This document shows positions 1 through 64,000 of a stretch of DNA of 64,000 bases, piece after piece (position 1 is the first letter of the stretch; each line of letters opens with the position of its first letter). This DNA is from Chrysemys picta bellii (taxonomy: Eukaryota): positions 90,520,001 to 90,584,000 of the forward strand of contig NC_088795.1 in assembly GCF_011386835.1 (NCBI RefSeq), read 5' to 3'. Below the pieces are notes generated by a model, which had not been told where the DNA came from, searched no databases, and worked only from the letters and a program-made list of their open reading frames with translations. The translations under genes were made by a program, and so were the position numbers.

Positions 1-124
1 ATTTTGCTTCACTCTTCAATAAAATGGTAAATTGTGACCAGATACTTCACATATTTAATATTAACAAGAGAAAAGAACACAAGCCAAAATAGGGAAAGAA
101 CAGGTTAAGAACAGGTTAAGAACA

Positions 125-412
125 GGGGGGGGAGGGATAGCTCAGTGGTTTGAGCATTGGCCTGCTAAACCCAGGGTTGTGAGTTCAATCCTTGAGGGGC
201 CACTTAGGGATCTGGGGCAAAATCAGTACTTGGTCCTGCTAGTGAAGGCAGGGGGCTGGACTCGATGACCTTTCAAGGTCCTTTCCAGTTCTAGGAGATG
301 GGATATCTCCATTAATTTCTAGACAGTATTTGGTCTTGCCATGCGGGCCGGGGACTGGACTCGATGACCTATCGAGGTCCCTTCCAGTCCTATAATCTAT
401 GAATCTAAGAAT
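125..412 (+). mobile_element. tRNA-derived SINE (turtle PolIII/SINE type) with a CR1-like tail, followed by a second CR1-like 3' end
   Basis: A box TAGCTCAGTGG, B box GAGTTCAATCC; tail GGACTCGATGACC...GGTCCCTTCCAG occurs twice. Confidence 0.85.
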
Positions 413-431
413 ATTTAGAAAAGTTATATTC

Positions 432-1990
432 AAGTCAGCAGGGTCTGATGGACTTCATCCTAGGATACTTAAGGAACTACCTGAAGCAATCTCAGAAGCA
501 TTAGAACTAATGGAGGAGGGATGAAGTCCCAGACAACTGAAGAAGGGCAAACATAGCATCTATCTTTAAAAAGGGGAACAAAGAGGACCAAGGGAATTAT
601 AGACCTGTCAGCCTAACTTTGATACCTCCTGTTCTGCCTATCTTTCCTTCATATCAGGATAGTTTGCTATTGTGCCGTTAATATTGGGGTTTGAGAAAAT
701 TATTTAAAAATTTGTGAGCACGTAGAGGATAATAGGATTATAAGGAATAGCCAACATGGATTTGTCAGGAACAAATCACTCCAAACCAACCAAATTTTCT
801 TCTTTGAAAGGGTTACTGACCTAATAGTGGGGAAGCAGCACTTGATTTTAGTAAAATTTTGGCACAGTTCCACATGACATTCTCATAAGCAAACTTGGCA
901 GGGGGATATCTAGTGGGATTCTGCAGAAGTATATCCTGGGTTTGATACTATTTAATATTTTCATTAATGACTTGGATAATGGCATGGAGAATATGCTTAT
1001 AAAATTTGCGGATGTCACCAAGCTAGGAGGGGTTGCAAGCACCTGGGAGGACAGGATCAGAATTCAAAACAACCTTGACAAATTGGAATCAACAATATGA
1101 AATTCAAGAAAGACTAATGCAAATTACTAAACTGAGGAAGGAAAAAATCAAATGCACAACTACAAAATGGGGAATAACTGGCTAGACAGTAGTACCGCTG
1201 AAAATATCTGGGGTTATAGGGGATCATAAACTGAATACGAGTCAACAATGTGATGCAATTGCAAAAAAGGTGAATATCATTCTGGAATGTATTAACAGGA
1301 ATGTCTGATGTAAGATGTGGGAGGTAATTGTCTTAGTCTACTCAGTGCTTGTGAGGCCTCACCTGGAATACTCATTCAGTTCTGGATGCCACACTTTAAG
1401 AAAGATGTGGATAAACTGAAGAGAGACCTGAAGAAATTAACAAAAATGATAGGAGGTTTAGAAAACCTGACCTATGAGGAAAGGTTAAAAAAAACTTGGG
1501 AGGTTTAGTCTTGTGAAAAGAAGACAGAAAACCTGATAATAGTTCCCATTTGTTAAAGGTTGTCATAAAGAGGATTGTAATCAATTGTTCTCCATGACTA
1601 CTGAAGGTAGGAAAAGTAGTCATGGACTTAACCTGCAGCAAGATTTAGGCTAGGTAGTAGGATAACTATAAGGATAGTTAACCACTGGAATAAGCTTCCT
1701 AGTGGATCTGTGGAATCCCTGTCACTGCATCTGAAGAATGAGATTTTTTTACCCACGAAAGCTTGTGCCCAAATAAATCTGTTAGTCTTTAAGGTGCCAC
1801 CAGACTCCTTGTTGTGTTTGTGGATACAGACCAACATGGCTACCCCCAATACCTGTCATTGTAGGTTTTTAAGAATAGGTTAGATAAACACCTGTCAGGA
1901 ATGTTCTAGGTTTATTATGTCCTAGCTCAGAGCAGGGGGTTGGACTATATGACTTGTTAAGGTCCCTTCCAACCCTACATTTCTCTGATT
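432..1990 (+). mobile_element. Degenerate 5'-truncated CR1 LINE (RT region plus 3' UTR)
   Basis: Frameshifted KSAGxDGLHPRILKEL, ANI..IFKKGNKED.GNYRPVSLT and NKS.QTN..SFFERVT motifs; CR1 3' end GGTCCCTTCCAACCCTAC. Confidence 0.9.
1727..1852 (+). mobile_element. Penelope-like LTR-derived mini-insert starting at a minimal hammerhead motif
   Basis: GCAT-CTGAAGA...CCCAC-GAAA-GCTT-GTGC then ...GTTAGTCTTTAAGGTGCCACCAGACTCC...; 8-bp TSD CTGTCACT/CTGTCATT inside the CR1. Confidence 0.8.
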
Positions 1991-3049
1991 TGATGGCAAA
2001 TACAAAAATGTCATAGGCTTCTTGACATAGAGGGGTGGATTTTGCTCCCTCTTGTTTGTTTGTATAAAACATGTCTGTGGTAATAATTCACAATTTGAAA
2101 TGTTAGTTCTTTTAAAATGGGAGGAAAGTTATGCATGCCCAATAACTAGCTCTTAGCTCTAAGATATTTATATGAAGTTGTGTTTCCTGAGAAGTTCACA
2201 TACCTTGTGTCTGAAGGTTGTCCAAATGGGCTCCCCAAACAAATCTTTCACCAACATCTTTGAAGGCAATAGTGGAGACAATGGTACTTTTCTTGCAGAC
2301 TTTCAGAGAGTCTTTCCACCAATTAAATGACATGATTTCTGGGGGAACATGCACTGACATATCCAGGTGATGCCTGCTGATATAGACTTTAACCACCCTT
2401 TTATGCAAAAAAGATGAAGTCTGGCAATATTGAGTTACGTATATGCAGAAGGCCATGTATCCTAGGAATCTGAGACAAGCCCTCATCAGTGTCTTGGGAT
2501 GAACTTGCTGTTGGGGTGAATGGGTCCAGTATAGTCTGTCGTTCTTGTGGCAGACAGGTCATTGACATCTTGGAGTCTAAAACTACTCCTTTAAAATCTA
2601 TTCGATTTAGAGGTTAGTATTAATTTTTCTTTATTTTTAGACCTAAGGAAGCAAAAAGTTAGAGTCCATTGAATGGTTTGTTACTTGTTGATGCAACTTT
2701 CCATGAATGACACAGTTTTCCAAGTATGGATAAACCTGGACTTCTTGTTTCCTGAGGTAAACTCTCTCTACCATTAGGCATTCTATGAATATCCCTTGTG
2801 CTGTTGATAAGCTGAATGGTAGCACCCTGTCCTGGCAGTGGGAATTATCCACTTACTCCTTTTTGTGGGCAAGGTGAATCTTTATATGGAAATAAGCATC
2901 TTGGAAGTGAAGAACTACATACCAGTCATGTGGACCTAGGGCTGGAATCATTCGCAGCCAGAATCCATCCTGAACTTGAGCTTGCCAATAAAGGTGTTTA
3001 GCTGTTTCCTGGAAGTTATAAAGCTTGGTTTACGCCTTAGCCTCCCATC

Positions 3050-3745
3050 ACCATGAGGCCCCGCCCCCTCTGTGGCCCTGTCCCCTGCTCCTCCTCTACC
3101 CCCACTCAACACCCCACCCTCCTGGCCCCATTGGAGGCCAGAAGTCAAAGCATTGCGCAGCACTGGCTGTTCCCAGGCAGTAAGAGCTGCCCGGCTGGGG
3201 GACCTGGCTCCAGGGCTGGCAAAGCCCTGGCAGAGCTCGGAGAGCAGTGACCGCAGGGGGCAGGACCCAGGAGCCCAGGCCAGAGTGGGTCAGTCCGGGC
3301 CACTCTGGGGAGCCCTAGACTCTCCACCTGTCCTGGGCAGCATGCCTCAGTGAGCGGGGACATGGGCCAGGGGCTGCTTTCGGACAACCCGTCCCCTGCT
3401 GGGGCTTACTTCTCCGCTGCTACTGGAGGAGGAGGATTATAAATTATCCTTAGACTCTGTCCCCAGAAGCTCCTGATTGGTCTTTTCTGCATTGGAGTCA
3501 TGGCTCTTTGGGGTAGGACAGGGACCTGCTGTGCCAGTCTGAGCCCGGTGCCCTACCAGTGTAAGTGTTGGCTGGCTAGCCACAGACAGGGCATAATTCC
3601 CCAGCTGTAGAGCCTGTAATTTTATGTTGGAGTCATGATTCCTGGGGTAGGGTGAGGACCTGACATGCTGGTATGACACTGAGCTCTGTACCCTGCTGGT
3701 GTGAGGGTTGCTGGCTGGCAACAGGTAGGGCATAATTCAACCTTT
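3050..3745. mobile_element. GC-rich non-autonomous DNA-transposon-like remnant inserted in DIRS copy A
   Basis: Composition shift and position interrupting the DIRS RT; no clean TIR or TSD found. Confidence 0.35.
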
Positions 3746-3756
3746 GTAGAGCCTCA

Positions 3757-4042
3757 GGGCAGGTCTACGCTAGGGGGTTAAGTCGACCTAAGTTCTGCAA
3801 CTCCAGCTACGTGAATGAAGTAGCTGGAGTCAATGTTGCTTAGGTCAACTTATTGCGGTGTCTACACTGCACTGGGTCGACGGGAGAAACTCTCCTGTTG
3901 ACTTACCTTACATTTCTCATTCCGGTGGAGTACCTGAATTGACGGGAACGTGATCTGTGGTCAATTTAGCGGGTCGATTTAGACCCACTAAATCGATCCC
4001 CGGTGGATTGATCGCTGATCCACAGTAAGTGTTGACATACCC
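3757..4042. mobile_element. PIF/Harbinger-type MITE
   Basis: TIRs GGGCAGGTCTAC.../...GTTGACATACCC; 3-bp TSD TCA; same family as 40011-41476. Confidence 0.8.
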
Positions 4043-6995
4043 TCAGGGAACATTGCTTAGGTTTAAGCAGGGGGGGGGTTTGCAGGACAGCTCTGTCAGA
4101 TCTGAATGGAGGCAGAGAAGTCTAGCAGGGAGATGCTGCAACAGTGGATCCAGGTGGTTGAAACCACTACTCTGCCAGATGAGGAGGATTATAAATACCA
4201 ATGGCAAGAAAATGAACAAAATTAAAGGTTTTTGAACAAAATTGTTGCAAGAAATTGAACCAACTTTTTCCACTATCAGAGGCAGAAAATCTGGTAGACT
4301 GAGCTGAAAGGTGACCCTTGTCCTAGAGGCTCCAGCAACAACATTGGATTGCCTCTAAATTCTGCAGGTGGAGAGCATTAGACCACAAGTAATGAATGAA
4401 GAGAGAAGCTGTACAACAGAATAAGGCACTGGCCCCCTTTCTTTTTGGAAATCGGAAAGTAATCAGAGTTAAACTCTTACCCTCTGTGTTCATTTAGTAT
4501 TTCTTACATGGGTCCAAGATTTAGAAGTGATTGCACCTCCCTATGTAACTTACTCTTGTGTGAGAGATCACTGAAAAGGGATAGGAAAGGTGAGGGTATG
4601 GGGGCTGGGAAAGGTCTGGAACTTAATGAAATATTTACCTCTACAGCTGCCAGGATGCATGGTCCATAGTGATAATGTTCTAGACCCCACAAAGATGAAA
4701 TAAATGAATCCCAAATGGAGGAAATATAACAGGAAGATCCAATAGAATTTGTATGCTACTCCTCACCAAATCAAATCTGCTGCATTGATAATGATGATGA
4801 TGAGGGCAATGAGCAGACTTGCTGTTGGATGCAGATGACTTTCCTCTGTGGAAATTTTGGCACTTTCTAGGGGGTTCAGGTTACCTATGTCAGGTATAAA
4901 AAGATTGCCTCTGCAGCAGTTGAGTTTTAAAGTCCTTCTGCTTTGGTGTCTGAGCATATACCCCTAAGGATTTAAATGTAGCATGTGAGTTCTTCAGAAA
5001 GAATAAGGCCTCCGTTATTTTAACATTGAAAAGTTTACATTCTTCAAATTGAAGATCCTCAGTTCTTAAGGGATCCCTGCTGACAAACCACAAGGATCTC
5101 CTCAGAGCAAGGGAGGCAGCCATGAATTTGGAAGCTATATTTACAGCATCAAGGGCTACTTGGAGGGATTTAATCACCACCAGTTGACCTTTGTCAATCA
5201 GTGACTTTAACTCCTTCTTGTTTACAAATTTAGATAAGGAGTCCCAATTCAAATAATCATAGGTTGCCAACAGGACCTGGTAATTGGCAACTCATTTGGA
5301 AACTTGATGCAGAATAAGTTTTCCAAACACACTAACTTTTTGTGTCTCTTGCCTTTTAGTGTCCCATTTTGCTTTGTTTCAACCTCTCATTCACATCAGT
5401 GACAATTAATGACCCCGTGCTGGTGGTCATAGAAAATTGCTGGGAGCTCTGGGAAGGCACTTAGGAGTGATGGTCTGCTCTCTTTGATGCTGGTGCCAGA
5501 GAAGCAGGCACCTGCCAGAGCAATGTAGCTGGCTGTAAAAGCCCTTTGTTGGTCATTGCAAGACATCCTAGCACTGAAGTGTGCAGGATGTCCAGGAGCT
5601 TGTGTGGTGTGCTGAATGTCCTGGACTATCTCCGCTGGAATCTCCAATGTGTCATCCATTCTGCTTAACAAGTCCACAAATGTATTGTTTACCTCATCGA
5701 GGTCAACCACAGGTGGGGGTATAGGACTGACCTCTGCAAGTTTACTTCGTGGTAAAATTAAAGTGGCTTATCTTCACTGAGTTTTTAATCTTGTGATAGC
5801 TCACAGGCTACCTGAAGAGGGAGATACTGGTCTCTCCAGGAGGAATGTTTTCAGATGAGACTCCCTAGATCTTTGTCTTCTCCATAATGTGGCTCTTGCC
5901 CAGACACAGTAAACATCTGGTGTGCCCATCACGGAAAGGCATCATCATCTCCATGAAAGCCAATTTTTAAAGCCTGGAGATTCATGTTCAGTCATAATGA
6001 CTAATCCAGGGGCGCAAACTCAGGCAAACCAAACAATTTTCTTCCTTAAATGGAGAAAGGAAACAATAAAAAAATCTCTAACAACACTAATGACTAAATA
6101 TTAAGTACTTAATTATTTACATCACAAAGAATAGGGCACACAGTGAGTGGAGATTGGGCATTGCATGACTTGTAGCCCCAGGCAGTGAGAAGGAAGTGAC
6201 AGGTGGTTGGGGTCATCCTACCCGTTTTGCCCTCCCCTGGAGGTGAGAACACACTCAGGGCACAGGTGTGGCCCCCAACAGACACTGCTGGCCAAAGGAA
6301 TCTGAACTCAAGTGTATTGGGTATATGTGCACCAACAGTGGAATAGATATGGACAAAAACTGAAAGAAACTATTAATTGTTCTCAAGTTGTTCCAGAATG
6401 TAGACCATATGTTCCTAGAAGTGGTTTTATGGAGGACCTCCTCCCATCTCTGAACTCATAACAGCTTTATGGCCACTACAACAGTTACTTATATGGAAAA
6501 GAAAATAATTTATTTCTACCTATTTTAATGTTATTGAACAGCTAGAGGAGGAGAAGCCAGCACTATGATCAGCCAGCTCTCTGCAAACTACCATAAAGCC
6601 CATGGACAAGAGGTTGCATGTTTTCTGCAAGAGCCTAACAACAAGCAACTAAAAATGAAACTAACTAGCTGAATAAGAGTGGTATGAATTAAATATTGCA
6701 GACTGGAAGGAGTGGTCAGCAGTGCTAGAAGTGTGCTGATTTGAAATGGGTTGCAGGCCTCAGAAATACAATTTCTAAAAGGTGAGCCGGGTTGCTGAGA
6801 GGTGCACATTTTTAGTACTATGTGGGGAAAACACACTGATTCCACCACTTGCCAACCTCCTTCTGGGGTAGAACAACAAATTAGTGGTGCAAGCAGCAGG
6901 CAGTGCTTTCCTTCTCTCCCCTCAGCAATCCAATACCATTGTCACAGGAGGAGAGGGGGAGGAGGAAGCAGAAAGAGCCCAGCAAAGAGCAGCTA

Positions 6996-7183
6996 CACCT
7001 CTATCTTGATATAACGCGACCCAATATAACACGAATTCGGATATAATGCGGTAAAGCAGTGCTCTGGGGGGGCGGGGCTGCGCACTCTGGTAGATCAAAG
7101 CAAGTTCAATATAACGTGGTTTCACCTATAACGCGGTAAGATTTTTTGGCTCCCGAGGACATCGTTATATTAAAGTAGAGGTG
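6996..7183. mobile_element. Tc1/mariner (Tigger-like) MITE
   Basis: TIR CACCTCTA..GATATAACG / CGTTATAT..TAGAGGTG flanked by TA on both sides. Confidence 0.85.
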
Positions 7184-8253
7184 TATGTTCCCTGCTCCCA
7201 CTCCCCTTCCTTAAGCAACACGATGGTTCCTTTGCTCTTCCCCCTCCCTACAACACCCAACTGGGTGGGAGAAGGTGACCCCACTGCAGCCTCTCTCCCA
7301 CCATGCTCCAAGACTTGGGAGAAGAAACCCAGGAACTGCAGGTGTAGCATAGGGGCACAACAGATGTGGAGACAGTGGACAGAATTGATTTGATGGTTAG
7401 TGTCAGTGGCCAGACAGATATGGGGTGACAAGACTTTTTTAAGACCCATTAAGTGTTGCTGGTCAGGATCCAGAAAAGTCTTAGTGCTTCTTTACTTTTT
7501 ATCTATATGCTTCTGTGTAGAGGTTAGATACTGCAGGTTTTCTTGGCTTCTATTATAACTCATCATCACTTAGTGAGGGGAGCATTTCTCAGTTTAGGAG
7601 GGTCTGAGAAAATTAAAGTTTCAAAATGCTTTCTAAAATCCTTGTTTAAAAGGGCACTGACTTTAGATTAATCATCTAAAATTTACCGAAGCCAAGAAAG
7701 TAGAGAAGGTCAAAACAGCTTAAAGTTTAATTTTTTTTTTTTTTAAACTGTTGATACGTTTAACCCACCAATCCAGACTGGTAGGGTTACTCTCTCCCCA
7801 GCATAAGCCATCTAGAAAGCAGACTCTTTGTGCTCTCCAGATTTCTCACATCTCTAGCAATCCACTCTAAAAAACACAGAGAGGAAACAGTCAAAATAAG
7901 TATCCCTTTTGCTTTATTTTCTGGAGTCATCAATATAAAAGCTAGGGAAAAAAAATACCACAAGTCAGGTTGAAAGTATTTTGGGTGTCATAAGTCCATC
8001 AATGACTCCACTTGGCTGTCCTGTCCTGCTCCTCAACTTACCAGGATAGGAAACTAGAACCTGTCAAAAAGCTGTTCCAGTTTCCTATTCCCCTCATCTT
8101 GGCAAGGTGCAATAAGAAAACAGCTCTTCAGAATAGCTGACACTCCAGCAAAGAAAAATCATTACAATATCTCTGATTGACTGCAGGTTTGTTTTCAAAC
8201 TAGTAGGCCCTTAGGATCAAACATTAAGCAATCAAAATAGTTTATGCACATCA

Positions 8254-9000
8254 TCACACTGCCTTTAGATCCATTAATATGTTTGCCCAATCCACTTCCC
8301 TTACCAGTCCCCTTAATTTGTTAAAATTGGCCTTTTTAAAATTATAAACCCTAGTCTTTGACTTAATTCTGTTACTCCTTCCATGTAGTTTAAACCGAAT
8401 TAGCTCATGATCACTGGAGCCCAAATTGTCCCCTACTACCACTTCCTCAACGAGGTCCTCACTACTTACCAGAATCAAATCTAAAATGGCCCCCCCCCTC
8501 GTCGGTTCAGCTACCACTTGATGAAGGAATTGATCAGCAAGCACATCTAGGAACATCTGAGCCCTATTATTGCTACTAGCGTTTGTTCCCCAATCTATAT
8601 CCGGGAAGTTAAAGTCCCCCATAATTACACAGTTTCTATTAGTAATTACTTCTCTAAACACATTAAATAGTTCCTTATCCATATCCTGGGTCGATCCCGG
8701 CGGTCTATAGCACACCCCAAGCACTATCCCCGGAGAGGCTCTAGTAGTCCTTTTACCCAGTGTGAGTATTGCCCGGACGGACTCTGTGTTATCTATTCCA
8801 TCAACTATTATTTCTTTACAGCTTATTTCACTATTGACATACAATGCCACCCCCCCACCTTTACCTTTGTTCCGGTCTTTCCTAAACAGCGCATACCCCT
8901 CCATACCTGTGTTCCAGTCGTGACTGCCATTCCACCACGTTTCAGTTATTCCTACGATATCTGGTTTCAATTCTTGGACCAAGAGCTCCAATTCCTCCAT
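8254..9000 (-). CDS. CR1 ORF2 apurinic endonuclease domain, truncated (the frame is also open upstream: CLYTNARSLGNK)
   Basis: GITETWW, RKDR..GKGGGVALYV, GVCYRPP, MGDFNFPDIDW, LDLIL, SSDH motifs; ends at ...MDLKAV*. Confidence 0.88.
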   Translation of the reverse strand: MEELELLVQELKPDIVGITETWWNGSHDWNTGMEGYALFRKDRNKGKGGGVALYVNSEISCKEIIVDGIDNTESVRAILTLGKRTTRASPGIVLGVCYRPPGSTQDMDKELFNVFREVITNRNCVIMGDFNFPDIDWGTNASSNNRAQMFLDVLADQFLHQVVAEPTRGGAILDLILVSSEDLVEEVVVGDNLGSSDHELIRFKLHGRSNRIKSKTRVYNFKKANFNKLRGLVREVDWANILMDLKAV

Positions 9001-9233
9001 TTTATTACCTAGGCTTCTGGCATTGGTGTATAAACACCCTAATGTATGTCATTTAGCCTGTCTCCCATTAGTAGCACTATATGTTGCGGGCCTCTTTGTG
9101 TCCGTCCCCCCTGTCCTTCCTATGTCCAATCTCATCTCCCCGGCTATGTCTCCTCTCATTTTACTCACCTTTTCCATACTGGAATCTGGTGTGGAGATTA
9201 ACTGTGCATCTCCCAACCGTCTCCCCAAACTTC

Positions 9234-10370
9234 CTAGTTTAAAGCTCTTTTGATAAGATGAGCCAGCCTCCCTCCCAGAAGTCTATTTCCTTCCCTACTC
9301 AGGTGAAGCCCATCCCGCGAGAACAGGTGTCTGTCCCCGAAAGCCTCCCAGTGGCCATACATCCCAAAGCCCTCCTTATAGCACCACTCCCTTAGCCAAC
9401 TATTTATTCTCACAATCCTATCAGCCCTTTGCTGCCCTTCCCTCGGAACAGGCAGAATCCCACTAAAGATAATCTGAGCCTCTATCTCCTTGAGCGTCTT
9501 CCCCAGCCTGGCATAATCTCCCTTGATTCTCTCTAACGAGAACTTAGCCGTGTCATTCGTTCCTACATGAAGGATTATCAAGGGGTTCTTACCTGCTCCT
9601 TTTAGGATCCTTTTCAACCGCAGGTCCACATCGCGTATCTTTGCGCCCGGTAGACAGCACACCCTTCTGTTCTCCGGGTCTGCCCTGGTCACGGGCCTGT
9701 CCAATCTCCTCAGTAAAGAGTCTCCAATTACATACACCTGCCGTCGCCTGACAACAGTGCGATCTAGTAATCTAGTCTCTGATCCCTCTAGTCCTGACCT
9801 GTGCCTGTTCCTATCTTCCCTTATGCTCCCCCTTATGCCTTCCTGAATCCTCCCGGGGCCCAGAATTGGTGCTGTCTCCATCAACTCCTCCCCTCTCTCT
9901 CTTGGACTAGCTGCTCTTCTCTTCTTCCTCACCCTCCCACCTTCAGTCGCCACCTGCTGCCCCTCCACCTCGCTATCCAAACACTCGAACCTATTCCTGA
10001 GTTCTATTCCCCCCTCACTGGCCCTTCTTTTCCTTGGCCTGCTTCTCACAGTCACATGCTTCCACCTCCCTTGTTCTCCCCCTTCCATTCCCCTCTCACC
10101 GTCCTCTACCTCTGCCTCTACCTGCACCACAGGGCATTCTCCTTCAGCCCCCCCTTGCCTGTCCTCCATCAGCTGCTCAAACCCCCGCCTAAACTCCACC
10201 AGGGTATCTACCTGCATCTCCAGCCCCTTAATCTTTTCCTCCAGTAACACTATCAGGCTACACTTCATACACACATACCTGTGTTCCAGCTCCCCTGCTA
10301 GGACCATATACATACCACAGCTTCCACATGCAGCCATCTGCATTCTGTCTGCTGCTGCTGCTTGGCTCAT
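9234..10370 (-). CDS. CR1 ORF1p, 378 aa from the ATG at 10370 (zinc finger, coiled coil, SGNH/GDSL esterase)
   Basis: CGSCGMY..YVCMKC; VIGDSLLR, CCLPGA, LHVGTND, DGLHLS motifs; no internal stop or frameshift. Confidence 0.9.
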   Translation of the reverse strand: MSQAAAADRMQMAACGSCGMYMVLAGELEHRYVCMKCSLIVLLEEKIKGLEMQVDTLVEFRRGFEQLMEDRQGGAEGECPVVQVEAEVEDGERGMEGGEQGRWKHVTVRSRPRKRRASEGGIELRNRFECLDSEVEGQQVATEGGRVRKKRRAASPRERGEELMETAPILGPGRIQEGIRGSIREDRNRHRSGLEGSETRLLDRTVVRRRQVYVIGDSLLRRLDRPVTRADPENRRVCCLPGAKIRDVDLRLKRILKGAGKNPLIILHVGTNDTAKFSLERIKGDYARLGKTLKEIEAQIIFSGILPVPREGQQRADRIVRINSWLREWCYKEGFGMYGHWEAFGDRHLFSRDGLHLSREGNRLLGGRLAHLIKRALN

Positions 10371-10639
10371 GGCTGCTGCAATCTCTGCCCACAGCACCTG
10401 TGGACTCAGAGCGCACACCACACCGCGCCCTCCTGCCTCCCCCCTTACCTCCCCCTGCAAACTCCCTCTCAAACTCCCGTTAGCCGCCCTGTTTGCTGCC
10501 TCCGGTGCCGCTGCTCGCAGATCGCTTGAGGTGGGCTACAAGAGGGACCCCCGTGCCTTCCCACTCCCAGGCAGTACTCACCAGGGCTGGGACTACCACC
10601 ACGGTCTATGAATACTTGGCCGAAGTTAAAATGTATTGC

Positions 10640-11480
10640 TTTAAACTTGGGTGGATTAGAGGGAGTGATTTCAATATAGCAAGTTTTCCATATGCTTGGA
10701 GTATGCACTCACAATAGTACCTTTGTGCATTGTGTCTTTTACAGCTGCAAATGTGGCCTTCACCTCTCCCTCCACATGAGTGGAGAGGCTGAGCCAGATA
10801 AGGAGGAGAAGAAAGAGAACGCGGGATGACATGTTTCTAGAGATCATGCAAGCCTCCGGAGCAGCAGACACTGAGCAGAGGGCATGGAGGATCACACTGA
10901 CAAAATGGGCACAGACACTGAGGACAGGAGAAAAGCTCAGGAGAAGGAGCACAATGCACAGCAGGAGATGATGGTATGCATATCCTTCAGATGCGCTATC
11001 TATTGCCCCACTGCAGCAAAACCATTCACTATCTCCAGCACACTGCCCAACTCCAAATTGATTCCTGACTGACCAGTAGCAGTCAGGCATTACAAGATTC
11101 CACACGGCGATCGCCACTTGCTTCTCCACTGTCAAGGCAGGTCTCATTTTGGTGTCGCTGCGCAGGAGGGCTGGGACAAGTTCCGCACACAGTTCCAGGA
11201 AAGAAGTGACCTTGTGGCGGCAGAACTTTTGGATGCACTGCTTGTCATCCCATACCTGCATAATGATGCGATCCCACCAGTCGGTGCTTGTTTCTCGGGA
11301 CCAAACGGGCACTCTATCATGTTCAGTTGCTCTGCGACTGCCAACAGCAGGCGGGAATTGTTTTATTCCATGGCTTCCAGCAAGGCTACTTGAAAGGAAT
11401 TGTCACATTCTGTGTGGCAGCTCCGGAAATACTGCAGGATCAGGCACATTGTGCTCGCAACACTCATCACTTGTATGAGT
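10640..11480. mobile_element. PIF/Harbinger internal remnant: transposase N-terminus (minus) fused to a piece of the partner Myb/SANT-type gene (plus)
   Basis: STDWWDRIIMQVWDD..FLELCAEL.PAL.RSDTKMRPALTVEKQVAIAVW..YWSVRNQFGVG is HARBI1-like; RLSQIRRRRKRTRDDMFLEIMQAS follows an acceptor at 10744. The partner-gene call is by context. Confidence 0.75.
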
Positions 11481-11483
11481 GAT

Positions 11484-11889
11484 GGCTTGTACACACTACC
11501 GCTTAAGTCAATGCAACTTACTTCGCTCAGGGGTGTGAAAAAGCCATCCCCTGTGAGTGAGGCAAGTTACATTGACTTAAAGCAGCGTCTACAGCGTCTA
11601 CAATTACACAACGGAGAAAACTGCATTATGGGACATTCATGCCATTTTCCTAGTCACCCGTGTGAATGTTTTGCCCCCATGCTACCCAAAACACCCTGCG
11701 CTAGATGGCGATGAGTTGCATAGTGGTTAGCTACCCATGGTGCACACTGCTCTGCATTGATGCAAGCACTGCTATTGAGAACACATAACACTGACACAAG
11801 GAGCATAGTGTGGACATACACAACCAACTTAATTACTGTGGCAGCTGACATAACTTAGATTGACTTAATTTTGTAGTGTAAACATATCC
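11484..11889. mobile_element. Harbinger-type MITE
   Basis: Imperfect TIRs GGCTTGTACACACTA / TAGTGTAAACATATCC; TSD not clean. Confidence 0.6.
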
Positions 11890-11904
11890 TTGCTCTTTTC
11901 ACTT

Positions 11905-13922
11905 AGTATTTTATTATTGAAAAAGTTTGAGAGTAAAAAAATGTAAATTAAAAGATTTAAAAGCTACTGCTGAGACTATCCAAAGCAGAAACAATAGAAT
12001 AATGTAAGAACGTACTTTATATAGTTACTGTGAACCTCATCCTGCACCACTAATGTCAATGAAAGCTTTGCTGTTAACTTCATTTGGGGTAGTATCAATC
12101 TCTATAGTATCATTTCCCTTCACCCCATAAAGGACAAACCAACAATCTGTTAAAAATAGAATTGTACTCTTTCTGTATAAGCAATTCCCTTCCATGCCCC
12201 CAGAAGTTGAAACTAACCTATTTAAAATATTTACAAGTAATTCTTAATTTTTGTGTGTTTTATGTTGCCACTTTCAGTCCTTAAAATCTAGTCTCTACAC
12301 AGATATGACTAAACTGACAAAATATGACACCTTCATACAAGAATAAAGCTTGTATATGGTAGCAACAATATATTTACGTTAATTACAATATTTCTATTGA
12401 GACCATATTTCCAGTTTAAACACATTTTTATTAAGTCACAATCTTAACAATCTTATTGCAAAATACTGTAGATTGGAGACCAAGTGTAGCGAAGTTCAAA
12501 GTTTAATTCTTCCATGTCATTTTATATGTTCTTTACGTCTTATTGGTGTCCATAATGGAATCTGGGAAGTACAGGATTTTCTTCAAAGTTATATGAATGG
12601 AATGCTGTAAATCAGTCAGCAGGTATGCATTACAACAGTATAGGTTTCCCCTTCTAATTCTATACATAACACCAATAAATACTTGTCACATTATCTTTTG
12701 AATTACTAAATACTATTAAGCACTATTCAAATTTAACATTTTGGAGAAGGACAATTAAGATGAATCCAAATATACAGTTATCTGACATAGATCAGCTTTA
12801 ATGTATTATAAAAAAATGAATGTAGCACAGTACATAACCTACTTTGACCTAAACTTTTAATAATTGTCTGTCACATTTATCAGAGTTTTCGTAAAGAGAT
12901 TAATCCTCACTGCACTTACCTAGTAGCTCTATATCCTAATAAGGCCCTGTGTCACACCTCTTTAAAAACTTGAACTCAACTGCATGAACAATTCCAGATT
13001 TTGTTCTGATCTTTAAAAAAAAATAAAAATTGAAAAATATCTCCAGATTTAGTTTGGAAATATTCATATTAAGTATAATAGAACTATTGTGTAATATTTA
13101 GTACATTATAATACAGTACAAGTTTAAAATCTCATTTTCATTACTTTTCATTAACATTGGCAAAATAAGTTTTAAAATATAAATGGTATTACAGAAGATA
13201 TTGCAGAAGACTAGACTATTCTTTTTATTAGAGATGACAAAGTAAATTTATAAAATACAATTCTTGATTTGACACTTCTTTGTTAAGAAGAAAAATCTAC
13301 AGCAAGGATGATAATACATTCAGAAAATAAACAGATTCAGCAAGACATGGGGTGTATAAAAGCAATGACATGCAAACAGAAAACACTTGTAAAAAAATCC
13401 AAAACACATGGAAATCCACCAGAACCATAACAAATATACTGTACATGAACCAATCTTTAAAAAAGTCCAAGCCTGGTTTTGCTCAATATTAGCTCATGCT
13501 GTAGTATGGACAAATTTCTGAAGCCATATCTGATTTAAGCAAATTTAAATTAGTAGAGAAATCAGAAGTTGTTGCATCAGTTATTCTGACCCAGCTTCCT
13601 TCTTTTGTACCATGAATTTCTATAGCTATTACGCTAGCTTTGCAAAACTGTCATGCGACTTTGTTATAATGTGTGAATTTTGTGCGTCGACAAGCAATGA
13701 AAAGCACCCATAAAAAAAAACCTTGTCACCCCCAGATAAATGGGAGAATAGAATTTTGCAAGGCTGATTGTAGGACACGTGCACACACAAATTCACAAGT
13801 TATCACTGATTTGAAGCAAAGTCAGAGGTAGAATTCATGTCAACCTTCATAATTTTCAAAAGTCCTTGAAACAAGTTAATCCTTCTGTTACAAGTTTAGT
13901 TTTAAGACTATCCCAGGTATGG
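11905..13922 (-). other. CEP135: Probable CEP135 3' UTR with candidate AATAAA signals at 13224-13229, 12427-12432 and 11910-11915
   Basis: AT-rich stretch with no recognisable TE directly after the stop codon; which signal is used cannot be told from sequence. Confidence 0.55.
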
Positions 13923-13944
13923 TTATTCCTTGAAGCTCACATTT
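13923..13944 (-). CDS. CEP135: CEP135 terminal coding micro-exon, (K)NVSFKE*
   Basis: Long pyrimidine tract TTTCTTCTTCTTCCCCCCACCCAG followed by AAATGTGAGCTTCAAGGAATAA; phase 2 fits the previous exon; followed by an AT-rich UTR-like region. Confidence 0.85.
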
Positions 13945-15634
13945 CTGGGTGGGGGGAAGAAGAAGAAATTTTAAAAATATAAACATCTGCTTACAGCATT
14001 TTTTTCAATTCAACCAAGGGTAAAATATATAATAACATTACCTTCTTCATAGTTTATTCCTAAATTACTTGAATCAGCCCATGATATCACCCACAGAATT
14101 TATTTTAATATACTATTTCATTCTTGACACATGTCGCACAAGCACTGGACAAAAGTACAATGTAAGACAAGGACAAGAAGAAAGTTATTAGGTTAGACTA
14201 AGTGGCTTATAAAAAGGGGGAAAATTCCCAGTATACAGTATAAAACAACACAATTGACAGAGCACACTTCCACTGTGGAACGCTGCAAGGAAGGGATAAA
14301 TAAGAAGTAAAACCGATAAGAGAGAGAGGGTAAAAAGTTCACGGGCAGGTCAGAATGTCAAGAAACAATTATTCATTGGACTCAGAACTGGGATTGGACA
14401 AATCTTAAATTTGTGTATGAAATCAGATATTTCAAGAGTATTTGGATTCAAGCAAAGTCCATGGAAAAAGTACAAATATTAAATGGTATCTCTTCTGTTA
14501 ACTTTGTGCAATTTTGGGATTTTTGGTTCCCCTCTGACAGTTCAGACATGATCTAGTTAGACAAGTCAGCTGTGGTAGCATACATGGTTACTAAATACTT
14601 TCTGAAAATAAACAAAGCTCATTCTCACTGTCCTTTGATTTTGACTTTTCACTGAGATGTAACATGTAGCGGTGGGAGAGGTGGGTCACACAAACCTGTA
14701 ACCAGGTTTGTAACATTGACAGGCCACATCTAAAACAATAATCTTTGTAAAAATGTAGAGACATACGTGAGTGTCCTGCAAATCTCCTGGACAGCAAAAG
14801 ATTACAGGCTAGCTACAGATTCTGATCTACCACTGATAGACTGTGCCTTATCATGACCTTGAACGTTCAGACCTTGGCAATCAGAAATGAAAGAGTCCCC
14901 AAGATGCATCTTGGGAAGCTGGCAGTTTGTGCTTGAACCTTTCAAAAAAATCAAAGTTTTTGCTGCTTAGTAGCCTGGGGCTTGGCATCCTGAGGCCTCT
15001 GCTAATGCAGAGGCCCAGCACCTTCCAGGTATCCTTCAAACCAACCTAGAAATAAAGAACAACATCTTGACCTGTCCCTTACCTCTTTTGTGGAAGGTAG
15101 AGGGTTGGATAATGGATCCCAAGAAACAGAATCTGACCACACTCCTTTTTGCCTTCACGAGACTGTCCTCTGCCAAAATGCCCATTTAGCAAACCTTCAA
15201 TCTGCTAAACTGCCTACTGAAAGCCAAAAATCTCAGGCTAATGTATCTATGGGTATCAAGTGCGTTGGAGGATTTTCACACTCAATGCTAGGCCATTTCC
15301 AATCCCTTATAGACTGAATTCCATACAATTTTGCTAGGGGCGAGGACTGATAAACTGGTATGACTATTTCCAAAGCTCATAATAGTAGTTACCTATGTAT
15401 CTATGTTATCTACCTTAGTATAGATTCCTATAACAGTGTATGTGTTATTAATAGGTAGCTCCTAGTATGGGTTGTTGCTCTTCATTCTTAGAGCATCCCA
15501 GCGTTAGAGTCGTGATTCAGGGGTGTTGAACTATGAGGCTTGTCCTTGACCATCAATAACGCTACCATCAAGTGCTAATGTAAAAGGTAGAAGTAGTCAG
15601 TGGCATTCTTTGGCAGCGTGTGCTTGCATTTATT

Positions 15635-15635
<1 letters not shown>

Positions 15636-15672
<37 letters not shown>
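15636..15672. repeat. (AG)n microsatellite
   Basis: About 18 perfect AG units next to a SINE tail. Confidence 0.95.
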
Positions 15673-15675
<3 letters not shown>

Positions 15676-15677
15676 AT

Positions 15678-15848
15678 CTCATAGAACTGAAAGGGACCCC
15701 CAAAGGTCATCGAGTCCAGCCCCCTGCCATCACTAGCAGGACCAAGTACTGATTTTACCCGAGATCCCTAAGTGGCCCCCTCAAGGATTGAACTCACAAC
15801 CCTGGGTTTAGCAGGCCAATGCTCAAATCACTGAGCTATCCCTCCCCC
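15678..15848 (-). mobile_element. tRNA-derived SINE, same family as 125-412
   Basis: Reverse complement contains GGGAGGGATAGCTCAGTG, GAGTTCAATCC and the CR1-like tail. Confidence 0.9.
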
Positions 15849-16406
15849 AATTTTGCCACCTTACATGTGGCTAGAGTGGTATATGGATGGACTGGATGAT
15901 ATGATTTCTGGCCTGGAGCCCATAGTGGTTTTATGCACGAGTCGGATGACCCTAGCACCTCTCTCTACAAAAATGAGGAAGCATGGCTACTCTGAGGTAG
16001 AGAGAAGGAGAGGAAGAATTGAAGGCTATCTTCCTCAGTACCCCTGGATGTCATGACATAAAAAATTCCTCCAGCTTTCAGGGTATCAACCTGACAAGTC
16101 ATTCTCATCTTTCCATGTAGTAGTTTCAGGTTGATAGATGAGATGATTAGTGTATCAAATGTGGTGTAGCTGTCAACCCTGGTCTTTGTGAGGCCATTAA
16201 TGCTGAGAATATCAGAGCAAGGTGTGGTGAAGAGTGTGTTTAAGTGAGGTCTACCATGAATGCCATAATCTCAGAGTAGGCTATGTGCTTGGACAATATC
16301 TACAGCAGACTAGGCAAGATGCATGGCATACATCACCAAAGCTGAAGCAAGGAAACAAATTTATTAGACTGCACAAATACTCAAGCTCTGGCCAGTACAG
16401 GACACT

Positions 16407-16626
16407 GGATACGTTTACATAGCAACCAGACACCTGCAGCTGGCCCATGCCAGCCAACTTGGGCTCACGGGGCAGTTTCATTGCTGTGTAGACTTCTGGA
16501 TTCGGGCTGCAGCCTGAGCCCGGAAGTCTACACAGCAATGAAACAACCCTGCAGCCTGAGCCCTGTGACCCTGAGTCAGCTGGCACTGGCCAGCCGTGGG
16601 TTTTTCTTAGTTGTGTAGACATACCC
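16407..16626. mobile_element. Harbinger-type MITE with internal palindrome
   Basis: Ends GGATACGTTTACA / TGTAGACATACCC; internal inverted repeat TTTCATTGCTGTGTAGACTTC...GAAGTCTACACAGCAATGAAA. Confidence 0.65.
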
Positions 16627-17006
16627 AATTATCAGCTCAGTGGCACAGACATGCCCCAGCTCCCATCCCTCCCTCCCCTGCCCTTACTGGTGAAGAGTTT
16701 AATGGTTTTAGAATTTTAAAGCTATGGATGTATATCGCAGTCCTGTTCTATAAGCAAAATCCAAGGAGCAGGAATCCGTTGTAATATTTCGCTATTGGAG
16801 AATAACTAGCATTTATTATTTTCAGTCAATACTAGTTATTGTGTTTAAAACACTATAAGAGTGTAACTATCATTGGAGCGTTTAAATATTTCATATGCAC
16901 CAAAACATAAAATGCTGATTTCCTGCCCCCCATTTCAATTTAAATACAGCTGTATTTAATTCTTATGTGAACACTTAATCTTGACAAAAATCATCAAATT
17001 ACTTAC

Positions 17007-17153
17007 TTTTCTGCTGTTGCTCGATCAGTTGTTCTTACAATTGCACGCTCTGGAGAATGAGAAGGAGATCTCATTGTTGAACTAAGTGGAGATGAGGTAC
17101 GTACAGAAGATGTGGACAGACCATGTCGACGCATTTCCTGAATTGCACGCTCT
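17007..17153 (-). CDS. CEP135: CEP135 penultimate coding exon, ERAIQEMRRHGLSTSSVRTSSPLSSTMRSPSHSPERAIVRTTDRATAE(K)
   Basis: 147 nt, phase 2/2; TTGGTAG acceptor, GTAAGT donor; ERAIQEMRRHGL and LSST.RSPSHSPE match the CEP135 C-terminus; no stop inside the exon. Confidence 0.93.
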
Positions 17154-17509
17154 CTACCAAGTAGACAATAATTTTGTTAAACACTAATTTGTACACACTT
17201 ATCTTTATTACCACTATTAGCATTCATATTCTGCCACATCATATTTCTCTGCAGAAATTATTAGATGATAAAAGAAAATGAAAGGTGATAATTTAAATGG
17301 ATAGCATATATACATTTTAAATAAAAATGTCTCAATTATATTTAAGGGACACAGATCACTTTTTAAAATTAATGGTTAAAAGTAACATTTAAGGGTACAA
17401 TAAAAGGTTAGAAAAAAATTCTCTATTTTTTCAGTTTGTTTACTTTGTGAATTTGACAACACTGTGTGTAGTCAGTCTTGTTCTTCTGTAAACTCAGTAT
17501 ATATGTTTT

Positions 17510-18176
17510 TTGTATGGTCTCCCATACCTCAAGAGGTGAGGAAAAACCCCTACTTACCACCTGAGCTGGAACTAACATGGACTGTACCAGGGGAAAGGAT
17601 TGGGCCCAGACTAGGAACGAGTCTAGTCTGTGAAAGAAGCTTATTGGAACACCTGAGGCTGAGATGTGATCTGTAATCAGTTTCTTAATGTATTAGGCTT
17701 AGACTTGCGTGTTGTTGCTTTATTTTACTTGGTAACTTACTTTGTTCTGTCTGTTATTACTTGAAACCACTTACATCCTACTTGTTATACTTAATAAAAT
17801 CATTTTTGTTTATTAGTAAACCCAGAGTAAGTGATTAATACCTGGGGGAGCAAAGAGCTGTGCATCTCTCGCTATCAATGTTATAGAGGGTGGACAATTT
17901 ATGAGTTTACCCTGTATAAGCTTTATACAGAGTAAAATGGATTTATTTGGGGTTTGGATCCCATTGAGAACTGGGTGTCTGGGTGCTGAGCAGTTTTTGG
18001 TTAAAGTCTGCAGCTTTGGGGGTGTGGACCAGACTCTGGGTCGCAGCAGGCTAGCGTGTCTGGCTCAACAAGGCAGAGTTCTGGAGTCCCAAGCTAGCAG
18101 GGAAAAAGGGCTCAGAGGTAATCTTGGCATGTTAGGTGAGAGTCCCAAAGGGGTCTCTGTGACCGAACCCGTCACA
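17510..18176 (+). mobile_element. LTR fragment (3' part of a solo LTR)
   Basis: AATAAA followed by U5-like sequence ending ...CCCGTCACA; 5' end and TSD not found. Confidence 0.55.
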
Positions 18177-18460
18177 GGTGTCTCCCGGGCTTGATCCAGT
18201 TGTAAGAATTTTGGCTAATGCATTGTAACTATATTGTTGCTAGGATATAAAATATGAGGGTATATATGCTTGTATTGATATTCTGAATGTAATCAACACC
18301 AAGAGGTCTTTGGAATGCTTGTGTGAAAACTGAGTTATAGTAAACCTTAATAAAATTATTAGGAAAACTATTTTCAAACACACAGTATTGCATTAGCAGC
18401 TACCTTAATGATAGGAAAGGAGGATCACCCCACTGAAACAAAAACAACACAGGTGCTTAC

Positions 18461-18565
18461 CGTTCAAATCGTTCAGTTGTCAGTTGCCTTTTTAAAACAT
18501 CATAGTCCGTCTGTAGCTGTGCAACTTTACTTCGAAGTATGGAAACTTCTCTATTATGACTGGTT
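18461..18565 (-). CDS. CEP135: CEP135 coding exon, TSHNREVSILRSKVAQLQTDYDVLKRQLTTERFE(R)
   Basis: 105 nt, phase 2/2; TTTTTAG acceptor, GTAAGC donor; KVAQLQTDYD.LKRQ matches CEP135. Confidence 0.97.
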
Positions 18566-18869
18566 CTAAAAATAGCATGAGAAGTAACAAAAAATTTTCT
18601 TAAACTGTTGCACACTTTCAGCTGGTATCTTAGAGGAATTAGGAAAAACAGAAATGAACAAGGGAAACCAAAAAATGAAATAAGAGGAGTTGTTACTTCA
18701 ACAACTCAAAATAACAAAGTGAGAATCAGAAGTGATGGGAAGAATTGAATGAATACAATGACAAACTACTGGATAAAGCTAACCTGTAAAAGACAGAAGT
18801 GTGAACTTGGAAGTCCTTCAATAAATTCATACTACAGTGCATTATATTCCTTTATAGATAAAAATATAC

Positions 18870-19042
18870 AGTAGAACCTCAGAGTTACAAACGTCTTGGG
18901 AATGGAGGTTGTTTGCAACTCTGAACAAAATATTATGGTTGTTCTTTTAAAAGTTTACAACTGAACATTGACTTAATACAGCTTTGAAGCTTTACTATGC
19001 AGAAGAAAAATGCTTCTTTCCCTTTTTTTAAGTAGTTTATGT
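18870..19042. mobile_element. Tigger-like MITE fragment cut by the hAT element
   Basis: TA followed by CAGTAGAACCTCAGAGTTACAAAC. Confidence 0.45.
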
Positions 19043-20140
19043 TAGGGCTGTCAAGCGATTAAAAAAATTAATTGCGATTAATCGTGCTGTTAAACAATAG
19101 AATACCATTTATTTTAAATATTTTTGGATGTTTTCTACATTTTCAAATATATTAATTTATATTACAACACAAAATACAAAGTGTGCAGTGCTCACTTTAT
19201 ATTTATTTTTATTACAAATATTTGCACTGTAATAAACAAAAAAATTGTATTTTTCAATTCACCTCATACATCCATGGGTCGAGTGCTGTAGCTATCTTTA
19301 GAAATCTCACATTGGTACCTTCTTTGCATTTTGTCAAATCTGCAGTGAAAGTGTTCTTAAAATGAACAACATGTGCCGGGTCATCATCTGAGACTGCTAT
19401 AACAGGAAATATAAGGCAGAATGCGGGTAAAACAGAGCAGGGGACATACAATTCTGCCCCAAGGAGTTCAGTCACAAATTTAATTAATGCTTATTTTTTT
19501 AACGAGCGTCATCAGCATGGAACCATGTCCTCTGGAATGGTGGCTGAAGCATGAATGGGCATACAAATGTTTAGCATATCTGGCACGTAAATACCTTGCA
19601 ATGGCGGCTACAAAAGTGCCATGCAAATGCCTGTTCTCACTTTCTGGTGACATTGCAAATAAGAAGAGGGCAACATTATCTCCCTTAAATGTAAACAAAC
19701 TTGTTTGTCTTAGTGATTGGCTGAACAAGAAATAGGGCTGAGTAGACTTGTAGGCTCTAAAGTTTTACATTGTTTTGTTTTTGAATGCACTCACGTAGCA
19801 AAACAAACAAAAAAATCTACATTTGTAAGCTGCACTTTCACGACAAAGAGACTGCACTACAGTACTTGTATGAGGTGAACTGAAAAATACTATTTCTTTT
19901 GTTTATAATTTTTACAGTGAAAATATTTGTAGGCAAAAATAATATATACTTCGATTTCAATTATAACACAGAATTCAATATACATGAAAATGTAAAAAAA
20001 AACCAAAATAATTAATACATTTCAATTGGTATTCTTTATTTAACAGTGCAATTAAAACTGCGATTAATAGGGATTAATTTTTTAAATCACGATTAATTTT
20101 TTTGAGTTACTCGCTTGAGTTCACTTGATTGACAGACCTA
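19043..20140 (+). mobile_element. Non-autonomous hAT element retaining the C-terminal dimerisation domain
   Basis: TIRs TAGGGCTGTCAA / TTGACAGACCTA; ORF 19487-19735 WWLKHE.AY..LAYLARKYLA..AT.VPC..LFSLSGDIANKKR..LSP.NVNKLVCL fits hATC. Confidence 0.85.
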
Positions 20141-20501
20141 GTATTTTTCCCTAACTTCATTTCCTGAAACAGATAAACCTGATCTGATTGAGAAAGTTTC
20201 TTTCCTGTAGCTGAAATCCTACTCATAATAGTAACTGGGAGGATGGAAGCCCACGTCAAGAGTCCTTAAGAGTTTTGGACTCTTATGGAAGGTTTGAACA
20301 CACAAACTCTTCTAACAGGTGCACACATACAAACAATGATGCTCTCAGAAAGAATCTTTTGACCAAGTGTGGAGGGTTTGATTATGTAAATAAGTGTTTT
20401 CATACAGTTCAAAAGATTTTTCACAATCAAAATACAAATAAAATAAAAAATTTACAACTCAAAATATTGGAAGAAATGTAATTGTCTGTTTTAGAACTTA
20501 C

Positions 20502-20704
20502 AGTTTGCTCTCTGCAAGAGTTAGCTTGTCTTTAAGTAACTGAATTTCTGAATCTTTCTCATGGGATGTTAAATGATTCTGAAACTCTTTGTCTCTGCTA
20601 GTAGTGAGCAGCGTTTCAAGATTCTGAATAGTAAGTCGTTCGCTGGACAATTGCTTTTTTAACAGCTCTGCTTCTGACTTTATATCTTCTAATTCAGCCA
20701 GAAC
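20502..20704 (-). CDS. CEP135: CEP135 coding exon, [67 protein letters not shown](L)
   Basis: 203 nt, phase 0/2; CCCTAG acceptor, GTAAGT donor; [19 protein letters not shown] matches CEP135. Confidence 0.97.
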
Positions 20705-21438
20705 CTAGGGTATAAAACAATTACTACAGTAAATTTGTTACTAGCCTGATATTTAACGCTCACTATTTATGTAGTATTTTACAAACAGATACGTGTGTGT
20801 ACAGTTTTCACATTCTCTGAAAAATACTAATTTACAGTTTATAAAAGATTTTTTTTAAACAGACAAGAAATTATGTTAAAATGGAGTTACATTAAAATTG
20901 ATATGTATTTTTAATTGTAAGGGTTTAGAAAAAACACATTATAGGAATGTTTTAATAATCCCTAAAATAAGCCTTATAAACCCAGGAAATTCAGAATTGA
21001 GCTTAAATGTATAAGAAATCTAAATGGTTAAGATGGAAATATTCAGTTAAGGCACCTAAACAATTTTGTGCCTTGTAGTGACAATACAAAAAGGAATAAA
21101 TACCTCAAGGAGATCAAGATTAATCTGGACCCACAAACATTAAAATGCCTTAACCATAATGGTATGTTCAACACATGATTATTTTAAACTTAATCTTAAT
21201 GATTAACCTTAACTCCGCTGTGTTACCATTTTTAACCTGAGGGTTTTTTATTTGTCATGTAACTTCAGAATTAGATACATTATATTAATTATTAAAATTA
21301 GTCACTTTAATAGACATAAAAACAAACCATCATGATCTAAATAAAATGGTCCTAGATGTATAGTAGGTTAATATGTATAGTAGGTTAATAATCAGTAGAA
21401 AATTTAAAGATTGTACAGTATATCAAGAATTAGTGTAT

Positions 21439-21439
<1 letters not shown>

Positions 21440-21470
<31 letters not shown>
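21440..21470. repeat. (CA)n microsatellite
   Basis: About 15 perfect CA units. Confidence 0.95.
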
Positions 21471-21472
<2 letters not shown>

Positions 21473-21642
21473 ACCCACCCACCCCTATTTCCTATTCTAA
21501 AGGAGCCCCAGTGAAGTATATGTGCATGTCAGAAATGATTACTAGTAAGGGGGGAAAAAGAATTATTAGAGCTCCCTCAAGTAAGGAAATCAAATTGTGT
21601 ATCTGTGCTATAACAAGTGCTATAGTAGTCGTTGCTTCTTAC

Positions 21643-21852
21643 CCTTTCATAATCCATGTTTTTGGATGTTAGCTGTCGTGAAAAAAGTTCTTTGCTAGAC
21701 TCAAGTTTCATGCACAGTTCCCTCATAGAAGCCAGGTCAGCTAATACAGAAGACTTTTCTTCTTGTTCGTATTTGAGATCCTCTTCCAATCTGGACATAT
21801 TTTTTGTAATTGAAGAGAGTTGAGATTCATATGCTTGGTGTGCATTGATATG
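21643..21852 (-). CDS. CEP135: CEP135 coding exon, HINAHQAYESQLSSITKNMSRLEEDLKYEQEEKSSVLADLASMRELCMKLESSKELFSRQLTSKNMDYER
   Basis: 210 nt, phase 0/0; CATTTAG acceptor, GTAAGA donor; HINAHxAYESQ and RELCxKL match CEP135. Confidence 0.97.
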
Positions 21853-23825
21853 CTAAATGAAAACAGACAACAGTTAAGTGGTCGTGGATTTTTTCCCCCC
21901 CCAGTGTTAAAAGTTGCATAACAAAGTTACATACATCTAAGTATCTTTGCCCTGAGCTCTAAATTGAACTTCAGAATACCTTACTTTTTTTTTTTTAAAT
22001 CATAGTTTAAAAAAAAAAAAAAAAAAAACACACACAACCCTAAAAACCAGGTTTCTCAGAAACTTTTGCAACCATTTGAAGGAATACACAGATATTAAAC
22101 AAAAAGCAGAAGTAGACTATAATGGTGTTTCAGAAGAAAATTAAAACTTAAAAATTAAAGACTGAACTCCATCTTTTACTCAACTGCCAATCTTGAACTT
22201 ATCATGCTTTTGTCAACGAATTAAGAATGTCAGACAGAAACGTAGCCTGTCTCTGCTTGGCTGTTATAATCTTTTTGATCTTCAGAAAGACTGTTTCTTT
22301 GAATATGAAATTCTCATTTGATATAACTGGAATAAACTAATATGCTGTTATAAGAACCAAAAGTTTGAACTAATACTTAACTCTGAAAAATATCACAAGA
22401 ACATTTTGTCCCACTTAGTGAAATGGAATTATTGGAAGATATAGTGGCACTATTTATTAATATCTACTGAGATCATGCAATATCTAAATTCTCCATTTTG
22501 AAGTCTTCATACAAGCTCTACCAAACAGTTTCTCCACAGGAATGTAACCCTGCTCTACTTAACAATAGTTACTCCACAGGGCAAGATGACTAAGAGCCAC
22601 AATCTGCCTTTCCTATTCCAGAGGGGTGCAAATGTACCCTGGGCTAGAGTTATACCTGTTGCAGCAAATGCCCTCAGGCATACCAGCACAGCTGCACTGG
22701 CTGGTACATTAGGTGATTGGAGCCAAGGTTTCACCCACTCCCAAACCTTCCTATCCATATACACTGGGTAAGTGGAGAAAGCGGTGTGAGTAACCTCAGA
22801 AAAAGAACAGAGGAAACAAAATGCAACAGACATTTCACTATCTACTAATCACAATTAACCATCAAGGATCTTTCAAATATTTTGAAAAATAGACACATAT
22901 TGTAGTCTTACTGTTCTTAGTATTGTAGATTTAACAGAAGAATCTTGTACATTTGTATTTCTAAAGAACTATGTTTTCTGCTTCCAAAATTGCTGTTCCT
23001 ATTCAGCCATATCCTGTTGCTGTTTACCTGCAAGTATACTTCAGTGTTCTATTTCATACGAAATAGAGGTTGTCCACGTTGCCTTACAACTGCTCAGCTA
23101 CAAAATCAAACTCTGATTCAGAGGACAAAGATATTGCCTCATTCAAAACCTCAATCTATTCACTAGATTCCACATCAACTCCAGTCCCTAACAGCACAAA
23201 ATCTTCTTCAGCTCCTCTGATTTATGTAAATAAATGGTAATTTCAGATGGGCTCCATTGAGCATGTTCAGAGATTTGAGTAACAATAGCATAGCATTACA
23301 GAATGCTAATACTGGTTTGCATTTCTCTGCAGCACCTTGCAAAAAGGGGGCCTTGATCCTTGGCTTTGGCTACTAGGTACTAGTAATATATCAACACCTC
23401 CACCACTACTGCCTCTATGATTACCACATGGAGCCTTTCAGTCAAGGAACTCAATGTGCTTTGAACAAATAATTAATCATGCCCTTGTGAAATACTGCAG
23501 GCAAATATCACACCTATTTTATGGATAGGTAACCTAAAAGGGTCTTAACATACTGGCAAACAATCTCTCTCCCCCCCCCTCCAACAACTGAAAATCTATC
23601 TCTGTGGCATCAGCAGTGAGTTAAGCAGAATAGAAATGATACTATTCTAGCCAGAATTGCAGTTACCATTTCAAATATTCTGTGTCTGCCTTCAAAACAT
23701 TCAAGGATTGAAGTTCATTTCCATGCAAGCATAGCAAATGTTCCTTATCTTTTATTTAAAAGCAATTAAGTATGAACCATTTTCCTTGATAGGATTCAAT
23801 TTTATTGGGTGGTATTGGTTATTAC

Positions 23826-24011
23826 CTCTTGAATTTCTTTTTCTAAAAGTTCCACTCTCTCTCGAAGATGTCTTCTATCGGTATCTACAGAGAGGAGTTC
23901 AAGACGTATTGAGCTGCTTTCTCCCTCAGCTTGATGGGCCTTGACTTCCCAGTCCTCAGCTTGGCTGTGGAGCATTCGGAACTTCTCTAACAATTCTTGA
24001 TTTTCTTGCTC
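23826..24011 (-). CDS. CEP135: CEP135 coding exon, EQENQELLEKFRMLHSQAEDWEVKAHQAEGESSSIRLELLSVDTDRRHLRERVELLEKEIQE
   Basis: 186 nt, phase 0/0; AG/GT ends; AEDWEVKAHQAEGESSS is CEP135-specific (the paralog TSGA10 differs). Confidence 0.98.
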
Positions 24012-24654
24012 CTAGTTGAAATAAAAGTAATCACTTTATAATTAACTATGTGTCACTGCAACAAATGTCTTGTACCTTCCAGTCATTTAACCCTCTTTGT
24101 ACCTGCAAGCCGCATCTGTTACACTACTTCAAAGGAAGGCGTGGCCTTCGCCATATCCCTGACCCTGTATGAAGGCATTCATCTTTCTCTCCCTGGAGAG
24201 AGTACATAGCTTCATTCCTTAAGCAAGTGCCAAGCAGCAAATGTATCCCAGATACAGCAACCCAACTCAGTTTATATTAGAAGTGGTTTTTTAAGCAATT
24301 TATAGAATAGACACTATTGTTTGATGATACATACCTGTCAAGGATACCACGAAAAATACATTAACAATATTTTTTACCTCATATTTTATCTCTTAAGGTA
24401 GGAATTTCTTGCTATTCTCAAGATCAAAGCTATATTGCTATTATCATTTCTACCAAAGCTGCAGTGTATCTGGCAAATATATCCCTAAAAGACGATCAGT
24501 CCGGCCTATTAGCTCATTTTATTAGCTCTTCTAGCTTTAAAGTTTTCAGTCATTACAATAAATACTCAAATTTAGATTACTTTATCCTTCTTTCAATACT
24601 CTGTTCTTTTTTCTTTGATCTAAGGGTACTATCAAAAAGGGTCATATATTTCTT

Positions 24655-24930
24655 TCCAATCACCAAGGTCTCTAACAACTTCTTCCTAGCTACATCTCAG
24701 GGTTTGTATCCATATCTTTTCTTTGACCTTTCAGCTACTTCAACCACACCCTGCTTATTAAAATCTTATCCTCCCTTGCTTTTCATGACTCTGTTCTCTC
24801 CTGATTCAACTCTTACCTCTCTAATAATTCCTTTGGCATCTCTTTCAGCAGATACTCTTCCTTTTCTCTCCGTGGAAGTTCTATAGAGCCCCATCTTTGG
24901 CCCCCACTTCTTCCATTACACCTTCTTGAT
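24655..24930 (+). mobile_element. Ancient L2 LINE RT fragment
   Basis: Degenerate KVSNN.FLA.SQGLY...DLSA, LGFHDSVLSWF.SYLSN and VEV..SPIFGP..F..YT, resembling L2 RT. Confidence 0.65.
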
Positions 24931-25349
24931 ACTACTATTTTGTATTACAACAGTGCCTAAAGGTTCCAATCAGGATTGAGGCCCTATTGTGGCAGGCACA
25001 GTACAAGTATATATTTCACATTAAAAAACCCTACATTTAACGAACATTTTTAAGGTTTCAAAGTCCAACATTCAAAAGTCAAGAAATGCTAGAATTAAGG
25101 TTGCCTGTGCAACCTTATTCAGCAGCCTTGTGTGTATCATTTGACATAAAACAGGCTCTGACTATATGATTGCTTACAATTTTTTCTCCATAGGACCCTT
25201 CCCTCATTCAATGCACAAAATGGATGGTGCTTAGTGAGCAGCTATTCAACATTTTGTTTTATCCACATTGGTCAATACACTCACGCATTGTTTATTAGAC
25301 ACTATTTGAAAACTGGTATGAAGACAGAATTATTAATTTCTTCTCAGGC

Positions 25350-25800
25350 ATTTCTATGGCACTCATTGCTAGAGTATCTAAATACTTCACAAAATCAATT
25401 TATTTTCACAACATACCTGTGAGATAAAGTGGTGGTATAATCCATTTTACAGATGGGGAACTGAATAACAGAGATTAAGTTCAAAAGTGTCCACTAATTT
25501 TGGGTGCCCAATTTGAGAAGACTAGGACCTAATTTTTCAGAGAATTTAGCATTATATAGAACTGTGTGTTCAAAGCACAGCGCCTATTGGTTTCAGTTGC
25601 AGCTGTGAGTACTCAGCATTTCTGCATACAACTCCCCAGGGTCTAAAATCAGGCACTCAAAAAACAAGGGATACACAATTAGTAATCACCTATGAAAAGT
25701 TTGATTTGAGTGACTTGATTAGCATCACACAGGAACTCTGTGGCAAAGACAGGGATAGAATCCAATTCTCCAGAACAGCGTTCAACTGTTTTAACCATGA
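25350..25800. mobile_element. MIR-like CORE-SINE split by an insertion of about 225 bp
   Basis: CCATTTTACAGATGGGGAACTGA..CAGAGATTAAGT at 25440-25480 resumes as GAGTGACTTG...ATCACACAG at about 25708. Confidence 0.55.
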
Positions 25801-26087
25801 TATCATCCTGTCTCTTCCTGCAGTCCCCCTGCTTCATTGATTAATCATCCTCCAACCTCTGCAACCAATGAAGCAGGGATCCTACAGACGACAGTCTTTT
25901 TCAATACAAAACCCTGATTAATCCCCAAAGAAGATCTATCCTGTCCACTGAAGGAAGCAGGAGTCCTGTGTAAATGAAGACTCTCATAATGAATGCAAGC
26001 TAGTGGATTAAGGCTGCATGGAGATTTCCTAGCTTTTGAGTGCTTGACTGTAACATTATTCATGTGTTTTTTTTTAATTTAGGGAGT

Positions 26088-26930
26088 TGTGACAGCCTGT
26101 ACCCTATGTTCACCCCTTTTACAAGACCATGTTAAATTTTGTACATAGCATATTGTGTAAGGTATCATTTGAAAACTCATGATTTGCTGATCATTATTGT
26201 CCTGGTAAAATGTGTGTGGCAACGCTGTATGTAAAGATATGAGACTCCACTGTATAATATTATCAAGACATGTTCCAACATATTCTGGTGGGCAGTCACA
26301 AACAAGTTCCCCAGAGACAAAGGCTAGCCAACACCTCAGCTAGGTGTCAATGAGATCAAATGGACCACCATCTGATTAAGTGGCCAATCTTCAGCAGGAG
26401 AGAGGGTGTGGGCAAAAGATCTACATTTTGACAAACAAGCAGCTTATGGTTCCTGGCTACCCCAAATTTCTGTCTCCTGAACATCAGCAGGAAATGATTC
26501 TTGTGCAAGAGAAAGGGTTATAAGAATTTGGGGCATCTGCCCTCTCCCATCTCTCCCTTTCTCTTTACCAACAGCATCAACAAACTTAAGAAGAAAAGAT
26601 GACACATTGGATTGGGGGAGATCCTGAGGGATTCAGCCAGAAAAACTGTTGGAACTTGTATTTCCCTGTAATCACTTCTGACTTAGATGCCTCATTACTT
26701 AATGAGGCACTTAAGTAGCCACTTCAAATGTATCAGCTACAGAAAGATAGATTTTTTGTTGTTGTTTTATCTAAACTAGAGTATTTGGATTCAAATGTTT
26801 GGGAGACTCCAATTGGGATAACAAGATTTGTACATATTTTCTATTAATAAATAACAGGTTTTGTATGCGTTTATATTGTCCAGGAGGGTTCTGGGCAGTA
26901 CAAGATGCACATTTCTGGGGAAAAGTCCAG
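26088..26930 (+). mobile_element. LTR-like element truncated at the DIRS copy B junction
   Basis: Starts TGTGACAG; LTR-like composition; no 3' CA or TSD seen. Confidence 0.45.
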
Positions 26931-29625
26931 GAATAGATCTCACTTCTCCCTGTTTGTTGAAGTAAAGGACCATCGTCATATTTTCCAACATTATGAGGAC
27001 ATGGTAACACTGGATGAATGGGAGAAAGTCTTTGAAAGTGTCTTGGACTGCCTGTAATTCCAGAACACTGATGTGCATCTTGGTCTCTTGGGGTGTCCAA
27101 GTGCCTTGTGTGGTGTGGCAATCCATGTGGGTTCTCCAGCCTAAAAGGGAAGCATCTATAAGACTGTCCTGTATGGTGAAGGGGAAAAGGAAAGGAATAC
27201 CCAAAAAATACTTGGTGGCAATTTTTCCACCATAGTAGAGATGATGTTAGTTGGTGGGAACTGTTACCATGGTGTTCATAGGACTGCTTGCTTGCTGAGT
27301 ACGCTTGAAGCCATGCTTGCAGGCAAAAAAGGTGGAGTCTGGCGAATGGCACGACGTAAGTTCACAAAGTCATATGTTCCAGGTGAGAAAGAGAAATTCT
27401 GATTGGTGTTCAAGGGTTGTTCATGACCTGATCTATCAAGTCGTTCCCTGCTTGGGATCTGTCCATTGGCTGATAAGCTCTTACCGTGACTGAATTTAGG
27501 GATGCTCCGATGAAGTCTAGAGTTTGTGTGTTGGAGTGAAAGCAGGCTTCTCCAGGTTTATGCTGAGCCGTAGGGAAGACAGGAGCTGAAACATTGAAGA
27601 AGTGGACTCGTAGGCTTCTTGATGTATATTGGCAATTAGAAGCCAGTCATTGAGATAGGGGATAATGGTGAAACCACACCTGACATGGGCTGCTACTACC
27701 ACAAAGAGCTTGGTAAAGACCCTGGAGAGGTTACAAGGCCAAAAAGGAGCACTTTGTATTGAAAGCAATTAGGGCCCACTATGAATCTGAGAAAATATCT
27801 CTGAGCGGGGTAAGTATTCACATGAAAGTACGTGTCCTTCACATCAAGAGCTGTAAATTAAGTTCCTTGTCTAGGTATGGAATTATAGATGCTAGTGTGT
27901 ACATGCAAAATTTCAGTTTGCGAATAGAGCGGTTGAAATAGCCGAAATCAAGAATGGGTCTCCAGCCACCTCTTTCATACTAGGAAGTATGTTGAGTAAA
28001 AACTCTTTCCTTGGTGCTGAAGAGGTACCTGATCTATTGCTCCTTACCATGGGAGGGATTCTACTTTTTGTCTGAGAATCTCCTCATGAGAATGGCCCAT
28101 GAAATGGGCAAGGATAGGAGTTTTGGAGGGGATAGGTAAGTAAGTTTGATCGCATAACCAGAATGGATCATGACTATTACCCACTTTTCTGCTCTTATTT
28201 CACTCCAGTTGTGGGAAAAGTGCCAATAAGAAAGGTCAAAGAGTGGTTATGGAGTCCCCCTAGAGCATGGGGTACCATCGGTTCCGAGACAGGTGCTGAG
28301 GTAGAGGTTGGTTCCATACAGGTCCTGGTTTCTTGTCTAGGAAGGTATCTCTCAGAGAAGGAAACATAAGTTCTACGGTGGTTCAGTGTCTCCAGAGAAA
28401 AAAAAGACCAATTCCGTGTCTACTGGCAGTAGTTATGCTGGAAGTAAACAATGGCTGGAATATGCAAAGGGGGACAGACTCCTTCCATAACTTGCATATA
28501 CTGGTGAAGTCAGGACCTGATAGAAATGGAAAGGGAGAATCTGAGAGATCAAAAATGTCATCAGGTATAGAGTAAGTCTCCACTCTCCCTGGAGCGTGAG
28601 GGGTCCTGTTCACCCAAACTGATGGACCTGGAGCAGTTTGTATCATTGTTGGGTGAAGCAGTGTCGGTACCATCAGTGGCTGAGGTTCCTGATGGTTGCC
28701 TTTTGCCGGTACCATTGGTTCCCGGTGTTTAAGTTTAGTTGGTATTGGAGGTACTGTTGCTACTGTAGTGTGGTCTGGTACTGACAGAGCCCTGGATTTG
28801 AGAGCTTTCTTGTGACAACACTGAGACTTGGGATATTCTAAGTCCTTGTGGGCTGAGCAAGAAGACTTACTTGACTTAGGGAGGGCTCTATCTGACTTCT
28901 TTGAAGTGGGCTTAGAGGAGGATTTGCTCTAGTGTTTAAGAGAACACTCCTTGTCTTTCCAACAAGACCCTAACAAGTGATCTGTGAAAGTAGATTCCCT
29001 TGCTCCTAAGTCAATCCGATGCACAGGGGGGCGGTCCCCTGACTGGAGTCCAACTGCGGCCTCATGGCTTTCTCCATAAGATGCTTCTTAAGATGAAGTT
29101 CCCACCCCTCTAGGGGAAGAGCAGCAGATTCTGGACTTTGCCATGATGTGAGTTTCCCAGAGGCTGCACAGGCAGTGTTGATTGTTGTTGTGACCATGAA
29201 GGAGTGCAGGAAAGAAGTAAAGATTTTAAAGCTCGGAGTTCTGGGCATAGTCCACTACTGGTAATGAGATATGGGGAGGGAGAGTTCCCCAGGATGGGGA
29301 ATCTAACTAACTATAAAACTTAGCTAAATACTATAGAGCAAAATTCTAAACTATTTACAATACATATATTTACAGACTGAAGAATAAAGAGGGAAAGACA
29401 AAGTTCTGGACCCTAGATGATTCGACCTAAGCCAAGGAGTGATAAGAAGGAACGGGAGATGTATTTGGTCTGCTCCATCTATTATCTCCTTGGTTGGAGG
29501 CATGAGGAGAGCAAGAATACATGTGCAGACCAATAGAGCCTGCTTTCAAAAATTCTCTGTCTCCGGGCCATGGACAGCATGCATACCCACCGTGGAATAC
29601 ACAGAGACCACCACTCAAAGAACAT
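26930..29625 (-). mobile_element. DIRS1-like copy B (left ITR, internally deleted gag, RT/RNaseH; no YR)
   Basis: MPRTPSFK gag start; APFWPCNLSRVFTK..IIPYLNDWLL; DASLLGWRTH..HISVLELQAV..MVLYFNKQG; terminus ...CACTCAAAGAAC. Confidence 0.88.
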
Positions 29626-29984
29626 CACTGTATTTTGATTCGAATAATTTCTGAAGCAGGATTTTTTGTACTTTGCCTATCTTCCAAATTTTGATGGAAA
29701 TATTTTTTGTTGGTTTGTGTGTACAATGAAAATGACGTTTACAGATAAAAATCTAATCCTTCCAAGCCTGATTAAAAATGATCATTAGATCTTGCTTTGT
29801 TGCTCATAGCAAGGAAGTAATGCTAGAAATATATCACTGTCTATACTGTAAAACATCCAACCAACCGACCGTGAGGATGCTTCTCCTCATCATTGCCGAC
29901 AATGTAACTATTATCAATGAAGTTTGAAGTCTGCCAGAATGTCTTAAGGCTGTAACCTAACAGGGTTTTCAATGCATACATTAC

Positions 29985-30107
29985 TAGGGTGACCAGAGAG
30001 CAAATGTGAAAAATCAGGACACGGGGTGGGGGTAATAGAAGCCTATATAAGAAAAAGACCCCAAAATCGGGACTCTCCCTATAAAATCGGGACATCTGGT
30101 CACCCTA
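29985..30107. mobile_element. hAT MITE, 123 bp
   Basis: TIR TAGGGTGACCAGA / TCTGGTCACCCTA; perfect 8-bp TSD TACATTAC. Confidence 0.92.
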
Positions 30108-30247
30108 TACATTACTAGCTTTAAAATACAGAGAAAAATTTACATCTACAAACCTTAATTTTATTGTAGGCTAATTAAAACAGTCATAATTATAACAACA
30201 TTTATTAAAAACACACTATTGCCAATTTACAGACTTTATTTCCTCAC

Positions 30248-30358
30248 CTTCGAAGCCATTAAGCTTTCAAATCTGGAGACTTCAGATATGTAATTATGAA
30301 CTCTAGTCTTCATTTCTTCTTTTTCACGTACTGCTTCTTCCAGTTCAGTAGTGACTGC
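30248..30358 (-). CDS. CEP135: CEP135 coding exon, AVTTELEEAVREKEEMKTRVHNYISEVSRFESLMASK
   Basis: 111 nt, phase 0/0; CTTTTTAG acceptor, GTGAGG donor; matches human EISLELEAAVQEKEEMKSRVHKYITEVSRWESLMAAK. Confidence 0.96.
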
Positions 30359-32397
30359 CTAAAAAGATTACATGAAAACTGAATAGTTTATTAAAATAAA
30401 ATATACTAAAGTAAGCATGCCTGTGAAGTGCCCTATATTTTACTTTCTTCTGCTTTGGGGTAGTTCATTCAGTAAATCTGATTTCCATACAACATCCTGT
30501 TAAATTCTACATTGATCAGGACATGGAGGTGAATGAACGACATAGAGAATGGATTTTAATTGGCAGGCCACAACTTTAACAAAATACCTGGGAAATGGTG
30601 TTATGCCCACCGTTCTCACATACCACTTATTTCACTGGATTCAACTTGAGGGAGTTTAAATAGGCAAGGGCGGAGGTAATGAGAGCCAACCAGCTAGCCC
30701 ATTCCTACATCCCCAGCCAATTGAAAGGTAATCGGCCCCCCACTCTGTGAACATCCATTGCAGTTGTTTCAAGATCCCTCCACTTTTGACTATAGGGGAA
30801 TGGCATTTTCCCTACTTTCTCAGTTGAGTAATCTGAAGCGGAGAGGGAGAAGTGACCTAAACAACAGACTCTTATTGTTACTTTCACAAGGTCTCCATTT
30901 ACAGTTTTCAAATTAACACTCTTGACTCAAAAATCAGAAGACTAACAAAGTGGCTGAAACTTAGACTGAACCACAACCAGAAAGAATTTTTTTGTGAAGC
31001 ACCTAAATTAACCTTTGTTATTGTGCTGGTTAATTCAAACTAACTAGGAATCAATTAACTTGAGTTACAACACAACCAAAAGCTTTAGTCAGATAATTTG
31101 AGTTACATTAATATATCCTATGACCCAACGTTTTGCAAGTTAAAAAAACAAAAATTTGTTGAGAACTTTTTTTTTTTTTTTAATACTTCAGTAATCTACA
31201 TCCAAATTTATTTTATAATTAGAAATTATGTTTTTCTTAATGGAGAATGAAGCATTCGCTAGGTTTGAAAAAATTCTTAATGGTTTTGAAAAGGACTTTT
31301 TGAGCAAACTCAAACACTGTGTCATCTTTCTTACTGATTTAATTATGACCATCATATTTAAATTACAGCTGTTCTGATGCTTGAACCCCAGGGTGCACAA
31401 AATTTGAAAGACAGTGATGCACCAAAAGGTCAGTCAAACCTGATGAGTCTCTTAAACTGTGTCCATTTTACATGTAGACAGCTGGATTAACATTTCTTAT
31501 TTAATTCACATGACCACCTTCTGAAGTGTAATTATTACATGGCATGTCTTAAAAGCCAATGGTGCATTAAGAAAATAAGCATATTCTCAAAGTGTTAGAA
31601 GTTAATTCAATGTGGGTCCTCTGATGGACACAATCAGTCTAACAAGATGGGTTTTCATCTATATTGCATTTGAAGAGGCACAAGCAACAAATAAAACTTA
31701 AATTTCAGCCCCAAAATACATTTTTCAAAGAGTTAGGATTGCCTGAGAAAGAAAGAGTTTAGAATGGAAAGTCTGTCTCTACTTTAACTATAATGTTTCA
31801 TATATGACAATGGTGTAATAAAATAATAATATGCATGCTGAAAGCTAACTACTATATATGTTGGCCTTTTTCTACACACATTGAAGGTCACTGCCATGTG
31901 ATAAGGGATTTATTCTCTATCAAAAGTGTGGGGAAATTATGCATGTAAATGCCCCACATGTCAATGGGAGAACAAACTTTTTGGTATTTGAGAGGATAAT
32001 ATAAGAATTGAACGCATTTTGGATTCCACAGGTGATCAAACAAAGGAAACAAGTTCTTAAATTTGCAGATATTTAAATTCAGCCTAAATATGTTCATTTC
32101 AACTCAACTGTTCATAATATTCTAGTATTCACAAGAATGCAGAACAGCAAAATATTCAAAATGCATAAGAGACTATAGCAGTTTTGGATTTAGTAATACA
32201 TGCAGACGAAATGCAAGTAATCTTTGATGCAGAGATGGTGTTATCCCATTGCCCCCTCCCCTCAACACATACTAAAAACATACTCAAGGGAGGGGGGGCC
32301 TTGAGCTGCTTGGGGGCCATAAGCAATTGCTTAGTCTGCTTATGGCTAACACCAGCTCTGCTTTGGTGTACTTCATTGTCAGGCACTACTTTCATAC

Positions 32398-32566
32398 CTG
32401 GTTTTCTCTGGTCATTATAGCTAGATCATCTTGTAATCTTCTGTTCTCCTTCAGAGCCATTTCCTTCACTCTTCCTGTTTCTGCAAGCTCTACCTGAGAT
32501 GCATCAAGCTGGCGACGGAGACTAGCTATCTCCCGATCTCTGTTACTCAGCGCCTCCTTTAGTTGG
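32398..32566 (-). CDS. CEP135: CEP135 coding exon, QLKEALSNRDREIASLRRQLDASQVELAETGRVKEMALKENRRLQDDLAIMTRENQ
   Basis: 169 nt, phase 2/0; AG/GT ends; NRDREIxSLRRQLD and KENRRLQDDLA match CEP135. Confidence 0.97.
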
Positions 32567-32718
32567 CTATCAAATGGGTGATTTTGAAAACCTTAAATAA
32601 AATTTCCCTTCTTGCATTATAGCATATACTGCTTCAAAATGTTAGATAAGCTCTGAATATACAAAAGCTTTAGAAGCAACTTACTAATTTATTTCTTGTT
32701 CGGAAGGTAACTATAAAC

Positions 32719-33019
32719 CAGTGATACTCAGACCTCAGTAGTTCAAGAGCCAAATTAGCAATCAACATTACCCAAAAGAGCCACGGTAGCGTGAATTTAT
32801 TGTTTCATTTACTACTTATATATAATATAAAATAATATATTATTCTCACAGCAAAATCACTGACCAAATATTCTACAATTGGTTTGTAACATAGTAAAAG
32901 CATCCTGATTGGTTAATAATTAACTCACACAGTGTTTTAATATCATGTGCTGCAAAGAGCCACAGGAGACACATTTAAGAGCCACTTGTGGCTCCCAAAC
33001 CTCAATCTGAGTATCACTG
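32719..33019. mobile_element. hAT MITE, 301 bp
   Basis: TIR CAGTGATACTCAGA / TCTGAGTATCACTG; perfect 8-bp TSD CTATAAAC. Confidence 0.92.
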
Positions 33020-33369
33020 CTATAAACAAATTACCACTACATGGATCTTGTGCCCCTCATGTGTGATGGATTAAAATTTGCACCGCTCAGAGTAAACTGT
33101 TGAACTGCCTATCAGCATAAAATGCTTAACTGCTTGTGGTGGCTTGGGCAAGTCATCATTGAAGCATGTAGAACTGTTGAGGGTTGGGCAAAATGTCATT
33201 GAAACTGGTGGGTGTAACTGACGTCCTTCATGTAAGATGACTGAGTAGATCTGGACAGGAATTTTCTGAATAACAGTTTTTCCATTGGAAAATACTGATT
33301 TATCAAACCCAAAACTTCTCCTTCGAAAGGGGTGGCAGAAGCTAAGAAGATGCAAATCACTGAATTAGG

Positions 33370-33765
33370 CAAGACAGGGACTTGAACCTAGGTTTCCCAC
33401 ATCCCACTTGAATGTCCTAATAATTCTCCCGTGGGTCTCTCTCCCGTTGGAGCTGTTCAACTTTGTATAAATAATTAAATATTTATTGGGTTAGAAAAAG
33501 AAAGACCAACTATAGACCAGTGGTCAGGGCACTTATCTGGTATGTAGGAGACCCAGGTTAAAGTCCCGGTCCAGTGAATATTTATTTATTTATACAAAGT
33601 GGAACAGCTCAACAAAAGAGACAGACTCACGCGGAATAGCCAATAATCTGGTAGTTAGGGCACTCACCTGACTTACGGAAGACTTAGGTTCAAGACCCTG
33701 CTCTGCCTGGTTCTCCCATGTTTCTGCATCCCAGGTGAGTGACAAAACCACCAAACTATGGGGGA
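33370..33765. repeat. Repeat built from four tRNA-head-like modules and an internal inverted repeat
   Basis: B-box-like GGTTCAAGTCCC (minus, 33377-33388), GGTTAAAGTCCC and GGTTCAAGACCC; A-box-like TAGACCAGTGG; inverted repeat 33447-33490 / 33571-33612. Confidence 0.5.
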
Positions 33766-34210
33766 CGAAGAGGGGAAATGGATCTCAATTTTTTTTGAAA
33801 GGTCGGTTTCATCCCACTACGGAACAGGACATTTTTCAAAATTGCTGAACTTCTTAGACAGGAAAATTGTTTCCTATTCAGCTATGGCATAAGAAACAGT
33901 TAAGTTCCTTTGTAAAACAAGAACAGCTTCCATCCCAAACACAGGCATGGCACTGCCCAAAACACAGGAATACCTAAGGGAATTCAGGAATTTAAGTGAG
34001 TGGAGCGGGCTAGGTTGGGTATTGTTTCTAATAGAGGTTACGTGCATGTATGCGAGAGATAAGAGGAGAAACACCACAGAAACAGAGACCGAGCAGGAAA
34101 CCACACACAGCTTGAACAAGCACTGACAGCATAGCTGAAAAAAAAAACCTAGAGAAAGCTTTTGGTCTGAGTGCTGGCTGAAAGGGGCCTGGAGCAGCGA
34201 GGAAAAAAAA

Positions 34211-36650
34211 TACACTAATCTTTTCTAACTGATCTTTTTCTAGATGCATTGCACATGTCCATTTCACTCTTGGTGTGAGTGTGCCTTACACAACATTGTT
34301 GGAAAGGTTTCCCTCAATGTTACCCGTTGGAGCAGCTCAAGCACCCTCTGCTGCCGCACACCACTATGTGCTGATATGAAAGGCCCAGCTGCCTCAGAGC
34401 TCCCTCAAATTTTTCTTGCCAAGCAGGCTGTGGAATGGACATGTGCAACACGTCTTGAAGATGAATAGAATAGTTCTTTGAGTGATTGCACACGTGCATT
34501 CCATTCTTGGCGACTCACAAGCTGTAATACAGGAGGAAGGAGCAGAGTTCATGTATACACAGACTGGAGTATAATTCATCCAAATTTAGCATTGTCTCTG
34601 GCATACTGAATAATGGAATAACGGGATGCAAAGACATGAACTGAAGACCAGACTGCCACTCTACAAATGTCCTGGATAGAGACTTGCACAAGGAACGCTG
34701 TTGAGGCTGCTTGCGATCTTGTGGAATGTGCCGATAGTTTGGCAGGCAGGGAAATACCTGCCAGGTCATAACAAACATGAATGCATAAAGTTATCCAAGA
34801 TGAAAGTCTCTGTGAAGGGACCAGGAGACACTTCATTCTGTCTGCTAAGACCAGGAACAGTTGGGTTGACAAACAAAACTGTTTAGTCCTGTCTATGTGG
34901 AATGCCAACGTTCTTCTAACATCTCAGATGTGCAGATGATGTTCCTCTCTATTTTCATGTGATTCTGAGTAAAAGGTAGGTAAGTAAATTTTCTGATTAA
35001 TATGAAAATTAGATATCACTTTAAGGACATAAACGGGATTGTATAAGGCAGTTTGGATGTCAGAGCATCCTGGAAACTGGAATTGTCTTCTCAAGCATCC
35101 CATCAAAACACCTGTTTAGCACCCCCTGGGTGTCATGGAGTAAGCATTGATGCAGAAGCAGAAGGAGGGGGAGGTCTACATAAAAAATTGCAACTCTTCT
35201 TTCTCTGCAGGTCCTGCCAAGGAGCAGCAGCAGAGTAATGGCGGGTCTGCTGTGGGAAGAAGTGCATTCTGGGTGGGGCTGGAGCACAGAACCCCAGAGA
35301 CTTTAGAGTTGTCCTAAAGTCTTTCAAGCCCTGGAGCTTAGGGTCAGTTTGCCCTGAAAACAGCAAGGACCCTTCAAAGTCTGTTGGACCTCCTATGGAA
35401 GCCTTAAGGTTTGCAACCATGAGCTCTTGCATGTGCCCACTGCACAAGCCATGGATCTAGCCGCAAAGTCCACTGCATCCAGCACAGCCTGCAGTGAAAA
35501 TCTAGCTACAGATTTCCCCTCTTCAGCTAATAAGAATTCCTGCCTCGTGTCCTCTGGCAGCATGTCTCTAAACTTTAAAATGGTGTCTCAAACAATAAAA
35601 TTATACTGATCCAATAGCGCTTGCTGGTTGGCAATCCTGAGTTGCAATCTCCCAGTTAAATAAGCTTTTCTATCAAATAAATCTATTTTTTGGCATCATT
35701 TGATTTGAGGGTTGACCCTTGTTGCCCTTGCCATTCCCTTTCACTAGTTGCAGACACCACCAGAGAACCCAGAGGAACGAGAACATAAATATTCAGACCC
35801 CTGGGAAGGCACATAGTACTTACATTCGGCCCTTCTTGAGGTAGGGGGAAGGGATAAAGGAATCTGCCAGAGAGCATTAATAGGGTCCATAATTGCCTCG
35901 TTAATAGGTAAGGCCACTCTCGAAGGCCCTGCTGTGGCCAAAATATCAACAAGGCAGTGTGAGGATTCTTTAACCTCCTCCATCTGGATCCCCAGGCTTA
36001 AGGCCACCCTCTTTAACAACTCTTGGGGGGGCCTTATAGTCACCTGGAGGAGGCAAAATGCCCTCTGAGAAGATTACGGGACAGGCAGGAAGAAGCTACT
36101 CTTCCTCCACTCGTTTTCCAGCAAGGTCTTCGTGAGCCACCTTTTGCTGCTCAGTACCAGACTCAGGAACAGGCAGCAACTGGTGAGTAATGTGCCCCAT
36201 GCCTCTCCGAGGATACAGAACACTAATGTCTTGCGTATTACCTAGAAACTGGGGGAAACTGAACAGATTCCAATATGGCCAGTAGACTGGCGGTGGGCAA
36301 CTAATCTGAATACGAGCTTCCGTTAAACACTTTAAGTAGCTTGAGTGTGGGTCGCTCAAGGGCATTGGCCTAGCGCAAGAAAAGCCAGGCTTGAAGCCCA
36401 GTGACTGAGGCATCTCTCAGTACCAAGTAATAGAAAAAAACCCATCTATGTTCAAAAAAGAACTTATGTTATCTACACTATTAACTAAGCACTAACATGG
36501 TAAATCTAGAAAACTATCTACAGTTCATTTACAATGAACACACAGAGCACTTGCTAAGGCAAGCCAAGCAATTCCAATGACCATCATGGGCGGTAAGAAG
36601 GAACTAAGGGAGCTTTGGGGGCGGCTGGACCCTTTATACCAGTGCACAGT
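34211..36650 (-). mobile_element. DIRS1-like copy C, deletion derivative (ITR pieces, ICR, gag, YR C-terminus; RT absent)
   Basis: MPQSLGFKP..DPHSSYLKCL; LKRVALSLGIQMEEV..GPSRVALPI; AHSTRSQAASTAFL..ICRVAVWSSVHVFASRY; ICR about 34430-34530. Confidence 0.88.
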
Positions 36651-36659
36651 GGGATCATG

Positions 36660-36815
36660 GTGGATTCCCCATCACTAACAATTTTTTAATCGAGGTTTGA
36701 TGTTTTCCTAAAAGATATGCTCTAGGAAGTATTTTGGGGAAATTCTAAGGCCTCTGTTATACAGGCGGTCAGACTAGATGACTACAATGTACTCTTCAGG
36801 CCTTGGTATCTATGA
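36660..36815 (+). mobile_element. CR1 3'-end fragment
   Basis: GTGGATTCCCCATCACT...AAAAGATATGCTCTAG...CAGACTAGATGA, shared with 57325-57755. Confidence 0.75.
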
Positions 36816-37028
36816 GAAAACACACACACAAATCTGAAGATCACAGTGATTGATAATCTGGTAAGCATATATACCCTACCATCAAGGAACAGGAATTACT
36901 CTTATTTATTTGTATTCTGATAGTGGCTACAATAAGTTAGCTACTGCCCACACACAGGAAGCCAATTCCTCTTCCAAACAATCAAAGGGTGAAGGACAGG
37001 GATAAAACCCACAATAGAAATATACATT

Positions 37029-37174
37029 NNNNNNNNNNNNNNNNNNNNNNNNNNNNNNNNNNNNNNNNNNNNNNNNNNNNNNNNNNNNNNNNNNNNNNNN
37101 NNNNNNNNNNNNNNNNNNNNNNNNNNNNNNNNNNNNNNNNNNNNNNNNNNNNNNNNNNNNNNNNNNNNNNNNNN
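37029..37174. other. Assembly gap (146 N)
   Basis: Run of n; no CEP135 exon is missing across it. Confidence 0.99.
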
Positions 37175-37514
37175 TGTTTCATATACATCAGTGCACCAAA
37201 ACTCCAGTTAAGCTGACCTTCAAACAAAGTTTAACCTTTTAAAAAAAAATTTCAGCAGTTAACTGAAGAAATGTCTGAAAGGTGACAACTAAAAAAGGAT
37301 GAGCTGAAGCCTAGATCAGAAAAAGAAACAAAGAAGGTAGTTCAACATGGAACGCATCTGTAGGGAACCTCTGATACCAACTGGCAAAGTGCACAGGGAG
37401 TGCATAGGGCTTTACAGTATTCCCTGGGTCAGATGTATGCACAATAATTCACCGATGGGAGGCATGTAAGTTCTCTATTGAGAGCCAGTAGCCCACTGGT
37501 TGACATAATCATTG

Positions 37515-38328
37515 TGAAATGTGTGTGCAGATAATATTTGAGTTATGTATCTAGAAAGCAAATTATGTTCTTAAGGTCTTGGAGTTAAGGAAGATCACCA
37601 GGAGGTGACATACCTTGGAAATGTTCCTTTCAGGCAGGAGATAACAGACACCTATCACCCTGTCTGGCCATTTGCGTATTGTATGCCTCAGAGTTATGCC
37701 TATTTGCATACTGAGCCACAGGCTAAATCTACAAGACAGGAAGTCTACAAGATGAAACAAACAGCAGGGGGTGTTTATGAGTAAAAAAAAGTGTTGCAAG
37801 GATTTTGGGTGAGCCAAACTCTACAAGACATAAGTGTATCTAGTGACTTAAGTTTAGGATCTAGAATGCATGTTATTATTCTATTTTATATGTAAGCAAT
37901 TTTTTTCAATACTACTACTTGCTATTATTTGAATCTCTATGCTCTGTTAATTAAACTTATATTTGATTTCATTATAAACATACATAAATGCTGTGTGTTA
38001 AGCGGAGTGGTGATCTGAGGTAGAACTGGTGAACTGGGGATTACTGTTTCTTTGGAAGCAGCAAATCTGTGAATTCTGCAAGTGTCCCATGGACCAGAGC
38101 GAGACACTCTAGGATGACGCTCAGAGGTTTCAAGGATAGGGTATGCCAATCGCTAACCTACAGGGTGACAGTGGAGCCAACAAGGCCGAGAGGGGAGTGT
38201 TTGTGTTGCGAATGGCTGGAGGAGCTGGGCAGCTAACTCACGACAGGCACAAACCACGCTTCCTCATGCTAAAGACAGATGGTTGTGAGGTGCCTCACAG
38301 CCCCGAGAGCCCCCAGGAATTGTCATAC
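37515..38328 (+). mobile_element. LTR-like element (solo or partial)
   Basis: Organisation similar to 17510-18176; ends ...GGAATTGTCATA; TSD not found. Confidence 0.45.
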
Positions 38329-40278
38329 ATATATGCCCTGCTGACTGGGGGAGAGTTGCATGGTTTAAAACAGATCTGTAAAACACTGAGGCACTAGACT
38401 CAAAATGGTAATCTCTATGCTATTATATCTGTGGAGAAAAACATTATTACCAGTTTTAGAACACAAGAGCTATTTTGACTTTATTTGAGAAGAACAGACT
38501 CAGCAAGAGATTTCCTTAAATATGAGAAGATAACAAAGAAGTGAAGAAAAACACAAGGCAACAAATTCTATTAAAGGTTTCTGACAAGCAAAGATTGGCA
38601 GCCTTTTAATATTTATTTGGACTTCTATTTTCCAGAAGAGGTTAATAGTAAATTGTTAGTGAATTAGACATAATGATGTAATTACAATAGTTCGGTATGA
38701 TTTACATTGTTCCATATTGTTTTATAGTTTTCAATACTTATATATTTTATCATAATTGCTTGTGGCTTTTGTGGACATTAGTTTAAATTTGTAAAACTTT
38801 GAGGACAATAAAAATCAAGAACAAATTTTGAAAATAATAAATTAAATAGCTCAGTAATTTGATTTGTATGAAATGGGGAACATGAAGAGCTATTTGCATA
38901 CATTAGTAATTATTGTTTATTTAAAAGCACTCTAAAGCTTAGGCATCCAGTAAGGTGCCTCAATTATTTTGCAAGTGTTCCGTGTATGCTTAAATAGATG
39001 GTCATATCATCCTCAGGTCTCCCTACTCATTATCTGCTTCCATCTAAGCACGGTGTACTCTGCATTCTATCAACTAGGTGTGCAGTTGTTATGCTCTTAT
39101 GCTGCAGTTTTAACCTAAAAAGTGACTTTGTAAAAATGGCCTGATGGCTGTCTTGAGTCGTTTTAGATAAAGAGACCTTTTTCTAACTGATAGCCCCACA
39201 AACCCACCCAGTAGGAGTTCAAACCCAATATAATGAAGATAAAAGTACAAACAAAACCGAGTTAGGTTATGCTCTCTTTGTGGCGTACTGGTTTGTGAAG
39301 GTTCAAGTAGAACATAGGAGTTTGTTCAGTGCAAAAGATCAACCATACGACTAAACATGACAAGTTTTATTTATGAAGTAGTAAATACAGTGAATGGGGA
39401 ATAACAGTTTAAGTTGGATCAGTTCCTGTCCTATGTATCTTTCTGTGGCCTTATGGCTGGCAGACTGATCACTCAAGTGCTAATAAGGCCAACATTATCA
39501 GTAAACAAAACAAACAAACAAACATTTGATATTTCTATCAGATATGGGCCTGAACTGACCCACAGATCAAAATATACTTGATCTATGGGGAAGTTCAGAT
39601 CTGGTACCAAACTTTGGTACCTCTATAAAGGGACAAACCAAAACCTAGATCCAAATATCCCTGCGATTTGGGAAAATCTGGCTCTGGATCCGAGCTTTGT
39701 GACTCAGGACCATTACTAATTTCTACAGTAACTTCCATCCACAAGGATCCCAAATCACTTTACAAACTGTAGATACAGAAATCATTCATCCAACATTGAA
39801 ATGCAGTCACTACTGGGATAGAATGGATCAGCTGTTTAACAGCACACAACACTACATAGAAGTTATATACCAGTAGTAAGGAGGGATATTCAATTTAATT
39901 AAAACTGTACAAGTAATTTAGGAAGGCAGAATTAATTACTTCACCAATAATGGAGCGTCTGCAGGCCAAAATTATGCCCCGCCCCACGTTTACAAAGTCA
40001 CTTGAACTTAGGGCTTGTCTACACTACCGCACGGGGTCCATCTAAGATACGCAACTTCAGCTACGTGAATAGCGTAGCTGAAGTTGATGTACTTAGATCT
40101 ACTTACCGCGGTGTCTTCAATGCGGTAAGTTGACAGCTGATGCTCTCCCGTCAACTCCGCTTGCGCTTCTGGTTCTGGTGGAGTGCCGGAGTTGACAGGA
40201 GAGCGCTCAGCGGTCAATTTATTGCATCTATACTAGATGTGTAAAAAGCAACAAAGAGTCCTGTGGCACCTTATAGAC

Positions 40279-40614
40279 CAAGGGTCGGCAACATTCGGCA
40301 TGCGGCTCGCCAGGGTAAGCACCCTGGCGGGCCGGGCCAGTTTTATTTACCTGCTGACGCGGCAGGTTCGGCCGATCGCGGCCCCCACTGGCCGCGGTTT
40401 GCCGTCCCGAGCCAATGGGGGCAGCGAGAAGCCGCGGCCAGCACATTGCTCGCCCGCGCTGCTTCCCGCCGCCCCCATTGGCCCGGGACGGCGAACCGCG
40501 GCCAGTGGGGGCCGCGATCGGCCGAACCTGCCGCGGCAGCAGGTAAATAAAACTGGCCCGGCCCGCCAGGGTGCTTACCCTGGCGAGCCGCATGCCGAAC
40601 GTTGCCGACTCCTG
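40279..40614. mobile_element. Palindromic GC-rich hAT MITE, 336 bp
   Basis: TIR CAAGGGTCGGCAAC / GTTGCCGACTCCTG; perfect 8-bp TSD TTATAGAC; arms of about 150 bp are near-perfect inverted repeats. Confidence 0.93.
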
Positions 40615-40686
40615 TTATAGACTAACAGATGTATTGGAAAATAAGCTTCCGTGGGTGAATACCCACTTAGTCAGACGCAGCCCCAT

Positions 40687-40726
40687 GCGTCTGACGAAGT
40701 GGGTATTCACCCACGAAAGCTTATGC
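40687..40726 (+). ncRNA. Minimal type-I hammerhead ribozyme motif of a Penelope LTR
   Basis: Stem I GCGU/AUGC, core CUGACGA (plus one extra A), stem II GUGGG-uauuca-CCCAC, GAAA, palindromic AGCU stem III, NUH = CUU. Activity untested. Confidence 0.7.
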
Positions 40727-40754
40727 TCCAATACATCTGTTAGTCTATAAGGTG

Positions 40755-41337
40755 TGTGATACAGCATGGCCAGAGGGCAGCAGGAGAGGGTTAGAAGGGA
40801 GCCTTATTCCCTGTACAGGGAAGAAAGTTTGCTATAGATTAATTAAAGCACCTGAAGCCAATTAGAGCACCTGAAGCCAGTCACCTGATAAAAACCCCCT
40901 GCTTCAATCAGACAGGGGAGGAATTGAAGCAGAGAGGATTGATGTTGGAGCAGAGAACAGTTTGGAGGGAAGCAGAGGAAAGTTTGGAGAAGTGCTGCGG
41001 TGGGCTAAGAAGACCAAGACTCTAGGTAAAGGGGCACCTGGCTTGTGCAGAGGGAGGGCAGGAAGCCCCCACAAGCTGAAGGGCAGGAGAGGGAAGTAGC
41101 CCAGGGGAAGGAACCGCTAGTTCAAGTGATTTACCGCTATCCCTATGGCCCCTGGGCTGGGACCCGGAGTACAGAGTGGGCCCGGGTCCCTCCCTCTCCA
41201 CTCCCCTCCTCTAGGACACTAGTGAGGCAGTTAATATTCCAGTTCAGGGGCAAGAAATGGCACCCTGAAACCCCTCCTCCCCCGCCCCAGAAGAAAAAGC
41301 GCGAGACCCATCATAGTAGTGCCGGCAATTTGCCACA
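40755..41337 (+). mobile_element. Solo LTR, 583 bp
   Basis: TG...CA ends; 4-bp TSD GGTG; removing it restores the Penelope sequence CTATAAGGTGCCACAGG. Confidence 0.9.
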
Positions 41338-41782
41338 GGTGCCACAGGACTCTTTGTTGCTTTTTACAGAGCCAGACTAACACGGCTACCCCTCTGATAC
41401 TATACTACATGTGATAAATCGACCCCCGCTGGATCGATCACTGTCCGCTGACCCAGCGGGTAGTGTAGACAAGCCCTTAGAAGTGCAATTTAAGTGCTAC
41501 TTATAGGAAAATTAAATGCACATAAGTTTAATTACCCAGATAAACAATTGCTATTGCCGCTTTTAATCCTCACCATCCACACCTACAGTATTTGAGGGGA
41601 AGTGTCTTCTGCAACGAGATATATTTTTTCCACAATGTAAATCATACTCCCCTGTTTGATAACATATATAATTAAGTATATGTCACCAAAAATACAATAA
41701 GAGCCTGGCTGCTAGTGCTTTTATTCTGTAGAAAATATTGATCTTAGGAAAATAACGGAAAATCATTTCAGTGATTACTTAC

Positions 41783-41838
41783 TCTACAGAGGATTCCAGT
41801 TCTGACAGAGTTAGTCTCAAATTAGCAATTGTTTTTTC
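41783..41838 (-). CDS. CEP135: CEP135 coding exon, EKTIANLRLTLSELESSV(D)
   Basis: 56 nt, phase 0/2; TTTCATAG acceptor, GTAAGT donor; fills the exact gap predicted from human EKAVAQMKIMISECESSVN. Confidence 0.9.
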
Positions 41839-42104
41839 CTATGAAATAAATATTAAATGTATATTACATATTATGCTGCAGAATACCCAGAATAATTCAA
41901 ACTAAGCATAATTTACTTTAAAGTAGCATTTATAAAATCTTTAATTTAACTATTCAGCAATAGGTAACTGGGTTTTTTAAATGTTCAAATTTCCAAACTT
42001 CTTACAATAAAAATGAAACTTAGAACTAATTTAAAATTTGTAGAAGAATGATATCTAGCAGTTAAGGTAAATGGGAGTCAGTAGATGCAGGTTATATCAC
42101 TGGT

Positions 42105-42676
42105 ATGTAAATACCTTGCAATGCCAATTACAACAGTACCATGCAAATGCCTGATCTCAATTTCAAGTGACATTGTAAATAAGAAGCACACAGCATTATC
42201 TCTCATAAATGTAAACAAACTTGTTTGTTTTAGCAATTGGCTGAACAAGAAGTGGGACTGAGTGGACTTGTAGGCTCTAAAGTTTCACATTGTTTTGTTT
42301 TTGAGTGCAGTCATGTAACAAAACAAAACAAAAAATCTACATTTCTAAGTTGCACTTTCATGATAAAGAGATTGCACTACAGTACCTGTAGGAAGTGAAT
42401 TGAAAAATACTGTTTCTTTATCTTTTTTACAGTGCAAATATTTGTAATAAAAAATAATATAAAGTGAGCACTGTACACTTTGTATTCTGTGTTGTAATTG
42501 AAACCAATATATTAAAATCTAGAAAAACATCCAAAAATATTTATAATAAATTTCAATTGATATTCTATTAGTGTTTAATATCATGATTAAAACTGCGATT
42601 AATTGCAATTTTTTTAAATCAAGTTAAATTGTTTTGAGTTAATTGCTTGAGTTAACTGCAATTAATTGACAGTCCT
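42105..42676 (+). mobile_element. Right half of a second copy of the hAT element at 19043-20140
   Basis: Shares GTAAATACCTTGCAATG...AAATGTAAACAAACTTGTTTG and the TIR TTGACAGTCCTA. Confidence 0.85.
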
Positions 42677-42872
42677 AATAAAATTAAACCCTGAGCAGAG
42701 GGCTGGCACAAGACCCTAGGTGCCACTTAAATCTTTAACACAGGGCCTAAGCAATACAAAAGACTTCTGCATCACAACAAAATCTTGTCCTAATTTTTGC
42801 GTACTGCTTTGAGATCCTCAGATGGAAGATACTAATCAAGTGCAATACACTAAGTACTGTTAGTGCACATAC

Positions 42873-43027
42873 CTTATTAGCTAAGTTGTCATCTAAACAT
42901 GCAATTCTTTCTGTCTTTTCATCTACAGTTTCCTGAAGACTGTCCTTTTCCTTATCCAGGACACTAATGGTACTTCTGAGCACATTCACGGTCTCATCCT
43001 GTGAAGAGCTCTTATGGTTTAACCTAT
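42873..43027 (-). CDS. CEP135: CEP135 coding exon, DRLNHKSSSQDETVNVLRSTISVLDKEKDSLQETVDEKTERIACLDDNLANK
   Basis: 155 nt, phase 1/0; TTACAG acceptor, GTATGT donor; DKEKDxLQETVDEKTE matches CEP135. Confidence 0.96.
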
Positions 43028-43103
43028 CTGTAAGAGAAGAAATGGGTGTTTTTGTTGGTTTAAATAAAGAAGATTAATGCAAACAAGAATATGAAGTGAT
43101 TAC

Positions 43104-43219
43104 CTATTTTCTCCTCTAGCTTTGCAATTTCCTCTTGAGCTGATTGAAGTTCATCCTTTTTAAGAGAGGATTGGTGCTGAAGATCTTCAAGGGACCTCCG
43201 TAGTTGTTCATTTAAAAGC
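43104..43219 (-). CDS. CEP135: CEP135 coding exon, LLNEQLRRSLEDLQHQSSLKKDELQSAQEEIAKLEEKI(D)
   Basis: 116 nt, phase 2/1; TTTCTCAG acceptor, GTAATC donor; coiled-coil heptads; resembles human IVNEQLQRSVDDYQHRLSIKRGELESAQAQIKILEEKI. Confidence 0.93.
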
Positions 43220-44332
43220 CTGAGAAATCAACAGTCAGTTGAAAATACAAGACTCTAATATTTCAAATACATTCTTTGATCAAACTATCAAAAAATTTGA
43301 GAAACTGAAAGGATTATCTAAACCATCGCTCTGTGGGATTGTTTTGATCAGCCAAAGTTATTTTCATCATCTCAATAAACCAGAACAAATGCAAATAATA
43401 AAACCAAAATGCCAGTTTTGCAAGAGGAAAAAGATAAGTGGCTGGATTTTCAAAGTAGCACAGCAACTAGAAATCCCACTGAAGTCAACAGGAGCGTATC
43501 TTTAAAAAAAATTAGTTTATAGTATTTGTTTTGTAGAAAGACATTGCTGTAAGCCAACATTGAGCAGAACAAAACCTTGTAAAAGTGTCTTGAGTAACAA
43601 CTGACATTTAAATTTGTACATTTAAATCTTTGTACTGAAAAATTTACAATATCCATATTTATCTTACCCCCTCCATAAATAACCGTTATAATTATGAGGA
43701 ATTTATTAAACAAGAATTTGTCACTTGAATGAAGACTTCTCTCACTGTTTTATCAACAAGCACATTTAACTTTCTGAAGATTTTCAAGAAAATTATCTAC
43801 CAGTACAGAAGTTCTCAAAACTTTATCAGTTTAACAGTGACTATACACATCTCTCCCTATTCATACCAAGCAACTCTATACAACTACAGCAGTTGCTTAT
43901 ATAGAATACTGGTAATGGGGAAGTATTTAGTGATTTTTAACCATTGTTAGTGGCTCAATCCTGGAGGGTGGCTCTTGTGTTAAGCAAGGGATATCCTCTA
44001 CATTTTCATCTGTTTTTCATGACATCCAGTCTCCTCTTCACAATGAGGAGACACAGATGTCTGGAGGAGCAACTGAAAACAAGGGGGTGGGGTCAACTGT
44101 CTGAACCACCAGTAAATGCTCTAGGGACCACAGTTTCCAAATGGTCGTGTTAGTAATATGTCACAGAAGCATGGTACTGACGTTATAGTTAAAAGCTGCA
44201 TTGAGTGTTCTATTGTAAGTCTTATTTTCATACACTCCTCTCACCTTTTGATCTGAGTGAGCAATTTGTTTAAAATTTCTGTGTGTAATTCTACATGGAA
44301 ATTTTTGTCAAGATAATTTCATTTAAAAAAAA

Positions 44333-44495
44333 GGTTACATATTCAGTAACTGTTGTTCTTCAAGATGGTTGCACAGGTCCATTCACTTCAGGTGCCTGCA
44401 TGCCCATGCACTGGAGCCAGAAAAAACTTTTTCCCATAGCGGTACTGGTTAGGGCAGCACATGCACTCTAACATGCTCATGCTGTTAGCCCAGAG
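44333..44495 (-). mobile_element. DIRS1-like copy E, right terminus and ITR (continues at 51378)
   Basis: GGTTACATATTCAGTAACTGTTGTTCTTCAAGATG resembles the copy D terminus; the sequence rejoins 51378 across the TA duplication. Confidence 0.82.
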
Positions 44496-44896
44496 TACAG
44501 TAACTCCTCGCTTAACGTTGTAGTTATGTTCCTGAAAAATGTGACTTTAAGCAAAACGATGTTAAGCGAATCCAATTTCCCCATAAGAATTAATGTAAAT
44601 GGGGGGTTTAGGTTCCAGGGAAATTTTTTTCACCAGACAAAAAAAACCAAACAAACGGTTACTCACCTTTTGTAACTGTTGTTCTTCGAGATGTGTTGTT
44701 CATGTCCATTCCAAGCAGGTGTGCGCGCGCCGCATGCACGCCAGCCGGAAGATTTTACCATAGCAGCGTCCGTAGGGTCGGCTTTGGCGCCCCCTGGAGT
44801 GGCGCCTTCATGGCTCCATATATAGGAGCTCGCCAAACCTCCACCCCCTCAGTTCCTTCTTGCCGGCACTCCGACAGAGGGGCAGGAGGGTGGGTA

Positions 44897-45001
44897 TTGG
44901 AATGGACATGAACAACACATCTCGAAGAACAACAGTTACAAAAAGGTGAGTAACCGTTTTTTCTTCTTCGAGTGATTGTTCATGTCCATTCCAAGCAGGT
45001 G
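44897..45001. repeat. Internal complementary region (ICR) of DIRS copy D
   Basis: First part is the reverse complement of 44657-44715 (one A more in a homopolymer); the last 41 nt are the exact reverse complement of 50593-50633; joined by GTTTT. Confidence 0.95.
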
Positions 45002-45017
45002 ACTCACAAGCCTGAAC

Positions 45018-46815
45018 CTAGGCGGTGCGGTCTGAGGTCACTGCTGACTGGAGTACTACGCGGCCAAAGGCTGCACCATCTCTGGCCTGGTGCGTGATGG
45101 CATAGTGCGCCGTAAAAGTGTGGATTGAAGACCACGTGGCCGCTCTACAAATTTCCTGCGTCGGGACCTGTGCCAGGAATGCAGCGGAGGAGGCCTGCGC
45201 TCTTGTGGAGTGGGCCATGATAGGCGGGGCCGTTATGTTAGCCCGACGGTAGCATTCTCGGATGCAGGTTTTGATCCAAGAGGAGATCTGCTGTGACGAG
45301 ACCGGGAGCCCTTTCATCCCGTCAGCCACAGCAACAAAAAGTTGGGTTGATTTCCTGAAGGGTTTAGTCCTTTCAATGTAGAATGCCAGGGCCCTGCGAA
45401 CGTCCAGGGAGTGCATCCTACGCTCCTTAGCGGAGGAGTGTGGCTTCGGATAGAAGACCAGGAGAAAAATGTCTTGACACATGTGAAACTGGGAGACCAC
45501 CTTCGGAAGGAATGCAGGGTGCGGCCTGAGTTGGATCTTGTCTTTGTAGCAGACAGTGTATGGAGGCTCTGATGTCAGTGCTCTGAGCCTCTCCTGGCTG
45601 ATGTGATAGCCACTAGAAATGCGACCTTATACGAAAGATATATAACAGCGAGCACGAAGTCAGAGGCTCGAAAGGTGGCCCTGTGAGGGCGGACAGGACC
45701 AAATTGAAGTCCCAAGCCGGGACTGGTTGACAAGTATGCGGGAACAGTTTGTCCAGGCCCTTGAGGAAGCGACTAACCAATGGGTTTGCAAAGACTGAGC
45801 TACCTCCCGCTCCAGGGTGGAACGCTGAGATAGCCGCCAAGTGGACTCGAACCGAAGAGGGGGAGAGTCCTAATTGTCTCAGATGAAGCAAATAGTCCAG
45901 TATGAGAGGGATCGGGGCGAGCAAAGGAGCCTGTCCCCGCTGTTTGGCCCAGATGGAGAAGCGCTTCCACTTGGACATGTACATGGTCCTGGTGGAGGGT
46001 TTTCTACTACTGAGAAGGACCTGCCTGACCTGATGAGAGCATTGCATCTCCACAGGCTTTAGCCATGGAGCATCCAGGCTGTGAGGTGGAGCGACTCTAG
46101 ATTCGGGTGACATAGGCGACCCCAGTCCTGTGTGATCAAGTCTGGGAGCAGGGGCAGCCTGAGGGGCGCCCGTATAGACATGTGCAGGAGCAACATGTAC
46201 CAATGTTGGCGCGGCCAGGCCGGCGCTATCAGGATGACACGAGCGTGATCCCTGCGAGCCTTGAGGATTACCCTGTGAACCATGGGAATCGGGGGGAAAG
46301 CGTAAAGTAGGCAGTCTTCCCAGGAGAGGAGGAAGGCATCCGTCAGGGACCCCGGACTGCGTCCCATGAGGGAGCAGAATTGCTGATACTTCCTGTTCTC
46401 TCTCTCGGCAAACAGGTCTATCTGGGGATGGCCCCTGAGCCGGAAAATTGAGAGTACTACATCCCGGCAGATAGACCACTCGTGACTGTGAAACGAGCGG
46501 CTGAGAGCGTCCGCTAGCCCATTCTGCTTTCCCGGTAGGTAGGATGTGGTCAGGTGAATTGCGTTCTGTACACAAAAGTCCCATAATGCGAGGGCTTCCC
46601 GGCACAGGGGAGAGGAGCGTGCACCACCCTGTTTGTTGATATAGAACATCGCTGGTGTGTTGTCCGTAAGGACAGAAACACACCTGCCTGAGAGGTGCGG
46701 TTTGAAGGTCATGCATGCTAGACGCACCGCTCGTAACTCCCTGACGATGTGTAAAGAAAGGTCCTCTTGTGACCAAAGACCTTGGGTTCTGAGGTTCCCC
46801 AGATGCGCTCCCCAC
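45018..46815 (-). pseudogene. DIRS ORF3 tyrosine recombinase, frameshifted near 45590-45640, overlapping ORF2 in another frame
   Basis: RKPSTRTMY..KWKRF, SSVRVHLAAISAFH, WDFNLVL; AHSTRAQASS..RAATWSSIHTFTAHY carries the HxxR, W and catalytic Y positions. Confidence 0.92.
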
Positions 46816-47981
46816 CCCAGATCCGACACATCCATTACCAGGGATAGAGAGGGCTGGGGGCTGAGAAAGGGTACTCCCGCGCAGACCTCCTGTGGGTCAA
46901 GCCACCAGTGGAGGGAATCCAGCATCGGGCGAGGGAGCGTTACTACTGAGTCTAGGGAGTCCCTGGCCAGCCGGTACACCTTTGCCAACCAGGACTGGAG
47001 CCGGTGCAGTCTGAGCCTGGCGTGGCCCACCACATAAGTGCACGCCGCCATGTGACCCATTAACTTGAGGCAATTTCTTGCTGTAGTGGTAGGGTAACAT
47101 TGGAGACAGAGAATAATGTCGGACATGGTCCGGAACCTGGTCTCTGGGAGGTACACTCTGGCATGTGTTGAGTCCAGGACCGCCCCTATAAATTCTATTC
47201 TTTGGGTTGCAGATAGTGTGGACTTGGCCTCATTCAGTAGGAGGCGGAGCTCGAGAAAAGTCTTCCTGATGAAGACCACCTGAGCCTCCACCTGTTCTTT
47301 GGCACGGCCCTTGATGAGCCAATTGTCCAGGTAGGGAAACATCTAAATTCCCTGCTTGCGCAGGAAGGCTGCCACGACTGCCATGCACTTTGTGAAGACC
47401 CTTGGGGCTGCTGACAGTCCGAAGGGTAGAACTGTAAACTGAAGATGGGCATTGCCTACGACGAATCTGAGGGATTGCGCCTGTGCTGAGGGATTATTAT
47501 GATATGAAAGTATGTGTCCTTTAAGACGAGAGCGGCATACCAGTCTCCTGGATCCATGGAAGGTATGATGGAGGATAGGGAGACCATGCGGAACTTGAGC
47601 TTTTTTACAAACTTGTTTAGACACCGCAAGTCCAGAATAGGTCTGAGGTCCCCTTTCGCTTTCGGTATTAGGAAATAGAGAGGAATAGAAGCCCCTGCCC
47701 CTGGACTCCTGAGGAACTTCCTCCACTGCCCCTACTGCGAGGAGGGACTGCACTTCCTGAATTAGAAGTTGCTCATGAGAGGGGTCCCTGAAGAGGGACG
47801 AGGAGGGGGGCTGGTGGGGCGGGAGGGAGGAGAACTGGATAGAATATCCCCTCTCTACCGTGCAGAGTACCCAACTGTCCGACCGATGTGATTTGGGCCC
47901 AAGCACGATAGAAGGGGGACAGACGTGACAAAAAGGTAGGGTTGGACAGATCCAGAGTTGTGACCCAGACCGTCCCATCAA
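46059..47981 (-). pseudogene. DIRS ORF2: RT, RNase H and adenine methyltransferase-like domain
   Basis: FTVLPFGLSAAPRVFTK; GI*MFPYLDNW (stop at 47343-47345, YLDD changed to YLDN); MDVSDLGWGAH, ELRAV, LTDNT, YINKQGG; IDLFA and LYAFPP. Confidence 0.92.
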
Positions 47982-50296
47982 AATGGGGGCCTAGGCCCCG
48001 GTGGTGGCCTTGGTTGGGCAGATGACGGGCCGGAGGGCTGTTGTTGCTGCCTCCTTCTGCCGGACCTGGCCCGCCTGCGCAATGCGTCTGTGCGGTTCTG
48101 AGGCTGGTACGGCTGCGGGGCCTGAGGCAGCCTGAACTGCCTATGTTGGGTAACTGGGGTGTGTAAGCCCAGCGATCGAAGGGTAGCTCTGGAGTCCTTT
48201 AGGCTATGCAGCCTCTTATCTATCTTTCCAGAGAAGAGCATGGGCCCTTCGAAGGGGAGGTCCTGGATGGTCTGTTGGACCTCATGTGGAAGGCCTGAGA
48301 CCTGAAGCCAGGCTCCCCGTCTCATGACCAGCCCAGTCGCCAACGTGCGAGAGGCTGCATCTGCCGCATCCAAAGCTGCCTGGAGGGACGCTCGAGTAAT
48401 TAATTTCCCTTCTTCAACTAGGGCTGAGAACTCGGTTTGCGATTCCTGAGGAAGGAGTTCAGTGAAGCTAGACAGTGCCAAGCATGTTTTGTGACCATAC
48501 CGGCTCACTATAGCCTGTTGGTTGGCTATACGCAACTGCAGCCCCCCCATGGAATACACCTTTCTTCCAAACAGGTCCAACTTTTTGGCCTCCCTGTTTT
48601 TTGGTGTAGCCCTTAGAACTCCTGACGCTCCCTTTGGTTGGCCGCATCGACCACTAGGGAGTCCGGGGGAGGGTGGGCATAAAGGTGTTCATGGCCTTTG
48701 GAGGGGACAAAATATCGCCTCTCTGTCCTCTTGGCCGTGGGGGCTAACGAGGCTGGCGTCTGCCACAAAGTGCGGGATGTGTCCGCAATAGTTTTTATCA
48801 GCGGTAGGGCTACCCTGGACGGGCCCGATGGGGCCAGGATGTCGACCACCGGATCCGTATCCACTTCGATCTCCTCAGCTTGGATCGAGAGGCTCTGGGC
48901 TGCACGTGTAAGCAACTGTTGGAGGATCCTGTTGTCCTCTAGGGACGGTGCCGCTGAGGTTCCCGCGACCGCCTCATCAGGAGAGGAAGAGGAGGAGATC
49001 ACCTGCAAAGGGCCTTCCTCTATACCCTCAGCCCCCGTGGGGGCCTGCGGCACACGGTACTCTGGTTGCGTGGCCAGTGCGGGTGCAGGATGTGGCACTG
49101 CGGCTGGTACCGGGGTCAACACCAAACAACGAGGCGTGCTCGTCGGTGCCTGTGGTGTCGGGACCATGGCCCCTGCCGGTGTGTGACTAGGCGGTGCCGG
49201 GATCTGTTGTGGCACACTATTGTCAGACGGCGGTGCCACTGGTGGAGGCATTTGAGCCGGAGCCACCGCCGATGAGACCGATGCGGACCTTGAGCGGGGG
49301 CCGTACGCCTGTCCCACGGACTGATAGTAGGCCCAGGGAGTCCAGAACGGCCACTGGGGGGGCGGTTGCCACTGCTGTTGCCACTGCAGTGGATAAGGCT
49401 GGAGGCTCGCTCGCGAGGTCGACCGCCTGCTCCTCGATCTACTGGAGCGGTACGACTCCGCCTCCGAATCTGAGGTCTCCGAATAGGAGGACCTAGGGGG
49501 AGCAGTACCCACTGTCGCTGGGGAGCGGTGCCACTGGACTAGAGAATGTTCTCTCTGCTCCAGTGCCGCTGGAGTGGAGCGGGGACCGCGGCGATAACAT
49601 AGCCGGCTTGCCCCGTGATTGTATAGGGGGTCGGGTGATGGTCGGAGGCTCTTTCCACCGGCGCGGCGATGCTGGCACCGTGAGGCTTAGTAGGTCAGAG
49701 GCTGCCTGCAACGCTTCCAGCGTAGATGGGAGGCACACTTCCTCAACGAGGTCCAGGGATGTCGGCCTGTTCAGACTCGACCGTACCCTCTCCGGGGCGG
49801 GAGTCAACGAATTAGCAGGATGAGTCTGCAGCACGGCCTGTCCCGCAGCACACGTGGACGGCGCCGGCCCTTTAGGGTCCTGGTGGAGTGATCGTCCCCT
49901 CACAGGCCTCTTCTTTTTAATCTGCACCGGGGATGGTGAACGGTGCCTCATGGAGGCCGATTTCCTATGTGCCGACTCCCTCCGGTGCCGGGGTTTGGAG
50001 GTTTTGGCCTCATGACGTATTACCGGTGCCGGGGCGCTGCGCACTGAGGATGAAGTGCTGGGCACTGGGTCGGTCGGCCCAGGGTCCGAATATGGCTGCA
50101 GGGCCACTTCCATCAGTAACACTTTGAGCCTCTGCTCTCTGTCTTTGAGAGTCCTGTGGCAAAATGCCCTGCAGATAGTGCACCTGTCTCTTTGGTGGCT
50201 TTCTCCGAGGCACCGTAAGCAGGAAGAGTGCGGGTCACTCTTTGGCATGAACTTCCCGCAGTCCTTGCAGAGTTTAAACCCTGGGGACCCGGGCAT
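47978..50296 (-). pseudogene. DIRS ORF1 (gag-like; N-terminal Cys/His cluster, C-terminal LAP2alpha-like region)
   Basis: CKDC..HSSCLRCLGESH..CTIC; three ORF pieces in shifting frames (49493-50296, 48613-49512, 47978-48580) with a TAA near 48620. The LAP2alpha relationship is from general knowledge of vertebrate DIRS1 ORF1. Confidence 0.85.
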
Positions 50297-51377
50297 GCCC
50301 CAGCGGGGCGACGAGTACGTTGGGGAAACCCCCCCAACAACTATTTATCTATACTAACTCTAAACTAACTAAACTATTTACAAGGAAGAAAACGGGACAC
50401 TGCCAAGATTGCTGAAGAGCAAGCGAAGTTCCAGCTAGCCGTCACCGGCGGTAAGAAGGAACTGAGGGGGTGGAGGTTCGGCGGGCCCCTATATATGGCA
50501 CCATGAAGGCGCCACTCCAGGAGGTGACAAAGCCGACCCTATGGACGCTGCTATGGTAAAATCTTCCAGCTGGTGTACACGCGGTGCGCACACACCTGCT
50601 TGGAATGGACATGAACAATCACTCGAAGAAGAACTATATATTATATAGATATACACACAGTATACATTTTAAACAAACAATTTAATACTGTTCACAGCTA
50701 TGATGATTGTGAAGCTTGGTTGAGGTGTTGAAGTCAGAGGGTGGAAGAGGGAGGAATATTTCTCAGGGAATGCCTTGCTGCTAAATGATGAACTAGCACT
50801 CGGCTGAGCCCTCAAGGATTAACACATTGTTGTTAATGTGGCCTCTCACACAAGGCAGCGGAGACAGCATAGCAGACAGAGACAGACACACACCTTGTGT
50901 GTGTCGGGGAGAGAGAGAGAGAGATGCACACTGCCCCTTTAAGTAAGCTGACCCCTCCCTGCTCTATATAGAGAAGGAGTAAGTGGGGTGCGGGAGCAGG
51001 GGGGAAGGGGACACCCTGACATTAGCCCCCCCTTTCCCCCCGCACAGCAAGCAGGAGTCTCTGGGAGCAGCTCCAAGGCAGAGGGCAGGAGCAGCACATG
51101 GCAGTAGGGGTAGGGACAGCTGAACTGCCTGGCAATTGATAGCCTGCTGGGGGGCTGCAGCACGGGGAGCTGATAGTGGGGCTGCCGGTCCACCGTGGTT
51201 ACAAGCCCCCACCAGCTAGCTGCAACGGGCTGCTCTTCCAGCAAGCAGTGGACAAAGCAGGCGGCTGCCAAACGACATTAGAAGGGAGCATTGCACAACT
51301 TTAAATGAGCATGTTCCCTAATTGATCAGCAACGAAACAACGTTAACTGGGACGACTTTAAGTGAGGAGTTACTGTA

Positions 51378-54190
51378 TAGAGGAGTGGAGATGCCTTGAC
51401 CCCCACTCAGTTCCTTCACACCAGAAGCCAGTGCTTGCTGTGACTCCAGTGTAGGGGGAAGGAGGGAGGAGTATGGAATGGACATATGCAACACATCTTG
51501 AAGAACACAGCGAACAGGTATGTAACCATTTTTTCTTTGAGTGCTTGCACGTGTCCCTTCCATTTGAGGTGACACACAAACAGTCCCAGATGGAGGAGGG
51601 AACCAGAATTTACCTCAACGAAGACTGCAGCACCACTCTCCCAAATATAGCATCATCCCTCAAGGCCTGGGAGAAAGCATAATGAATAGTGAGCATATGA
51701 ACAGATGACAATTGCAAAAGCCCTGCAAAAGCCACTCATGGAAATGTAACTCAGGAAAGCAGCTGAATGTGCTTGAGCGCACAGAGTGCACTAAAGCTCT
51801 TTGAGGTAATTAAATGTTGGCAATATCATAGTACAGACAAATGCAGGAGGAGATCCAGGAAAAGATATTCTGAAATAATGGTTTTTCTTTCCATCCTATC
51901 ATCAAAGGATATGAATAACCGAAGAGATGTCCTAAACTCTTTAGTCCCACCCAGGTAGAAAGCCCATGCTCTGTGAATGTCCAAAGTATGGAGATTTTTC
52001 TTATTTTTGTGTGAAGTTTCAGAAAAAATTGTTGGCAAGTATTATAGTCTGATTCAAATAAACATCTGAATGCACTTTAGTGAGATATTTGGGATGTGGC
52101 TACAAACCAACTTTGTCCTAGTAAGATACTGTATAAGGAGGGTCAGCCTGAAGTTCTGCAACTCTTCCGGTTGAAGTTAGCTACCAGGAATGCTACCTTC
52201 ATTGAGGGATGAGACAATGAGCACGTAGCTCTAGGTTTGAAAGAGGATTTTATTAAAACCGAGAGACCCAAATTTAGATCCCAGGGTGGAGCTGGGTCGC
52301 TAACAGGTGGGAAAAGCCTGTTCAAACCCTTCAAAAACTTAATAGTCACAGGGTTGGAGAACAGATCTCCCATCTGTAGAAGAGTGAAATGCAGAGATAG
52401 CAGTCAGACAAACCCTGAGGGAACTGATCGAGACACTTTTTTCCTGTAAGTGAAGCAGGAAATCCAGAATACACTGAATAGGAGCCTGTGATGGAGAAGT
52501 ATCTTTCTGCTGGGAACACACAGAAAACTTCTTCTATTTCATGAGATAAGTGTATCAGGTGGAAAGCTTTCTGCTGTTCAGACGAATGCTCTCCACTGCA
52601 GCAGAACAGATACACCTCATTGCTTGGATGCTCCATTATTGACTCTACAGGAAGCTAAGAGGATTGGGATACAGAGCCTGGTCCTGTGAAATTATGTCCA
52701 GAATCTGGGGAATGGTAATGGGAATCTCAAATGGACAGGTTCAACAGGACCCAGTGCTGAAAAACCAGTGCTGAAAAAGCCAGGCTACAGCGATTAAAAT
52801 TAGAACAGCATGATCTTGTCAGTTGGCCCAGGACTCTCAGCAGCACAGGGATTGGCAAAAAACAAAGAAGTTTTCCCTTCTAGGAGACCACAAAGGCGTC
52901 CAAAATGGACCCTGCGCTGACACTTGCCCTTGAACAAAACTAGTGACACTTCCTTTTCTGTCAAGTGTTGAACACGGCCATTTCTAGTATACCCAAATCT
53001 GAAAAATGGACTTTGCTAAATTGGGTCTGAGGGACCATTCATGATCTCTGCTGAATGACCTGCTGAGATGGTCTGCTAGGAAGTTTTGAGATCCAGGAAG
53101 ATGAGATGCTTTGAGGGTAATCTTGTTCTTGATGAAAAGGGACAGAGGTTCAGTACTTCTTGCCAAAGGGGTCTGATCTGGGATTTCCCTGTTTGTTGAG
53201 GTAAACCATTGCAACAATGTTGTATGTGAGCACTTGTACAGAACAGGAACACTTGAAAGGCCAGACAAATAACTCAGAGCTACCTGACATTGATCTGTAG
53301 GGAGAGGATCTGATCAGTCTACAGACCTTGTGTCTGAAAGCTCCCTAGATTTGCTCCCCAATTGAGGAATTAAGCATTTGTGACTAAGGTCACACAAGGC
53401 AGAATTGGAGCAAATGGAACTCCACTACATACACTGGCAGGGTCCATTCACCAGTCCAGGCAAGACAGAACAGTTGCAGGAACAGTTGAGTCTGCATTTC
53501 GAGTAGATGATGAGATACACACTTCAACCACTTCTGCATGACTCGGAGGTGAATTGTGCCATGTGTTATACACAAGCTGCCGTGTGACCTAGAAGTTTCG
53601 GGCAGTTCCTTACTGTTGTACAAAGATATAACTAATTCTTTGCACGTGTTGAATATTGCTTGAAATTTGGCCTGAGGCAAATAAGCTCTTCCTGATGTCA
53701 AGTCAAGAAGAACTCTTATAAATTCAATTTCCTGTACGGGGAGAAGAACTGATTTGTCTTTGTTGATCATCAGGCCAAACAAACAAAATAGGGATCAGAT
53801 CTTCTCGATGGCTTCCTTCACTTGCTGTCTGGAATGACCTAAGCTCAACCAATCACCCAGATATGGATATACCTGGATTTTTGTCTTCCTGTGATGTGCT
53901 GCCCCTACCGCCCGCACTTTGTGAAGACTCGGGGGCTGATGACAGACCAAAAGAAAGGAGCATAAACTGATAATGCACACTTGCTACAACAAACCTTAAG
54001 AACATTTGGTGACTCTGATGAATGACCACGTGGAAATCGGCATCCTTTAACCCGGGGCAATGAACCAATAGTTGAGTTTGGGAATGGATAGCAGAAGATA
54101 GGGTAAGCATATGAAACTTTATCTTTCTTATGTACTTTTTGAGATTTGGCAGTCTAAAATAAGTCTGAGGCCTCGCTTTGACTTTGGGAT
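51378..54190 (-). mobile_element. DIRS1-like copy E body (ITR remainder, ICR, YR, MT/RH, RT; gag end absent)
   Basis: ICR about 51470-51575; HTLDIHRAWAFY, WDLNLGLSVL, ASHLPGSQNFLADHLSRSF..HEWSL, LKDADFHV..LSFGLSSAP. Confidence 0.9.
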
Positions 54191-54945
54191 GAGAAAATGA
54201 GAGCTTTATAAGTAGGTTGAGAACATTTTACATCATTAATATTTTCATCATTTAAGAAAAGATTTAAGAAAACAAAGATGTTTTTGTAACTTTCAATTTT
54301 TCTGCACACAATAAATAAAGTAGAAAATTTAACATACTGAGAAAAAAAAGCCTAATTCAGCACAAGTTGTGGGATGCAAAAGAAATATTTAAATAAACAT
54401 AAGCCATAACAGGCCCCAAAGAGTCTATTCCTGGGCTTCAGTTGTCCATGGCTCTCCTACTCCCATTCTATCTCATGGATCCTCCTCCAAATATCCCAAA
54501 TGCCCTGCCTTCCACATAACATCTTCATTCCCTCCCACGTGCCCTGACTATTCCCACAAAGACCATTGCCCAACACACCACATTTCCTTCATCCACAAAA
54601 TATCCCCCTTTGCAACACTTAACTTACCCCATGCCCCTCCTCCCAAAAAAATATCCTAGTTCCCCAAATCTACTCAAAACAAGTCCCAGCTCCCCAGTGG
54701 TCTCCTTCTGTGCCCACTGACATACTCCTATTCCCCTCATGGTCCCACATTAACACTTTGTCTACCCCCCACAACCTCTAAGCCCTCCTGTTATTCCAAC
54801 ACAACCTCCAGATACTCGATAGGAGCACCCATCCCAGACAAGCCTAAATAGCTTGCCATACTCCTGCTAGCCTCAATAGGCTTAAGGGTAGAGTGAGGGG
54901 ACATGAGAAGACTCTGCTCCTGAGCTCCAGATGGCCACAGTTCTA

Positions 54946-55066
54946 GTATCAGAGGAGTAGCCGTGTTAGTCTGTATACACAAAAACAACGAGGAGTCTGG
55001 TGGCACCTTAAAGACTAACAGATTTATTTGGGCATAAGCTTTCGCGGGTAAAAACTCCCACTTCTT
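54946..55066 (-). mobile_element. Penelope-like LTR-derived mini-insert, 121 bp, 5' end inside the hammerhead core
   Basis: Same subfamily as 1727-1852; 9-bp TSD ACAGTTCTA/ACAGCTCTA; minus strand starts AAGAAGTGGG..CCCGCGAAAGCTTATGC. Confidence 0.82.
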
Positions 55067-56134
55067 ACAGCTCTAATGCTGCTCTCCCAATGGTCCACAA
55101 CATCACAGCTGCCTCACCATGTCTGGGCTCTGCTCCAATGGTAGCGACATTGAAAGCACTACAGCAAACAGGGCCCCAGGCAGTTATCAGAGTATTGACT
55201 TACCTTATACCTCATCTAAATCAGTAGTACTTCTAGTGGGAGTATGAGTATAATCAAGACATTGACATGAGGGAAATTTTAGAACAATAAGCCTAGTCAT
55301 TTGTCAATATAGATTGGCTCTCTGTGAGATTAGTAAGGCCAAAATTGTCAAAACTGCATACATAAAATTAGATTTCAGTGAAACCTAAAGAGTTACACCA
55401 GTCTGAAACTGGCATAATCCAGGCCCAATGTTCCAGACTGTGAGGGCTTTCATCTCCACCCTAAGGAAATGCATGTGCAGCACCTGTTAGAAACTTCATT
55501 TTCCTCCAGGATCATACCTAGGGAACATGGCTGTTGGGAAAAAATGAAATAATTCTGAGGGCAGAAAAATTTTAAGAGATCAACCCTGACTACTGCCTTG
55601 TTCGTAGACCTGAGATTGGAACTCCAAAGTACAGGGGGAGTAACACCACGTAGATGGGGGAAATTACCCCATTATAGAAATTTAAATTTTTTTTTAAGTT
55701 AACAAATGGGTTTAGTAGCATTTCTTCTCAAATTGCACATACCAACCTTTACTATAATTTAGTGAACTGTTCAGTTTTGGAATTTTCTTTACTCCAACTT
55801 AGTATAAAAAGTGATGGACGCTGTACAAAGATTTTCACAGCTTCGGGAGTCTGTTTTTTCATGTTGGCAATAAGATTATCTTTCATTTGCAATTGGCGCT
55901 TTAAAAATTATTATTATATTTCCTCACTATACAACTACACTGGTAGCCCAGGAGAATCTAGAGCACCTTTTCCTACTAACGTTTTCTTGTCAGTGCAAGA
56001 CAAACAATACCAGTATATTTTAAAAACATTTTATGAAAGTTTTACCACGAGTTCTCTATCTCTGTCATGTTAACGTATGACAAAATTGTATGTTAATTGC
56101 TATAACAGGACACAAAATTTTAAGCTGAACTTAC

Positions 56135-56286
56135 TGAAGTGAGCATAACTCAGTTTTAAATTGTGAAGAGTCATCAGATATCTGGGCAAGTTTATAAGAC
56201 TTTGTTTTTAATTCATCTTCCAGAGAGTTTATTCTTTCTTTCAGTACAGAGATTGTACTCTTCAGTTCAAACTGTTGTGTTTCAAA
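56135..56286 (-). CDS. CEP135: CEP135 coding exon, FETQQFELKSTISVLKERINSLEDELKTKSYKLAQISDDSSQFKTELCSL(Q)
   Basis: 152 nt, phase 0/2; TTTTTTAATTGCAG acceptor, GTAAGT donor; resembles recalled human LESEKYELKSKVLIMKETIESLENKLK...GDSSHQKTEVNSL. Confidence 0.92.
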
Positions 56287-56461
56287 CTGCAATTAAAAAA
56301 AAAAAAGAAAGAAAGAAAAAAAGACATGTCTTTATTTCCTTTAGAAATCCATTACAGTGGAATGATTTTACTTTAAAGAAAATTTATCTAAAGGGTTTTA
56401 AAAAGCCATTCGGGTGAGAAAAAACTTCTGTTAGAAGTTTACTCACTAACATGTTACTTAC

Positions 56462-56539
56462 CCCAGAAACAGTGTTTTCCAGTTCTGCGATGTCATACTC
56501 CATCTTTGATTTCTCAAAGGCTGCTGCCTCCTGCTGGAC
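56462..56539 (-). CDS. CEP135: CEP135 coding exon (first visible in window), VQQEAAAFEKSKMEYDIAELENTVSG
   Basis: 78 nt, phase 0/0, polypyrimidine-TAG acceptor and GTAAGT donor; joins in frame with the next exon; same length and position as the recalled human CEP135 segment before LESEKYELKSK. Confidence 0.88.
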
Positions 56540-57324
56540 CTAACATGGAAAGAAATACAGAATTACTTGTAACAGTAAGTAATTTTTTAGACTGGAGTAT
56601 GATTTTAGATGCCAATGCTCTTTGCATAATATAAAGTTCTAAAAGAAAAAAAGCCTTATCTTCATATGCACATGATTGGATGCAAAGCACATGAAATCCA
56701 GAGCTTCACCTGAACAAACAACAATGTAAGTATGATACAACGTTTCTCATGATTTTGTGAGGATACTTGCAGATGTCTTTAAACCTCTGTGTAATTCAAC
56801 CTTTGGGAGAATTTGTAACAGAAAAAGTAAATTTCCTTTCCCCTTATGAAATAGTCTCAGGTGGGTTGCTAAAGAGAGAATACAAAACCAAAGTAATGCC
56901 AGATATGGTAAGCTAAGACATCAGAATTCTAAGCTATTTTCTAAAAGATATTGTCAAGGTTTAAAGTAATTTTTAAAATCCGTTTTCATTTGTTACAAAC
57001 ACAACCTTAGAAGCTTGAAGCTTAAGGTCTGCTTACAAATCAAAGTCATCTTTCCCCATTTCAGCATTGTATCATTATTTAATGTTAAAGCACCTTTATC
57101 TACCTTCTGATTTCTATATATGAGTATTGTGATGTCATCAGATAAGCTTGTGCACTTCCTCAGAAATCTGTGGATGATGGCTCTTTACCAAGGGAACTGT
57201 GGCTCTGGTCTGATTTCCCCTTCTTCACAGACTTGCTTTGTATAAATGGCATGCCCAAACCAGACTCCTTCCATCCCTTGCTGCTGCTGCTTTTCCCATT
57301 TTGGGGAAGCCACTTGGGACTAAA

Positions 57325-57755
57325 GAATTGGAAAACATGCCTTATAGCGATTGTTAAGCTAAATAGATTCAAGAAGCTCAAAGAAGATAAAGGAGAGAGA
57401 CTTGGTCGCAGTCTATAAGTACCTACATGGGGAATAAATATTTGATAATGGACTCTTCAGTCTAGCAGACAAAGGAATAACACGATCCAACAGCTGGAAG
57501 TTGAAGCTAGAAAAAATCATACTAGAGATAAGGTGCAAATTTTTAACAGTGAGGGTAATTAATCATTGGAATAATGTAACCCCGGGTTGTGGTGGATTCT
57601 CTATCAATGGCAATTTTAAAATCAGGACTGAAAGTTTTTCTAAAAGATATGCTCTAGTGCAAATAGGTATTCGTTCAGCGAAGTTTTATGGCCTGTGTTA
57701 TGCAGAACGTAAGCCTAAATGATCACAATGCTCCCTTCTGGCCTTCAAATTTATT
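57325..57755 (+). mobile_element. CR1 3'-end fragment
   Basis: LENMPYS..DLVAVYKYLHG, GWKLKLEK..FLTVRVINHWN, followed by the 3' UTR. Confidence 0.85.
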
Positions 57756-57756
57756 G

Positions 57757-58070
57757 CTATGTCTACACTGTGAGCTAGGGGTGTGAGTCCCCTGCTTGTG
57801 AACACATACCTGCACTAGCTCTCATCAAGCTAGCACGAGTATATATAGCAGCGTAGTCGCACTAGCATGTAGCAGTAGTGGAGGCATAGATGAGCCATTC
57901 CAAGTACTTACCTACTGGTTTCGGGTGGGTTTGTACTCGGCATGACCCAGCCACGCCTTTCCAGCCACTACCAGTAGTGCTGCAACTACACTGCTGTTAT
58001 CAAGCTAGTGTGAGTATGTGTACACAAGCAAGGGAAATCACACCCTACTTTGTAGGTTAAACATAACCTA
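57757..58070. mobile_element. Harbinger-type MITE
   Basis: GCTATGTCTACACTG start with a degenerate inverse ...GGTTAAACATAACC. Confidence 0.5.
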
Positions 58071-58934
58071 TGAATATAAAGGGGTGGAAGTGAGGGGAGA
58101 TCTAGCTCCCCCATGCCAGCTGATGCAGTGCATCACCGTGGCATCATCTGTGAGTACATGAATCATCAGGTACTCAATTAGGGGTAGGAAAGCAACACCA
58201 GCATAACAGCCCTGAGTTCCAGAATGTTTAAGAGGAGGGTGATCTCAAGAGACTACCATCTCTCCTATACCTTCTATAGATATATTTGGTCTCCTGTTGA
58301 GAATGGATTACGTTCACTTGAACTAGTAAATGATATATATGTTATGTTGTTATAAAATAACTGATGCTAAGTGAAATTGTACGATGGGGTATGTTGTTGG
58401 ATGAAGACCAACATAACATATGGTGCTGGGTGTATGGAGGGAATGGACTTTTGGATGGAAATACCACCTGGTCTGTTTGTTTGGAACTTTGGGAGTTTTG
58501 AATTTGAAGGGTTGTTGGTTAGCTCCTGAGAAGATGGGGAACAGGATCATAGAGGGAGTCAGAGAACTATATTGTGATCAGGAAGGGAAGCACTACTGGG
58601 CTCTCATAAAATTAGGCTTTCCTTCTGAAAGTCAGAAGTAGAAGGGATACTGAAAGCAGTTGCTTTTTCTGATATGTTTACTCTAGTTAAATAAAAGTAT
58701 ACTGGTTTTTCAAACTCAGAAGTCCCAGGCATAGTAAATCAGCAGGGGTCTGAAGAGATCTGCAGGGTCCTTGAAATAGAGTTAGGCAAAGCAGCCAGAA
58801 TTGCCCAATATTCACAGGCAAGGGTTCGGAGAGGAAGCTTAGAGGGATTACTAGTAATCCAGAAACACCGGTTTTGAACAAGGCGTGTGCCCAGGAAGGG
58901 GCAGGTTGTGACAATTTCCCACCCTAGAATAGAG

Positions 58935-61200
58935 GCATTCAAGACAAGAATCTTTGTTGGTGGTTTTTGTGAAAAGGACTTTCTGCTGCGTACATGGGTT
59001 GGATCTGTCTGTCGGTTTAAAGAAGAAAGACTTCCAGAGGGACTACAAACACTTAACCCTTCCTGTGTTTATTTGGCAGATATGCAAATCTCATTCACCC
59101 TCAGATAAACTCTGGCATGCTGGATGATGTACATGCACGCTGACATGTGCCTCAGTAATTTGAGGCAGGAACTCACTCCTGAGTGCTGAGGTGGGACCAG
59201 AGTTGATTGATGAGGTCTATCATAGTCTGAAACCTCTTTTGAGGGAGGTATGTTCATGCTGACTTTTAATTTATTAGTGCCCTATAAACTCTGGGTTGAG
59301 GTCAGAGTCCATTTTTAAACTGTTGACTCTGAGCCTCAGGGTGGAGTATCTTTTGAAGTGAATCTGTCATGTGCTGAAGGGGATTTCCCTCGCACCAGCC
59401 AGTCATACAGGTAGGGAAAAACCTGGATTCCTGGTGACCTAAAATGTGTGACCATCACAGCTAGGACCTTGGTAAATACTTGTGGTGCTGTGGAGAGGCT
59501 GAAAGGTAGAACTCTGTATTGATAATGTTAGGTTCCTACCAGGAGCCACTGATACTTCCTGTGAGCTGGATGCATAGAAATGTGGAAGTAGGTATCTTGG
59601 AGGTTCAAGAACCACAAACCAGACCATGGGGCTCAGAGACGGAGCAATGAATGACGGCACTGAAGATCAAGGATGAGTCTCCACCCTCTGTTCTCTTTGA
59701 GAATAGGAAGTAAGTGGAAACAGAATTGCTTGCCCCTTAATTCCTGAGACACCTCCTCCATTATTCCCACTTGTACCACGGAGTCTTATCTCTTGCTTCA
59801 GTAGATTCTCATCAGAAGGGTCCCTGAAGAGAGATAGGGAGAAAGGTGTTTTTTGATGATCTTAGAGACCCACTGGTCTGGGGTTATCCCTGACCAAGCC
59901 TCCCAGAAAAGGACAGGTGAGTGTCAAAGAAGGGATGAAAAAAGAAGAGTCCACAGATGGTCTGGCACAACTCTTGCCCTGTATATCATGTTTTCTTGAA
60001 GCCCTGGATTGTGGGACAATGAGGAGAAGGCCATCCGCCACAGAAATGCTGTCTCTTCCCCAGGGGCTACAAGGATCACTATTGCAAGTAATAGTGGGGC
60101 TGCTGCCTCTGCCTGTATTGCTGTAGCTATTGTCTTGGAAACTTCCTCTTAGGGGGCAGAACTTATAGGCCCAGGAATCTCACTGAATCCCTTGACTATT
60201 AAGGTATATAGGGTGTTGCTGAGCTCATTGCCCCCATACAGGAGGTCCTCAATAGTAACCTGGACTACATGTGGAATTCCTGATGCTTGTAACTAAAAAG
60301 ATCTCATAGCTACAGCAGTGGCTGTTTATCTGAGAGCTGTATCAACTGTGTCAATTGCTGCTCAGCGTGCTGTCAGGGATGGAAGCTACCATAAGACCTT
60401 TTATTTTATCCAGGTGATCTATGAAGAACTTGTCCATAAAATTATAGAGAGTTTGTCCGATAGCATGAAGCCATATTTGGAAAGTTGCACTTGGTAATTC
60501 ACTATTTTCACTTGGAGGCTTGTGAAGAGTAAGCTTTCTTCCCAAAAACATCAGACCTTTGCCTGGTCTTGCTTGTCTCATGGACTGCCTGAACTACAAC
60601 AATACCTGGAGAGGATGTTGGTAAAAGTACTTGAATCCCTTTTCATGGACCTAATACCTCCTCTGTCTGCCCCCTTTGATGTACTCACAATAGGTTCTGG
60701 TGTGTGCCAGATGAACTTTGCTGGCTTTGGCATGGTGAGTTGTCCCGACAAGAAGGGTTGTATGATATCCAGCAATTTGTGCTGCTTCTCCTGGATGACT
60801 GCCAGGGAGATGTTCAATGTCTCTGCCACGTGACAGAGAAAGTCCTAAAAGACCTTCAGCTCTTCTACCAAGGCAGATGACAGAGGGTTGACCACTTCGT
60901 CTGGCAAAGAGGATGAAATGACTGGGATGGAGTATTTCAAGCAAGTGCTTGTGCCACTGTATTCCTCCTTTCCCTATACCATTTGGGGTTGAGCTGAAAC
61001 AGATGGGAGTTGTTTCTTTGGTATGGAGGATCTGGTTCTGAAAGCCGCAGTTTGAGCCAATTTTTTTTGAGTATGGATTTACTCTTCAAGGGATCAGTAT
61101 GCCATGGTTGGTATGAGTAATGTGGAGGACACACAGGTGATGCCCTATGTGACCCAGATGACCTTCCAGTTACCCTGATAGATCCTGTCAGTGCTTCTTC
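58935..61200 (-). mobile_element. Old DIRS1-like copy F (mid-gag to RT), truncated at both ends
   Basis: AETLNISL..LLDIIQP..FIWHTP; NRGWRLILDL; IQVFPYLYDWLVRG; CLKLLRHMSACMYIIQHAR. Confidence 0.82.
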
Positions 61201-61204
61201 TCCA

Positions 61205-61860
61205 ACTCCCAGTGCACCAGCCAATGAGGTGAGAGGTGGCGCTCAAGGGAAGGGTGGCGCTCCTCAGCTGAAGGGTGAGGGAATCACTGTACACTGCTCC
61301 CCCATCCACCCAACCCCTGTGCATCCAGACCCCCTCATACCCAGACCCTCCCACCAAGCCTCACCCTCCCACACTCAGAACCCCGCAACGAGCCCCAACC
61401 CCCCCCTGCACTTGGACCACCCCTGCATTTGGATCCCTACCCCACTGAGCCCCACTCCCTCAGCATCTGGACCCCCCTTCCAAGCCCTAGTCCCCCCCTA
61501 CATCCAGACCCCCCTTCCAAGCTCTAGTCCCCCCCTACATCCAGAACCCCCCGCCCCCGCTAAGCCCAAACCACCTTCACCTGGACCCTCTGCAGTGTCC
61601 CATTACCGTTGCACCCAGAACCCTCCAAAAAGCCCCTGTGCATCCAGATCCCCCAATGAGCTGCCCGCACCCAGATTGCCCTCTCAACCCATACCTGCAT
61701 GCTCCTACACCAAGCCCCTCAACACTTGGATCCTGCCTTCCCACACTTGGTGCAGCTGGCAACGAGGGGCAGGGCCCTGGGGTGTTTCTGGGGCAGGCCC
61801 AATCCTTGCGCTGTGTCAGAGCTGGGTGCATCAGCATGCCAGGAGTATCAACATGTACCA
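61205..61860. repeat. C-rich non-autonomous element remnant with short imperfect subrepeats (CCCCCTACATCCAGA type)
   Basis: Repeated CCC..CATCCAGA(C/A)CCC units; no TIR confirmed. Confidence 0.4.
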
Positions 61861-61899
61861 TGCCTGCAGCTGAGCTTACCCTGCTTCTGCTTCCAGATG

Positions 61900-64000
61900 T
61901 TGGTCCAGCCTGGTTCCAGATCCTGCTTCTTCCCACTTCCTATCCTGCTCCGGCCTTGTTTCCAAACCTGCTCCTGTTCCCCTCCAGCTTCTGACTTCGA
62001 GCCTCTGCTTTACTTCTGGCTTATGTGTCTAGTTTACCCTCCGGCTCTGGCACTTAGCTACTGTCTCTCTGATACTGATCCTCGCTCCCTCTTCAGCTCT
62101 GCCATTCGGCTTCTGTCCTTCTGACTCTCAGCTTGTTCCTGGACTCTGCTCCCCTGGACCAAGCTCTAACTGATAGGCTGGACTCCCATTTCAACCATTA
62201 GTCCTGACTGCCCAGACCCAGTCAGCTACAGTTTGAACAGCCCAATACATAGGTAAGGCCCACCTCGCCGACAGACCCCACTCAGTCCAATTTTTCGCTG
62301 GTGGAATTGGTGGATGGGCCGTACAGACCTTGCAAACACAAGTGTTCACCCTGCAGGTGTAGAAAACAGCCCTACAAGCCCAGGTTTCACCCTGGCTCCA
62401 GCCTCTCAAGAGCCAAAGGTCCCACTTCCGGACAAGTTTAATGGTGACTGTGGTTTGAGATTTCCTAAATAATGCCAGCTCATCTTCTTGCTACCCCCCA
62501 ATGCGCCTCACAGACCAGGCCTGAGTAGGTCTCAACATTACTCGGAAAGCCTTGGCCTGGACCTCCCGCTCCGTTGGAATAGTCCAGCCCCCTCCTGGCA
62601 TAGGTGAATCAGATCATTCAGGCCGTGATGGTTATCTTCAGTGACCTCCACTGCACCTGAACCTCTGAAACTGTACCAGCTATTTACAGTAGAAGCAGAT
62701 GCCTCCAACTTTGCACTGGGACAGTCCTCTCCCAAATGGCAGCCTCTGATGGTCCGCTTCACCCTTTAGCCTTTTACTTGCGCATGCTCACACCAGTGCT
62801 GCAAAACAATGACATCCTTGATAAAGAGCTACTTGCCATCAAAGTAGCCTTCAAGGAATGACGGCATCTCCTGGAGAATGTCAGGTTCTCAATCGAAGTC
62901 CTCACCGACCACAAGAACCTGGAATTCCTGAAGAAGGCTTGGCACCTAAAACAGTGACAGGCCCACTGGTCCCTCATCTGTATTTGGTTTGACTTCTTGG
63001 TGACCTACTGTCACAGAACCAGGAATGCGAAGAAAGGTGCATTATCCCAGAAGGGGGAGTACTGTGAACTTGACCAAGAGGCTCCATCCATGATCCTCAA
63101 ACTGTCAAATTTTATTTTGAGTACCACTGTCCATAACCTGCTACCCTCGATGGGTTCCCTGCTGCCTAATGATCCCTTCGCAATTCAGATCCACGAAGCC
63201 CTAGACAATGCTACCACCCATACTGCCTTTCTGTATCTTAAGGGGCACATCTACATACCCAATGGTTCACCCAGGCTGCAAGTTCTACAAATCAGTCACG
63301 ATCCTCTTCTGGCAGGTCACTTTGGTCAATTCAAGACCCAAGCCCTCAGTGCCGAGGAGTTTCTGGTGGCTGGCCCTGCACACTTCAACAGCAACTTATA
63401 TCTGGTCCTGTAACCTCTGCGCTCAGACCAAAATCCCACTTGAAACTGCTCTTCAGTCCTTTTCCATTCCACCCCAGTCTTGGGCCATCGTGTTGACGGA
63501 CTTCATCATGGAACATCCGCCCTCCCAAGGATTCTAGTGGTTATTCATCTCCTGACAAAGATAGCACATTTTATACTGTGTCATAGCCACCCCACTGCCC
63601 ACAAAATAGCCCGTCTGTTTGAAGACGATACCTTTCACCTTCATTGATTGCCCTCAAGCATAGTATCCGACCAGGGGTCACAGTTTATTTTGGTGGGAAT
63701 TTATGTGGCTCCTGACCATTGCACTTCGTCCCTCAACTGTTTACTACCTTAGTACCAACAGTCAGGCAGAGAGAGTCAATCAAGTCCTAGAGCAGTATCT
63801 AGGCTGTTTCCTATATTACCACCAGGATTACTGGTTGGCATTCGTTCCCCACCCTGAATTCACCTACAACTACACACACACTGTAACTCAGAAGACCCCC
63901 ACTTCATGAATTATGGGTTCCACCTTTGGCAGCACCCTGAAATCCCCTTGCCTTACCAGTACCAACCATCGCTGACCTCGCTGTGTATGTTAACCAAGTA
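61900..64000 (+). mobile_element. Degenerate Ty3/Gypsy LTR retrotransposon (putative LTR to about 62230, gag remnant, RNase H, integrase), runs off the window
   Basis: EPKVPLPDKFNG gag; VEADASNFALG, LHPLAFY, DILDKELLAIK.AFKE*RHLL, VLTDHKNLEF RNase H; WAIVLTDFI, VSDQGSQF, NSQAERVNQVLEQYL..HQDYWLAF.P..EFTYN integrase. Confidence 0.88.

Follow-up and report, generated by a model that had tools for sequence, protein, structure and literature searches.

PP1 derives its specificity from docking proteins, of which few are known at centrosomes; CEP192 is one centrosomal recruiter that carries an RVxF motif. In the centrosome linker, CEP135 serves as the docking site for C-Nap1, whose release by NEK2A is opposed by PP1; the NEK2A-PP1 pair controls C-Nap1 (PMC6406801). 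PPP1R35 resides in the proximal lumen, near CEP135, and contains an RVxF motif that is restricted to chordates (PMC6141234). The x position of RVxF motifs is subject to phospho-regulation, and KNL1 combines a SILK with an RVSF motif (PMC6363451, PMC6406801, PMC5874294). S/GILK is the second classical PP1-docking motif (PMC5874294), and when both motifs of KNL1 are phosphorylated, PP1 is blocked (PMC5874294, PMC6406801). Here, we describe the C-terminal end of CEP135 in the turtle Chrysemys picta bellii and ask how it compares with these systems.

The last exons of turtle CEP135

The window, which is the whole 64,000-nucleotide stretch of DNA that was analysed, contains the 3' half of the CEP135 gene on the minus strand. 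In a tblastn search with a teleost CEP135 (P0010, Trachinotus), we found ten co-linear minus-strand exons that extend from 56283 to 17015, match residues ~623-1152 and, first exon excepted, are 56-69% identical to the query. The proteins nearest to the window gene, as judged by similarity along the C-terminal coiled coil, carry the name CEP135. A run of N at 37029-37174, inside a CEP135 intron, is an assembly gap or mask.

The antepenultimate coding exon (18461..18565, minus strand; ...NREVSILRSKVAQLQTDYDVLKRQLTTERFE-) was placed by the P0010 alignment and by the joint 17153 to 18461 in four runs, and the penultimate coding exon of 147 nt (17007..17153, minus strand) by sequence, tblastn and spliced contigs. 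From 17153 to 17007 the latter translates as (R)ERAIQEMRRHGLSTSSVRTSSPLSSTMRSPSHSPERAIVRTTDRATAE, in which the end of the coiled coil (RERAIQEMRRHG) gives way to a Ser/Thr/Pro-rich, predicted disordered stretch. The exon ends at 17007 with AA, the first two bases of a Lys codon, at the minus-strand donor ...gca aca gca gaa aa/gtaagt. The last intron (13945..17006, minus strand; 3062 nt, GTAAGT...CAG), defined by sequence and by the joint in four runs, has repeats inside and low, pre-mRNA-level coverage. It closes with a polypyrimidine tract and the acceptor ...ccccacccag at 13945. The terminal exon then begins at 13944 with a aat gtg agc ttc aag gaa taa, which supplies the third Lys base, Asn-Val-Ser-Phe-Lys-Glu and a TAA stop at 13925-13923. 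These 22 coding bases (13923..13944, minus strand) were recognized from sequence, spliced contigs and homologous exons elsewhere, and the K-N-V-S-F core is built from 17008-17007 plus 13944-13932. Continuous with them is the 3' UTR (13000..13922, minus strand), which transcript contigs follow to at least 13000 and, in one case, 484 nt further.

To evaluate the last junction in transcripts, we aligned Logan contigs from four runs, which represent four studies and three related organism labels, to 13000-18800. One contig per run, in all four runs, contains the joint between 13944 and 17007, which skips 3062 bases with plus-strand borders CT..AC (GT..AG when read on the minus strand); the upstream joint 17153 to 18461 is likewise found in contigs of all four. 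No base differences occur within 13923-13944 in the contigs of the four runs. The first-pass annotation had proposed the splice from 17007 to 13944, giving ...RATAE-K-NVSFKE with the Lys codon split AA/A, and had suggested RNA-seq as the check: the junction is exact in contigs of four independent studies, and both sequence and spliced contigs confirm the reading. The same annotation termed the feature a micro-exon, that is, an exon of a few to ~30 nt between two introns, and this description must be withdrawn. Contigs with the joint run unbroken from 13944 to 13302, to 13459 or past 13000; the feature is therefore the start of a long terminal exon of at least 1.4 kb, mostly 3' UTR, in which only the coding part measures 22 nt.

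Because parts of the last intron are covered by low-depth contigs, and because read-through meets a stop at once (the unspliced frame reads ...AEK and then stops, AAG TAA), one could argue that the main product ends at ...AEK via intron retention and that the junction represents a minor or aberrant isoform. We give this explanation almost no credence: long multi-exon contigs use the joint in all four runs, with a word depth 3- to 10-fold above that of scattered intronic pieces, and chicken cDNA clones, proteins P0133, P0136 and P0143 and most RefSeq fish models share the spliced end. From these results, we conclude that turtle CEP135 is expressed with ...RATAE-K-NVSFKE as its genuine C-terminus. 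Separately, contig depth rises to thousands and to more than 100,000 at 15522-15909 and 17462-18237, inside the last two introns; these intervals are probably highly repeated transcribed elements, SINE or other retroelement copies.

Conservation of the ending outside mammals

A search of a 50%-clustered library with the 49-residue exon returned 12 representatives, so few because vertebrate CEP135 proteins seem to be grouped under one fish representative at 50% identity. Most are ORFs from genomic sequence in which translation runs past the donor and terminates at ...EK or ...DR, which indicates that a split Lys or Arg codon at the exon end is general. P0010, the sole full-length match in the clustered library, ends ...SADKSVSFKD. 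For teleosts we used a set of 120 acanthomorph full-length CEP135 models, obtained by word search. The last exon is present in 76 of the 120, and all 76 end [KR][SN]V[ST]F[KR][DE], with zero entropy at V and F; another 37 end at the penultimate-exon boundary, the 22 coding bases having been missed by the predictor. Eight teleost species continue past ...SFKD. A free C-terminus is thus not required, as fits an internal linear motif.

Similar endings are found in alligator gar (...LEKSVSFKE), in the frog Eleutherodactylus coqui (...AEKSVSFKD) and in the transcript-derived sauropsid proteins P0133 and P0143 (...AEKNVSFKE), each directly before the stop. In loci retrieved by exact protein look-up, a homologous tail exon lies directly after a CAG or TAG acceptor and encodes, up to its stop codon, KNVTFKA in a bird (L002), KNVGFKD in Crotalus tigris (L006), SVSFKD in a frog (L007) and SVSFKE in gar (L008); further homologous exons are present in a teleost (L009) and in chicken (L010). 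The reverse cloning primer used for chicken Cep135 encodes NVSFKE and a stop (PMC3756917), which means that chicken cDNA clones share this end. In addition, the 3'-arm primer given for chicken in the same paper (PMC3756917) matches the 3' UTR of the chicken locus, which encodes P0143.

Between loci, the tail codons change synonymously (AAT/AAC, GTG/GTA, AGC/AGT, TTC/TTT and AAG/AAA) and the stop is TAA or TGA, while the residues just upstream of the tail diverge freely between vertebrate classes. That the amino acids are kept through such changes, next to divergent sequence, argues that the constraint acts on the peptide. The positions that vary are the two x positions, N/S and S/T/G, the Ser being replaced by Thr in one bird and some fishes and by Gly in the rattlesnake; V and F show no change across teleosts, gar, frog, turtle, birds and snake. 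The first-pass annotation had staked its reading on the persistence of these two residues, and both are indeed kept in birds, reptiles, a frog and fishes. Together, these comparisons indicate that [KR]-[NS]-V-[STG]-F-[KR]-[DEA] is a linear motif under protein-level purifying selection that predates the split between ray-finned fishes and tetrapods.

Gene annotation systematically leaves out the 22-nt coding end. The immediate stop of the unspliced frame at ...AEK explains why many automatic gene models lack the tail, and models of Varanus, Zootoca, Staurois and Nothoprocta end at the penultimate exon or run into the intron. The rattlesnake, in which the canonical tail exon is intact (L006 17137-17159), has a RefSeq isoform model, Crotalus X1, that instead uses an acceptor 700 nt further on (L006 17841-17888) and ends ...NSEVKFEELTHLSSSF. 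A Logan contig of 101 aa (P0004) is an intron-less CEP135 fragment over three exons that carries an RR to WW change among other lesions, and probably represents a processed pseudogene or a degraded transcript from some sauropsid.

Loss of the tail in therian mammals

Mammalian CEP135 proteins end differently. Fragments from the deer Muntiacus reevesi and the bat Molossus molossus end ...SPLHSPEHIN and ...SPLQSPEQIN, respectively; transcript-derived mammalian clusters end ...SPEHINA, the possum Trichosurus vulpecula protein ends ...SPDHSHLK, and a mammal-like contig (L001) ends ...SPEDVN. The genomic penultimate exons locate the change: cat ata aac TGA tta tca gaa ag/gtactt in deer, ctg aaa TAG gta aca aaa ag/gtatgt in possum and gtg aac TGA gaa tta tca gaa ag/gtaggt in L001. 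In each, the stop keeps to the ancestral frame and precedes the retained donor by 11 or 14 nt (L003 38585-38610; L004 18895-18915; L001 2495-2525), and in deer and possum it aligns with the turtle GCA codon in D-R-A-T-A-E-K. The old last exon is still recognizable downstream in both species by its acceptor and a conserved 3' UTR element. What remains there of the tail exon is A ATG ATG GCT TTC CGT GAG in deer (which would read MMAFRE) and A GTT GTC TTC AAA AAC in possum (VVFKN). Such decay after the therian stop is expected if constraint acted on the peptide.

As read from these alignments, the tail was lost via an in-frame nonsense mutation in the penultimate exon, four codons from its end, and the old last exon now serves as 3' UTR only. 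The mutation probably occurred once, on the therian stem, TGA and TAG each being one step from TAA; independent nonsense events in therian lineages may also have produced the pattern. The first-pass annotation had given human CEP135 the ending ...SPEHRNV, just short of the final SF. An RNV end is absent from the deer, bat, possum, cluster and L001 sequences seen here, and the idea that the mammalian end corresponds to the NV of KNVSF was rejected, the stops of deer, possum and L001 falling inside the penultimate exon. The loss itself, ascribed by that annotation to the human lineage, stands insofar as the tail is absent from the mammals seen; its scope is wider, taking in marsupials and placentals alike.

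A therian stop upstream of the last junction places the final intron in the 3' UTR. Nonsense-mediated decay generally follows a 50-55 nt rule, and the therian stop should be close enough to the junction to avoid it. Using the turtle terminal exon as a blastn query against L002, L003, L004 and L006, we also identified a conserved 3' UTR element (tgaaaattatgaag...gaattctacctc; 13803..13880, minus strand), ~45-120 nt past the stop, that bird, snake, possum and deer all keep. Possum and deer retain the element although no part of their last exon is translated; it may be a regulatory site.

These observations bear on the possibility that conservation of the tail reflects nucleotide-level constraint, such as acceptor function, exon definition or 3' UTR regulation, with little role for the protein. 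The UTR element of the last exon does persist even in mammals, and therians lost the coding tail and kept the gene. However, five of the seven codons carry synonymous substitutions and TAA alternates with TGA with no change of amino acid between teleost and turtle, the seven loci compared here already suggest a tail dN/dS far under 1, and in the untranslated therian exon it is the 22 bases that diverge, whereas the splice signals and the UTR element stay. We therefore consider a purely nucleotide-level explanation very improbable, and adding the isoform explanation to it still leaves the two with only a small share of the probability.

The ending as a candidate PP1-docking site

We compared the tails with three published RVxF definitions, as quoted in PMC3792071. 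KNVSF, KSVSF, RSVSF and KNVTF fit all three, and rattlesnake KNVGF fits the two broader ones, failing only the Meiselbach form, which is the strictest. All 76 teleost tails match [KR]xVxF as well as both strict forms. The ~1100 residues of the teleost proteins outside the tail average ~0.1 RVxF match and lack any SILK match, which leaves the tail as practically their only RVxF-type site. The consensus match noted in the first-pass annotation for KNVSF is thereby upheld, even under the two stricter definitions.

A second, SILK-type string, SILR, occurs 7-19 residues upstream of the RVxF-type core in 70 of the 76 teleosts, in the frog E. coqui and in fragment P0002. Arg or Lys at the last position of the SILK consensus is reportedly acceptable, a point said to go back to Hendrickx et al. 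in 2009. The homologous position reads SALR in gar, AIVR in turtle and AVAR in chicken, and turtle AIVR falls outside the S/G-I-L-K/R pattern. This degeneration suggests that the bipartite form is an anamniote feature, amniotes keeping the RVxF-type part only; the amniote case then rests on five residues.

The first-pass annotation had described the tail as disordered, which agrees with predictions made here. Ser, Thr and Pro make up 47% of the turtle tail. In an AlphaFold2 model of the chicken orthologue, computed with an alignment, the C-terminal 130 residues form one long helix to ...RRHG, and the last ~45 residues have pLDDT values of 51 or less and no secondary structure. The composition and the model support a tail that is disordered and accessible.

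TSGA10, the vertebrate paralogue (ohnologue) of the C-terminal half of CEP135, offers a further comparison. At the homologous position, gar TSGA10 (P0169/P0177) strictly matches RVxF with its ending ...DRSVTFRDF and, like CEP135, has ERFERERAVQELRRQG and a Ser/Pro-rich segment ahead of this ending. Frog TSGA10 (P0166) ends ...ERSLLFRDY, in which Leu replaces Val; with its RSLLFRDY, and with the divergent tails of other fish TSGA10 proteins, TSGA10 departs from CEP135. The resemblance of the gar and frog endings to that of CEP135 suggests that this type of ending probably predates the CEP135/TSGA10 duplication.

We propose that the CEP135 tail is a candidate RVxF-type PP1-docking site, and we assign this reading a probability of roughly 45%. 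The last coiled-coil heptads are followed by a Ser/Thr/Pro-rich, predicted disordered tail of ~45 residues, of which the last seven are added by splicing. In this proposal, the hydrophobic groove of the PP1 catalytic subunit would accommodate the Val and Phe. CEP135 would thereby become a scaffold that targets PP1 to the proximal end of centrioles, and the SILR upstream of the core in teleosts and the frog could provide a second PP1 contact, as in KNL1 and Inhibitor-2. A kinase acting on the Ser or Thr at the x position could switch PP1 binding off, although the rattlesnake Gly implies that no such phospho-switch can be universal. PP1 held on CEP135 might oppose NEK2-type phosphorylation of C-Nap1 and linker proteins, a role made plausible by the docking of C-Nap1 on CEP135.

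Several points weigh on this proposal. RVxF-like strings are common, and a post-hoc match to a motif library is permissive. The Lys/Arg and Asp/Glu that follow the Phe are conserved as well and are not required for RVxF binding, which hints at an additional or different partner. The tail Ser has Lys at -3, in place of the Arg at -2 that Aurora kinases prefer. Chicken DT40 cells without any Cep135 are viable (PMC3756917); given also that therians lack the tail, any function of the tail must be dispensable or redundant. Two other assignments, a PDZ ligand and a 14-3-3 mode III site, were rejected, for several teleosts extend past SFKD and the Ser lies three residues from the end.

The tail might instead be a conserved motif that is not PP1's, either a kinase site or a docking peptide for another centriolar protein, and we regard this as a serious possibility, if one on the improbable side of even. 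The Lys at -3 and the Phe at +1 of the Ser would suit basophilic kinases, and the tetrapod N-x-S-F resembles a PLK1 site. Such a reading would also accommodate the conservation beyond the RVxF core, namely F-[KR]-[DE] and the acidic residue that precedes the Lys, and a literature search in a library mostly without subscription journals yielded no paper that links CEP135 or TSGA10 to PP1 and nothing for the tail peptide strings. A pure phosphosite, however, should show the opposite of what is seen: the invariant positions are exactly V and F, and it is the presumed phospho-acceptor that varies (S, T, G). The co-occurring SILK-type motif of anamniotes would likewise go unexplained, in contrast to PP1 docking, for which it would be a second contact.

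If the PP1-docking reading is extended to both paralogues, ancestral vertebrate CEP135 and TSGA10 could each have been a bipartite (SILK plus RVxF) PP1-targeting subunit, positioned at the proximal centriole beside the C-Nap1 dock and opposing NEK2-driven disjunction, with loss by a single nonsense mutation on the therian stem. In its entirety we consider this scenario rather unlikely, and offer it only as a speculative extension.

The tail sequence itself is already known: it is present in public protein records, and chicken constructs were built with the NVSFKE end. We found no record or paper that interprets the CEP135 ending, again in a library mostly without subscription journals. Three points appear to be new: that the ending can be read as a PP1 module, that a SILK-type motif accompanies it in fishes and frogs, and by what mechanism and how widely it was lost in therians. 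If the reading is true, CEP135, as the anchor of the centrosome linker, places PP1 exactly where NEK2 acts, and human and mouse centrosome research has missed a PP1 recruitment route that still works in fishes, amphibians, reptiles and birds. Its absence from marsupials and placentals, and its frequent omission by gene predictors, would explain why it escaped notice. If PP1 does not bind, a seven-residue ending kept for more than 400 million years still marks some other interaction. Tools for CEP135 exist in chicken DT40 cells, Xenopus extracts and zebrafish, and C-terminal tags on non-mammalian CEP135 should be used with caution, as they adjoin the conserved motif.

The nearest parallel to the proposed module is the N-terminus of KNL1, where, as in teleost and frog CEP135 (SILR-x(7-19)-K[SN]VSF), a SILK-type motif precedes x-V-S-F in a disordered region and Ser occupies the x position. 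Unlike KNL1, CEP135 carries its candidate module at the extreme C-terminus, with a shorter linker and without the Arg at -2 that Aurora would favour; amniote CEP135 differs further in having the RVxF-type part only. NEK2A, PPP1R35 and CEP192 resemble CEP135 in that a short RVxF-type motif occurs in a centrosome or centriole protein. In those proteins, however, PP1 binding was established experimentally and the motifs are kept in mammals, whereas the candidate CEP135 motif is absent from therians. The chicken Cep135 of the DT40 work (PMC3756917) shares with the turtle gene the same exon structure and the NVSFKE ending. In contrast, about a third of annotated teleost CEP135 models, and several frog, lizard and bird models, differ from the turtle gene in missing the tail, as the last exon contributes no more than 22 coding nucleotides.
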